A stretch of 63,784 bases of DNA, counting the filler, from Salisapilia sapeloensis CBS 127946 (lineage: Eukaryota; Protista; Oomycota): the NCBI GenBank assembly GCA_023334545.1. It is 4 parts of 4 records of this genome, joined end to end, with 100 filler letters (N's around TTAATTAATTAA, not from the genome) between each part and the next. Parts side by side here need not be neighbours in the genome. Positions count along the whole stretch, not along the records: positions 60,206 to 63,784 come from JAADVB010000738.1; 3 more parts are not named here. One strand, written 5' to 3'. Positions 1 to 63,784 of the stretch are shown here, piece by piece. Made by a program: the position numbers and the translations under genes. The notes under the pieces are model-generated. The model saw nothing but the letters and a program-made list of their open reading frames with translations. It was not told where the DNA came from and searched no databases. Every line of letters begins with the position of its first letter. Position 1 is the first letter of the stretch.

Positions 1-250
1 AGTACGCACCGTTCTCAAGACCGTGGACGCTCGGGTCCGGTCCTGGGCAGACACCCCAGTCGTTACCGGTGCATCCAACCGGATCCCAGGCAACACAGTG
101 GATGCCCTCGACACCTTCAACAGAGACTTCCATTTCACCGTTCGGGCAGTTGGCGCCCTTGTTGTGTGCGCGGATGTGCAGGTGCGCTTGTCTGCTGGCG
201 GAAACCGCCGAAGCACACAAGGCAGCGGCCAAGAGTGTTTTCGCGTGCAT
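1..250 (-). CDS. Secreted Cys-rich protein, 5' part only (runs off the window start); paralogue of 4962-5567
   Basis: Not in the ORF track. Manual translation from ATG at 250 gives MHAKTLLAAALCASAVSASRQAHLHIRAHNKGANCPNGEMEVSVEGVEGIHCVAWDPVGCTGNDWGVCPGPDPSVHGLENGAY, i.e. a signal peptide plus a C-x-NG...VSVEGVEG-x2-CV...CPG module shared with 4962-5567. Confidence 0.85.
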   Translation of the reverse strand, partial: MHAKTLLAAALCASAVSASRQAHLHIRAHNKGANCPNGEMEVSVEGVEGIHCVAWDPVGCTGNDWGVCPGPDPSVHGLENGAY

Positions 251-300
251 TTCGTCCGAGTCGGTACTTCTTCCGAAAGGAAACTTGAGTGGAGCCGCGC

Positions 301-316
301 GAAATTGGAAATGAGT
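301..316 (-). promoter_or_regulatory. Oomycete Inr+FPR core promoter
   Basis: Minus strand reads ACTCATTTCCAATTTC, about 50 nt upstream of the ATG at 250. Resembles the oomycete consensus GCTCATTYYNCAWTTT. Confidence 0.7.
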
Positions 317-1103
317 CTCTTTGGCAGTGGATCTCACGAAAGTTAACCCACATCGGGGCGTAAAGGTACCGAATGACATGGTAGTCAGTTGAATCTTCTC
401 ACGCATATCTTTCCTGCGAACCAGTGGTTGGTAGTAAAGTCAAGGTACACTTTGATACATTTCGGATGCATATGTGGCGGGAGGACAATCTATGTACCCA
501 AGATCCATCCATTGGCACGCGAGCAGATCTAGCTTTTGTATGCCCGAATTTGTGCTGCGAAAATCTCCTAGAGCAACTCTTCCACGATCGTCTCTTCCAA
601 ATGCACCTGCTTGGGTTGTGAAGTGATTGATTTTGCATGTCAGCTTTGACAAGCATTTCCGTTTCTGTACTAAGAATAAGGCGCAAATCGGGAGATCAGA
701 TAGACAAGAGCGACTAGCACATTGCGAACACTAACGACGCTTTAAGACAGATTTTACTTGATACTACCCGGGCGTCGCGAAGAGAGGAGGTCCAATACAA
801 AATGTACCCAGAAGGAGATCTGATCCCCGTTTTTGTCATATAGTATCCAATAGTATCTCCCTACGCCAGATAAAATCCAGAAGGGTGTAAGTGCACTGGG
901 CTTTGACCGACCAGCTGCAATGTACCGTAAAGCATTCTAACTGCTACCATGAGCAAAAAGTCAGGTAGCGCACTGTAGGTTAAAGGTAGACATTTACTTA
1001 GCTTGGACTTCAAGGTATCTTTACTTTTGTCCAATCCCCGCCTGCTTCTCCATCTGTATTTTTATTTTCGTCCAATCACAACTACCTGCACCGCACAAAA
1101 CGA

Positions 1104-2666
1104 ATGAACGGAACGGTGCTCAGGCCTCGAGCAGGCCAGGACGTGCAGCCTTCAGCCGCAATGCCGTCCTCTCCACAAGTAGATAGTAAAATCGTGACCC
1201 ATCGGCGCTGGAAAGAGCTTCTGAAAGCTGCAAGGTCGTCCCGAGCGTCCTGGGTCGATGGAACGGGCCACTTTGTCAGCAATGACCTCAGTAACTCCCA
1301 TACATCTTTGTCTCTCTTGTCTGAAGCGAGCCAAGCAGCAATCGAAACAGCGAGTTCTCACCTCAATCAATTTCATCAATCATTGAAGGAGCTCCGTCGT
1401 AGAATAGACTTCTGTCGCGATTCTGAAATGGAGTCTTCGCCAGAGCATACTTTCGATCCATCTTTGTCATCGTCCAGCGACTTTCTCAATGACAATGTAG
1501 CATTAAATTCTATGCATTCGGTAACGAGCCGTACGGTTACACAAGAGATATGGAATCGCAAAGACGATCTCGACAGTCTGGAACGATCTCTTCCTGTGTC
1601 GGACACATCACTCCTTTTGCAGTCGTCTGCTGAATGGATGAACTCAAAGCCAGATCAAGCCGAACTCGTTTTTCTATTAGCTTTTAGGCAGCTCATTCAC
1701 ACCTTGAAGCAAGCTCCGTTGGCTGAGATTGTTCACCAAATCCAGTCTTTTGTTCACACCTTTCATCAGTGGAATCTATCCAGTATGCTGTCGAGCAGCG
1801 TAACAAAAGAGCTTCCAGGGAATCGCCTTCACGCATTCATACGTAGATTGTATCAGCAACTTGTGCCGTTCCTTTCGCATGCATCGTCAACTTCCAACCA
1901 AGATACCACAGATCGATTAGTCGATCAGCACGGCTCCTTCCATGAACGTAGACCTGACACTTCCTTACTCTACGACACGTTAGAGACATTCGTGCTTGAA
2001 AAAGTGTACGATAAGGCTCTCACACCTTCCAATCGTGCGCAGTGTCAAGACGAGCAGCTCCGCGAGCGTATCCAGTCCCTTTCTTTCGTCCAGTTCCGAC
2101 ACTTGGACCTGCCTGATCCAGAGTGGTCAGAAGCATGGGAAGAGCTAGCACTTGAACTGCGACAAATCTCTTCTCTTCCTTCTGCAAGACGCAAGTTGGA
2201 CTGCATACTAAACGTCTGCAGACGACTCACGCATCTATTGCACGAACAGAGTGAAGCTGGAGACCCGACGTCAGCAGACGATCTTCTCCCAGCTCTCATC
2301 TACGTCCTCTTGCGCTCCAACCCAGCTCACCTTCAACGCAACGTTGCGTTTATCCAAGAGTATCGCAGTCGGGGGCTACTCGTAGGTGAAAGTGGATACT
2401 TCTTTACACACTTCGCATCGAGTGTAGCGTTTCTGGAGCAAGTGGATGGAGAGCTCTTGACGATCACGCCACAAGAGTTCGAGGACGGACTCGAGAGGAG
2501 CAGAAAGAAGTTGATGGACGACATTGCGGATAATACACGAGACGGCCAGGCTGAGTCAGCGTCGAGTGGTCGTCAGGAAACTTATCGGAATGAAGGAAAA
2601 GAACCAGTACTTCCGGATGTCTTGGCTATTCGACAGAGACGAATAGAGGCAAGTAGAAGAAGATAG
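1104..2666 (+). CDS. VPS9-domain protein (Rab5-family GEF)
   Basis: 520 aa ORF with VPS9 signatures RKLDCILNVC and SADDLLPALIYVLLRSNP...FIQEYR...GESGYFFTHFASSVAFL. Confidence 0.9.
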   Translation: MNGTVLRPRAGQDVQPSAAMPSSPQVDSKIVTHRRWKELLKAARSSRASWVDGTGHFVSNDLSNSHTSLSLLSEASQAAIETASSHLNQFHQSLKELRRRIDFCRDSEMESSPEHTFDPSLSSSSDFLNDNVALNSMHSVTSRTVTQEIWNRKDDLDSLERSLPVSDTSLLLQSSAEWMNSKPDQAELVFLLAFRQLIHTLKQAPLAEIVHQIQSFVHTFHQWNLSSMLSSSVTKELPGNRLHAFIRRLYQQLVPFLSHASSTSNQDTTDRLVDQHGSFHERRPDTSLLYDTLETFVLEKVYDKALTPSNRAQCQDEQLRERIQSLSFVQFRHLDLPDPEWSEAWEELALELRQISSLPSARRKLDCILNVCRRLTHLLHEQSEAGDPTSADDLLPALIYVLLRSNPAHLQRNVAFIQEYRSRGLLVGESGYFFTHFASSVAFLEQVDGELLTITPQEFEDGLERSRKKLMDDIADNTRDGQAESASSGRQETYRNEGKEPVLPDVLAIRQRRIEASRRR

Positions 2667-2814
2667 ATGGAAGAGTCAAGTGGTTAAGACGATAAGAATG
2701 TGACTGTGGTTTCGGGGAGCAAGTGGTCGTTAACTTGTTCGAATTACAAAGGGTGCAAGCGCATTGGAAAGTAAAAAGGAAATGAAAGTTGGCACCGTCG
2801 GACGTCGTAAGCAT

Positions 2815-4638
2815 CTAGTGCTCGTGATGTTTCATATGATGGGACTTGCGGTGCTTGCGCTTGTCCGTGTCTTCTTTCGAGCCACTCAAATTGTCCTCTT
2901 CTTCAGACTCGTCTTCATCCGTAGTTTCGGAAGTCGGAGCGGGTGTCTCTTCGTCATCGCTGTAGACATCGCTCTCGCTCGTTGCAGACTCCGCTGCACT
3001 TGAAGATGCGGTCTCTTTCGTCGTTGCTGGTGTAGCATCGTCAGAGTAGTCGTCCGAGCTAGATTCTGCTTCCGTTGTAGCAGGTGTCTTGTCGTCGACT
3101 TCAGAGTCAGAAGACTCGTCCGTCGGTTCTGGAGTCGGAGCAGGCGTTGACTCGTCATCACTGTAGTCATCGCTGGAGTCGTCGTCTTCACCGACGCTAT
3201 AGTCATCGCCACCAGAGTACGACGCTGATCCTATCACTTCAGTCGCATCATCATCCGAGTAGTCACCCTCGGTCGTTGCAGGCGTTGTGTCTTCGGAGTA
3301 GTCATCTGAGTTGTCTTCTGTAGTGGTAGCAGGCGTAGCATCCTCGGAAGAGCCCTCAGAATAGTCATCTGTAGTGGTAGCAGGTGTATTGTCTTCCGAG
3401 TAGTCCTCGGAGTACTCCTCGCTGTAGTCATTTGAGTAGTCTTTCGAGTAATCCTCCTTGACTGGTGCTTGCGTGTGGTCATCGGAATAGTCATTGGAGC
3501 AGTCACACTCGACCTCTTTCGGTGTGTCATACGACTCGTGCATTTCTTCTTCCTTGTAATCCTCCTCGTATTGCATGTGATCTTGTTGCGTATCATCAGA
3601 ATAGTCACCACCCGTGGCAGGGGCAGATGTGTAGTCCTCCGAGTAGTCCACACTGTAGTCGTCCAAGTATGAAGAGTTTTCCGTTTGAGTAGAAGTGTTG
3701 TCCTCCGAGTACTCTTCACTGTCTTCATACCAGTAAGATCCTTGAGTGCTTGTAGCATACGCAACGTCTTCTGAGTAGTCATAAGTGTGCGAAGGTTTCT
3801 CTGTCTGAGTAGAAGTGTTGTCCTCTGAGTACTCGTCACTATCTTCGTACCAGTACGATCCGTGGGCGCTCTCAGCAGTCGTGTACTCCCCCGAGTAGTC
3901 AGCACTGTCTGAAGGTTTCTCTGTCTGAGCAGCAGTGTAGTCTTGCGAGTAATCATTACTGTAGGAATACGCAGCTTCCTCTTCTTCCGAGCATGACGAT
4001 TCATTTGTTACTTCCGGTGTAGTCGCGTCAGTCTCTGCGTAGGCATCCGAGTACTCTCCACTGGTTTCGTGCGCGTACGATCCTTGGGCACTCGAAACAG
4101 ACGCGTAATCTTCCGCATAGTCATCGCTGTACGCGTACACAGCGTCACCAATCACGCCTTCGTCGTAGCTGTCTGAGTACCCCTCCGTGTATTCATACGA
4201 GTATGAAGATTGCATCGACGTCACGTAGACATACTCCACACTATCTCCACTGACGCCATACACTTCACTATCGTCATCACTGTAGTCGTTGACATAGGTT
4301 TGGACTGGCGTATCCGCAGAATAATCGATAGCAGGAGTGTCCGCAGAGTAGTCATTCGTAGAAGTATCCTCAGAGTAGCCATAAGCAGTAGTATCCTCAG
4401 AGTAGTCATAAGCAGTAGTATCCTCAGAGTAGCCATAAGCAGTAGTATCCTCAGAGTAGCCATAAGACGTAGTATCTACACTGTAGTCATTTGCAGCAGT
4501 ATCTACAGAGTAGTCATCTGAGGCGGTGTCATAGTCGCCACGGGTCTGAACGCGTAGGTGACCATTGTCAGCGAGTGCAAGTGGTGCCATCGCCGTCGCG
4601 ACGAGAGCCGCAAACACACACAACTTCTTGGCAAGCAT
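2815..4638 (-). CDS. Secreted acidic Asp/Glu/Ser/Tyr/Thr-rich repeat protein (mucin or wall-like)
   Basis: Likely start at MLAKKLCVFAALVATAMAPLALA (ATG 4638, signal peptide). Many DYS/YSED repeats and a basic His-rich C-terminus KRKHRKSHHMKHHEH. Confidence 0.85.
   Translation of the reverse strand: MLAKKLCVFAALVATAMAPLALADNGHLRVQTRGDYDTASDDYSVDTAANDYSVDTTSYGYSEDTTAYGYSEDTTAYDYSEDTTAYGYSEDTSTNDYSADTPAIDYSADTPVQTYVNDYSDDDSEVYGVSGDSVEYVYVTSMQSSYSYEYTEGYSDSYDEGVIGDAVYAYSDDYAEDYASVSSAQGSYAHETSGEYSDAYAETDATTPEVTNESSCSEEEEAAYSYSNDYSQDYTAAQTEKPSDSADYSGEYTTAESAHGSYWYEDSDEYSEDNTSTQTEKPSHTYDYSEDVAYATSTQGSYWYEDSEEYSEDNTSTQTENSSYLDDYSVDYSEDYTSAPATGGDYSDDTQQDHMQYEEDYKEEEMHESYDTPKEVECDCSNDYSDDHTQAPVKEDYSKDYSNDYSEEYSEDYSEDNTPATTTDDYSEGSSEDATPATTTEDNSDDYSEDTTPATTEGDYSDDDATEVIGSASYSGGDDYSVGEDDDSSDDYSDDESTPAPTPEPTDESSDSEVDDKTPATTEAESSSDDYSDDATPATTKETASSSAAESATSESDVYSDDEETPAPTSETTDEDESEEEDNLSGSKEDTDKRKHRKSHHMKHHEH
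4363..4520. repeat. 27-bp coding tandem repeat (TTAYGYSED unit)
   Basis: AGTATCCTCAGAGTAGCCATAAGCAGT in about 4 near-perfect copies plus 2 degenerate copies. Confidence 0.9.
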
Positions 4639-4961
4639 CCTTTCGACTGGCAAGAAGGTTGCGTTGGATGGTGGAGATTTAGGAATGAATAGCACGCAAG
4701 AGGATCCCTCTGCCCATTTGTGCACGGAAAATCCAAATCGAGATCAACCCGTCTCGTTTCATAGTTACATTTCACCTGGGTTCTGTATACAATTTAAATT
4801 AGCGACATCAAAAGTGAACCCATGAGCACCTGAAAGTATCTCGGTTTCTATTTGACTTGCATCAGAATGGCCGGACAGCAGCTATCTTGACGATTTGAAA
4901 CATGTCCCAACAAGAAAAGATACCCAAGATCGCAATGGAAATGTACTCATGTTGAAGCTCT

Positions 4962-5567
4962 TTAGTTCTTCACTTTGCCTACGACATCTTCCTCCTCCGT
5001 CTTGTCTTCTTCCGTCTTATCATCCTCCGTTTTGTCTTTCTCCGCTTTATTATCCCCTTTCTTGTCTTCTTCGACTTTGTCTTCTCCTTCCTTGTCTTCC
5101 TCCTTTGCTCCACCGGAAGCAACGCAGCCATACACACCAGAAGACACCTTCTTACATTCGGATCCTTCCGGAAGTCCGTCCTGTTTGCCTGGGCAATTGC
5201 CATCCTGGATATCGGCAGCACATGCAGTCTCCTCAACGCAGAAGGATCCTTCTACGCCTTCTACGCTCACAGGCTGCATGCCATTGTCGCACTCTGGAGT
5301 TTCATCTCCAACATCCTCTGTTGCAGCGGCACTCTTGTTCGTATCGATGCGAGTACTACTGGCCATACTGCCCTCCGCATTAGTAACCGCATTAGCAGCC
5401 GTGTCGTTGTCCCCACTAGCAACCGGGCCGCTTGATGCACTAGTAGAATGAGCATCCATCGCAGTTGCTTCCTCCCCACCACCAATACGCAGGTGGATAC
5501 TAGCTTGCTCTTCTGCCATCACGGCAGTAGCGAACAGCGCCAATGAGATGAGAAGGTTCTTGAGCAT
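4962..5567 (-). CDS. Secreted Cys-rich protein with a charged Glu/Asp/Lys tail
   Basis: Signal peptide MLKNLLISLALFATAVMA; six-Cys module ECDNGMQPVSVEGVEGSFCV...C...CPGKQDGLPEGSEC...GVYGCV; EEDK-rich tail. Confidence 0.9.
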   Translation of the reverse strand: MLKNLLISLALFATAVMAEEQASIHLRIGGGEEATAMDAHSTSASSGPVASGDNDTAANAVTNAEGSMASSTRIDTNKSAAATEDVGDETPECDNGMQPVSVEGVEGSFCVEETACAADIQDGNCPGKQDGLPEGSECKKVSSGVYGCVASGGAKEEDKEGEDKVEEDKKGDNKAEKDKTEDDKTEEDKTEEEDVVGKVKN

Positions 5568-6084
5568 CTTCCCTCCTGTTCTTGTCGATGGAAATTCGTA
5601 AATGGCGTGCTCAAAAGATCCAGGCTTTCCGGAGTTGAAGGGGGCTTCCCGCTGAACCCATCCATTAGAACTCTAATGCGTACCATTTGATCAACTTTTA
5701 ACCAGATCTTCCCGATCGATCATGAATTTCGGATTGGATGGTAACTCGGATAGAACGCTACAAACTACAAATCCTTGTTAGTGATGGTGCGTCTGGAAAC
5801 GATCCCGATGCAAATTGCCTATGGTTTCTATCTAGACATTTGTTGGGTTCGATGGCTATCAGCATGTAAAAGCACGAGCGAGCCAGATACGACAAAATCC
5901 TTTTCACTCGCATTTCTCATCTTTTCACACCTGATTTATCCATGCCGAGTTCCAATCCTCCAAGTTTCTATATGGTATCCTCCTACCTATCCAAAGCACA
6001 TCGACTTCAATTTAAAACTGTATTCCCATTGTCCTATTGATGGTAGTTAATCGGCCCCATTCATATCCTCTGCTATCATAAATT

Positions 6085-7674
6085 CTACGCTGCTTTCGTA
6101 TGCTTCTGATCCCTCGTATCGACCGCATCCCAGTCTGCATACTCTCCGTCCGCTTCACTATCGAGCAGACAGATCGAATCTCGCTGCGTACTCTTCTCTT
6201 CGTTGTCATGTAAAATTGGCACTTCCGTCGCCTCCGCCTCCTCCTGACTCTCCTCCGTCTTCATTTCCAACGGCACGCCTCGCACCCGCTTCACGCACTC
6301 CTTGCACACCCGGCGTTTATCCACGCTACCCACTCGCTGCTCCACTTCCACCTTCTTCGAGCACTTGCCACACACGTCACAGTGACACAAGTAGCACACG
6401 TACGCCTTCTTCAGAATGCCAAAGCCACCTCCGCACAAGACACATTCGCTCCCAACGACGGTGCTTGGACTCCTCCGGTCTTTTCCTTCTTCCCCATTCG
6501 GATCCCACACTTCGACCTCGCCCAAGCCTTTGTAGGAAGGAGATAGGCCGAGACGACGACGGAAGACGATGGCTTCCAGGTTACACGCCAGAGCTGCCAT
6601 GTCTCGCAGGAGGTGCATGGCAGCCTTGTCCACCTTGCGTCCATTCGAGCCACTCGCCTGAGTACCGTAGAAGAAGAGTCGCGTGAACTGCCCTTGCTGG
6701 TCTTCCTGCAGGACGTAGCCAGAGAAGAAACCTCCGAGCTCTGCAGCCGACGACGACGCGGATGCAGAAGATGCCCACGTGTACTCTGATGTTTCATCCG
6801 ACGGAACGCTCTGAACGACTCTCGTGACGCACTTTGCCTTCACGTCTTCTTCTAAATAATCTAAGAACGACAACGTATGCTGTCTCCACATCAAGAGTGG
6901 ACGCAAGAGGAGCAGGACCGAGTTGACTGCCAGACGCGCACTGCTCTCCTTTTCATCTTCCGACGCGATAGAGCTGCAGTCGATTAGACGCTGGTTCACA
7001 CCATAGGCGTAGTGGTCTCCGAAAAGAGCGATCATGCTCCGATGGAACTTTGATACGTTGTCCGTGGATAAGACGTTCATGACTTCCCTTAAAGAGCACT
7101 GGAGGTTGGCTCGAGCGACTACGCGGTACTCCTGTCCGGTGTCTCCTTGCGTGATGCAGTCAAAGAGCTGGCACGTCGGCCCGACGATGCCACTTCGACG
7201 ACGCTTCCACTTGCCTACGAAGGCTTTTTGCCTAGCTAGGTGACGCAAATACTGACGACTAGAACGAGCTTTCTTTACTAAATTAACGTCGCTGTCCGTC
7301 ATCTCTGAGATGGCTGCATCAACCACACGTACAGATGGCTCCTCGTCCTGGAACGACGGCCTCGGCGTCCGAGTCGACTCGGGATGTAAAAGGGACGAGG
7401 ATGAGTAGGACGAGTGATAGCGAGAGGATCGAGGCGACCAGGACTGAGCCGACTGATCGCCCGACCCGGTCGTGCTCCGAGAGGCAATATACGCGTCCTC
7501 GCGGTGGTAATTCCGCTGTGGCACGAGCAAGTCGGGCGTCGACGCGTTCGATGCGAGCATGGCCGACCGTAGGTGGCGATGGCGATGCTGATAGCTGTCC
7601 GGCGTGGATGCCGTGGGCTGCCCGGATATCCGGCTATAGCTCCGACCGGTCGCCGAGGTCTGCCGAGCGTCCAT
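6085..7674 (-). CDS. Oomycete START-like + FYVE-like zinc finger protein
   Basis: 529 aa; central START-like region; C-terminal CVLC...CYLCHCDVCGKC...VCKEC with 8 Cys ligands. Confidence 0.75.
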   Translation of the reverse strand: MDARQTSATGRSYSRISGQPTASTPDSYQHRHRHLRSAMLASNASTPDLLVPQRNYHREDAYIASRSTTGSGDQSAQSWSPRSSRYHSSYSSSSLLHPESTRTPRPSFQDEEPSVRVVDAAISEMTDSDVNLVKKARSSRQYLRHLARQKAFVGKWKRRRSGIVGPTCQLFDCITQGDTGQEYRVVARANLQCSLREVMNVLSTDNVSKFHRSMIALFGDHYAYGVNQRLIDCSSIASEDEKESSARLAVNSVLLLLRPLLMWRQHTLSFLDYLEEDVKAKCVTRVVQSVPSDETSEYTWASSASASSSAAELGGFFSGYVLQEDQQGQFTRLFFYGTQASGSNGRKVDKAAMHLLRDMAALACNLEAIVFRRRLGLSPSYKGLGEVEVWDPNGEEGKDRRSPSTVVGSECVLCGGGFGILKKAYVCYLCHCDVCGKCSKKVEVEQRVGSVDKRRVCKECVKRVRGVPLEMKTEESQEEAEATEVPILHDNEEKSTQRDSICLLDSEADGEYADWDAVDTRDQKHTKAA

Positions 7675-8179
7675 CTAAGACTAGTACCTTTTCGCTTGTG
7701 AGGATGGGCCCGAGAATCGAATGAACCCTTTCGCTGTACATACAACGGGCGAGTGATTCAAGCAAGAGCAGTACGAAGGGTACTCGGAAGGTACAGCTAG
7801 TCAAGCTGTTCAAGCGGAAGTGACTCGGCAAGAGGAGCGACCCATCTGCCAAGCACACATGCATACTCGAACTTGCCTTGTTGTCTTTTGCGAGAACCAG
7901 ATTGGTGCTGCGAGCAGATGAGGATATGGAGGGCACCACGTTGACGGAAGTCATCGTTCTGCTCGTTGTTTATCGACGAAAGTAGCAACGTATAGCGTGC
8001 TCTTGTGCAAAAGGATGCGATGGAAAAGACATAAAAGTTATATTTTTGAAATAAAAGAGACGTGATGTCCTACCTTGACAAATAAATTGGTAAACATGTC
8101 CCAATCGACCATCCATGTTAAATGACTGACGCTTTTCGCTATACGAGATCAGATCTTCATGGGTAGACAAGCATTCAGG

Positions 8180-8772
8180 CACGTGAATATGATCGGCAGG
8201 ATGCTCTATTTGACGAAACCCAGCAAAAGTCCTGTTCGTGTAATAGAGCAATCGGCGTGAATGTTCCTTTGTAATTTGTCGAAGTCTTCATGTCGGAAAA
8301 AGTTCTTGACTTATCGCGTGAGTCAGTGGAAAAACACGAATATATCATGGAGATGATGCGCTTATTCGATAAGCTTACTATACATGAAACACCTTTGCTC
8401 GTTTGGCAACTTAGCAAGTCTAGACGTGGTCTTCGTCAACCTGCGCTAAACGAGGGAAGAGAACGGACACTCAAGGTGAACGCGTCAGCCGTCTTCGTGA
8501 AAACTTGTACGAAAATTTGTTGGCTTATAAACAAGCGCATTCCTACCAGAGACTGTGCACTGGTAGAAACATGAGCTACTTTACACAAGGAACGTGCAGC
8601 TTTGGACATCCGACGCATTTCCAACGAATACCAATGTAGGACACGTGAAATCAAAGTATAAATAGCAGCGAACGACAAATTCCATATGCAGGCGTATCAA
8701 ACCATCCGCGAACTGCGATATATCTACCTGGTCCAGCTTGTGAACACAGAAAGTATCCAGAATCTGCTATAG
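8180..8772 (+). pseudogene. Possible decayed or unresolved multi-exon coding region
   Basis: One frame reads about 195 codons (IQAREYDRQ...MSEKVLDLSR...HKERAALDIRR...QNLL) with only three internal stops. No family recognised. Confidence 0.25.
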
Positions 8773-9486
8773 CACGGTCATAATTGTAAATAAGCAAAAT
8801 AGACGCTTACTTAGACCTGTTGTATGGAATGACCAATTATTTTTGATTTTGAAAGAACTTTTTCTGTATTATTTTCAAAGTATCCGAATGCTACATCTGG
8901 TTATCTTGAAGCGATACCCCTTCACGCTCTTTAATGGATAGCTACATCAATTCAAGCCCGAGGACTATCTTAAAGCTTCTAGTCTCGCTTAGATGAAAAT
9001 ATAGCTTATACACGTACCAACGGTCTGGTAGTGGGTTTATGAAAAGACACTACGCTTGTGATAACGCCAACCAAGAATCATTACGTCTACATGGACTTCG
9101 AGCAGCTACCAAGCAAGGAATGGTGCCAGAACGACTCAGATGACGAAGATAGCGTAGCTAGAGCAGAAGGCGGTATCGACAATACAGTTTTGTAAGCTAA
9201 GGTTTGCTAGTCATTCTTTTATATGCGCCAGATCTTCCGTATCTCAATATGCCTCATCTGTTAAAATTTATGCAAGTCTGATGAGCGTATGATGTCGTGT
9301 ACTACGCCTGAAAAGTCTATGGCCAGCTCAACTCCTTCAATACAGCAGTTGGCATAAATACGCGTTGATACCGCGCCTCGTACGATTGTAGTTGGCGGTG
9401 AAGGATCGTCGAACAGGAGGTATTCAAGGTACCATTGTAATCCAGCTTCATTTCGTTACTTTCACGCGAGGATGACGGACGCGGGA

Positions 9487-10966
9487 ATGGATGAAGTCGC
9501 AATCGCTTCGTTTACACTTGACCGCCGGCAGGAGTTTGAAAGCGATGCGGATGAACGCGTCCAGCATGCCATTGCTGAACACAAATGCTTCCATGCTTCT
9601 CCCGCTGGCAAGCGCTGGAAACTGATACGGTAGGTGGGATACTGAATCTACGCCAAGTGCTACGTGGACTTACTGTGTGCATCCGTAGTAAATACAAGTG
9701 GCTCAGAGTGTACTCGGACAAGAATTTCAATAAGACTTCTACGGTTCTGTCCGACCGTCCCCCATCCGAAGTGACACGCTCTAGGTTGCAAGACAAGAGA
9801 AATTTTGTCTGTCACGGCACCAAACGTGGTTCCCTCGACCAATTTATAAGTGGGAACTATGCTGACACCACCGAAAACTTAAAGCTTTCAAAAGGTACAT
9901 AATCTATTTTCCAACATCTTGGTCATCTATCGCTCATTTTTCTGGAGTAGGGATCTTATCAAACAACTTGATGGACGGCTCCATCGTCCACGTCTTCAAT
10001 ACCGACGACGATCCCGACGTGATCCTGTCTAGCGTCAAATGGCTCACATACAAGTCACCTGGCGGAGGGCTCATTCCAGACTACGATCTTCTCATATACG
10101 AAAAGATGGGACAGTTCAAAGGAGACGATGGCCGCCAGTACGCATACAACAGAGTGAAATCAATTGATCTCCCGAATGTACCGAGCACCCAAACGAGACG
10201 AATGTTTCGAATTTCTCTCAATGTCATCTACCTCTATCGACAAATGGATCTCGAGCATGTTGAAGTGTTCGCCTTATCGGAGACGTGTGCCGTCAATCGG
10301 CACTTAATTGGCATCACCGAGTACGTTGGTTCCTCTTGTATTATCGAGCAATGCCATGGTTTCCTCGTCGCCAATGCAAAACAGTATGCCGCTCTAATGG
10401 ATTCGGTCTCAGATCACCTTCCATCTTCATCCACAAGCTGCGACTTGTGCTTCAGCCACCCAAAGCTGACCAAGCTCAAGGCATGCCGTGGATGCTTAAT
10501 GCAAGTATGCCGCAAATGCCGTCGCTCACGAATGATCTTCCGGTCTGTCGAGGGAACGACTAAACCTTCTACCGCCGTCTTCTGCCGTCGATGCATCGAA
10601 TGTGTTGAAGTGGTCAATGCCATGACAGACACCTTGCAGTCGAAAGCGATTCAAGCAGACTACGAAAGCACAGTAACTTGGCAATCCTCCAGCGGTGGCG
10701 TAGGTCTAAACTGTAGTCGCCAGTCTACTGGCTACTCCTATCGTTCCTCTCTATCCATGGGTTCATCCGTGTCTCCAGGACATAAGAGAGAGAAAGCAAC
10801 GCGAGAGAAATGGTGGGGATACAGTGAGTCGACCTTTGACGACGTCATGCGTCAGCGGCATGGCAGGTCAGAAAACAGTGGAAGTGTCCACGACGCATCC
10901 GAGGATGGAGGGAGCTGCGTATCAGAAGGAGAGTACGGGACGATCAACATCGCTTCTCTCGATTAA
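9487..10966 (+). CDS. Oomycete START-like + FYVE-like protein, 3 exons (9487-9629, 9689-9894, 9951-10966)
   Basis: GT-AG introns 9630-9688 and 9895-9950 join MDEVAIAS...KRWKLIR/KYKWLRVY...LSK/GILSNNLMDG in frame. C-terminal CDLC...CRGC...VCRKC...FCRRC finger. Confidence 0.85.
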
Positions 10967-11022
10967 AGGTACGTAGCAAAAGACGAGACAAAAGTAACTG
11001 TATATGTAATCAACTAGCGACC

Positions 11023-14000
11023 TCACTCGACATTCTCGTCGCCATCCTTCTTGCTATCCTCTGGCTCTACAGTCGACGGAGCGACACTAGACGCTTCTAC
11101 TTGTACAGCATCTTCCACGGGAGACTCAGCCTCCACTTCCGTCTCTGTCTGTTTTTCAGCAGCTAAAGGCTCTTGCGTAGCTAAAGGCTCTTCAGTACTT
11201 TCCACAGTCGATGTGCCTAAGTTCACGCCTTCAAACATGGACTCGACATTGGTAGAGGCATCCACATCCGATGAGTGTGCGCTCTTCTGGTCTACAGTCT
11301 CTTCCTCAGCGACTTGAGTGGTCGGTTCAACGTTCGAGGTATCCTCCTGGACATCCTCTGCGTTCACTTCACCTTCCTCTCCATCGTCCTTGAGTGGACT
11401 ATAGGCAGATGAGTTCGTCGGATCCTCATTGTCGTCAGCTGCATGCTCCGACTGATTCACACTTGACGAACTCAAGTTCAGCCCGTCAAACATACTAGAG
11501 TCGGCAGCCGTATCTGACCGATTCACATCCGATGAGCTTAAATTCAGTCCGTCAAACATACTAGTCTCAACTGTTTCGTTCGACTGGTTCACATTGGATG
11601 AGCTCAAGTTTAATCCGTCAAACATGTTACTTGTAGTGTTCTCCGACTCGGAGACATGAGAAGCACTTTGGTTGAGTCCGTCAAACATATTCGACTCTTC
11701 CACATGCTCGGACGGAGCCGCATTCGATGCACTTAGATTCAGTCCATTGAACATGCTGTCTCCAGTAGTCTCCGACTGAGATACACTCGATCCACTCACA
11801 TTTAATCCGTCAAACATGCTGGCATCAGTAGCATCCGTCTGCTTATCTTGAGAAGGATGGGACAACGCCATCTTCTCACTCTCCCCACCACCTTCACTCT
11901 CTAGCAACTCTTCCACCTTGGAAGAGTCCAAATCTTCCTGCGTATCCTCTTCTTTCTCCACACTGGATGCACTCCTACTCAACCCTTCCACACTCTCTTT
12001 GTGAACACTCGAAGAGCTCACGTTCAACCCGTCAAACATACCTCCACCAACCTCCTCTGTCACCTTATCCTCCTCCACTCCATCCTTCTTGTCCTTGAGA
12101 CTCTGCAGCACTTGGTCCAGTCTTGCCGCGCGTTCATAATCCTCCTGCGCCGTGGCTTCTTCAATCGCCTTCTCAAGTTCCTCTACACTCTCCGGGATCT
12201 CCTCCTCCTCCTCTTCCTCCACCTCGACATCCGCCTTCTCCACACCGTACAACGTCGTGAGCTCCTCCATCTCTTGCGCACAAGTCTTCTCCTCCGTCTC
12301 GAGCAGCAACAAGGCGCTCTTTTTCAATTCAGCATCCGCCCTCTCGACCTTGTTCTTTCCCTTTACCACTTCGGCCATGAGCTCTGCCAACAGGCCCATC
12401 GTTTCCCCCGCCACCTTCTTCTTGACACTCTCCACCTGACGCTGCTTTTCTTCCGTCTCCACCTTCTTCTTCCCGAGCTTATCCTGTGCATCCTCAAGCT
12501 CCATACGCGTACTTTCGACAGCTTCCTCTGCATTCTCTTTGTCCTTTTCCAAAGCCTTAATGTCCTTGGACAGCTTTGCCGCTTCCTTAAACTGACGATT
12601 CGCAGCAGCCTGCTTCTTCTCCTCTTCTAGAGGAGGAAGCATGGACGTAGCAGACGCGATGGCGTTCTCATGCACTTGCAACTGCCGCTTCATCTCCTCC
12701 ATCTGATGTAGTAAGAGACGCTCGCTCTGCTGCGCAGCCTGCAGTTCTTCATCCGCCATACTCGTCCGCGTCGACTGCGTCTTCTTCTTCGCTCGTACCT
12801 TAGACTTCTTCTCCTCCACCTTCTCCAATACGGTGGAAAGCAACGTTCCGACGTCCAGTTCTCGACGAATCTGATGCACAAGTGTCTTGACGTCGTCCTT
12901 TTGACTCTCAAACGAGTCCAACTTGGCACTAAACTCCTCTTGCTGACGCTCGAGACACGCCAAGTCGTCCTCCACTTCCTTCTGCGCTTTACGTAAGCTC
13001 TGCTCTCGATCCTGCAGACGCTGGAGCTGACGAGCATATCGACTACGGACAGAGTCAATCTCGTGCTCTGCGGCGTCCAACTTGACTTGCAAAGCGTCCT
13101 TGATCTCCATCTTCTCATGCAACTGTCGCTCGAGTTCTGCAATCTCGTCGTTCACGACGTCCATCTCCTCTTGCACTTGATTCCTCTCCTTCACTTCGTC
13201 TTCACACTGCGACTCGATCGTGTCTTGGATCTCCTTTTGCTCTCCACCGAGCTGCTCCAAATTGTCCTGCACGTGCGACATTTCGCCTTCCACGCGCTTC
13301 CGTTCGTCTTCCATACGCTGCCGCTCTTTATTATCGTACTCTTTCTGCTGCTTACTCAAACTCTGTTCCGACTCGACTTGCTCCTCCTGGAGCTTCTCCA
13401 ACAAACGTAATGTGCCTCGAGCAGACCGCAGTTGCGTCGCAAACAGTTTCTCCTGGTTCTTCCCACTCGACATGGCTTCGTTTTCCGCTTGACGGAGGTC
13501 GCTCTCGGCCAACGTGACGCGATGGCGTGCACTCCCGAGACTCGAGTCGATCGCATCAGCCTTTTCAAAGTCTTCTTGCTCCACAGCCTGTTGCTGCTGC
13601 GCCTCCAGCTGCTTGACGTCCATCTCCAATTGACTCAACTGGTCCTTTAGCTGCACGCGACGCTCTTCCAGACTGTTCTCCTCTCGCACAGCCTCTTCGG
13701 CTTTTTCCCGAAAGCTCATGGCGCCGTCGTAAAAGTCCGTTAGAGCAGCTTGGAGACGATCTTGAGGTGTCGTCACGACCTTTTCCTGCTTGCGAACGAC
13801 TGGTGCGTGCTCCTCTTGCTTTGGCGTAGACGAACGCTTCTCCATGACTGGAGAGGCCGCTTGTCGAGGTTCAGGAGACTGCTGACGTAGTTGGAGACCA
13901 GCCAAGACGCCAGAAGAGTGCTGAGGAGACTTTTTGTCATGAACAGTGAGTCCAGCCAGAACAGAGCTCTTCTGCTGCTCTACATCCGCGTCTTTTGCTT

Positions 14001-14739
14001 GGGTTACGGGAGGCAGGAGGTGGGCGAGGTCTGTAGCAGACGACGCTTTCGCACTTGTGTCAGAGCCGTTGCCGAGCGATGACTGTCGACCACTGTATCT
14101 CTGCTGGAGCTCCTCTTCGTCAATCTCGCCTCGCTGCAGAGCGGCTGCTGTTTCATCCGACAGCTCTCGCCCGAAACCAGGTCGGAAGGTCTTTTTCTTT
14201 CGCTTCACACGACTGTTTTGACGAGATACAGGACGATTCATCGGTTCAGAGCTATTGACACGCATGGAAGCTGCACGAGGATCATCCTGCTGTATCTTGT
14301 CCATGTAATTATAGGACGGATGTGTGCCCAATGATTTCCGTCGCTGCTCTGGATTCGAAGGTGCAGCAGGCGGCATTGCTGGAGGAGCGTTATTCGTAGG
14401 AGCCGTGGCGTTTACAGAGAGACCAGTGAATAAGCTGCCGCTCGTGTCGGCAGAGGGAGGAGCTGCGTACGAAGGCTGTTTCAATGACATACCGCCAAAC
14501 ATATCTCCCGACTGGTTCACCGGGGCACTTTCCCTAGAACTAGTAGACTCGGGTTCAATTGGAGCACTCGGGTACGCCGGTGGTGGATTATTCGTTGGTG
14601 GGAGGTTGAAGAAGCCGCCTCCTTGTGCACCTCCTCCTGCATCACCTGTGGCCGCAGTCGAGTCGTCTCCACCAGAGGCGTGTGGGGCCGGAGGTCCACT
14701 CTTTTGGCCTTCCTTGTTCTTGAAGAAGCGGCCGAACAT
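11023..14739 (-). CDS. Large coiled-coil protein with UVR-like motifs and repeated [SNG]-[ML]-F-x-G-[LMV]-x-[LV] motifs
   Basis: ATG at 14739 (the track's start at 14769 is TTG). Long heptad region; UVR-like AVEQEDFEKADAI and ATAQEDYERAARL; about 10 MFDGLNL-type motifs. Confidence 0.85.
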   Translation of the reverse strand: MFGRFFKNKEGQKSGPPAPHASGGDDSTAATGDAGGGAQGGGFFNLPPTNNPPPAYPSAPIEPESTSSRESAPVNQSGDMFGGMSLKQPSYAAPPSADTSGSLFTGLSVNATAPTNNAPPAMPPAAPSNPEQRRKSLGTHPSYNYMDKIQQDDPRAASMRVNSSEPMNRPVSRQNSRVKRKKKTFRPGFGRELSDETAAALQRGEIDEEELQQRYSGRQSSLGNGSDTSAKASSATDLAHLLPPVTQAKDADVEQQKSSVLAGLTVHDKKSPQHSSGVLAGLQLRQQSPEPRQAASPVMEKRSSTPKQEEHAPVVRKQEKVVTTPQDRLQAALTDFYDGAMSFREKAEEAVREENSLEERRVQLKDQLSQLEMDVKQLEAQQQQAVEQEDFEKADAIDSSLGSARHRVTLAESDLRQAENEAMSSGKNQEKLFATQLRSARGTLRLLEKLQEEQVESEQSLSKQQKEYDNKERQRMEDERKRVEGEMSHVQDNLEQLGGEQKEIQDTIESQCEDEVKERNQVQEEMDVVNDEIAELERQLHEKMEIKDALQVKLDAAEHEIDSVRSRYARQLQRLQDREQSLRKAQKEVEDDLACLERQQEEFSAKLDSFESQKDDVKTLVHQIRRELDVGTLLSTVLEKVEEKKSKVRAKKKTQSTRTSMADEELQAAQQSERLLLHQMEEMKRQLQVHENAIASATSMLPPLEEEKKQAAANRQFKEAAKLSKDIKALEKDKENAEEAVESTRMELEDAQDKLGKKKVETEEKQRQVESVKKKVAGETMGLLAELMAEVVKGKNKVERADAELKKSALLLLETEEKTCAQEMEELTTLYGVEKADVEVEEEEEEEIPESVEELEKAIEEATAQEDYERAARLDQVLQSLKDKKDGVEEDKVTEEVGGGMFDGLNVSSSSVHKESVEGLSRSASSVEKEEDTQEDLDSSKVEELLESEGGGESEKMALSHPSQDKQTDATDASMFDGLNVSGSSVSQSETTGDSMFNGLNLSASNAAPSEHVEESNMFDGLNQSASHVSESENTTSNMFDGLNLSSSNVNQSNETVETSMFDGLNLSSSDVNRSDTAADSSMFDGLNLSSSSVNQSEHAADDNEDPTNSSAYSPLKDDGEEGEVNAEDVQEDTSNVEPTTQVAEEETVDQKSAHSSDVDASTNVESMFEGVNLGTSTVESTEEPLATQEPLAAEKQTETEVEAESPVEDAVQVEASSVAPSTVEPEDSKKDGDENVE

Positions 14740-14962
14740 GGTACTCGGAGGAGGAAGGCGGGATCTCAATCGACCGCCTGCTCCGACACGTTGATTTAAA
14801 TTGTCGTTCTTTCCGAGGAGCGTTCCGTTTTAATCGGTCTTATTCTCTCTTCCTTTCAATCTTGAATACATTTAATATTACGATATTGAGAAGCGTTACC
14901 CGAAGGTTTCGAGAAGGTCGTCTGGCATCTCTGGTTGGTATCGAATTGGCACAATTGATACG

Positions 14963-15370
14963 ATGATGAACCACTTGCGCCGCGTTATGGGCGGCTCGCT
15001 GCGCGCACAGGCGTCGGCGATGCCGAGGAGAGGGCTGGAAGAGTTCTTCCCGACGCAGACGGCTGCCCAGCAATCGGGTGAACAAGGCGCGGACCAGCCG
15101 GCTGCGCCAGGCACGCGTAAAGTCGAGACCGGTGGCGACTGGAAGGCTTGGATGCTCCGACAAAAGAGCACGGATGATCTGCACAAACTCTGGTACGTGC
15201 TGTTGAAAGAACGCAATGCGTTGAACACGGAGCGCCAGAGCTGTCGTACGCAGAACATTTCGATGCCGAATCCCGAGCGTCGGACGAAAGTGAAGAAGAG
15301 CATGGCGAGACTCAAGCTCGTGCTGCATGAGCGTAGCCAGATTTACAAGGCGAAACAGAACCAGTCCTAG
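14963..15370 (+). CDS. MRPL47: Mitochondrial ribosomal protein L47 (uL29m)
   Basis: WKAWMLRQKSTDDLHKLWYVLLKERNAL...NPERRTKVKKSMARLKLVLHER, preceded by an Arg-rich presequence. Confidence 0.93.
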   Translation: MMNHLRRVMGGSLRAQASAMPRRGLEEFFPTQTAAQQSGEQGADQPAAPGTRKVETGGDWKAWMLRQKSTDDLHKLWYVLLKERNALNTERQSCRTQNISMPNPERRTKVKKSMARLKLVLHERSQIYKAKQNQS

Positions 15371-15545
15371 ATAATCCAATAAGAACAGCCAGAGAACCCT
15401 TTGGAGTCCTACTCTAGTCGTTCACTAACGCGTACCTATGGTAATCTACAGATCCAACTACTCTTCCTGCATGAGCTACAATCAGATACCGTCTTAAAGG
15501 ACATTGAAGAGGCAATTGGGATGCGCAAACGTAAAATGTATTGAT

Positions 15546-18500
15546 CTAGTTCTGAAGGAGTTCCTCGACGAATTCATAGAAAGCAAACTCCGGGGCAGTC
15601 TGGCCCACGCGGTAGATGAACTTGCTCGCTAGTTGCGACGCGAAGAACGAACGAGTGTAGCTCTCCGGCAGGCGTTCCATCAGCGTCTCGAGACTGACCT
15701 TTTCCAGCAGCGTCTTGGGCATACCGTCCTTCATGACCTTCTCCCGTAGCTGTTGGTTCGTCCACAGCTTCGAGTCTTGGATTTTGACACTAAGCTCCGT
15801 AATCCGTTCGCTCAATTGGTCACTCAGCTTGCAGTAGTAGGCACCCGTGCGCTCATGTTCTCTCCAGATACAGTCAAACTCCATTTCGGCCTTTTCGTCA
15901 ATGCGTGCCTGCACTTCCTCGACGTACGCAGCGTAGAACGGTGGGCGCGTGCCAGTGGTCTCATCCACGGCCATGTGCTCTCCAAACTCTTCGTCGTTCA
16001 TACCGAGAGCAGCAAGCACTTCCAACGAAGAGCTCGTGACGCCACCCTTGTTGGCAGACGCGTCCTTGAAGAGCACGACGCCAGCGTCTTCCAGTCGCAA
16101 GCGAGCGTCCTGCGTGAAGAACAGGTTGGCGCCTTCGACAATGTACTTGAATCGCAGCGTCTTGCCGTCCTCCTGGTACATGAACTTGTCCACGTTGCTC
16201 AAGTTAACGGCAGCAGGACGTCCACCGCACGGCACGAAGAAATCGGCCGACAATGACTGACGAAGGTGGAACAAGTTGCGGAACTCGGTACCGTTTTCCA
16301 CGACGTCTCCGTTTGGCAGCGTCACATTATGCTGCGAGACGAGGACAGCGTACCCATCCTTGTTCAGTTTCGTCATGTCAAAGTTCTCGATCGGCTTACG
16401 CTCCTTGGCTAAACCCAGGAGGCAAGTGCGATCGATTCCATTAGCATCATACAAGACGCCACTGCCATCGACGATGGCAATCGTGTTCTCTCCTTCGCTC
16501 ATGATGATCTCATTCGACCCGAGGTCTCCATCTGGACCACCCGTCTGGACCTTTGTAATCGGTCGATCCTTTCCAAGCTCGAGCTTCCTCTGGATGCCAG
16601 TGACGTACTGTCGGACGCTATGCGTCGTCATGCCATACACGTCATGCGGGATGCCACCTCTGCTGGCCGACTTGCCAGTGGTGATAGCCTTCCAATAGCT
16701 GTATCCTCTGTGCTTGGCATATGTGGATGCCCAGTCCATCAAATGCGCCGTACCTTCATCCGGACCGAGGAACAAAATGTCTTCTTCCACACCGTCTCCA
16801 TTCATGAGCATAATGTCCATGAGTGCATCAATGTACTTACGGAAAGCAACTTCGGCTTTGTCCTGGTGCTTTTCATTCAAGAGAATGACACCCTTGGATC
16901 CACCTTCAGGAATGTCCTTGTTCTTCCGGTGCTGCGTCGATGCCAAGTTGTAGCACTCGTCAAAGAGAGACGAAGCGTTGTTCAGATACACTTGGGCATG
17001 GGACGATCGGATCATACGAATACCACCTCGAGAAATATTGAGGAATCGGACGTGGAAACCTCGGAATTCGGATCCGATGACAAAGATCACAGCGTACGGC
17101 TTCTCCGGGAACTCGGTGCCCGACAGGAATTCTCCATCAAGACGGAAGGAGAGAGCAGCCTTGTCTTGCATGAAGAAGTTGGTCTTCTTGATGTGGATGT
17201 TGAACTTGTGGAACATGGCAAAGATCGCCAGCGTCTGCTCCGCCACGACTGTCTTCTTCAGCCTCGACAGCATATTCTCCTGCTCGTCGCTCTTCCTGCC
17301 ACACGGAGCATGGAGCTCCTGGAATTCATCGTACAGCATCTTGACGACATTCGCAGACGACAGAATGTGGTCTAGAATCTGCGACTCGGTGTACGTATTC
17401 AGCTTCATCGTCGCTCGGAGTTCATCTAGACGAGCAAAAGCAGACGGATCACGCTCTCGAAGGGAGTTAGCGACGATCGTATAGGCTTCAGGAAGACGGT
17501 GCATGAAGTGGAAGGTGAACTTCCATGCAGCGTACGCATACGAAATCTCTTGCGGAGATAGACGGTTTTCCGTTAGCATTGGCGTCAGCGACGTACGAGG
17601 CAGGACAAAGTGGAGACTTGCATCATCCACCACTGCTTCCAGTCGCTCTTCGAACGTACCACTGCCTTTGGGCGATTGGTTGAGTTGCTGCAGATAGAAG
17701 CCGTAGATGACCACGCCATTCGAGAGGTGCTCAGCGTACTTTCTACTACTAAAGAGTCCGTGCTGACGGTAGACATCAGCAATAGACGAGAAGTAGCTAT
17801 GAGTGGCGCCATTACGGTAGGCGATGGTGAGGCGAGCCATCTTCGATCCATCCGGCTCAGACCATACTTCGGTGTGGAAGGAAGGCGTGAGCTGGTCGAG
17901 AGCAGTGATCATGCATTTCTGGTACACTTCCTTCAGTCGATCGCCAGCACGTGATAAAAACACTTTGTCCGCGACTTGGTTAATGTCTCGTGCCTGAGAC
18001 TCGTCCGGATTCGGATTTACATAGTCCGGTTCTTGTAAAAAGTACATGCGCATGTGGGATGGCACGACCTCTGGGTCCAATACACCAGTCGAGCGATAGC
18101 ACTGGAGACGATATGTGCGTCCTTTCGAGCTCTCCGCTTCTTCCAAGTGCTGGTATCCGTTCTTCACGCCATCGCCAATAAACTCGACCGAGCCACTGAG
18201 ATAATGACGCTCGAGACGTTGCTCTAACTTTTCCACTTCCGTCGGACCCTTGTTCTTCTTGTTTTCACGATGGTGAGTCTTCACTTCACCCTGGACATTT
18301 GATCGCACAGCAAAGAAAGCTGATTTGGCAGATTCTTGCTCCAGCTTGGCGTCCATCGGCTCACCACTTGCGATGGACGTGAGTTTGGCCGCGATGAGGC
18401 TCTGGAGATGTTGCGCAATGACGCTGGCAGATTGACCAGAAAAGTAAAAGTCGTGCAGACCGAGCGGACCGTAGAAGTACTCGATCTCCTTGTGGATCAT

Positions 18501-18679
18501 GTCGTCATTAAACATTTGCGTTGCTTTGATGAGGTTCTTGACTTCCTCCATCTACATGTCTAAAGGTCAGATTCGATGTATACGTGGAAGAAAGTGGATC
18601 ATACCTGACTATCGAGGTCGATGCTGCGGTTTTTAGCAATCTCCATGGAATGCGAGCGCTTGATTTGAGGCATTTCCAT
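15546..18679 (-). CDS. GDH2: NAD-specific glutamate dehydrogenase (large type), 2 exons (18605-18679, 15546-18551)
   Basis: Motifs SRGGIR, KNKDIPEGGSKG, LFLGPDEGTA, QTGGPDGDLGSNEI, IVEGANLF, DASANKGGVTSSSLEV. A 53-nt GT-AG intron (18552-18604) adds MEMPQIKRSHSMEIAKNRSIDLDSQ. Confidence 0.95.
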
Positions 18680-18733
18680 CGTTAAATGAGTTGGGATGCA
18701 GTATCTTGTCGTGGCGGGTACTGCTGAAGGAGT

Positions 18734-18749
18734 GAAATTAAGAATGAGC
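18734..18749 (-). promoter_or_regulatory. Oomycete Inr+FPR core promoter of GDH
   Basis: GCTCATTCTTAATTTC, 55 nt upstream of the ATG at 18679. Confidence 0.7.
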
Positions 18750-21055
18750 TGCTCGAAACGGACAACGGATCATTGGGACTTTCCATGAGAAAAAGTTTGA
18801 AACCTCCGGACCAGGATTCAAGTTCAACTGCATGCCGTTTGAATCTACCACGCATCTATCATCCACCACTTCCTCCGCCATACGAACCTCAGAAATCCAA
18901 TGACAGGCGAACGTACCTGTGACAATCCCATCGACGCGTGGTACGTGTGGGTACTACTCTATTTTTGAACTTTTAACGCAATTTTAAGCAATCATTAGGC
19001 GCAATTCACCCGTAAATGAACAGGCGCTACAAAAAGTTCAATGTTGAAGCAGGGGGTATGACGCGGCCGCGTAGGTGCTGACAGTGTGCACTGAGACGTA
19101 GACTTGAAGTCTAAACAGCGATTAACATAGTCACTTGCCGTATCTTTCTGGTAGGAGTAGCGTGGTGGATGGAGAGTACGATAACCACGCTACCAGGAAA
19201 AGGATATGTACATGGTTTACAAGTGCAAGAGCATCAAGATCGCTTAATGGGTTCCTTCATATTGCTCATGGATATGGCTGGGTTACCAATGTCGAAAGAG
19301 GCATGCTTGATCGCGACGAAGACTGCTCCTGCATGCACCTGCCGCTCACATGCAGCAAGGCACTGGTAGCTCTCACAATTCAACAATTCTTATCCATACT
19401 AGTTGGTTGCGCAAACTTTATGCTTAAAGATTCGGACGGATGACCGCGCTCTGCCCACGCATGGGTGCCAACGGATGCATTCATGGAGGTTAATATGCGA
19501 CTCTTTACCGTGGTCAGTCAGTGGATGTAATGGACACCACATAGAGCATAGCTGTCGTCCATATTCAAGTTCATGGCATTCGTGCCGGTGAGGATGGCTT
19601 GTGGCTATACCAACGCTACCTTTTACGACATGTCCATCGCTCGGCCGGCACAACACTCCTTCTAGATTGAAAAAGAAAACTGTAAAGCGTTGAAGAGAAG
19701 CAGACATTTGAGTAAAAGTATACGCTTATGGTCGCAGGCTCTTATGGCAACCAAGGCTACATCAAGGTATACATTCTTGTCAGGATATTTAATGCCAAGA
19801 ACGTAATCCAATGCTCGAAAATGACTACAACCTATCCGTCGACCGGTCAGCAAATTAGCTATGTAGGTAGCAGATTTCTTTGTAGAAATCACAGAGCACG
19901 CGCCGTTGTTACTCCTACATGGCGTCGCCTCGTTACAGCGCTGTCATATGAGATTTCTGCGTAGCGATGCTCTGTGGTAGTTCTTGCCACATTTTCCGAT
20001 TCATCTTATTCTGCTGTGTATATGTCTCCTTTTGCTCAGCACGAATCTTCTACAGATCAACACGTATCTCGTCTTGGTCATTACTCATCTCACCCTGCAG
20101 AGCACATATTTTGTCCAGTTGGGTATTTTCTTCTCCGGTTGAGAATGCATCTCGCCCAGTTGACTGTGCATGTTCTAAGTCGACCGGCACGAAATCTTGA
20201 TTAGCGCCAGTATCAATTATGAGTGTTCAGGTTGAGCTACATTAGCTTTACATGAAACTATAATAATTCCATTACCCTTTTCCACTCTGATGCCATCGAT
20301 AGGTTATTCAGATGGTCAAGACGCGGGGTCAAAGATGATGTGACAGTTCCCATTGCCGTCGCAGTGTACCCGATATTGCTGTGGGCATAACGATTTCTAT
20401 AGAAATATGGTAGGAGGCATGTCCATTCTTGCTTTCTTCATTCGGCTCGTTATCACCAGAATGACATTGCCCACGAGCATACTTCACAGTACGCTTCTCA
20501 TTGTCGTTAACGCTGTCGCTTTTATCTTCGTTGAATGCGGACGAGCCAAGAGCTTGGTGGTCCTTCGTGAGCAGGTTGAGAAGTGAAGAATGCCAAAATT
20601 TGCACTTGGTAGTTGGAAACCCAGTGCCAATGAAGTCACTTTCCAAATTACTTGAAGTAGCGAAACTAATAATAGAAGGAAGGCATTCATTTGAGTCTTT
20701 TTGATCGATATCTGTAGCTCTCGAGAGCAAAACAAACCATGAAGATTGTCGCTTTACTCCTTGTAAATGAACATATTTCTACCCTCTTCCGCCTCAAATC
20801 TAGGTTTCCACAACTCCCAAGTTTCTTGTTGCAAAAGTTTATGTAGAGATGCGTTTACCTATGACTTTACATCTAGAGCCCTCCTCCAATAAACTACTAT
20901 TCCGGCCCACTTCCGAATCACTGACATCGACTTCTATATGAATAACATACCGAGAATCATGCTTTTAAAATACTAAATCTACATATCAGCGTAACAACAA
21001 TAAAGTCGGAATTCCGTGATGGTTGTATTCCCTTTCAATCTTCTTGTCAAAAAGC

Positions 21056-22603
21056 TCACAATATCATCTTGAGCGGATCCTCGACCAGTTGCTTAAAGGC
21101 AGCCATCCATTCCGCACCGACGGCACCGTCCACGACACGGTGGTCCAGCGCCAATGTCGCGTTCATGACGTGCGCATACTTGTAGATCTGCGTCGCATTC
21201 GGGTCCTCATTCGGCACAACCTTCTTGTTGATCGTGCCGAGACCGAGGAATCCAGCCTGGTCTTTGCTCACAATGCCCTGGAGACTACGCACGTCGAACA
21301 TGCCGACGTTGCTCACGGTAAACGTACCCTTCGACACCTCGACGTTGCCTTCCTGCGCCTGACCCATGATCTCACGCACGCGCTCGTTGATTTCAGCTAG
21401 TCCCTTGCGATTCACCTGGCCAATGACAGGCGCCACGATACCTCCGTCCGTCGTGGACACCATCAAATTGACATTGCAGTCGTGGTACTGTCGAATAAAT
21501 GTTCCTTGCCAGCTAGCGTTCGCGCTCGGCACAGTCTTCATGGCCAAGGAAGCAGCTCGGATCATAAAGTCGTTCACAGACAGCTGCTCGTCTTCTCCAC
21601 GGCCAGCGTTCAGCTGCTTGCGAGCCTGCAGCACCTTGTCCATGTGCAAATCGACGGACAGGTGGTAGTGAGGGACTTGCTGCTTCTGCTGCGCCAACTC
21701 CGAAGCCCAGGCCTGAGCCTCGTTGCTCACAGGGTAGTCCGTGTACGCACCAGAGGCAGACGGAGAGGCGGCGGCAGGAGCAGTTTCAGCAGAGGATTGC
21801 GCCTCGGCCGAAGCCTGACCGTTCTTCAACGCTTCCTCCACGTCCGCTCGGACGATGCGGCCACGAGGACCACTGCCGTTAATGGCAGAGAGCACAGCAC
21901 CGGATTCACGCGCAATTTTACGAGCGAGCGGACTGGCAAAGACGCGGTCTCCGTCGTTGCGAGAGGCCTGGGGAGTGGGCTGAGGAGCAGATTTTGGCTG
22001 TTCAGGCTCTTGCTTGGGAGCCTCCTGTTTCGGCGCTACATCTTGCTTGGGCGCTTCACTGCTCTTGGACTCTTCAATGGAAAAGTCCTTGAAAGCCGAG
22101 ACGCTGTCTTCATCCGCGACCGTCACACAGATCGGTTCGCCGATTTGAATGTCGGAAGAGCCCTCGGGCTTGAGGATTTTCGCCAATACGAATTCGTCCT
22201 GCGCTTCAAAGTCCATGACAGCTTTGTCCGTTTCCACTTGGCACAAAACATCGCCAGGGTTGATCTGATCGCCCTCCTTCTTGTTCCACTGGGCAATCGT
22301 TCCCGTCTCCATCGTCTATCGCATGACCCAATAAGACACCCACATCGAGTTGATGTTGCAATATGCAACTTCTGTACATCTATTTGAATAGAATACGTAC
22401 AGGAGAGAGTGCTGGCAAGCCAACGACCTCATGGTCCGGATACGAGCTAAAGCATCGCATCGCAGTCGAAGACTGGAATGTGCTGCGCACACGCGCCATT
22501 GCGCTGCGGTGACGTAGAATCTGTATGCAGTCCCATGCGTGAGCACTTTTGAAAGTGTTAAAATGGGTATCAGAGAAGTCGAGCACACCTGTAGACGCTG
22601 CAT
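21056..22603 (-). CDS. DLAT: Pyruvate dehydrogenase E2 (dihydrolipoamide acetyltransferase), 3 exons (22589-22603, 22401-22520, 21056-22315)
   Basis: PALSP/TMETG split by intron 22316-22400; lipoyl motif VETDKA; E3-binding ASPLARKIA...GSGPRGRI; catalytic DHRVVDG. The first 15-nt exon is less certain. Confidence 0.93.
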
Positions 22604-22889
22604 CCTCCCTTCTCAATCAATCGCTCAAGCGAAATGTGTGGCTTGGAGAATCACACAGATCGGCACCAAGCAGAAACTGCGCATACAAACCTGCAGTCAC
22701 TTTTTCTCATTAAAATATGCCCATACTACAGCTTTTTACTATGCTACTCAGCCCAAAATACCACATGTGCACGACCGTCGATGCAGAGCATGATCCGTAT
22801 TAATGTGTTTTTTATAAATATAATAAAACGGGACGCGCTTCCTGGACCTCAAATTGAGCGATTCCGACGGTCTCAAGTACTTGTGAAGC

Positions 22890-23477
22890 ATGTCTGGGAA
22901 GAACGCCTGGAAGCCTTTTAAGCCTACGCGCCTGCAGGACGTGCTTCCTGAGAAGTGGAACAAGCGTCTGCGTGAAATCTTCGTCTTCACGGACGCCACG
23001 GGCGCCACGGAGCCGAACCAAATGCCGCCGGCTCGCGAGTATCGATACCCGTCTCCGGACGACCAACCAGAGGCACACGTACCGTCTGAAGACTCTAAAG
23101 ACATAGTGTACAACACCCAATACTACACGCGTGACATTCGACGCATGCACTTCCCTCTTCGCGTGGAAAACCACCCGACGATCGAGACCAAGCAGCGTCC
23201 TCAGCTGCCGGCGGATGCCAAAATGGGTTCCCCTGGACGTGACAATCCTGCTGTGTACAGGTACGACCCCACAGGCACGCGTTCGGCCATGACAGCGACC
23301 CACGAAGCTCGTGACCGACTGATCCTGCAGCACATGTCGAGTCAGGTCGTGCGCATGGAATGGGAGGGAGAAGAGGAGAAGATCTTGAAAGAGTGTGAAG
23401 AGAAGGGCATTCCACCAGTGCCAGGTCGCCCGATGGCATTCGAGTACCCGGAAAAAGCCTTCAAGAAAGCGTGGTAG
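22890..23477 (+). CDS. Probable complex I accessory subunit, NDUFA7/B14.5a-like
   Basis: 195 aa; EYRYPSP...VPS...IVYNTQYYTRDIRR resembles the motif I recall for this family; head-to-head with PDH E2. Confidence 0.55.
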   Translation: MSGKNAWKPFKPTRLQDVLPEKWNKRLREIFVFTDATGATEPNQMPPAREYRYPSPDDQPEAHVPSEDSKDIVYNTQYYTRDIRRMHFPLRVENHPTIETKQRPQLPADAKMGSPGRDNPAVYRYDPTGTRSAMTATHEARDRLILQHMSSQVVRMEWEGEEEKILKECEEKGIPPVPGRPMAFEYPEKAFKKAW

Positions 23478-24289
23478 ATTTGGTTGAAAGCGGACAAACA
23501 TGAATTCATTTTCTCCGTGCTGAAAGAAACAATATACGAGAGCCCTGGCACTTTCGATACCTTTATCTTTGACTAGTAGCTTAGATGATCTAATTGTAAA
23601 TACGCTCGGACTTGTTGCTCATTGCGTACAGTTTCTAGTTATACACTGGTGTTGACGGAGACCATGATCAGCTTTCTCTTCTTGTCGCTAGTGCGACTGA
23701 CGTAGACTTGTGCTTTTGAAACGCGAGGCGATCGTATAAGAGTTCCTTCATGTCTTTAAACTTTTAAATGTAGAGTTTTATCTGAAAGGCTTGCACAAGA
23801 GCAGGATATGAAGCCATGAGCTGTGGAAACTTGGAATTTATTCAGCAACTTATTATTATTTGGCGATCGCGATGCCGACGCAAAGTTCGCCAGCTACTAT
23901 GTTTAGAAACTTGCGAGAGTAAAATCATGTGTGAACTATAACTGATCTTGAAAATATCCTCAAATAGAGTCAAATACAAGCTGTTGACCAACATCCACAT
24001 GAAGATCATGAGGCTACTTAAACGCGAGTACTGCATATAAGAAGCAAAATTTTACATTGCATTCTTAGGCGCTTATAAGTGTCGCGAAACTCCCTACTTT
24101 ATGAAAGCATTTATTAGTATAGAGTGAAAATGTAGAGCGACTATCAGCTTGTCAAGCCAAGATTTTCTTGGGGTGAAAACTTCGGTCTATTACATTACAT
24201 CATTATCTATCTAATGTGAGCACTAATAGCCATTGAGCGAAGCCTACTAGTGAAAGACAGGAACCTCATGTAACAAGTGAAAGCCTAAC

Positions 24290-24800
24290 TTATATGTTCT
24301 GATCTTAATTTTTGTAAACTAAGTGAACCGTAGCGATACCACTGTCTAGTTTCATCGGACAAGTGAGAGAGGATAGTGGACACATGGGATCGTAAAGACT
24401 GTCCAGAGATCTGGAAGCTGCACCTCGAGTCCATGGCAATGTTGGCTACCGAGTCAGCCATTTGATTGGATCGTCGAAGGTGATATGACCACGAACGAAC
24501 ACCTACAGACGCAGCCGACGCCCGGGCCTCTTTATGCAATGGTTGTAAATGAGATGCCTTGGGGTGATGTCTTTTCGCATTTGTTGTAAGATAATGGCAC
24601 TTTCACCAAATACATGAACCTATGTATTATAAGCAAGAGCTGATGAGCGAGTCTCGACCGACAAGCTATTTGGTAGCTAAATCGGCCGCTTATGAGCCAA
24701 GGTAGGCAAATTATACTATTTTGTTCTCATAAATCTTATCAGTGACGGGAGGCACTTAGTCTACGATCCCAGTCTGAGTTAGTATGTCCATAGTACTCTG
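24290..24800 (-). mobile_element. Degenerate retrotransposon RNase H remnant
   Basis: Frameshifted pieces VHVFGESAIILQQMRK...PRHL / LHKEARASAASVGVRSWSYHLRRSNQMADSVANIAMD match the RNase H pattern GDS...W-x-H-x-x-R-x-x-N-x-x-AD-x-LAN-x-AMD. Confidence 0.7.
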
Positions 24801-25831
24801 AACGTTACCGGAGAGCTCCATACGTATCCCTCAAAACATAAATTCATACTGAAAATCAGCCGGACCGGTAGTTAACAGCTCAATTAAACATTAAACTGCT
24901 AGAAGTATCTATCTCTTCATCTGGCTGAAATGGTCTCAACATTTGATGATATTTCCTGCAGGCAATATTGTCTAAAGTTTAATCGTATCTTGAGCTTACA
25001 ATGAAAGCATAGGAAAAATGTGTGCTGCCATGCAGCAATTAGTCGTCGATAGGGTTTGCAAAGTCGATGCTGATCTGTCTTACGGTTATTTTGTCACGCG
25101 GTAGTCTGTTCATCTCTTACAGCCATCGTAACCAAGCAGCAACGAACGGACCATCGTGCGTTCTTAAACACGATGGCAACGAATCTTCAGTCTTCGGACT
25201 ATGGAGACGTCGAGCAAACCACACACAATTTTCCAAAACAGTTGAGTCTACCTCCAGTGGGCCTGAAAGGCCGACATAGATAAAGATTGTAGCTTAATAC
25301 ATTTCATAGCCTTTACAGCAACAGCAAGAAACAAAAGGGATCTAGATAATTGCAAAGCGTTAGTAACAAACATCCTAGCTATAGATAACACAGCGCGATA
25401 TGTGCAGGTATTGCACTATCAACCTTAAATATAGGCATGTAAAACTAACTTGCAAGTGGTAGGAACGTGCTTTAGCTAGGTCGGAAAGAAAAGGCTTCAG
25501 ATTGTCGAAGCAACAAATTGAGTGAGGTAGACTATGCGCATACACCTTCAGCTGTGTGCATGTACGGCATTTTGTCAGCCAATTTGGAGGTAAATCGTAC
25601 CACTCGTGACAGCCATTGTAACCACATCTACAAGCAATACAACGTGAAAACGCAGTCCGAGATTGAACAAGCAAAATTATTTATTGTTTCGTAGGGTTCG
25701 TCTCGCTATCGCCTTCTTGGCTAACGCTCTCATTGTTTCAACAGCAGTACGATCATTTTTCCATGTAAAAGAGCGCTCCAACGTGACCAGTAATTGATCA
25801 GTCTGCAAGACTACTCCATCACTGAAGCAAT

Positions 25832-26647
25832 CTAGTTTCGCAGGCGGCGCTTCTTGGCGGCACAGCCAGTGGAAGGCGCTTCCGTAGCTGGAGCCTCCGT
25901 CGGGGCCGGTCCGGAGGTGTCGCCACCAGCGCTCGGGCTCGTCTCAAAGTCACTAGCAGGCGTCTCGGCAGCAGAAGCGGAAGCGTCGGCCGAAGCAGGA
26001 GCAGACGCTCCAGATCCGCCAGCAGCAGCACCACCAGCACCACCAGCACCACTGCCACCCTCAATGAGAGCACAGTTAATGTACGCCTGCCAGTCCGGTA
26101 CGTGCATCGCAAGCCAGATCGTCTGCAACATCTTCTTGCCCTCACACTTCGACTTGTCATACGGAAGCTTGGCGGGGCTGCCAGGGTAGTTCTTGGCGCA
26201 GTTGTCATCCTGGAAAGCGAGCTCATCGTCACACCAGATCTCACACGGACCTTCATGAGAAGCAGTGAGTTCAGTCCATTCAACCTCTTCTGGAAGAGGT
26301 TTCGGGCTGCCCTCCTCGCCGAAACCACACTCGAACGTGGCGCCGCTCTCAAGCTCGATGTTGTCCTTCACCATGTCACGCATCGTCTTGTACGAGCTCT
26401 GCTTGAAAGCAGCTTCGTAAGCAGCAACGTTCTGGGCGGATCCATAGTTGTAGCCTTCCGGCGTGATCGGGGCCGGGCCAAGAGCCTTGGGACCGTTAAC
26501 AATACCCATTGGGCTGTTGCTGCAGTAACCAGAAGAGCACGTCGGCTCCGGAAGGGTCTGCACAGCGTGGGCGTTGATGGTAGGCATCACAGCGGCTGTG
26601 GCAACGGCGGCGACGAGCAAGCCAGAGTAGGAAGAAGTAGAGACCAT
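25832..26647 (-). CDS. AA17-family lytic polysaccharide monooxygenase (secreted)
   Basis: Signal peptide ends at INA, leaving His1 (HAVQTLP). ECGF, second His in SHEGPCEIWCDD, WLAMH..WQAYINC with the axial Tyr, and an A/S/P/T-rich tail: the oomycete AA17 layout. Confidence 0.88.
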   Translation of the reverse strand: MVSTSSYSGLLVAAVATAAVMPTINAHAVQTLPEPTCSSGYCSNSPMGIVNGPKALGPAPITPEGYNYGSAQNVAAYEAAFKQSSYKTMRDMVKDNIELESGATFECGFGEEGSPKPLPEEVEWTELTASHEGPCEIWCDDELAFQDDNCAKNYPGSPAKLPYDKSKCEGKKMLQTIWLAMHVPDWQAYINCALIEGGSGAGGAGGAAAGGSGASAPASADASASAAETPASDFETSPSAGGDTSGPAPTEAPATEAPSTGCAAKKRRLRN

Positions 26648-26682
26648 TGTTGTTGTTGGAAGTGGCTTGTAAGTTTGCGAGC

Positions 26683-26698
26683 AAATTGGAAAGTGAGC
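26683..26698 (-). promoter_or_regulatory. Oomycete Inr+FPR core promoter of AA17
   Basis: GCTCACTTTCCAATTT, 36 nt upstream of the ATG at 26647. Confidence 0.75.
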
Positions 26699-28493
26699 TT
26701 TGGAAGTCTAGGCCCAGGAGGTGCAGCATTGTGATCGCAAGGCTGGCGCTCTGAAAACAGCTGTTTACACAGAAGGACACGTCGCTTCACGTTGCAGCCA
26801 ACCAAGCGACGTCCAAATCCGGTATCATCAGATACTTTAATTGGGATAGTGATTTTGTTTGCGCCGTCGATTTGGTAAAAACTTCGGACTGCTCCTCCCT
26901 AGGAAAGCTAGCATTGATCGCGATGCTATCGCCGTAGAACTGATGCTCGTTCGTGCGCTTGTCGATCATTAGCTTCCTGATAATGCATGCATAGACCTGT
27001 ATTAGCGCACCCTATGTTTCTAACGACGACGTAGCTCTACTGAGTGGGCTTTCAGCGTGATCTACTCGTAGATGATACATGGCCGAGAATTTTCGCTGTG
27101 GGTTATAGTAGCTGATAGATGAGAATCGCTGGGATTGTCGAGTGACTCGTCCATATAGCGCACGAGCGATCGGTTGGAATTGTTCTATAGGCTAGTTACC
27201 CGCCTGCGGATACAACATCGTGCCCTCGAAATATATTTGAGCCGGGCCTACTTTTGCTGTGCATAAATTACCATCTGAGCCTAAGAGATAGATTGCGATG
27301 TGAATTTCATGTATCGTTTCACATTTTGATCCTACCTGCCAGCACCTTGCGTGCCTTTGACATTATATTTGGCACATAAAAGGACTAACAGGTTATTCGG
27401 CTAGAGCTCGGATGCTTGGATGACATTGCTGTCTACTACTGCAAGAAAAAAAAGTTGTAGAATTATTGTTATGTGCACCTTTGTGAAGGCCATAGAAGAG
27501 GCTGAAAGATTACTCCGTTGCTGTATAGAAAAACTTCGCGCCCATGCCCAGTAAATACTAACAGTATGTCAAATCAAAGTTCGTTAGTTACAATTTGAGC
27601 TCGTGCTTTATACGAAATACCTGAACCCGGTCCAAAGGTATACTTGTCAATGTTAAAATCGCAAGTTGCAATATGAAGCTGTTTAAGTCAACCAGATCGC
27701 CAAAGAAAGCTTTCAAATGACCAAATGAAACGACCCTATTAGTCGTGCACATTCATTGTCATGGACTTCAAAGACATGAACTCGTACTTGCATCATTGGA
27801 TCACTTAATTTAATTTCAAGGCGACGTCTACATGGGCCTTGTTCTTTTCATCTCACCAACCGAACTTTACGCTTGGTTGAGAAATAAACTCAACTTACTT
27901 TTCGAGTCGCTATTAATGACCATACTCATCTCACTTGCTGATGCTTGACTCTTTTCAAAGAAATTGGACTGCCTTCAAATACGCATAAATAGTAGCTCTT
28001 CGGTGTAAATATGATTTTACATCTGTGGATTGTACTGGGAGCGTTCATTTTCCTTGGCGTATATGTCTTTTCAATGCTCTACAATCAACGAATTGACTCC
28101 TGGTGCTATAAGACGGAAGGCTAAAAGCAAATGCATGATGGTTTCGCATTAGACCATTATTATCGTAAACTGCATATTCATAGAAATAAAGACCTAGAAA
28201 TTGCGAATACTTCATTAGTTGGGCTAAAGAGTGCTTCCCGTTGTGTAGTATCGATTCGCAGAGGCGAATACGTCAAACCACTTTAGAAATAATACGGATA
28301 TTGGGATTATTAAAGGCGATATGCTCAGTTATAATGCGACTGAACTATAGTGGAAGGTATCTATAAAGCCTACCTACTCCTTTTGCGGTTATACAATTGG
28401 ATAGTAGGACATCCAAAGATTTATCTGATGAATCGGTACAAGCTTTCATACGTGCGGTTGTCGAACTAGCATGCTACAGATGAGCAATAAAAG

Positions 28494-29819
28494 TCAAAGT
28501 GAGAGAGCCCTGTCTGCATATGATTGATGAAACCAAAGTGTTGTGGAAGCAATCTTCCGAAATTCTCGTGTTAATTCAACCGACATTGAAAAGTATTTCG
28601 AGTTAGGGAGTAGCCAGAGGTTATTGCTTAATAAACTTCTAATCCTTTGCAACAATAACAACAAACTAGCCAGAGGACATATCCGGATGGATTATAATGC
28701 AGTACCCAGTCCAACAACAAGACCAAAAATCCAGTTACGCACAAAACTTTCCGTTGAGATTTTCATTTTGGTATGCGCTCCATCCTGAGCACCAAATTTT
28801 CTGAACGACATCACTTAGTTCGTTCCATGCTTTTTACCCTTTGACACTGCTCGTATGATATACATGGTCCATAAGTGGATGTCCGATACACGAAGGAAAA
28901 TACCAGAAGCACTTTCGGATATGTTATCAGAACCTGCCGTTATCCCAATCTGCTTTTCTTGATACATTAATGAACTACCTGAATCTCCTACGCATACACC
29001 TTTGTGAAATTTGTCTTGATATGAACGCCTACCTTTTTCAGCACAAAGATATATGGAATGGGTTGGTTCATGATGCCATTTCTGGCAAGTTTCTATATCT
29101 AAAAGCTTTACCCGAGTATGTTGCAATACATTTGGATCAGAATAGGGTACTGGCTTATCCTTTCCCAGCCATATACTTTCGTTAGCACCCCAACCGTATG
29201 CATCCGCTTGCGCTGCTCGTGAGTGTCTCCGTCTCTATGGCTGATCGTGAGGCGTATCGTATTTTACAAAGTGGCAGTACTCTTCGGATAGATGATGACG
29301 AAGCACAACTATGCCTGCATCATTATCGGGCACATAATCTTCAGTCTCTAATCTATGTTGTGGATGTATTTTGATTTCGCTCACTTTGATATGTTTGCCA
29401 GACTCAGTGCCGAGCCTGACATTCGTCCCAATGGAAACATAAAGATCTTTGTCGGGTATATAACCCGCATAGTTTCCATTTGAACTGATAACACCTCTGG
29501 CTATACAATGCGCTGCCGTCAAAACAAGTCTTTATATTAGAAGCGTTTCATCACAGACACTCATTCCGTCCTCTGCAGTGCGTATGCACACCATGAAAAG
29601 AGCCATTTCCCACTTGATGTCATTGCCTTAAATAATTCGGTTTTCATCGCCCTGTATCGAGATAAATTTGACTTTTTTGAGCACGTCCAAATCGATTTTT
29701 TTTTGATTTATCTCACTATTTATTCCATCCGTAGCTTGCAAAGTACAGAAGCGGAAAAACAGCTCGAGCCATAGGGTACCCGAAGTGGTATTATGATCTA
29801 GACGTCTGCTTTTCATCAT
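28494..29819 (-). pseudogene. S1 (trypsin/chymotrypsin-like) serine protease pseudogene
   Basis: Three track ORFs (29628-29819, 29235-29522, 28815-29126) lie in one frame: ENRII*GND...VCDETLLI*RLVLTAAHC...DNDAGIVVL...DQP*...AYGWG...GVCVGDSGSSL. Catalytic His, Asp and Ser are present. Confidence 0.85.
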
Positions 29820-31154
29820 TACTTGCTTTGACCTTTATAAACATATTTTAGAATTAAAGATAATCTACTTCTGAATATGATAAAAAAATCCAAGAGGCTC
29901 TCGTTTGAGCGTGCGGTGTATAACGCTTCTCGACTTTGATGATAGTCTTCTTCGTGTCCTGCTTGGTAAAGTTGTTGCTATGGGTTCGAGTTTTAATTAG
30001 TGTAGACCATACCTTGTACAGGTCCCAGATTGCAGATGACGATAGCATCGATCAGCATCGAGTACATGATCCATTTGAATAATAATTTGTCTATAAAAGG
30101 TGGTGTTGCTGCGTGTGAAACTAACGCATCCACCTTGGTACACGTTCCAGAGCTTGGTACCATGGTCATATCATCACACAAAGATATTGGAATCGCATGG
30201 TGCAATATCGGGCTATCAAATGCTGGGGGTGTCCTATGGAGTGCTTTGTTGTAAACAACGGTACCACTTGAAGATCTCTCGCGTCACTTCTTACCACTTA
30301 CTAAGTGGGATTTCGTACCAAGATCAAGAGTCTGATTCATCGAAATTCAAGCAATGCGAATTTTACATCCGCGATCTACTTTCAGCATGCGACTGAATCA
30401 ACTCTAGACTTGATTGATAAGGTAAATTCGATTCTAGCTAGAATTCCTATCAAGGACTTTAGTAGTTTATTTTATTAAATTTTATATGTTATTCTAGATT
30501 TTACTATACAATTCTTTATAGGATTGAAAACCGCTCACGAGCCACAGTTCTTGCAGTTTGGGTCGCCAGTTTCTATGAAGTGTATCCTGAATATCTAAAC
30601 TACGATTACATTAAGCAAAGTTGTGGTCGATATTAAGTATATTTGGTAATTTGAACAATCTTACAGCCTTTCAAATTTCTTCGAAGCCGTAAGTTTCGTG
30701 GGGAGCTACACTGGATGTGTTCATACGAGTAAGACATATATGAAAGGAATTGGCCTGATAATAATTACCAGTGTGTCTTCTATTCGAAGATTTAAAACAC
30801 TCTACACTCCAAGGTATATGGATGAGCGTACGCTTTACAGTATAGGCCGGCGGTACGAAGCTTGAATCGTCTTAATTCGGACTCAATGAATAGCCATATA
30901 GATTCTACTAATTTTTTGTGGTGATCCTGGTTATGGATCTGCAATCAGGCTATATGCCTGTTTACACGCAAATGCGTGCTGTATCATGAATGAAAACATA
31001 CTAGACAAGAATTGGAATGGCAAAACATTGGCATTTACGCATCATTCGTTACAAAAGATCAAAATCGCATCCTTAGCATCCAGCTAGATGCTATCCTGCT
31101 CGAAGACATGCCTCTTCACACAGTAATCACTTCCTTCAATGCAAAACAGCGAAA

Positions 31155-31465
31155 TTAGTTTCGAAGACGACGCTTCTTGGCGGCACAGCCAGTCGACGGC
31201 ATCTCCTCAGTAGGAGCCTCAGTGAGAGCTGGTCCCGAGGTGTCGCCACCAGCTTCCGGTGCCGTCTCGAAGTCACTAGCAGGAGCTTCAGACATAGCAG
31301 GCTCGTTAGCCTCGGCACCACCAGCAGCAGCACCACCAGAACCACCAGCACCACCAGCACCACTGCCACCCTCAATGAGAGCACAGTTAATGTACGCCTG
31401 CCAGTCCGGTACGTGCATCGCAAGCCAGATCGTCTGCAACATCTTCTTGCCCTCACACTTCGACT
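31155..31465 (-). CDS. Second AA17 LPMO copy, 3' part only (5' part lost in the gap)
   Basis: MLQTIWLAMHVPDWQAYINCALIEGG is identical to 25832-26647 (125 bp identical, 31341-31465); tail diverged; same CAAKKRRLRN end. Confidence 0.88.
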
Positions 31466-31565
31466 NNNNNNNNNNNNNNNNNNNNNNNNNNNNNNNNNNN
31501 NNNNNNNNNTTAATTAATTAANNNNNNNNNNNNNNNNNNNNNNNNNNNNNNNNNNNNNNNNNNNN
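31466..31565. other. Assembly spacer with six-frame stop linker
   Basis: N run, TTAATTAATTAA, N run; 100 nt in total. Confidence 0.97.
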
Positions 31566-31722
31566 GGCGGAACACTTCTTCGCGACTGCACTCTTCCACA
31601 GCTCCCTGGAGAGCATAGCCAGCGTTATTGACGAGAATGTCAATGGTTCCAGTCTTCTGGATGACCTCTTTGATCTTGCTCTCGATCTCGTCGTCACTCG
31701 CAGTGAAGTCGAATGCCATGGT
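31566..31722 (-). repeat. 5'-truncated inverted copy of the SDR gene (matches 42641-42797)
   Basis: 157-bp reverse-complement match with one mismatch. Upstream sequence is not homologous, so the TGxxxGxG motif is missing. Confidence 0.92.
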
Positions 31723-31828
31723 CCGGATGAACCAACAACAACCCCATGCAGCACGAGATCAAGACACAACCCAAGTCCAACATTTAAAAGAGAATTCACG
31801 TTGGTTCATACGTTCTACTTTCCAAATC

Positions 31829-34800
31829 TCAACTGCCAATTTTCTGAGGATTCGCGTGGTACGCTCTCAACAACGCCGGCGCATGTGGCACGACGAGCAA
31901 CCGACGCAGATCATCTGGCGACCCCTGGGTCGACTCTCCATACGTCTCCCACACTCTGGACGAAACGAGCATGCTAGAAATAGCGCCACCACTTCCAGGA
32001 TTTGCGCTAAGCACCGATAGGAATTTAGCTGCATATGCCTTCGTCTGAGAACTATCTCCCATCTTGGACTTTGGCACGAGCGACGACAGCAAGTTGAGAA
32101 GAGCAGCAGCCAACCTCGATTCCACCGCCTGCTCCGTGAACTCCGTTGCTGCTTGTGTATGTCTCTTGAGTGGAATCATATGCAGGCACAAGAGCAATTG
32201 CATCTCCGTCGGGTCTCCATGCCATACTTTCGGAAGGATGGTCGCAAGCGCCATTGGGTCCATGCCACGCACGAGCGTGTCGATGCACGCAGGTATCAAA
32301 CACAAATTCCCCAAGAACTGCAGCGTCTGTCTAGCCAACTGTCCTTCCGTCGACGCGTCTGTCTTGGCCAAGTTGTCATACACGATACCAAAGGCACTCT
32401 TGACAAACGGAGACACGGCCGTCGCGAGTGGATCGAGACATCGACCACTGAACGCCAGCATATGCAGACACTCGACACATCTCAATTGCAGCAGTGGAGC
32501 TGTTCCTGCAAAGGAGAATGCTTGCGGTTGAGCTTCATGGTCCAATACACCTAGCAACGTTATAACGCCGTGGGAAGACACGATCTCCGAGTCCATATCC
32601 GGCGCGAACTGAATCAAGTGGCGAATAGCCGTTGCTTCCGGGAGAAGTCGTTGGAGCAAGATGGATTCAAGCGCAGACGGTTGAGCGCGGACGATGTTCA
32701 GGTCCTGCGCAAGTGCAGTTAGCAGACCTTGGAGGACATGTACGCTGACGCCATTGGTTGTATTCACAGGCTGCGTGACCGTTCGGAATCCACGCATGAT
32801 TCCTAACGTCCTCGTCTCATTCGCATGACTATCGCCACTCGTAGGTGCATCTGCAATCTGAGATTTGATCTCTTCCTGCGGGTTTTCATTGAAGAAGTTT
32901 ACATAGATGCCAGCGACACAAAGCTCTTGCTTCTGCGCCTCGTACTCAAAGTCTTCGGGGAGTTCAAACACGTCGCCATTACGTTCACTCCGCTCCTTGT
33001 TCAAATGGTACTCGACAGCACGCGTCGCTAGTTCATACAATTCCGTCCGCATCGGCTGCGTCCACATGACATGCGGTTCACGAACGTCACTTGTGAAGAT
33101 CTGTAAGAATTTCTCTGGCCCGTCGGACTTTAAAATGTTCAGCAGTGGCCTCGTCAAGAGCTTTTCTATCGTGCTTTGCATGCGCTTCACGTAACTCGCA
33201 ATAATCTCTTCCTGTGCATTAGCTTCTAGTAGTCTCGCAAGGGCTCTCGCAGCTCCTTCGCACATGTGCTGGTCTCCATCATCTCGATTGAAATCGAATA
33301 GGAGCAACGTGAGGTACCATACGACTCCATGCTCAGCTAGCTGCAAGAGGAGAACCTCGGCCATCTCGCCTTCGCTGCCTGCCATCTCATAGAGCACTTG
33401 CAGCGACAAGTCCGTGGCAGACCGATCGTGGCGGTCGTACAGGAAGCGTGTGAGGCAAGGGAGGACATCAAGTGACTGTGTTGCAGCCGAGACGCGACCA
33501 GAGCTCTGGTTGAAGACGTGCACGAGTGTCTGGAGCACCCAGTGCGTCACGACTTGACAGTCAAAGCCTGGCAACAAGTACAGTGCGTCCTGGTTATAGA
33601 AAAGAAGTTGCAAGCAAGAACAAAGCACACGAACACCCAGACTGGATGCACTCGCGAGTGCATTCTCTTCCGAAAGAGATACCGCCAAGTCAATGACACG
33701 CACGGCACTCGCAAGAGCAATGACGAACGAACTCTTGTTGTTCAGAGCTTGACTAATGTCCCGTAGAGACCGTGAGTGGTCCACTGTCTGGTTTCTCGTC
33801 TCTGAAACGCACTTGTCTAGCGCTTCGAGGACGGTTGGAAGGAACTCAAAAGTCTGCATGCAAGAGGATTCTGGGAACCGACGCAGCAGCAACGCTGTCG
33901 CGTCCAATAGCTGGATAGCATCGTCCACACTCAGCAGCTTGGTCGTCAACCCTTCCGACATGTGGGCTCCCTTGGCTGTGAGCAGAGCCTCTGGGTGCAC
34001 CCACCGATGGACAGAGTCCATGAGTGCGTCCAAGAACGATTGCTCGTCATTGATCGGCCATCCTGGGAATCGTTTCTCATCTAGCAAGTTATGCAGGTAG
34101 TACTGATAGCACTGCAGCGCATGGACCTTGTCCGGATACTCGATGAGCGCAACGCATTCATCATGTCGAGCACTTTCGTCGTCTGAGATGTAGAAGATCC
34201 CTTGCTCATCCGTGTGCCTCGCCATGAACTTCTCAATGTACGCGACCATTTGCTTCCGCATCTGCGGATTCCACACAACCTCCGGGTTGTCAGAGTCCGA
34301 GAATAAGGCGTGTGCAAAGCGACGTGGCCCGTGTCGCAGCAACTGCGCTACCATGGACACTGGCAGCAAGCGTACGAGCCACGAGCGTAGACAGATGCGA
34401 GTCAGCGGATCGGGAGCAAAGACGCCCTTCTTATTCTCACCTCCTTGTCGATCGTCCAGTGCATGAGGTGTCTCTAGCTTAGACTGGCGCAAGTGGACGT
34501 GGGAAAGCAGTCTAGCCGCGACACTCATCTCTTCCGGGTCCTGCGCGAACCGTAGGAGGTAGTAGAAGAGTCCAGTGGCGTGTAGGAGAGGTATGATGCT
34601 CTCGTGATGACGCACGAGAAGTCTTATCAACCCCAGTGTCTTCCGGAAGACAAGGCGATTGGGACATTCAAGCAACGAGACGAGGAAGCGGAGCGTCTGT
34701 GGCTCACACAGCCTACGTTTGATGTCACTCACAGGAGACACAGCAGCACCTTCAAAGTGTGTGAGTCGACCGTACTTTGGGAACCGTACATCCTGATGCA

Positions 34801-37800
34801 TATGCCCTTCTTCCTCCGCAGTCATGCAGTCCACGAGTCTACTAAGCACGCTCAAACACGTCTGCATGATCATACCGCCACTCATGGATCCACTATGCTC
34901 TGCCACGACTGTAAACGGAGCTTCTTCCTCCTCTTCCTCTGCTTGGGACGACGACTCGGATGCATCGGACGAGACAGAGCTTTCTGCATCAGACTCTTCC
35001 AGTGCCTCAAGCGTACGCTTCGCTAAATCTGTATCTTCACTCGTCTCTCCATCGCTCTCTTCCTCTCCATCTACTACCTCCACCTCATCATCTTCCGTTA
35101 CTTCCAAGTCGACGCCATCACTCGGAGGAGCTTCCACCGACGGTCTTCTCTCCAGCTCCAGCACCATCGGCTTCACCTCTTCCAGCAGTCGTATCAACAT
35201 ATCAACGTTCGCTTCTTCTCGTAAGAGTCGTTGAACATTCAACGAACTGGACGTGACGCGGTCGAGGAAGAGCGCGACGTTGCCTCGAACGACCAGCGGC
35301 CATCCGCCAGATGCTCCATCGATCATCGTCTCTCGTACCAAGTGGTTGAGAAAGATGAGAGACGTCAGCTGAGAGTAGTGTCGCTCAAAGAGCTGGATCA
35401 TGACTTGCAGCACGAGCAGTCGAGCTCCGTCATCCGGCTCTTCATCCCCTTCCTCTGCCAAGAGACGATAGTACAACAGTGTCATGAACTTATCTGCAGA
35501 CGGAACATCTTCAGTCAGAGCTCCACGATCGTTCAGCAAGTGCGCGAGGTAGTACGGCCCGACCTTGACTTCATCTCGTAAGCACGAGAACTCGATCCGG
35601 AACTCGTTACTGTGCCACGCAACGTACCATCGAGGTAGGTACTTGCCCTTCTTCTTCCGACGTTTAACATGCCGCATGCGGTTATCACTCGTCTCAACGG
35701 ACTGGTCCCCCGTCTGTCCATTATCTTGATTCGAGTTCTTTCTTGCATCCGACGTGATGGTCCCGTCTTCCACCGAGTTGTCGTCACTGTCGGATCCAGC
35801 GTCTCCTTGTTCCTCATCACTTTCATCCCGTCCATTTACCACGAACGAGTAAGGCATGTACCGTACGAAGCGATTGCGAGCAGAGATAGCACCTTTGCGT
35901 AATTCATTCGAGATACGAGTGGCAATACCATCGTACACACTTTCGAACGGAAACGGAGCGACGTGATGCAGTCCATCTATGCCACTGCTAGACAGGTCTT
36001 TCGTATCGTTACTTTGAGAAGCATCTACAGCTAGTGGATCTGTGTACAAGTAGCATTGGTACTGCAGACGATACAGATCGAGACTCGCGAGCTCTGCTTC
36101 AACTTTACGCACGAGTTCTTGGACTGCACGAGGCCCCCAGACCAAGTCTCTTGACGACACAGTCGTCCACACTCGATCAAAGAATTCTGGAAGTAATACG
36201 ACGCACTTGCAGCTACGTACGAGTCTTGAGTAGGAATTCAGACCGTAGCCGAGTCGAGAGCGACCACTGTCGGTCGCATTCGTAATGTCATGGACATTTG
36301 TGAGTCCTACTGAATTTCCATTCGACCGACTCTTGTGACTCGAACTCAGTGCAGCGTTCCTTGCTTTCTGCGATGCTTCAGCTCCTGTTGCAGGCAAGTA
36401 CCGTCCGAACTCATCAAACTCTAGGTCTTGCACCGGCATGTCATTGAGTAAAGCAGCAGGAAAGACGTTTCGAATGACAAAGGACGAGCGAGAGTTCTCG
36501 TGCGTGAGCAAAGCGACGAGCTGAGACGATATACGACGCTGCGCCTTGTCTTGCGCATACAACGACAGGTATAGTTGCCAGAGCAACGCACCGTGCTTGC
36601 GAGCAGAGTTCTGTAGGAGCTCCACGAGCTCCGTTGGTTGCTCTAGGACATGCACTTTGACGAGGACAGCAGCGCACTTGGAGCTACTAAAGGCCATGGA
36701 TCGAGTGAGCAGGAACAAGGCGTGGTGACGGTTGAAGTCTTCGACACGCATGGCACGCAAGAGATCTTGGGATACACGTTCTGGCGTAGCTTTCTTTCCA
36801 CTCCCCAAACACGCTTCTAACGTCTGTAGAACAAAGGACGATACAAAGACATCTAGACCTAGTTGGGAAAAGGAAAGAGCGTTCGCGACACTACGTTGGA
36901 CACTTGCGTCTTCAATGGGAGGAAGAGTCGCTCGACCGACGCGGTTGCTGTTCTCAAAGTCCAGTACGCGCGCGATGAAGAGACGTGCGTGGCGACGAGT
37001 GAACACAGCGCGTCGATTCGCTGTCTCGGATTTCATACTGCGCGTGTCCGAGTAGTTGACGACCATGAACTTGAGCACCGCGGCGGCAGCGACGCTCACC
37101 TCTTCCATCGGCGAGTGCAAGAGTTCCATGACGACTTCCACGCCGCCACGATACTGAGAACTCGGGATCTCTTCAAAGACGCCACGCGTGCATAGCAGTC
37201 GTTGGAGCGCTCCAAGCAAGGCTACTTGGAAGGATGCAGGAGGAATAGGAGCGTCGGAGCTCGACGGACTGTTTAATTGAGCGACAGAGTACTCTTTGAA
37301 GTTCTCCAGGAGCTTCATAAGACTTGCAAACGCCCGTCGGTCTCGTTGACGCAGTCCTCCGATCGGTACGTTCCGATTGAATTGCTCCAATTGACGGAAG
37401 ATGTAGTCAAACGTAACTTGTGTAACGAGATTTGGCACGAGACTGAGACTCACGAGTTTGCGTAGGAGAATGTCTTCGAACTCTGGATGGATGTCCGTAC
37501 CCCACGTCCCTTCCTTACACGCCACTTGCGTTTCTTCCGTCGACCAAGACAAGTGCAATTTGTTCATACGAGCCATTTCGAAAAGATTGCTTAGAAAGAG
37601 ACTGCGAGCTTCCTTCGCACTAAGCACAGTGGCTGCTCCCGCTACGTTTAGCCACGACGGAGCTGGCTGCTCATTTGCAATGTCACGTAATGACCGCAAG
37701 AGCTCTTCCTGGTGTTGCTTCGTTGCGTGCATTAAGCCTAATCCGACGTCTCGGTCACGTCGACAGACAATGGATGGCATGCAGACAAAACGGCGTGTCC

Positions 37801-39148
37801 TTCCTTGCTTGAATTCAATGGCAAACTTACCACACACACCTTCCGTACGGTTATCATCCTCTTCGTCGGCAGTTGGAAGTAGAGAAGGGTACATGACGAC
37901 ATTAAAGATGTCACTGAGCGAATGAACAGCTAATGTGCGTCTAGTAACAGCATCTCGCTCGACAATGCCAGAGGTTGAGAGACCGAGGAGACGCAGCTGA
38001 AGTCGATTGGAACGCTGCTTACTGATTTTAAACACAGGAACTTCAAACGCGACGGGCTGAGGAATGTCTCGAGTGGACATGAGCGCGTCAAAGTCCGCAG
38101 CGTCTGATACGTCTTCGACAAAAAGCGTTACGTTCAGCCATGAACGAAGGTTGTTGGCCAGCGCCTGGATCAACGGTTCACGCGAGTCGGACCAGTATCG
38201 ATGCACTCTTCCATGCTCAAAGTAGACGATGAGCTCCGATGCGTTGCTCGTGACGCGCTGGACTTTTACCACGTCGATCAATAGGATGGACGACAGTGTG
38301 CTCCGGTCATCGCGATCCAATCGATCCATGCTCGTGGCACGTACAGCAAGGAGACAATCCACTTTTACAGGGTTCAGCAACGTGCTGCGTGTCGTGCTAA
38401 GCTTGGTGACGTTGAACGTCTTGCCACAGAGCTGAAAGAGACTATCAAAGTACATGCCGCTGCTGTTGAGCGTGTTGGAGCTGCCCATGCTACTCATATC
38501 GCTCTCTCCCACATCCATGCCGCTTGCACTGCCTTCGAACTGCTGCTTCCGGAAGGAGGAAGCACGCTCACGTAGCTGGTAGTACGCGGACAGTAGATGC
38601 TGTCGATTGCGACAGCTATAGGTATCTTTTAGGTTCTTCCCAATGTAAATTGTAAAGCTCTTGTCGACACTGTGGCCATTGTCGCTAGCCAGTGTAATCT
38701 CTTTAATACTGTCGTATGCATATCTTTCCTTGACTTCATCTGAATACGGATCCACAATGGTCAAGTGGTTGCTACTAAGCACCATGAGACGCTTTGGCGA
38801 GCGCAAGAAGCCGACACGTGTGACGAAGAAGCGAGCAGCATGGATGACTCCCGAAAACCGGTTTTCCTCCGCTTCAAGGTTTTCTAGCTCCTCTTCCTCT
38901 TCTTCGAGCTGTGATTGTCGACTCGATTGATCGTGATCGTGAAGCGTTTCGGGTCCTCGAGGGACGTATCCGACACTCAGAGGCACATCGACATCACCAA
39001 GAACGTCCGGCTCTAAGGAATTCTTGAGCTGGTCTAACTCGCCATCATCAGCCAGCGATGCGGGCGTCATTCGGACTCTACCTAAGAAGCCCTCTGCCAA
39101 CTCCCGATTTGATCCCAATTTGCTGTTTTCTGTGTTGGTATCTGTCAT
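31829..39148 (-). CDS. RME-8/DNAJC13-like endosomal protein, no J domain detected
   Basis: 2439 aa with RME-8-type blocks WHSNEFRIEFSCLRDEVKVGPYYL, NPEVVWNPQMR, YYLHNLLDEKRFPGWPI, MWTQPMRTEL, FEYEAQKQELCVAGIYV; no HPD motif. Confidence 0.8.
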   Translation of the reverse strand: MTDTNTENSKLGSNRELAEGFLGRVRMTPASLADDGELDQLKNSLEPDVLGDVDVPLSVGYVPRGPETLHDHDQSSRQSQLEEEEEELENLEAEENRFSGVIHAARFFVTRVGFLRSPKRLMVLSSNHLTIVDPYSDEVKERYAYDSIKEITLASDNGHSVDKSFTIYIGKNLKDTYSCRNRQHLLSAYYQLRERASSFRKQQFEGSASGMDVGESDMSSMGSSNTLNSSGMYFDSLFQLCGKTFNVTKLSTTRSTLLNPVKVDCLLAVRATSMDRLDRDDRSTLSSILLIDVVKVQRVTSNASELIVYFEHGRVHRYWSDSREPLIQALANNLRSWLNVTLFVEDVSDAADFDALMSTRDIPQPVAFEVPVFKISKQRSNRLQLRLLGLSTSGIVERDAVTRRTLAVHSLSDIFNVVMYPSLLPTADEEDDNRTEGVCGKFAIEFKQGRTRRFVCMPSIVCRRDRDVGLGLMHATKQHQEELLRSLRDIANEQPAPSWLNVAGAATVLSAKEARSLFLSNLFEMARMNKLHLSWSTEETQVACKEGTWGTDIHPEFEDILLRKLVSLSLVPNLVTQVTFDYIFRQLEQFNRNVPIGGLRQRDRRAFASLMKLLENFKEYSVAQLNSPSSSDAPIPPASFQVALLGALQRLLCTRGVFEEIPSSQYRGGVEVVMELLHSPMEEVSVAAAAVLKFMVVNYSDTRSMKSETANRRAVFTRRHARLFIARVLDFENSNRVGRATLPPIEDASVQRSVANALSFSQLGLDVFVSSFVLQTLEACLGSGKKATPERVSQDLLRAMRVEDFNRHHALFLLTRSMAFSSSKCAAVLVKVHVLEQPTELVELLQNSARKHGALLWQLYLSLYAQDKAQRRISSQLVALLTHENSRSSFVIRNVFPAALLNDMPVQDLEFDEFGRYLPATGAEASQKARNAALSSSHKSRSNGNSVGLTNVHDITNATDSGRSRLGYGLNSYSRLVRSCKCVVLLPEFFDRVWTTVSSRDLVWGPRAVQELVRKVEAELASLDLYRLQYQCYLYTDPLAVDASQSNDTKDLSSSGIDGLHHVAPFPFESVYDGIATRISNELRKGAISARNRFVRYMPYSFVVNGRDESDEEQGDAGSDSDDNSVEDGTITSDARKNSNQDNGQTGDQSVETSDNRMRHVKRRKKKGKYLPRWYVAWHSNEFRIEFSCLRDEVKVGPYYLAHLLNDRGALTEDVPSADKFMTLLYYRLLAEEGDEEPDDGARLLVLQVMIQLFERHYSQLTSLIFLNHLVRETMIDGASGGWPLVVRGNVALFLDRVTSSSLNVQRLLREEANVDMLIRLLEEVKPMVLELERRPSVEAPPSDGVDLEVTEDDEVEVVDGEEESDGETSEDTDLAKRTLEALEESDAESSVSSDASESSSQAEEEEEEAPFTVVAEHSGSMSGGMIMQTCLSVLSRLVDCMTAEEEGHMHQDVRFPKYGRLTHFEGAAVSPVSDIKRRLCEPQTLRFLVSLLECPNRLVFRKTLGLIRLLVRHHESIIPLLHATGLFYYLLRFAQDPEEMSVAARLLSHVHLRQSKLETPHALDDRQGGENKKGVFAPDPLTRICLRSWLVRLLPVSMVAQLLRHGPRRFAHALFSDSDNPEVVWNPQMRKQMVAYIEKFMARHTDEQGIFYISDDESARHDECVALIEYPDKVHALQCYQYYLHNLLDEKRFPGWPINDEQSFLDALMDSVHRWVHPEALLTAKGAHMSEGLTTKLLSVDDAIQLLDATALLLRRFPESSCMQTFEFLPTVLEALDKCVSETRNQTVDHSRSLRDISQALNNKSSFVIALASAVRVIDLAVSLSEENALASASSLGVRVLCSCLQLLFYNQDALYLLPGFDCQVVTHWVLQTLVHVFNQSSGRVSAATQSLDVLPCLTRFLYDRHDRSATDLSLQVLYEMAGSEGEMAEVLLLQLAEHGVVWYLTLLLFDFNRDDGDQHMCEGAARALARLLEANAQEEIIASYVKRMQSTIEKLLTRPLLNILKSDGPEKFLQIFTSDVREPHVMWTQPMRTELYELATRAVEYHLNKERSERNGDVFELPEDFEYEAQKQELCVAGIYVNFFNENPQEEIKSQIADAPTSGDSHANETRTLGIMRGFRTVTQPVNTTNGVSVHVLQGLLTALAQDLNIVRAQPSALESILLQRLLPEATAIRHLIQFAPDMDSEIVSSHGVITLLGVLDHEAQPQAFSFAGTAPLLQLRCVECLHMLAFSGRCLDPLATAVSPFVKSAFGIVYDNLAKTDASTEGQLARQTLQFLGNLCLIPACIDTLVRGMDPMALATILPKVWHGDPTEMQLLLCLHMIPLKRHTQAATEFTEQAVESRLAAALLNLLSSLVPKSKMGDSSQTKAYAAKFLSVLSANPGSGGAISSMLVSSRVWETYGESTQGSPDDLRRLLVVPHAPALLRAYHANPQKIGS

Positions 39149-39918
39149 ATCTATGCGGACACTTCGATAGTAAATGGGTTCATACTGTCCATGACATCAA
39201 CAGTTCGCGGCTTCTGAGCTCGAAAAGCTCTTTGACTGGAGAATGTCTTGACCTAGCTGTCATAGGGATCGTCCACGTGCTTGACGTGCATTGACGGTGC
39301 GCTGTGAAGAAGAAGAGATGAAGCGGAAGATGAACAAGTGTAGCGCCATGAGAGATAGTTTACAGATAGAAGCAGTCATTTGTATTTAGATAGATGCATT
39401 TGAGCATTGCCTAGGGACGTCAGTCCATCGTAGTCTTAAATTATTCCTATTTCTCCATGGCAATCGGACGAGCCGACGCAGGCAGAGCGCAAGGATGTGA
39501 TCTCATCATACGATCCCTAGTGCAACGACTCTATCTACTAAAACGAGTTCCTCAGCCAGCAGTTGGAAACTCTCTTCATAAAGTGCTTCGGATAATTGTG
39601 TAAAGGTTCGCATCCTCGGAACACGGTCATTCTACGTTGTACGGTATAGTTGAAAACCTCAGCTGGTACCCGAAAAAAGTGAAATGCAATCGGTCATGAA
39701 TTGGTCCGTATAATGCAAGTAACATCACTGGTTTCCTATCGACTTTACCTTGGTCTTCCAATATACAAATGAGCTTTCTATCGACTTTGAACTGAAAAAA
39801 AGTGATTGGTTCGTACGAGTTGTCCGGATAGCTCCCGAATAAATATACAAACAACCTTCGCGTAACATGTCTGGACACCTCTTTCGAACCGCACACGATC
39901 GAAGCGAATCTGACAAGC

Positions 39919-41180
39919 ATGTTGCGTCGAGTCTTCCGTCCCGTGCGCTGTCAGTCCAACGCTAGCTTTCGAAATTTCGCAAGTAAGAAAAATGCCAAGC
40001 AAACAGTTGAGCCTCCCAATGTGGAGCGACCCCGAATTACGAAAGCCATGCTATTGCATGAACTCAAGGAGATGCTGAAACTCGCCGTCGGAGTACGCTT
40101 CACTTATCGTGCTTTGTACCGTATTATCGCTAATTCATGCAACTATAGGGTACAGCACTGCTCACTGGTCTCATACTTAGCAGTGGATACGTTATTGAAA
40201 CTGCTAAAAGCTGGAATCCCATGTCGCCTCCAGGCAATACGCTTGAAATTCGAGACAATGACGGCAAGCCCATCACCATCCATACGATGCAAAAAGGCTC
40301 TGGTCATGTCACCGTTCTCCTTGATGGTGGTGTAGGAGAGACATCGTTTGATTGGCAAAAGGTGGCGGACGAGCTCTCGTCGTCGATGCGAGTCGTGAGC
40401 ATCGATCGTCCTGGTCTAGGCTTCTCCTCCAACGGGAGTGAACCGCGTACTGCCATGCAGATTTCACAAGAGTACAAGCAAGTACTAGAAAAACTACCAG
40501 CTACCAACAAGCTTATTCTAGTCGGACATGGTGCAGGTGGCTACAACATGCGTCAGCTCGCACAAGACCTTGAAAGCGTTCCAAACTCGAATTGCATTGG
40601 ACTAGTGCTTGTAGATGCTCTACAGGAAGAATTGCGATCTGAAATGTCTAGTATCTCTGAACCAGTCAAAGAGGCCTTAGAGGCCATGGACAAGAACAGT
40701 GAAATGGTGCTGAAGCTGTCGTACGTCGGTCTCGTGCGCGTCATTGACTACGTTCAAATGAACAAATTCAAGGAAAAGTACTCGAACATCGACTTGCCGT
40801 ACGTGCTTCACTTTGCGCCTTCACCCAAGCACCGAGGTACCTGTCATCATGAGAATGAAGCCATTTCAACTACGGAAGAAACGTTCCGTAACCAGGCACA
40901 CGTCCTCTCGACGCCATCCATCATCTTGTCACATGGGAAAGCAGACATGTTTGACGGCATGAAGGCTGCACCTGGTGTCGATGGAGCAACTTTACAAGCT
41001 CTGGAAGATAAGTGGCAAGAAGCACAGGTGCGATTAGCGAAAAAGGTAGGAGGACAGCAGTGGATTGTGACGGACGCTGGTCATTCTATCCATCAAGACA
41101 AGCCGGAAGCTGTCGTTAAAGCCGTCCGTACGTTGTTTGTCGAGGGGGAACACTTGGAAGAGACTGCTGGAGCAGCATAA
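39919..41180 (+). CDS. Alpha/beta-hydrolase-fold protein with presequence and TM anchor, 2 exons (39919-40092, 40149-41180)
   Basis: A 56-nt GT-AG intron joins MLRRVFRPVR...KLAVG to GTALLTGLILSSGYVI...MSPPG in frame. Motifs SIDRPGLGFS and GHSIH; nucleophile elbow reads GHGAG. Confidence 0.85.
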
Positions 41181-41211
41181 AACAAAAGTTGATGGCATTT
41201 CAAAAAGACTT

Positions 41212-42342
41212 TCATTCTTGTTCAATGGAAGGCCAGACGTCTTCTAGCCATTGAGAGATATGAGCCGACATATCTTCCGTACCTTGTTCTTCCATCATAA
41301 ACCCATGACCTTGTGGTACGATGCGATGCCTTGCCTTCGGGAACTTGACCTGATATTCTTGTGCGAATGTACCAGGCACCCAGTCGTCCACTGGAGAGTA
41401 GACGAAGAGCATCTTGTCTTGATGATACGTCATCAAAGACTCGTGTGACAGCTCTTTCACATACTCCATTTCATGCAGTGCCATGCGAAGTGCATTGTTA
41501 GCGACGTCAGCGTTGATGAGGGAGAGCACGGCTAATTGCAGCACGCGATCATTCGCCAAACCATCCTTTGCAATCGCTTTCCGTATGATCCACATACGTA
41601 CAGAGACTGGCAGCATCCATTCGATCAGCTTGCATACGGGCTTTACGGCTTGGTGGTACTTGAACAATGGCATCATCGCAGACCCTTTCGGTGTTGATCC
41701 CATGTGCTGCAGTGCCGGCTGCATCCAGACCAGACGAAGGACTTGATCCGGGAATGCCTGGAGGAGACTGAGACCAATGTGACAACCGATGGAGTGGCCG
41801 ATTAGCACGTACTTCTCGTTCGGATTATCGGCCAGACGTTGCTTGAGATAAGCTTTTTTAATCTCACTTTGATGGCGGAAGGAATAGGCATGAACACTAT
41901 CACTACTATTGACATGAGGCATATAGTGATTGGTTTGGGATAGACATCGGACTTCGCATTGGAGTCCATGCTTCTCAACGAGCAATTGCATGAGAGGAAG
42001 GTAGAAATGAGGCAAACCAGGGTTCCCAGGGAGCAGCAGTACAACCAGCTTGGAGGCAGTTGGATCTGCATTTGCACTCGGAGTGGGTTTATAGACAAGT
42101 GAGGCAAACTTGGCGCTATCCTTGTCGCCTGTATCGACGGTAATCCACTCCTCTTCGGGGGATGTCGATCCTATTTTCAGACCTGAGTTTGCCAATTCCG
42201 ACTGGATCATCCGATGCACACGCTTTTGCTGTTGAGCACGAGCACGTAAGAAATACAAGGTCCTCATCAGTGCTAGTACGAGAAAGGGAGCAAGATATCG
42301 CTTATAGGAGCCTGAAGGCCCAAGTATCACTTCCAAATTCAT
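41212..42342 (-). CDS. LDAH: Lipid droplet-associated hydrolase family protein
   Basis: LLLPGNPGLPHFY, LIGHSIG, YSPVDDWVP, HGF; N-terminal hydrophobic segment. Confidence 0.8.
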   Translation of the reverse strand: MNLEVILGPSGSYKRYLAPFLVLALMRTLYFLRARAQQQKRVHRMIQSELANSGLKIGSTSPEEEWITVDTGDKDSAKFASLVYKPTPSANADPTASKLVVLLLPGNPGLPHFYLPLMQLLVEKHGLQCEVRCLSQTNHYMPHVNSSDSVHAYSFRHQSEIKKAYLKQRLADNPNEKYVLIGHSIGCHIGLSLLQAFPDQVLRLVWMQPALQHMGSTPKGSAMMPLFKYHQAVKPVCKLIEWMLPVSVRMWIIRKAIAKDGLANDRVLQLAVLSLINADVANNALRMALHEMEYVKELSHESLMTYHQDKMLFVYSPVDDWVPGTFAQEYQVKFPKARHRIVPQGHGFMMEEQGTEDMSAHISQWLEDVWPSIEQE

Positions 42343-42499
42343 GTAAGTCGTTTTTGTGGTCTAGAAGTTGTCTGCTGTCTTGAATCTCAGATACGTCTCC
42401 TTTTATTAAGTATATTCATATGTATACCTAATCACAGGAATGATGGTAGTTGACAAGCGGCCACTCCTGCGCATCGTCATTTACGAATCTTCGTCCAAG

Positions 42500-42797
42500 A
42501 TGGCAGTGTGGTTCATTACAGGTTGCTCGTCCGGTTTCGGCAAAGAGATTGCTTTGCATGCCTTGAAGCGAGGTGACAAAGTCGTTGCCACAGCTCGCAA
42601 TCCTTCCACGCTCGAAGAACTTAAGTCAAATGGTGCCGTAACCATGGCATTCGACGTCACTGCGAGTGACGACGAGATCGAGAGCAAGATCAAAGAGGTC
42701 ATCCAGAAGACTGGAACCATTGACATTCTCGTCAATAACGCTGGCTATGCTCTCCAGGGAGCTGTGGAAGAGTGCAGTCGCGAAGAAGTGTTCCGCC
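42500..42797 (+). CDS. Short-chain dehydrogenase/reductase, 5' part only (runs into the gap)
   Basis: MAVWFITGCSSGFG...VVATARN...IDILVNNAG. Confidence 0.9.
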
Positions 42798-42897
42798 NNN
42801 NNNNNNNNNNNNNNNNNNNNNNNNNNNNNNNNNNNNNNNNNTTAATTAATTAANNNNNNNNNNNNNNNNNNNNNNNNNNNNNNNNNNNNNNNNNNNN
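42798..42897. other. Assembly spacer with six-frame stop linker
   Basis: N run, TTAATTAATTAA, N run. Confidence 0.97.
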
Positions 42898-43174
42898 AAA
42901 TGTGCCTTATTCCATGGGCGAATGCGCTTCCACTGAAACGTGCATTACATCAAGATCACGACTGAAGCCAATACACTCTCTAAATAGTCTAGCTCACCTC
43001 ATCTCCGACTTAATCCTGAACGCAACAAGTAAGAGCAAATGTGCATCGTGTTTATGTTTTACTTGTCAGGTCAAGGAACTCTCCTTCGTCGCCCCGACCT
43101 GAATTAACTTTGTTATTCTCGTTCTTTTGCTCATTACACGTGCCCTTGCAGTAGTTTCCACTTCCAGCACTGTA

Positions 43175-45304
43175 TTAGCACAAAGGGATTTGATTGTCTT
43201 TTGTTTGACGCGCCAGCCTGACTTTACTATCGTCTTTACTGCGAACGACTCCATCGATTTGGTAAGTAGAGGGGTCCACATTGGCTTGGAAGATGGAGAT
43301 ATCAAAGTTGATCCAGGGGAATATCGGGCGAGTTTGGAATTTGCCGTTGTAAATGTGGTAGTTTTGCTCCAAGTAGACGAAAGGTCGAATGTACACCGAG
43401 TTTCCAAACCTGTAGCTCATCTGATACTGTGAGCGAATGAGTGCTTTGGCACGCAGTGGGTCATCTGAGAAGACTTCAATTCCGTTGCGCTCATAAGTCC
43501 TCCAGAACTTTGAAAGCGAGATGTTCTTTTCCTTCTGTCGAAGGTAGAGCATAACGACTCCCTTCAAAATACCAAAGAGGAGGGAGTAAAGGACACTATA
43601 TCCTATGACATTCAGCAGAGGGCCGAAGAATATTTGCATAACCTTGTTACTGCGAGATGTATCTCCATATCTGTACATGGTGAATTTCATGATATGGGTG
43701 ACCAGACCAGGCACTGTTGGTAAGTCGTAGCGGTTCCCATCATGAATTGATTTCACCGTACAGATACCCATAATGGCGCTGTAATTCGTCTGCACAGCTA
43801 GTAAGGTTGATAGCATGACCTCGAACGATGTGATGTATGTGATTTCCGTGAGCAGGGCAGCAAGTCGTTCATCCATCAATACGACGGTGTAGCGCCATAT
43901 AAAATTGATGAAGATGACGTTCACTGGCCATACGCGGAATGTACTCAGGATTGCACTGACGACCTGGAAGGCGTCATTGGACCAACTCAACACGTTCGAG
44001 TTTGGACTAATATAAATCCACGATAGGAAGGCATCGACAATGAGGAGCAAGCATAAAGTTTTGTTCCAAAAGGAGACGCTGCTGAGGTCAGTGTATAGCA
44101 GCACTCGAGACAATTCAGTGTCCTTCTTCTTCTTACCGCTCGATTTGGCTCCTCCTTCACTAGCACCAGCATTGGTCCCCTCTTTCATTGACTTGTTCGT
44201 GCTCTCGGCTGTGGACGCTGCCGTAGTACCCGTATATCCGGTAGTTGTCGCGGATACTCCATACTTGCTGCTTTTGCGCATGCCCAAGATCAAAGGCCGT
44301 ACAACTCCATATGCGACCGTACAGGAATCACCAATGTTAATGTAGATGATCAAAAATTCCAAGAACAGCATCAAATAGTACAGTTCACCGGTCATTGCGA
44401 TATCACCATCGATATAATGATAGATAGTAGTGTACTCAACTTCGTCCGGCACTCGCCTATCAATTGTATAGGTATTCACAGTGCGCAGGTCACTTCGAAT
44501 GAAAGAATTGCCGATGCGGAAAAAATCGGTATTTTGCCAGAATGAAATGGTTTCCGCCATTATCCATCGAAAGTAGACGCCCATGCGCTTATTAATAAAC
44601 AACTCCAGGGAATCACTGTCAGTAGCGTCTGTCCAAATACAGAAATACTCGGTCGATGCCGCTCTTACGACTATTTCTCCCTCAGGGGGAAACTCTATCA
44701 CTTCGGCGCAAAATACGTTTTCCCACAGATCTATACGAGTTGCGAACCTGTCAAAAAGTTTTCGTGACAGACTAGCGAGTTCTTCAGCATCTTCATCTTT
44801 AATAGAAGCTTTCAGTTGCTCCAATATCTCTCGCTCTTGAATGCCCCAAGTTGTAGCCATCAGCATCGATGTTTGTGGCTTAAAAGGCATTGGTTGATGG
44901 AGAGCATCACCGATTAATCCAGTGGCCCAAATCAAGGCTTCAATGTTCACTGTGGCAACCATAAGTGCTTCAGGCTCGAGCGGATGCCCTTCAATAGCAC
45001 AATCCTTTCCGTAGGCGGACATCTGGACGGGTAACGTGATGAGCTTTGAAGGTATCAGCGTATTGCACCGCGTGGCAACTGCATTCCACATGTTGGTAGG
45101 CTCGAATCTGGTATTGTTGTTCTTGCTGAGTATGTCCGTCAAATTCCACTCAGAATGCATTTCGACGTTGTTAAACGTGAAAGACATGCTCTTGGACGGT
45201 CCGGTCATGGCGATCTTGTAGTACAGATCCTTGATATCCATAAAAGCAAGGAACGCCGCAAACAGGATCATGATGATAACGCTGTTCCTGTTGCTAAGCG
45301 CCAT
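43175..45304 (-). CDS. Uncharacterised multi-pass membrane protein
   Basis: 709 aa; N-terminal TM, large soluble domain, then several hydrophobic helices. Confidence 0.8.
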   Translation of the reverse strand: MALSNRNSVIIMILFAAFLAFMDIKDLYYKIAMTGPSKSMSFTFNNVEMHSEWNLTDILSKNNNTRFEPTNMWNAVATRCNTLIPSKLITLPVQMSAYGKDCAIEGHPLEPEALMVATVNIEALIWATGLIGDALHQPMPFKPQTSMLMATTWGIQEREILEQLKASIKDEDAEELASLSRKLFDRFATRIDLWENVFCAEVIEFPPEGEIVVRAASTEYFCIWTDATDSDSLELFINKRMGVYFRWIMAETISFWQNTDFFRIGNSFIRSDLRTVNTYTIDRRVPDEVEYTTIYHYIDGDIAMTGELYYLMLFLEFLIIYINIGDSCTVAYGVVRPLILGMRKSSKYGVSATTTGYTGTTAASTAESTNKSMKEGTNAGASEGGAKSSGKKKKDTELSRVLLYTDLSSVSFWNKTLCLLLIVDAFLSWIYISPNSNVLSWSNDAFQVVSAILSTFRVWPVNVIFINFIWRYTVVLMDERLAALLTEITYITSFEVMLSTLLAVQTNYSAIMGICTVKSIHDGNRYDLPTVPGLVTHIMKFTMYRYGDTSRSNKVMQIFFGPLLNVIGYSVLYSLLFGILKGVVMLYLRQKEKNISLSKFWRTYERNGIEVFSDDPLRAKALIRSQYQMSYRFGNSVYIRPFVYLEQNYHIYNGKFQTRPIFPWINFDISIFQANVDPSTYQIDGVVRSKDDSKVRLARQTKDNQIPLC

Positions 45305-46037
45305 GCTGCTGCTTCGGAAGCGCTCAAGTTTTTAAAAAGGAGTTTATGGACCAGGCTTTCGGTTCTGAGATGCGGAGCAGGTTTGGAAGTGAGACTAAAG
45401 GGCGGATTTGATCAATATAGCAGATCGGTAAAACGACTTTTGTTCTTAAAATAGACACTAAACGGTAGCGAACTGTCGCGCATCCCATATCTACTAAGAT
45501 AACTAAGGTCTTTTCATGAGTAGACGACGCAGTTGGCACGAACTGACCGAAACGTTCCAACCTATTGTTAGGCTATTAGATTTATAGTGGATAGAGAAAT
45601 TATGTTCATATACAAGGAAAAACTCGAGGGACGATTGCATGTTTGCTGTTTCTTCCGTATGGGCTCTCTGTTCATGTCAAATAGCTCAAGACCTTTCACT
45701 ATAACCAAAGCAAGGTATAGAACGTGGCAATGGGCACTATCCAAGTATTGATTCTATTGAGCAGGAAAGAACTATTCATGGCTGCAGCAACGAATGGTTC
45801 TATCCTTTGTGTCATATCCGAGCAGCCCCCAGATATGCTCAATATTGAAGCACTTGCCTTCTCTGACTTACCAGATCCACTGCTTCAAGTTCGTAGCGAT
45901 CATCGGGTATGAAAGGTATTTATGATATATTACAGGTTTTTTCGTTTTGATTCGCTCGTGTCAGCTATTTTAAACCAATCATAGGTCATTATTCGATCAG
46001 ATACGGTGACAACAACACGAGAAAACTAAAGCGCGTG

Positions 46038-48851
46038 ATGGAAGCGATCGAAGCTCCTCCGCCTCCTCCGCCTCCTGCATCCGAATATAGCGAAGCACCT
46101 TCAGATGCAATCGAGGCGGCTCCACCACCCCCACCACTTGATCCGGAGGAAGAAGCACAGCCAAAATCTATGACACAGCTCGCACAGGAGTCATCCAATT
46201 GGACACTGCATTCGGATCGAGAGCTGCATCAGTATTTACAACGTTACTCTGCCACGTTCTTTGCTCGTACGAAGGAGCTGGAGGATAATGTTCGAGATGT
46301 AGCAGCAGATGCGGATGCAGCCAACGTCCGCCTTCATAATACTTTTAATCAGTTTCTCTTGCTTTCTGATAATCAGTTTATCGAAAATCGCGTCTATGAC
46401 GAAGACCAGGATGAAGAACGAGTGAGCGACAAAGGAGGTGAGTCGGATGAGAATGGAAAGCCAGAGGAAGTTGAGAATGGCGAGAAGGCAGACGACAGTG
46501 AAGACGTACAGAAGAAACCAAAGGCTGGAGAATCCATTGCAAAAAAGTACCGATCAGCATTGGAAATGGGTTTAGAAGCCATGAAACTGTTTCTCATTTT
46601 GGATGATGACAAGTCTGATAAGGACAGTGATGCCTCGAGTGTTTCCAGTTCCTCTTCCGAAGACATGGACTCAGTGCTGGACATTTACAACGAACGTCCA
46701 CTGCCATTTATCATAGGAACACAAGAGTTCTTGGACGATGAAATGCTCGGACTTGGCGGCATTCCCTTTATTGACGATGAAGACGAAGATGACGACGAGT
46801 CTTCCTCGGAAGCTTCCAGCAGTGGATCTTCTTCTGGCTCCTCCTCTGGCGCATCTGACTTATCGGACTCGGATTCAGACGTCTCATCTTCGGACGTATC
46901 CAGCTCCAGCTCCGGTTCAGACGCATCTGACAGAGCAGAAAAGTCGAATCATAGTAAACGTCCATCGAGTCCTGTCCATTCCGAGATCAGCGACACTTCC
47001 AGTGGTCTCTTTGGAGGTGCCAAGGATGAGGAACCTGTCCAACGTCCGGCTCGACCGCCCGTTCCTACCTTTGCTGATGACAGTAGTGATAGCGATTTCA
47101 GTAGTGACAGTGATGAAAGTACACCTGCTAGACGCAAAAGTAGTGCGCAGCCTACGACACCTCGAAGGGCTGAAAGCAGCTCTTCAGATAGTAGTGATGA
47201 CGATGAACTCTTTGGGTCGTCTGCTAGGCCTTCACAGGAGAAGAAACGAAAGAGCTCTTTGTTTGACGAACAGTCGACGGACGGGGATCTCTTCGGCCCG
47301 ACATCGACGCCTACGCAGAAGAATCGTAGAGACTCTTCGTCCTCTTCTTCATCGGAAGATGACGGAGGACTCTTTGGAGAAAGCCAACGACAGTCTCAGC
47401 CTACGACGCAGCAACACAATAGCTTCTTATCAGAAAGCGACAGTGACCAAGAGTCGACGACGAGTGGGCTCTTCGGACGAGCTTCGACACCTGCTGCGAC
47501 GCCTAAACCGACGCAGCCAAAGCAGCAGCATGTGTCATTCTACGAAGCCAAGAGTGACGATAGCAGTGACGACGATGATAATTCTTTGTTCAGAGCTGCA
47601 GAAGGTCGACCGCAACGCGTGATGGTGCCTCCATCCGGTCGGAAGCCTGCATCGGACTCGAGCAGTAGTGACGATGACAGTGACGACGACACAGGTCTCT
47701 TCGGATCCACTCCGACCACTTCTGCTCCAGCGTCTGCTCCGATGCATCCACGAGCCGAGCGCAAGTCGTCTCTGTTTGCAGAAGACAGTGACAGTAGTGA
47801 CGATGACACTGGACTGTTCGGAGCTCCTGCCAAAGCGGAGGAGAAGCCAGCGAGTAGTGCTCCATCACAGGCTGTCCCAGCAGCCCAACCTACCGTTCAG
47901 TCTCGAAAAGAAAGTAGTAGTGATAGCGATAGTAGTGATGGTGGTTTGTTCGGCACACCTGCTCCTGCACAACGTACTACGCCTCAGCAGACGACTGCTC
48001 CTTCGAATCCTCCTCCGATGAGACAGAGACCGGAATCGAACTTATCGGACGCGAGTGAATGGAGTGAAGGAGGGCTGTTTGGTACACCAGCGAGTACCCC
48101 TGCACCTTCCTCTGGTCCTCCACAAACAACTTCGTCATTTGTTGCGACTGCAGCTCCTTCAAATACACCTCCGGTAAGACAGAGGCAAGATTCCAACCTG
48201 TCAGACATGAGTGAATGGAGTGAAGGGGGGCTGTTCGGTACGCCAGCGAGTACTCCTGCACCTTCTGCTAGCCCACAGACTACTACTTCATCATTTGTTC
48301 CCACTACAGCTCCATCGAACCCACTTCCGGCAAGACAGAGGCAAGACTCGGATCTATCAGATATGAGTGAATGGAGCGAAGGAGGACTGTTTGGTGCACC
48401 TGCGAGTACTCCCTCTCCAGCTCCTGCTACACAGGCCACTCCTGCTCCTGCTCCTGCTGCACAGACAGCACCTTCACAATCTGCTGCTAGCACTGCTCCT
48501 TTAAATCCACCTCCGGTGAGACAAAGGCCGGAGTCGAATCTTTCCGATGCGAGTGAATGGAGTGAAGGAGGATTGTTCGGTGCTCCGGCTCCTGCGTCGT
48601 CTGCTGCTCCCACGACAACACGTGCTACCTCTGCTTCAACACCATCACCAGGTCAGCAGAGCACACCGGCTACGCAACCAGCTACTGGAGCGTCTACTAC
48701 GAATACGGGAGAGCCACAGACAGGATCATCGGCACCACCTCCGTTACAGAATCCAGCGGCGAGGATGCGTGCAATGGAGTCGGACGACTCGAGTTCAAGC
48801 GATGACTCCGATTGGGACGACGGAGGAGGGTTGTTTGGTACTGGCAAATAA
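46038..48851 (+). CDS. WASHC2: WASH complex subunit 2 (FAM21)
   Basis: Head WTLHSDRELHQYL...RLHNTFNQFLLLSDNQFIENRVYDED and RPLPFIIGTQEF; disordered tail with many acidic LF motifs. Confidence 0.88.
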   Translation: MEAIEAPPPPPPPASEYSEAPSDAIEAAPPPPPLDPEEEAQPKSMTQLAQESSNWTLHSDRELHQYLQRYSATFFARTKELEDNVRDVAADADAANVRLHNTFNQFLLLSDNQFIENRVYDEDQDEERVSDKGGESDENGKPEEVENGEKADDSEDVQKKPKAGESIAKKYRSALEMGLEAMKLFLILDDDKSDKDSDASSVSSSSSEDMDSVLDIYNERPLPFIIGTQEFLDDEMLGLGGIPFIDDEDEDDDESSSEASSSGSSSGSSSGASDLSDSDSDVSSSDVSSSSSGSDASDRAEKSNHSKRPSSPVHSEISDTSSGLFGGAKDEEPVQRPARPPVPTFADDSSDSDFSSDSDESTPARRKSSAQPTTPRRAESSSSDSSDDDELFGSSARPSQEKKRKSSLFDEQSTDGDLFGPTSTPTQKNRRDSSSSSSSEDDGGLFGESQRQSQPTTQQHNSFLSESDSDQESTTSGLFGRASTPAATPKPTQPKQQHVSFYEAKSDDSSDDDDNSLFRAAEGRPQRVMVPPSGRKPASDSSSSDDDSDDDTGLFGSTPTTSAPASAPMHPRAERKSSLFAEDSDSSDDDTGLFGAPAKAEEKPASSAPSQAVPAAQPTVQSRKESSSDSDSSDGGLFGTPAPAQRTTPQQTTAPSNPPPMRQRPESNLSDASEWSEGGLFGTPASTPAPSSGPPQTTSSFVATAAPSNTPPVRQRQDSNLSDMSEWSEGGLFGTPASTPAPSASPQTTTSSFVPTTAPSNPLPARQRQDSDLSDMSEWSEGGLFGAPASTPSPAPATQATPAPAPAAQTAPSQSAASTAPLNPPPVRQRPESNLSDASEWSEGGLFGAPAPASSAAPTTTRATSASTPSPGQQSTPATQPATGASTTNTGEPQTGSSAPPPLQNPAARMRAMESDDSSSSDDSDWDDGGGLFGTGK

Positions 48852-49149
48852 AGAAATGAGAAGGAAAAGATACAAGAACGATACATGACTTTGGTTGTTG
48901 TATCTGCAATTGAGCATATTAAAGATGCAATATATACTAGAGAAAGTAGAGAGGATATATTTGTGGCAGTTGAGGCCATTAATGTCTTGCCAGCTTACGT
49001 AGCAGAGCGTTCAGAGAGAAGCTAAATGTGGTAAAGTAGAGGAGCTTCGCTACGAGGCAAAGATATGCTGAGATGAATGTAGTTTTGGGAAATTCGTGAC
49101 AAAAGAATTATCTGTGACCTTAACGCTGTCAAACCAAGAAGATTAGGAA

Positions 49150-50300
49150 CAATGATAAAGTTTCTTGGTAAGATCACTGGGCTACACTAGAATCTTAGGA
49201 ATCAGAGGCTCCGTAATGAATATCGAGCAACTGCAAAATTCGTCAAGCTGTTCCATGCTGTGAACTGGAGCAAAGGAAGCATCAGCTTGTATGATTTACG
49301 TAAGAATCGAATTTACTGCTACAGTTGTACTGATGGAGCGAATTAGACCATCCCTAGATGGCTATGGTGTTGGAAGATGACTAGGCGTATAGTGTGATGA
49401 ATATAGTATCACTTTATGAGAAGCTCAGACAAGCATGAGAAGAGTAAAAGGCAGATTGTGCAGCCTTCTGCGTAATGCCGATTCCCCGACTACGCACACG
49501 TGCTATCCAGTACTACATCTAGTGCATACAGACAGATTTTACCGAAGGTTGGACGACGTTCATATTGGGAGTTCATCAAATAGTTTTAAAATGCAACGAT
49601 TAGATTGTCTACAAGTAGAAATTTCGTAATGGCAACCATCTTACTTTTCTGGCAGAGTGGAAGAAGAGTTTACTTCTTCACATTAATTACCATTTCGATG
49701 TTCAAAGCGAAAGTCATCCACCTGTTCGCAGATGTCGTTCCGATTAATGTACGGAAATTTGGAGTCCACTATAGTGCACTGACCGTAGTAGAGGTTCCCG
49801 CAAATGATGTGTTGTCTGTAATCTCTGCTATCATTAAACAACTATCGTCACCAAGTGGCTAGAGGCGTATAGTGGCCATTTCGTTTGGGTTTCTTGATCA
49901 TTAGTGTATCACTCTTTTCATATTGGAAATGCCAGAGAGGACGAGGTATGCTGTAAGCACCGTATAAAGAGGTAGTATTCACGAGCAATAAAAAGAGTAC
50001 AAAATGTAGTTTCACATCTACAGCGTTCATGAATGGCAATCGTGGAAACACAGGAATGCACTGAAAAGCGTATGTTTGATCAAGTGTGGAAATGCTACTG
50101 AATTAAAAGAGGAGAATCAGAAACTTTGTAAAATACTGCAACCACCTCGTTAAAAGCGACAGTTACAGGTAGAGCTTACTGATCTGCTATGAATGCTCTC
50201 ATCGACCTAAACAATAGACCGATTATTGTTTGGTGGGATAGACCGTCTTGCCCTGACTAGAAGATGATTTATACATACAAAACAGTTCCGAATCGTCTAG
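49150..50300 (+). pseudogene. Possible heavily degraded relative of the micro-exon LRR gene
   Basis: Fragments NLRNQRL, LLRNADSPTTHTCYPVLHLV (60 nt, phase-2 layout), NGNHLTFLAE (cf. NGNNITFLGE at 61512-61583) and FHIGNAREDE (cf. YFMGNPLDDE). Confidence 0.3.
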
Positions 50301-52159
50301 TCGAGAAGGAGCGTGATGCGTTTGGCCCTAGTGCCAATGAGATCTTCACGCGAGCTTCTCGAAGAAGGTGTAGCAAATCATTGTACTGAAAGCGGCAACT
50401 TGGGCGACAATACACGAAGAAGCGATCGAAATAGCGCAATGTTTTATACAACAAGCAATGAGATGTATTGGATGACCGCATACATCCAACATGCAGTTCG
50501 GCAAATCCAATCTTGTGCATTTTGCTTAGAGGATCTGTATACTGAAGTTTATATTCCATTCTGCTTGGAAACTTCACAGTTCAGTGCTCTTTTGCTGTGC
50601 AATTTCCATCATGCCTATTCTTTTTCAACCCTTTACTTAAAGCTTCTATGTGCAGACGTCAAACTGTTCACCCACGGTCAAATTTTTAACCTTTAGCGAA
50701 TGTACTAGCACATCCTCTCCAGACCTTACGTCTATCACAACAACCAAGAAGGGCTTAGTGACATAGTCTTTCGACACTCTTCGCTAGATGACAGCAAGGT
50801 CACGACTAACATTTTCGTCTTGGAATCCACTACTTTACGAGCTACACAGTGCAGCTTCGTAATGAACACCCTCTGACACAAAAAGCTTCTCAGTGTATCC
50901 TACCGGTTCTCGCAAGCGTACCGTTTATTCATTCTTCAAGGTACGGAAGCTTCTGATATAGTCCCAAAGTTTGCATTTCAGTATCTCAAAACCATTCGAT
51001 TGATGCTTCGTAAAAGTCAAAATAATCAGTCAGCTATCTCTCCAGGCAAAGTGTCCCGGTGCGAACAAATTAATTGAAGAATTAAAAGCTTACATATACC
51101 GGCCGAGACAAATCTATTGTGGTAAATGTCTCCTGTGACGTCAAATATAACTCATCTTCAGATAAAGATAGTCACTCATTGCTAAAGCTAAACAATCCTA
51201 CATTACATCCTGCATGGATGAATTCGATATAAATAAAATTCATACTTACGACTTGTCGGTCGTGGCGCTTTCCCGTCCCCTAGACTAACGACGCAATGAA
51301 CTCCAGGATACCATCTGCTTGAAGTGCATCCTCCGACTAGCTTAGTCTGATGTAGTGTTGAGCAGTCATCGCGCGCCAGCTAGCGTCTATTGACATCGTG
51401 TGCTTCGTAAACCATATTCTGCATGTGCAGTCAATGCATTGACGGAATAACTTTAACTGCCTAGCACTCTCTTTATAGATATGTTTTAATGATTTAGATG
51501 GTAGAACTGGCTAGCTGTATGGTATTTAATTCCGCACCGATACATCTTACGGGGGATGCCTTTCATACAGACGGACTTTTTGTACATACGTATCGATCGG
51601 AAGTGTCACTTCTGGCCAATCCACATCACAATTTCTGAACTTCCATCAGTCTTCAGAGATTGTTTCCCGTCTGCAACTATTAAAGATAAATACGTACTTA
51701 AGACTTTAACTGCTCTCTACATCATGGTAATACAGCCTTCTATCGTAATAAACCTTAAAAGCATCAATTGGTGCTCCTACCCTTGTGCGTATGTGTCGGA
51801 TGACTCTTGTCACCAAGAGCTTCGTGGTTGCTTGCGGTGCGGTATATACGAACAGCTGCGATCTTACATCGCATATCGCTGGTCAATCCTACCATTGGAC
51901 CACCATGAAAGTATCTTCAGATTTCTACTAAAATAGAACAATTATGGTAGAGGCATATACCATGCTAGGCTCCGATTCCTAGGTAGATTTAACTTTAGTT
52001 TTGCTCGAGCAATCGCCATTTGTATGACCGGAATGACGTCAAGTAATCGGAATCCAGCTCCTTCTGTTTGTTATCCTTGAAGCTGTGGGTGCAATAACAA
52101 TTCAATGAATACATTCACAAGCGAAAAGGAATTTGCCTGCCTGCTTTATCGATTAATTT

Positions 52160-52175
52160 GCTCATTCTGTAATTT
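52160..52175 (+). promoter_or_regulatory. Oomycete Inr+FPR core promoter of the transporter
   Basis: GCTCATTCTGTAATTT. It lies downstream of the track start (52105), which favours the ATG at 52222. Confidence 0.75.
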
Positions 52176-52221
52176 GCTTCGTTCCGAGACCCGAAGCAGC
52201 AAGACTTCACAGTTGCCAAAG

Positions 52222-53679
52222 ATGACGGACGGAAACGACGCTAATCTCGGACCTGGCATCGAAGAAGGCCTTATCTCGCCTAACACGAAGTTTTCGAACC
52301 AACTCAATTCTCCTACTGCTGATGATGAAAAGAAGGAAACCACGAGTGCGTCCGTGCCGTTGCTCCTAGCTATCGCACTTCCTCGTCTTGCGGCCAGTAT
52401 GGCGTGGGCGGCTCAATGGGCTGCTCTCGGACCATACTTGAGTACCATGCTTCCGAACTCCGCCGTCCAGGCCACGCAGCTCATTGGACCACTTTCTGGT
52501 ATCATCGTTGCCCCCATCGTTGGTGTTTTCAGCGACAAAAGCTCCAATAAGTTCGGCCGTCGACGCCCGCTACTCGTTGGCGGAGCGATTGCGAGTGCTA
52601 TTTGCTGGACGTTGATGGGTTTCACGCGTGAAATGGGTACGGCTTGTGGTGACTATGGTGACGGTACAGGCCCCACCGACCGAACGTACACCGCCGTTTT
52701 CACGATTATCTTCTACATCTGGATGGACATCACGGTCAACATCGTCATGACGCCCGGATTCCTGATCATCGCTGACTTTGCCGGAGATCGCCAGACGCTT
52801 GGTGCTTCTATTGGTCAGGGATGGTCGATGCTCGGTCAGATTCTCGTCGCTATCTACATTGAAGCCTTCGGTTCTGCGTACCTGACGATCCACTGGTTCC
52901 TCGGTATGCTCGCTGTCGTCATGCTTCTTTGCGTTGCTATCTGCTGTTTCTGCGCAAAGGAAACGCCTATCGAGAAGCCTGAGACGACGGAGTCAATGAT
53001 CAAGCAGGTTGGCAACGCCTTTTACCAGATCTATTACGGTATCAAGACGCTTACGGGACCACTCATCGTCTACTGGATCGTCTTTTTCCTCATTCAGTTT
53101 GGCCACACTTCATACAACGGCAACAAAGGGCAGTTCTTCGGTCTTGAAGTCTTTGACGGCCAGTCGCAAGGTGCTGACAACTGTGGTGCCAACTGTAACG
53201 AGGCACAGCAAGACTACAACGAAGGTGTTCAGACCGCTGGTGGCCGCACCGATCTCATCTACAACGTCGTCGGGTATGCCGCTTCGTGGGTAATCCCGTA
53301 CTCTGTGCGATTCATCGGTGCCAAGTGGACACTTGCCGTCGCGCTTGTCCCACAGATGTGCTTTATCGCCCTTGCGTACACGACCGATGTTTCGCTGGCT
53401 ATGTTCTGGGTGTGCTTCCACGGTGTCTCACAGTGTGTCATCTTCTCATTGATGGTTCCGGTGATTGTCCACGTCTTTGGAAGCAACAACATTGGTGTTT
53501 ACGTCGGGGCTCTCAACTCGGCCAACGCCGGAGGGCAGTTACTCAATTTCCTTTTGGGCACGGCTACCGTCGATACTTCCATGGGGTACAAGCTCCCTGT
53601 GCTGCTCGGTGGCATAATCAGCTGCGTTGCCGTTTTCGTGACCGTGTTCTTCCTCAAGCTGAAGATGTACTCGATGTAG
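52222..53679 (+). CDS. GPH-family (SUT/SLC45-like) MFS sugar transporter
   Basis: About 12 TM segments; GPLSGIIVAPIVGVFSDKSSNKFGRRRP; WMDITVN; GVYVGALN. Confidence 0.88.
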   Translation: MTDGNDANLGPGIEEGLISPNTKFSNQLNSPTADDEKKETTSASVPLLLAIALPRLAASMAWAAQWAALGPYLSTMLPNSAVQATQLIGPLSGIIVAPIVGVFSDKSSNKFGRRRPLLVGGAIASAICWTLMGFTREMGTACGDYGDGTGPTDRTYTAVFTIIFYIWMDITVNIVMTPGFLIIADFAGDRQTLGASIGQGWSMLGQILVAIYIEAFGSAYLTIHWFLGMLAVVMLLCVAICCFCAKETPIEKPETTESMIKQVGNAFYQIYYGIKTLTGPLIVYWIVFFLIQFGHTSYNGNKGQFFGLEVFDGQSQGADNCGANCNEAQQDYNEGVQTAGGRTDLIYNVVGYAASWVIPYSVRFIGAKWTLAVALVPQMCFIALAYTTDVSLAMFWVCFHGVSQCVIFSLMVPVIVHVFGSNNIGVYVGALNSANAGGQLLNFLLGTATVDTSMGYKLPVLLGGIISCVAVFVTVFFLKLKMYSM

Positions 53680-55968
53680 TAAGCTCTGTCTTTTTAATTC
53701 AATTTGTTCATTGCAATAAACGCTTCTTGCTGGTCTGTTTCATATATCCAGCTCAGATTTTTTTATAGTGGTAGCAACGTGAGTTGTCGACTCGCCCACT
53801 CATTCGTGAGCATACAGGATGTAGAGGCTCTCTGGTCTAAGAGAGTACCCACAATAGCTTTTGTGGTGTGAGTCAGTTGCTCCGATTAATAGACATGAAA
53901 ACGCAGTGTCTTTCTTTGGCAGTGGCTCTTCAACGACAAGGATGGGATCGACAGAAAGCAAACATCGCAGTTTATACTCCTGAGCAATCCTTCGTGATGA
54001 CACAAGTACGAATATAGCTTTAGCCGATCAAGTTCGGCAGATAAAACTAGTGGGCTCTATATGTAGGATAAAAGGATAAAGCAGAGGACAGAATGATGCT
54101 CATAATTAGAGTTGATAATTGCTTTCCATGCGGATACGGTATCAACTTAGCAGTCAAATGGATGAGAGATATCGTGTGATTTTATTAAGTTTGAAGTTGT
54201 TGCTGCAGGCGCTAGAGTTGGGGTAGTTCAGCGTGCTGATGTCTATCGTAATACATCGAGTTTTTGTCGAACCATGAAACACATAATGAGTGCTATTTGG
54301 TGCTCATACAGGACTGAAGGACGTTATTTCATTTGTCTTTAATATGTATATACTTATCGTACTAATGGAATGAACATGTAGAACATCGCCGCATGAAGGC
54401 CGATAGAGTATTGGTCTCTACGTCACGTGAAAATGGCGCTCGACAGTTCTCACTCACTTTTATCTACACTGTGTCTCCTAATGCATTCATGACAGGCTTC
54501 AATTCACTAAGTGTTATTGTTGGTTCTACTTCAACTTTCCTATGACGGTTCATTGAATCACCAGATTCGAATCCCCCAAACTCTAAATTGTATATTTTAC
54601 GCTGCCAAAAGTGATTTCACGAAAAACACAATACGGAGAGGACTTTGCTGAGCAGTTCTCGGAATGGTAGCAGTAAGAAAACCTTTTAAGTTTCTCAAAA
54701 TGTTGTGAAGGGCAATGGATGGAAGAGGAATATAGCTGCAGTGTAGAGACTTTTCACGTTAGATAGTGCCAATTCTTGGTTATTTGCGATCTTCTCTTCT
54801 CGATCTACATCTGTTCATCGCAGTTGTCTCGGACCTTTCGGCAACCTTTCCAGCCTAATATCAGATCCTCTCTTTCGAACCTTGTACGAAATCGTTCATT
54901 CTCTGATTTCCCACAGCGCGCGCAACCGGACAGAAGCAATCCGCGCTCAACGTGCAAGACCTCTGGCGTCCAGATCTTCCTGGAAGTCATTTCTTCGTCA
55001 ACGTGTGCCGGCCAACCGGAGGGAGCTCGAAGTGTGACTAAAATGTCTTGCACTGGTAGACCATTTCGTGCAAGACTATCCGATGGAGTCGACATGTGGA
55101 GGCTGCCATGACTTTGAGCTTCTACGTAGAAGATGGGCGAAGCGAAGAGATGCGAGAGCTAAGGCGAGACGATTGGAGATATACATATGAAAAGGGGACG
55201 TCGTGGCTATTTTGACGGAACAATGTGGATGGAAAGCTATGCGGCACATGTGCTGCAGATATGCGTAGCAGTCTACACCCATGTATTTTTGAGCATATAC
55301 GGGAGGACAGTATGGATGCCAGTGTTCTCTCGTTTTCGCTTAGAATAGCTGGTAGTGGGTAAATTCAAACGGAAATGACAATGACTACAGTGCTTTGGAT
55401 ACGCGAAGTTTTACCTTTCGGTGGGTTGAAGAGACCTGCATTACCGGTAACTAGGCAAGGTTACCGCTTCGCTCATCGCTTTTGAAAAATTGTGTGGCTC
55501 GGTCATAATTTAAATTTTGGCGCACTTGGTGTTCATTTAAAGAATAGTTTAGGTTACTTTTATCGGCTATACTTTTCCCGTAGCTTAACATGATTCACCT
55601 AACCAACATTCGTTTTATCCAATGATATATTAACTGCGCATTTACCGGTTTCGAGCGTTTTATTAACTGCGAGCTCATATGGTGGCGCGAATTTTGGCGA
55701 TCTTTCATCGTTGCTAAAAAGCACCCCACCGCTGGTGTTTGGTTACACGGTTATGATGGAAATGGTACCGTAGATATCTTATCTGCAGGCGGATTACACG
55801 GACTCGACTTTTTATGCATGTAGTCTTCGTAACTAGAAACAGAAGTTGCTCAAGTCAATGTAGCCGATGTGGTTTGACCTGCGAAGAGACTCCAGCACGT
55901 ATGTCGACGGTTCCCAGCCCAACCATATCGGCACCTAGACTTCAACGAGACAATGCTCTTGTTTTGAA

Positions 55969-58900
55969 GTGCTCATTCCGCTCTTTGCCAGCAAGAGGCC
56001 GAACGGAACGAATACAACACTTCAAAGAAACATACACAAGAAACCTTTGGTCACATCAATGTCAGAGTCAGATACAGCCAAGCTGATATCGCTTGTAGGA
56101 CAGCTCCAGCACTGTCCTCCGTCTTCAGACCAGTCAGCTCAATCTTGCGAGTTCTTGGCAGCGCGTTTTACGCAATTTGTAAAGACCATTGAGCCGGTAG
56201 AAGACTCCGATGCTGGAACAGACTGGAGACGCCAAGTGGAGGATCCGCTAGCAACCGACTTCGGACTCCAAGTGACGCAGTTTTCGACAAGTGAAGTAAA
56301 GCTTCTAAAATCTGCTTGCGACCTCTTGCGTTTAAACGTTAAGGCGAATGATGGCTTTTCGAACAAAGCAGAGAATGGCTTTCGTTGTGCGCACTGGATG
56401 CCGGAATACGGCTGTGTGATTCAAATTCAAGTGGCTAGTGCTTTCTATGTGGACATGCGACTAGTCTATCCCGATAGCTGGAAGCGTGTCGTGCATGTAC
56501 TGCCGTCTGAAAACGCTGTCCATGCTGCTGTACCGGAGACGACGTCGGTGATTAGCTGTCCTACGATCGATATTTCATTGCTGGATAAGTTTTACAAAGC
56601 CTTCTGGTCAGAGTTGGCAAAGGCACAGACTCGCCACAAGTCAGAGCGAAGTGCTGCAACGAACACCATTGGGCACCAAAAGACTCCACAGTTTATTGCG
56701 AGCCTGGTAACGCGAGCGATGGAACCACTACTAGGTCGTACCGGTGGCTATTCTGGACCTCGGGGTGGTACGACGGATGTTGGGCTTCATACTGGCGGAC
56801 AAGCACGTGGTACGTGCTGGGCACTGGTATGGGCAGCAGTGAAACAGAGCTTGCCTGGATATGGTGCTCTGTTTGATAAAGTGATGCTGACGTTTGAGCT
56901 CCATCTGCTCGTGGATGCTGTGGATCGCATTCGGTCGCTTGGCTGCACGCCAACTTCTGGTATGTGGAATTTGATGGAAGATGCCACTGGGATGCTCGAA
57001 CGCGTCGCTGTCAAAGGAGTTTCATTATTTGACGACGGCTACAGTGTGCAACTACTTTTGGAAAGATGCGACCATATCCGATCGACGTTGGATGATGCCA
57101 AACGGCGCTTGTGCCGGGGCATTGCAGATGAGTGGCACCTCCACACTGGTATCGAATTAAAACAAGCTGCAGAGGCATATAAGCAAATGAAGCTGGACAA
57201 TCTTGGCTACCAGAAAATCAACTTGACTTCTCCCAACTTGGAAGAACTACGAGCTCGACAACTGCCTATGTTGGAGTTTGCTACCCTTTGTGACGGTTCG
57301 ACCTGCACTGGACAAGAGCTGCTAGGCTGGGTGGGCGCCATCGCATCGGACCCGTGCTCCGAGACCACGCACATTCTGCAAGTGTTGCGAACAATTGAAA
57401 GATACATGTTCACTCAGGCAAGACGTCTTTGTGATGGCTCTGGATTGCTCAAAGATTCTTTTGCAGAAGATCTGCTGAAACTTGTGAATTATCATATATC
57501 CTATTTCACCAAGTGGACCACGAACAGGAAGCTGTCTGTCGATTCTATCGAGTTTGTAAAGCAAAAAAGTCGACATGTACTCGTCCTCTGGATTGCATTT
57601 GCTCTGACGCACCAGCAAGTGGCTCAAACATGGGCATTTACTGCAGATTACAGCGTGGCACTAAAGTACAAAGATCTTGAGCATCTGGTGCTGCGGGATA
57701 ATGAAGCCGTCACCGCCCTTCGTGATGTAGCTTCATACTTGCGCTTGTGGACGAATGGAAGGAATCCTATCTTTCACTTAACTCACCTGCATGGGACGCT
57801 GGACTTTGGCGAGAGAGTGGCAGCAACGGATCCAGAGTATAACAGACTGTGTCTCAAGGTGAAGCAAGATATCGAGACTTGTGTGAAGCAAAACTGGAAA
57901 CGAGTTCTCGAGAAAAAAGCTAAAGTCGAGCGATTAAAGGTCCATTTAGGTGCTGCAGAAGATGAGCTTCTGGATGCTCGTTATCGCTATCAACATGAGC
58001 AGGAACTGCTCAGTGATCGGCGGTATGCCCATCCTCGGCGACGTTACTCAACCGGGCCGCTCGATGATGCTCGAAGCAATTTACATGCAGTGGAGGCAAA
58101 CATTTCTCGTATTAAAAAGTCTATAAGAATTGCGAGAGAAATGCCGACATTTATCACAAGCCCGCTACCTTCTCTACAGACCCAAGAATCACAGGTTTTG
58201 TTCTGTATTCACATGCCGCGACAGATTGAGCTACTCGGTCAACTTTGTATGCTATCTCAACAAGCACTCGCTATGTCATGCGATATCGAGGGTGTGGATG
58301 GTCTGAACTGGCGCAATCACTTCAATGCTTATAGTTCTTATTCAGTGGAGATGAATTCGTTCATGACTGTTTCTCCTAATCTCAAAGTTCCAAACCACTA
58401 CGGTCCATCTTCAGTCGAAGAAGTACATAAGCTTGACGATATTGCTAACCGATGCGTTTGGTATCCTTGTGCAAGAGGAGTGAGACTGAAATGGGCAGAC
58501 AGAGATGGCACTTTTGTCAACCCGTTTACTACTAAACGAGAGTCCTCCGTTGCTTACTTTACTTCGAGGATGCCGAAAAGGTACGAGAAGCTTCAGTGGG
58601 CAGTGGATGCACCTGGTGGGGATAGTCGTGGCAACTATCCGTATGCAAATTTTGATTTGATACCGAACGAAGATTTTGATCGACAGTCATTTATTGCGAT
58701 GGGCTCGCTGCGAGCTTTCCCGAATCAGCAAATGAGAAAGATTTGTGCTGTCGTCAAGGAAAATAAGCTACCTTGGGCACATCCGGCAGTGAAGATAGTC
58801 ATTCAACAAGCCGTTTATCATGTAGGAGAGCTATCTGATGAGGAGCGACCAGCATTGGTGTGGAAGTCGGATATGACCAAGCATCATGGGTACGAAGTGC

Positions 58901-60105
58901 TGCTGCAAGCACTGAAGAGCACAACCGAAAACTTGTCGAACACACCTCGCCACTTTACGTCGGTAGGGTTACTAAGTGAACTCACTGGGTGGCTCTCTCA
59001 GTATGACGAAGGCGCAATTCCAATCGTTCGTGAGTACGTCGCTATGTGTCGCAAGTGGGCTACGAACTGTCGAACGGAGTGCGACGCAAAGAAGTCGTAT
59101 AAGGCGAGTGAAGTCGCTGAACTTCGCGCGATGGAGTGTGTATTGTACGCTTATGCCATTCTGAGTATGTCTGTGGGCGAGCCAGACGCAGACTGCAGTC
59201 GTGAGATTTGTGAGTTGATTGTGCTCTTCCATAATGCCAAGCTATTTTCTGGCAATACGCCGCATTGGGGTGCGATTCAGATGATGGAGACAGAGATTGA
59301 AGAGATGATGGCGCGTGACTGTGTCCACATCCTGAGCAGCGTCAATCAAAAGTCTCTATGGGATATAATGGTATCTCAATTGGATCGTCGGCGCTCCCAA
59401 TTCTTAACATCTCTCGTGGAGCTCGTGAGCTCAAGCGTAACAAAGGGTTTGTCCTGGACGCTAGTCCAGTCTACGGATAATGCAGAGACGGGCTCATCGT
59501 CATGCTTTGAAGCCTACGATGCATCGTCCGAGACACACTACGCGCTTAACGTGCTCAATGGAATCGTGTTGACCGACGGCGCAGAGCCCGGGGGTGTTCC
59601 ATCTTTCATCCGGAAAATGGCACAATTCCAAGAGCTGTTTGGCGACCGCGACTTTGAAGTGTCGCGAAACAAGGACACGTACACATCAGTTCGTCGAATT
59701 GGGAGGCGCTATTACAAGATTGCAAGTGTAGAGGGTAGCCTGTGGATTGAAGAGAGCACCGTGGGCGACTTTTCCTCTAACACTTTGCAACTTTGTAAGA
59801 CGGAATGGCGCGAGAAGTTAAAGCGTGTGTACCCATCACGACTGCATGAAATGTATTCTCACTGGTATTCTGTGGATGAAGACTGCGTTATATTGCGTCC
59901 AAAGTCTGCCATAGATCGCTCCATCTACTACGTCATCCAGTTTGGTATCAACGGAGAAAGTTTCTGCTACGAAGTGCCTCGTGCAGAGACGGACTGGTCG
60001 CTAGATAAGATCATGAAGAGGCTACAGGACTACGACGCATTGGTGCGCGATGAAAAGAATGTGTGCTGTGCGCTCAAAAAGTTTGAGTCGCGGGAGCTGA
60101 TCCAC
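55969..60105 (+). CDS. Very large uncharacterised protein, partial (open at the gap); possibly DUF3638/DUF3645-type
   Basis: More than 1370 open codons; first ATG at 56059. Motifs GPRGGTTDVGLHTGG, SRGNYPYA, GSLRAFPNQQ. The family assignment is from memory only. Confidence 0.75.
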
Positions 60106-60205
60106 NNNNNNNNNNNNNNNNNNNNNNNNNNNNNNNNNNNNNNNNNNNNTTAATTAATTAANNNNNNNNNNNNNNNNNNNNNNNNNNNNNNNNNNNNNNN
60201 NNNNN
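60106..60205. other. Assembly spacer with six-frame stop linker
   Basis: N run, TTAATTAATTAA, N run. Confidence 0.97.
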
Positions 60206-60354
60206 GCGACGTAAGCATAGGACGAACCGCCAAAGACTCAGGCATTGATTCCTATTATAGTGTTTGTGTATTTTTGATCACGCGTACTGTTTTTTGCTTA
60301 ATACCTAACTCTCTGCTCAACGAGCACGGTCGAAGTACCTATATAGCTCATTTA
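60206..60354 (+). repeat. Left arm of a 149-bp inverted repeat
   Basis: Reverse complement of 63636-63784 with one mismatch. Confidence 0.97.
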
Positions 60355-60631
60355 ATAAGGCATAAGTGCTTGCGCCGACTGACACTCCTTGCGACGGGTT
60401 TCGTGCTATCTGTAGACAGTGCCTTGTTCAATTGTGCATCACACCATGGTCTTTGATGATGCTTATCGTTTCGGTTGAAAAGTATGCAATTGGTAGCTTG
60501 AAAGTAGAAAAGATGTCGTGTTCGTGTGTTGTCATGCAATGTCTTTCCAGCAGTTGGTTTTTTGAAACTCTTTCTGCTCGGTAAACTATCATCGCTTTCC
60601 TCGAGATATGTGGTATTCAAGCATTCCAGGC

Positions 60632-62642
60632 TTAGTCTAGCTCGGTCGTCTTGTTCATACCCCTACATTCCAGTGCAAAATTTAGTCAACGCCGCTTTTT
60701 AAAACACGTTTCTGATCACTTACGAAGAATTGGACTCTGAGCCATCAGCTTCATCCTTCGTCGAGCCGTCGCCAGAGTTTCTACAGGTCAATGTGGATGA
60801 ACACCAATCTCACATAAACAGGAATGCTCGTATCCAATTACGAAGAATCGGACTCTGGGCCACCAGCTTCGTCTATCGTCGAGTCGTCGTTGCAACTCCT
60901 ATAACCCAATCCGAACTTTGATTAGCTGTGCATTAGTATGTGCACTTGTGGTCACCTACGAAATGTCAAGCTGTAGGCCGCCATCTTCATCATCGAGCGG
61001 ATTGCCCATGAAATACCTACAATTCAATACAAACTTTAATCAGTTTTATATGATAAAGAAACTCATGCCCACTTACGCTTTTATGTTGCTAGAATCCATG
61101 TAGCTTTGCACCAGTAAAGATTCATTTCGATCACGGGTTGCAAATGGTAAGGGAAGGAATCCTATACGACCCAGATTGTTGTACTGAAGGTGCCTATATC
61201 ATGCAAGTGTTCATGAATCGTTTGATGTGTACTACAACTCTTTTATCCGTGAATTAAATCATGAGTTCATACACTTTCTTGATATGCGGTATATTCGCGG
61301 TGACATTGGATAGACTGTTGTTCTTCACGAACCTGCACAAGATTAAATCTACATTAGAAAAAGAGGCGAAGGGCATGATCAAGAGGAACGTACACATGCT
61401 CCAGATTAGGCCACGAGCCATTCCATTTCTTCATTTTCGTTTCCTCCACGAGCCTAATATTCATTCAGCAAAACACTTTTCCAAAATACATATAAGAGCA
61501 TCATGACATACAGTATCTTCGCCGAACCAAGCGTAACATCGTGCGGCTCACCAAGGAATGTAATGTTGTTCCCATTCAAGTCGCTGATCAGTTCGTTTAG
61601 TCGTATGATTCTTAGGAGAGGCATCGTGATACATACATTTTTCGAGATACTCGCACTTGTTTCCACGCAGACTATCCGACGTAGACTTCTTTCTTGACAG
61701 TATCCTGCATTAAATAGTTAAGACCTTAATATATCTACTTCGCTTAGTGTATGTGCCATACAAATTCTTCAGCTTATTCCCCGAGCAGTTAAAATCCGTA
61801 AGAACATTGTAATCGAGGTATCTAGTTCACACACGAGTGGTTAGCTACTAGAAAGAGAAAATTAGCATCTTAATACTTCCTCCGTAGTGAGATTGGGCAT
61901 CGTCGCCGTAAAGTTGGGCATACTGTTATTGCATATTTTCCTACAAAACAAAAATTAATAAATGTGCGCCCTGAATTGACCATACTCGCAGACTTACAAG
62001 TCACTGAGGTGCACCCAGTTGCCAGTGATATTGTCCAATATGCCATTGGTGTTCCATCTAGGTAAAATGTATTAATAGGCTGATATTTCAACTACTAAGC
62101 TACAGTGTCTAAACGATAACTTACAGTTTATGAAGATTGGGGAATCTTTTATTATCAAGGCTCCTGATCAAGGAGTTGCTCAGATATCTGTTCACATCAA
62201 CTTTAGTAAGCGTATTATCTGCTAGTGTCCACGACCGCATCATACGCACAATTTCTTTAGGCCTGGAAACGTTCCTGATAGACTTTTGATCGGATTGCCA
62301 AGCAGTCAACTGTGTATACATCATGAGTCGAGGTCCATTTATTAATACGCATTTCAAGGTGCTTTACAGAGTCTCGACGTATTGAAATTGAGCCGAGTCG
62401 ATCTTCGTGATCTTATTTCCGTGCAACATACTACAGTTCGTAAAGCGTTAGACATATCTTTTCATAATACTCAAACCAATTTAAGTACATTGCTTTTTAA
62501 AAAAGATCATATTTGTGAGCCCTTCATCATCAATGTTCTTGTTCCGATAGTCTCCAACAGTAGTAGTCTCCTGAGCATATATGCCCGTCAATGCCTAGAG
62601 TAAGAGGGTAACGTGTATGATTTCTTGATCGATGCACTTCAT
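60632..62642 (-). pseudogene. Micro-exon LRR gene (secreted or receptor ectodomain) with lesions
   Basis: Phase-2 exons with AG acceptors: 62368-62430, 62250-62309, 62125-62187, 61998-62057, 61881-61940, 61762-61821, 61512-61583, 61394-61453, 61273-61332, 61077-61193, 60960-61016, 60842-60898, 60724-60780. Putative signal exon from ATG 62642. Lesions: TAG 62595-62597, TGA 62306-62308, GG donor at 61880. Confidence 0.8.
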
Positions 62643-63635
62643 CGTAGTTGGAAGGAGGGAGTGGTCGCTGGTGAGAAAATTGAGACGTAAGAGATGAAAA
62701 GTGGGGTACGAAATCAATCGACCCAGAGCGAGGCATCAAGGGGAATCTTTTTGAAGGTACCATGCATTAATATTTTAGCAGTGTTCGAATGGAGTCGAGT
62801 TAAAGAGATTACCTCTCGGGTCATATGCGGTCGTGAACCTATTCGATCGCAGATCATGCGGGTTCACATATCGACAGATCAAAATGGACACATGGATGGA
62901 ATTATAAATGCAAGTTTAGACATTTACGACAGCTATTACGCGCGAGTTCATGTCCATTCCATAGCTTCATATCCTCAATGGCGTGCGTTGGGACATCATA
63001 ATTCGAAAGCTATAAAGACAGGATGTATACGACAGCAATTTCTCTGGCTTTATTTGTTGGGGGCAATGCAGGGTCATGATCAGCTCATGAGCCTTCATCG
63101 ACAATCGCGCAAGTTTAAAAATAGCTGAAGAAAGAGGAACTACTAATGAAGTGAGCATAGAAACTGCACGAGTAAGTGAAAACACTTCCTTGAAGCGATA
63201 AGTTCCCAAAGGTAAACACGAATTCTTATGGAAACCCCTGTAGAAGCTTGAAAGATCAGAGTATCATCCATTAAAATTAGATCCACTTAAAAATATCACT
63301 CATGTAATAACATACCATCCAATCTTGACACCAGCTTTTAATGGTTAGCGTCTTTGATTCGAAGATGCTTTGAGGCTGCATATACATTTGAAGAATTTCG
63401 AAATTAAACTGCGCTCATCCTTTGTACGTGTCTTCTATTAGATTGATGCCTGTCCTTCCAAAAGTACCTATTACTGTTATCCCGAGTCACGTACCAAACG
63501 ATCCCTCAACGTTGACTTGACACGAAAGTAAGAAGATGCTGAGTGTCAGCTGTAGTAAGTGCTTTATTCCTTTGACTCGTCCAACATGCTGGCGATATAT
63601 GCAGTCAAACCGGCATGCATGCTAGTATGATTGAA

Positions 63636-63784
63636 TAAATGAACTATATAGGTACTTCGACCGTGCTCGTTGAGCAGAGAGTTAGGTATTAAGCAAAAAA
63701 CAGTACGCGTGATCAAAAATACACAAACACTATAATAGGAATCAATGCCTGAGTCTTTGGCGGTTCGTCCTATGCTTACGTCGC
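63636..63784 (-). repeat. Right arm of the 149-bp inverted repeat
   Basis: Reverse complement of 60206-60354. Confidence 0.97.

Follow-up and report, generated by a model that had tools for sequence, protein, structure and literature searches.

A transcribed and spliced ladder of LRR exons with a broken reading frame in Salisapilia sapeloensis

Can a series of small LRR exons that all share one phase serve as a working system for the diversification of recognition? The question is raised by a locus of the oomycete Salisapilia sapeloensis CBS 127946 (assembly GCA_023334545.1), for which an initial annotation, made from the DNA alone, had proposed an LRR gene with one repeat per exon, any exon of which could be skipped, duplicated or swapped without a frame shift. 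The window, that is, the whole stretch of DNA that was presented, is 63,784 nucleotides long, filler included, and consists of four parts joined end to end. The piece analysed here occupies positions 60206-63784 (JAADVB010000738.1) and was read on the minus strand; all coordinates are positions in the window.

Transcript structure and repeat content

Five sequencing runs of the organism, one of DNA and four of RNA, include the stretch, and the RNA runs contain about 46% of its words, which is the proportion expected for spliced RNA. As a test of splicing, contigs (Logan) of three RNA runs and of the DNA run were aligned to the whole piece; the DNA data (2022) and the RNA data (2019) come from different studies. 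Fifteen joints are listed, each omitting 53 to 79 nt and having CT..AC ends on the plus strand, that is, GT..AG ends on the minus strand. Every one of them is supported by two or all three of the RNA runs, the DNA run lacks all 15, and all introns are canonical GT..AG once the ambiguity of the cut is settled, in agreement with the intron length of about 55 to 80 nt that had been claimed from the DNA. The initial annotation had looked to spliced RNA for confirmation of its junctions and for exon skipping: the junctions are borne out by the RNA of three runs, but skipping is absent among the 15 joints listed, all of which connect neighbouring exons. One further joint stands outside this list and Logan contigs lose rare variants, so that minor isoforms, for example one that omits E8, may exist. 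Some RNA contigs run across unspliced introns (for example, 61164-61301) at lower depth, and represent pre-mRNA or retained introns.

The transcript is read from the minus strand, as are all the exons described below, and spans approximately 63012-60273. Its first observed exon, E1 (from at least 63012 to 62813), is at least 200 nt long and has no long open reading frame (ORF); the RNA contig stops at 63012, and the transcript may begin slightly further upstream. E2 (62746-62489; 258 nt) contains short ORFs in three frames. The LRR units begin with E3 (62430-62368; 63 nt; MLHGNKITKIDSAQFQYVET), and are followed by those of E4 (62309-62250; 60 nt), E5 (62187-62125; 63 nt; YLSNSLIRSLDNKRFPNLHK) and E6 (62057-61998; 60 nt; WNTNGILDNITGNWVHLSD). 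E7 (61940-61762) is a single exon of 179 nt in RNA, composed of E7a (61940-61881), an intron-like segment (61880-61822) and E7b (61821-61762), where E7a and E7b correspond to one LRR unit each. E8 (61704-61637; 68 nt) is present in RNA contigs of all three runs and is weakly LRR-like. LRR units resume with E9 (61583-61512; 72 nt; DLNGNNITFLGEPHDVTLGSAKI), E10 (61453-61394; 60 nt), E11 (61332-61273; 60 nt; FVKNNSLSNVTANIPHIKK) and E12 (61193-61077; 117 nt), the unit of E12 carrying an insertion of about 19 residues, and the last LRR-like unit (YFMGNPL...) is found in E13 (61016-60960; 57 nt). E14 (60898-60842; 57 nt) and E15 (60780-60724; 57 nt) are both acidic and rich in Ser and Asp. Finally, E16 (60662 to about 60273; about 390 nt) contributes the last nine codons, the TAA stop (60634-60632) and a 3' UTR of about 360 nt.

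The ladder proposed from the DNA stands in most of its parts. All 11 peptides lie at their assigned places on the minus strand, in open stretches between AG and GT-like flanks, and the exon lengths given (63, 60, 63, 60, 60, 60, 72, 60, 60, 117 and 57 nt) are all right. The fifth and sixth peptides are indeed encoded, but they are not separated by an intron, as both lie in the 179-nt exon E7. Similarly, the 60-nt exon read as 'LLGNPIK...' is present, but not as an open frame: it begins T|TGA, a codon that the annotation had omitted. The suspicion that a 178-nt gap hid one more exon was justified, since in this gap the expressed E8 is flanked by introns of 57 and 53 nt; at 68 nt, however, E8 does not share the layout of the others. 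Beyond the proposed ladder, whose last member is E13, the transcript continues such that E13 to E15 form three 57-nt exons of the same phase, followed by the terminal exon that runs to the TAA. The label 'micro-exon' is inappropriate, as exons of 57 to 72 nt are small without being micro-exons in the usual sense.

Within the local LRR frame, ladder exons consist of 1 nt, a number of codons and 2 nt, and all ladder introns are in phase 2. These introns fall after the second base of a codon, between positions 4 and 5 of the LRR core (LxxL|xLxxNxL), and at the LRR junctions the codon that they split specifies L in six cases, V in two, and I or A in others, with S at the three junctions of the tail; the fourth core position is therefore L, V, I or A in 10 of 11 LRR junctions. 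The uniform phase that had been claimed thus holds for the ladder introns, which interrupt the repeat at the same position, but not for E8, whose 68 nt shift the frame. Over most of the ladder, the spacing from one exon start to the next is 117 to 130 nt, giving a genomic exon-plus-intron period of about 120 nt.

Eleven to 12 units of 19 to 24 residues can be aligned as x-L-x-x-N-x-I/L-x-x-L/F-x-x-x-x-P-x-L-x-x-(L). A strict pattern (AG, 1 nt, 18 to 24 open codons starting with x[LIVMF]xxNx[LIVM], 2 nt, GT) has five matches on the minus strand of the piece and none on the plus strand, compared with a mean of 0.06 in shuffles. Moreover, a profile of 20 positions, built from the exon peptides only and searched against 1.84 billion representative proteins, retrieved 30 proteins at E<=1e-3 (best 9e-13); all eight of the matches that were checked pass the Pfam cut-offs for LRR_8, LRR_4 and LRR_1, which bears out the LRR pattern that had been noticed in the DNA. 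Several of the matches have units of 20 to 22 residues, NxLTxFxGxFPxLxxL, similar to those of the ladder, and none of the 30 is a close relative beyond the generic repeat. Pfam searches with single exons gave no match, the exons being too short, and a profile search of PDB gave matches to internalin B only, which were weak (E 0.4). Together, these computed results support the identity of the exons as LRR units, mostly one unit per exon.

A reading frame broken in several places

When the RNA is assembled from the joints, its LRR reading is distributed over three frames: E3 to E7a are in frame 0, E7b and E8 in frame 2, and E9 to E16 in frame 1. Stops in the same frame lie immediately upstream of MLHGNK in E3, and the RNA has no usable start codon ahead of the repeats. 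E4 then starts with T|TGA, where the in-frame TGA (62308-62306) is the first full codon of the exon and occupies the first, variable position of its unit; this stop lies 1 nt inside the exon, and there is no alternative acceptor nearby. The segment 61880-61822 (59 nt), between 'KICNN...' and 'YLDYN...', resembles an intron by its length, its GC content, a CTAAC-like motif and its terminal AG, but the position expected for the donor reads GG and not GT; it is retained in the RNA of all three runs, and adds stops as well as a change of frame. E8, whose length of 68 nt is not 1 + 3n + 2, produces a second frame shift. Omission of E7, of E8 or of both yields no single frame through E7a and E7b. 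The RNA contigs show no difference from the DNA, so that the lesions are present in two independent data sets, the DNA of 2022 and the RNA of 2019. A variant genetic code in which TGA is read as sense was considered as an explanation and set aside, since the two frame shifts would remain.

The locus thus combines the kinds of lesion by which a pseudogene is recognised: a premature stop codon, a shift of frame and the loss of a splice site. Since its frame is interrupted at no fewer than three points, the locus is most probably a copy in decay rather than a functioning system of diversification. We put at roughly 0.6 the probability that the locus is a transcribed and normally spliced, yet translationally disabled and decaying, LRR gene with one repeat per exon. 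The stops ahead of the first LRR, the TGA of E4, the retained intron and the shift in E8 leave the present RNA unable to encode the protein of 11 repeats; its product would be no LRR protein, or at most a C-terminal fragment of 139 residues. We infer from the repeat pattern alone that the decay started from an intact ancestor, because no intact relative was found. Decay is common in genes of this kind, as about half of the Ectocarpus ROCO loci with one LRR per exon carry disruptive frame shifts, stops or deletions (PMC3341825). Two observations sit less easily with a decaying gene: E9 to E16 are free of lesions and all their splice sites work, which is somewhat unexpected if decay is free, and the RNA, an expected target of nonsense-mediated decay, nevertheless reaches an ordinary contig depth in three runs.

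The first of these observations leads to another reading, in which the locus is functional and encodes a short protein. A clean single frame, of 181 codons, is confined to the last eight exons, E9 to E16; the longest ORF in the RNA that starts with ATG lies within them, and encodes 139 residues from the MKKWNG of E10 to the ELD of E16. According to this proposal, only the clean 3' frame would be translated, from MKKWNG or over up to 181 codons, into about four LRRs and an acidic Ser/Asp tail, while E1 to E8 would be a spliced 5' leader, the relic of a longer gene. The absence of interruption over eight exons, all of whose splice sites are used, and the position of every lesion upstream of them, are what such a gene predicts. 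However, no fewer than 19 ATGs, as well as many short ORFs, lie upstream of MKKWNG, the predicted protein has neither a signal peptide nor another N-terminal feature, an uncapped run of about four LRRs would be an unusual product, and a homologue with such an architecture was not found. We consider a functional short protein unlikely.

What the decaying gene formerly encoded may still be discernible upstream of the repeats. One frame of E2 reads MKCIDQEIIHVTLLL-(TAG)-ALTGIYAQETTT..., with ALTGIYAQE... after the TAG; it is not joined to the LRR frame of E3, and could be a decayed signal peptide. Furthermore, the frame-consistent pieces contain 12 N-x-S/T sites, which is twice the expectation (6.0 +/- 2.1 in shuffles). 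Because of this excess and of the possible relic of a signal peptide in E2, the ancestral gene probably encoded an LRR protein that was secreted or exposed at the surface.

Exon duplication and flanking inverted repeats

The history of the ladder is best seen at its 3' end, where E13, E14 and E15, each with an intron of 61 nt, form three gapless tandem units of 118 nt. In these units the exons are conserved (75-85% for E14 and E15, which are duplicates of each other) and the introns have diverged. Exon duplication therefore did take place within the same-phase scheme, and it is visible in the tail only, not among the LRR exons. Pairs of LRR exons have at most 60% nucleotide identity, to be compared with 45 +/- 6% and a maximum of 65% for shuffled exons, and the introns of the ladder are mutually unrelated in sequence; as judged from their sequence, the LRR exons are old. 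Since the last three units still show duplication, the gene as a whole may have grown in the same way, by tandem duplication of an exon-plus-intron unit of about 120 nt. The interior of the piece has single-copy depth in the DNA run (36.8), no second copy of it at 90% identity or more exists among the DNA-run contigs, and a codon-degenerate pattern for E9 has no match in the metagenome collection. In short, the architecture arose by duplication of exons with their introns, and the locus shows no sign of recent shuffling or of combinatorial splicing.

These results bear directly on the proposal that the locus is a functional, modular LRR receptor, whose same-phase exons would be skipped, duplicated or swapped, with minor isoforms that avoid the lesions. 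The layout is suited to such a use, in that 12 of the 14 internal ladder exons (E3 to E6, E9 to E15, and E7 counted by halves) have phase 2 at both ends and a length divisible by three; exons were duplicated in the past, as E13 to E15 testify, and brown algal ROCO genes alternatively splice exons of this kind (PMC11378527). Yet each of the 15 joints listed from three RNA runs links adjacent exons, the stop of E4 lies 1 nt inside the exon with no other acceptor close by, and leaving out E7, E8 or both restores no frame through E7a and E7b. Among themselves the LRR exons reach at most 60% identity, and the DNA run contains no copy at 90% or more. Since the frame is also interrupted by a stop codon, by a retained intron and by an exon that shifts it, and lacks a start, the working recognition-diversification system suggested at the outset is very improbable.

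The piece ends on both sides in inverted repeats. The outer 141 nt of the left arm (60206-60373) are 100% identical to those of the right arm (63617-63784), and past these 141 nt the arms diverge abruptly. The right arm is untranscribed, as are about 600 nt inside it, whereas the 3' UTR in E16 extends into the left arm. The independent Logan assembly places the arm on a unitig of its own, with a depth of 72, versus 37 for the interior. Six or more further contigs of the DNA run contain, for the most part at their ends, the outer 40 to 66 nt of the arm at 90-95% identity, and the arm sequence was found only in runs of the same organism. A search of metagenomes with a 20-mer from the core of the inverted repeat gave 13 soil contigs of 54-58% GC, in which the match covers only 24 to 28 nt; these were rejected as unrelated. 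Pfam searches with eight ORFs of the piece gave a single sub-threshold chance match, so that the piece contains no second gene, and scans of the piece for Rfam families, tRNAs and tandem repeats gave nothing meaningful.

Such arms fit the termini of a transposon placed around a gene fragment, but equally a small repeat inserted twice, or an inverted duplication of local origin. According to the first of these possibilities, the 3.6-kb unit would be a non-autonomous DNA transposon that has captured a piece of a gene between its terminal inverted repeats, in the manner of a Pack-MULE, which would explain the missing start, the lesions and the continued transcription. The perfect identity of the outer 141 nt, the twofold depth of the arm unitig (72 versus 37), the recurrence of the outer 40 to 66 nt in other contigs and the lack of a transposase among the ORFs of the piece would all fit such a capture. 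On the other hand, the piece stops at the arms, and any target-site duplications and the true termini lie outside the view; the start of transcription is some 600 nt inward of the right arm and not within it; the core of the inverted repeat has no related sequence in the metagenome collection; and the two other arrangements would give the same picture as a capture. Capture by a transposon seems to us rather unlikely on present evidence. It concerns the origin of the locus, and is compatible with the decay of the gene that the locus contains.

Relation to known exon ladders

The design of one LRR per same-phase exon is already known from brown algae, Tetrahymena and vertebrate hormone receptors (PMC3341825, PMC11378527, PMC6564038). 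In the brown algal ROCO genes, each LRR is encoded by an exon of 72 nt in a single phase, and these exons are exchanged by shuffling between paralogues and take part in alternative splicing (PMC3341825, PMC11378527); the precedent that the initial annotation had named from Ectocarpus is thereby borne out. The locus described here resembles the LRR-ROCO genes of Ectocarpus and Saccharina in its stramenopile host, its separate small exon for each LRR, its single intron phase and its origin by duplication of exon plus intron, and many of the algal loci are likewise pseudogenes with stops and frame shifts. It differs in the size of its exons, which measure 57 to 72 nt with a mode of 60 nt (20 residues), while those of the algae are fixed at 72 nt (24 residues). 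The algal type I LRR exon encodes GxxPxxLxxxxxLxxLxLxxNxLx (PMC3341825) and ends just after NxLx, whereas the intron lies here inside the core (LxxL|xLxxNxL); this difference in intron position suggests that the present ladder is probably independent in origin. Moreover, the introns are here 53 to 79 nt long, there is no ROC-COR GTPase but an acidic Ser/Asp tail that ends at the TAA of 60634-60632, and, unlike in the algae, neither near-identical shuffled exons nor skipping (among the 15 joints listed) are seen.

In Tetrahymena, tens of thousands of LRR exons are exactly 90 bp long, and more than 96% of them lie between phase-2 introns, with a layout of 1 nt, codons and 2 nt (PMC6564038). The phase-2 layout and the origin, a clonal expansion of an exon-plus-intron unit, are shared with the present locus. 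Yet the Tetrahymena unit of 90 bp (30 residues) is repeated in thousands of genes, while we deal here with a single locus, exons of 60 nt and diverged units; none of its exons is 90 nt long. Tetrahymena is, in addition, a ciliate with a different genetic code and a GC content of about 22%.

The LRR exons of gonadotropin receptors are, according to the text that cites the original work (PMC11378527), all in phase 2. As far as they are described there, the ectodomains of the LH, FSH and TSH receptors are comparable in having about one LRR per exon of similar size, phase-2 introns and an extracellular, glycosylated LRR domain; they differ from our locus in being fused to a 7-TM receptor, and in being intact, conserved animal genes with large introns. 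A further likeness is to the transcribed unprocessed pseudogenes of fast-evolving receptor families, which keep their introns and promoter and are still spliced, and which, as here, carry a nonsense codon together with a frame shift and the loss of a splice donor; for the present locus, however, an intact parent or paralogue was not identified. The size of the unit, an intron inside the core, the lack of a ROC-COR or other domain and the broken frame set the locus apart from the known ladders, and a full-text search of the literature yielded no description of an LRR exon ladder from oomycetes.

A more speculative view, to which we give little credence, is that the locus is a dead member of an undescribed family of LRR ladders with 60-nt, phase-2 exons in an oomycete-like stramenopile, independent of the algal ROCO ladder, whose units were perhaps moved or copied between loci by the element to which the bracketing inverted repeats belong. 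If this were true, it would mean transposon-assisted shuffling of LRR exons and genes in a lineage for which it has no earlier report.

The present analysis carries a warning, namely that a neat exon ladder read from DNA only can conceal a stop, a dead splice site and an exon of aberrant length. Taken by itself, the locus documents well how transcription and accurate splicing of a gene can outlast its reading frame. If intact relatives are present in the genome, they would make a fourth independent case of LRR genes built from same-phase exons of one repeat each, and the first in an oomycete-like organism, and such a case would bear on how recognition surfaces expand by exon duplication.

Tail exons and sequons of the minus-strand LRR gene

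The 3' part of the locus, whose exons are numbered E1 to E16 in transcript order, contains three tandem units of 118 nt each, which follow one another without gaps (60663-61016). Each unit consists of one exon (E13, E14 or E15) and a 61-nt intron, and across the three the introns have diverged while the exons are conserved; the final LRR-like exon, E13, is thus the apparent source of the acidic Ser/Asp-rich tail exons, E14 and E15. The frame-consistent translated pieces of the product (E4-E16) carry 12 N-x-S/T sites, about twice the number found in shuffled sequence (6.0 ± 2.1), and this excess suggests that the ancestral protein went through the secretory pathway.

Frames of E2, unspliced introns and an antisense ORF

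One frame of E2 (62489-62746) reads MKCIDQEIIHVTLLL, a TAG stop and then ALTGIYAQE..., and resembles a relic signal peptide. This frame is not in frame with E3, and the frames part at an A/T homopolymer run immediately 5' of the E2 donor.

Low-depth RNA contigs, separate from the spliced form, cross four introns without splicing, namely those following E11 (contig at 61164-61301), E9 (61424-61540), E8 (61554-61645) and E14 (60751-60871); they are pre-mRNA or intron retention, beside the spliced form. The 3' end of intron 4 (62188-62220), translated in the E5 frame, ends in LADNTLTKVDVNR, which MAFFT aligns with the opening half of an LRR unit; this likeness may be due to chance, or the exon boundary may have shifted and left it behind as a relic.

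No ORF in the piece is longer than one of 144 aa on the plus strand (62694-63128), antisense to E1 and E2. This ORF had no match in a Pfam search and is not recorded as a called gene; it is probably a chance ORF.

Ends of the piece and habitat

The piece is bounded by inverted-repeat arms (60206-60373 and 63617-63784). Their outer 141 nt are 100% identical, with abrupt divergence beyond, the arm unitig has twice the depth of the interior, and six or more further contigs of the genomic DNA run contain the outer 40-66 nt at 90-95% identity. The arms may represent the termini of a transposon, or they may have arisen by local inverted duplication.

The salt-marsh metagenome run X6 contains about 6% of the 31-mers sampled from the locus (60640-62640), so that either this organism or one very closely related to it occurs in salt marsh.
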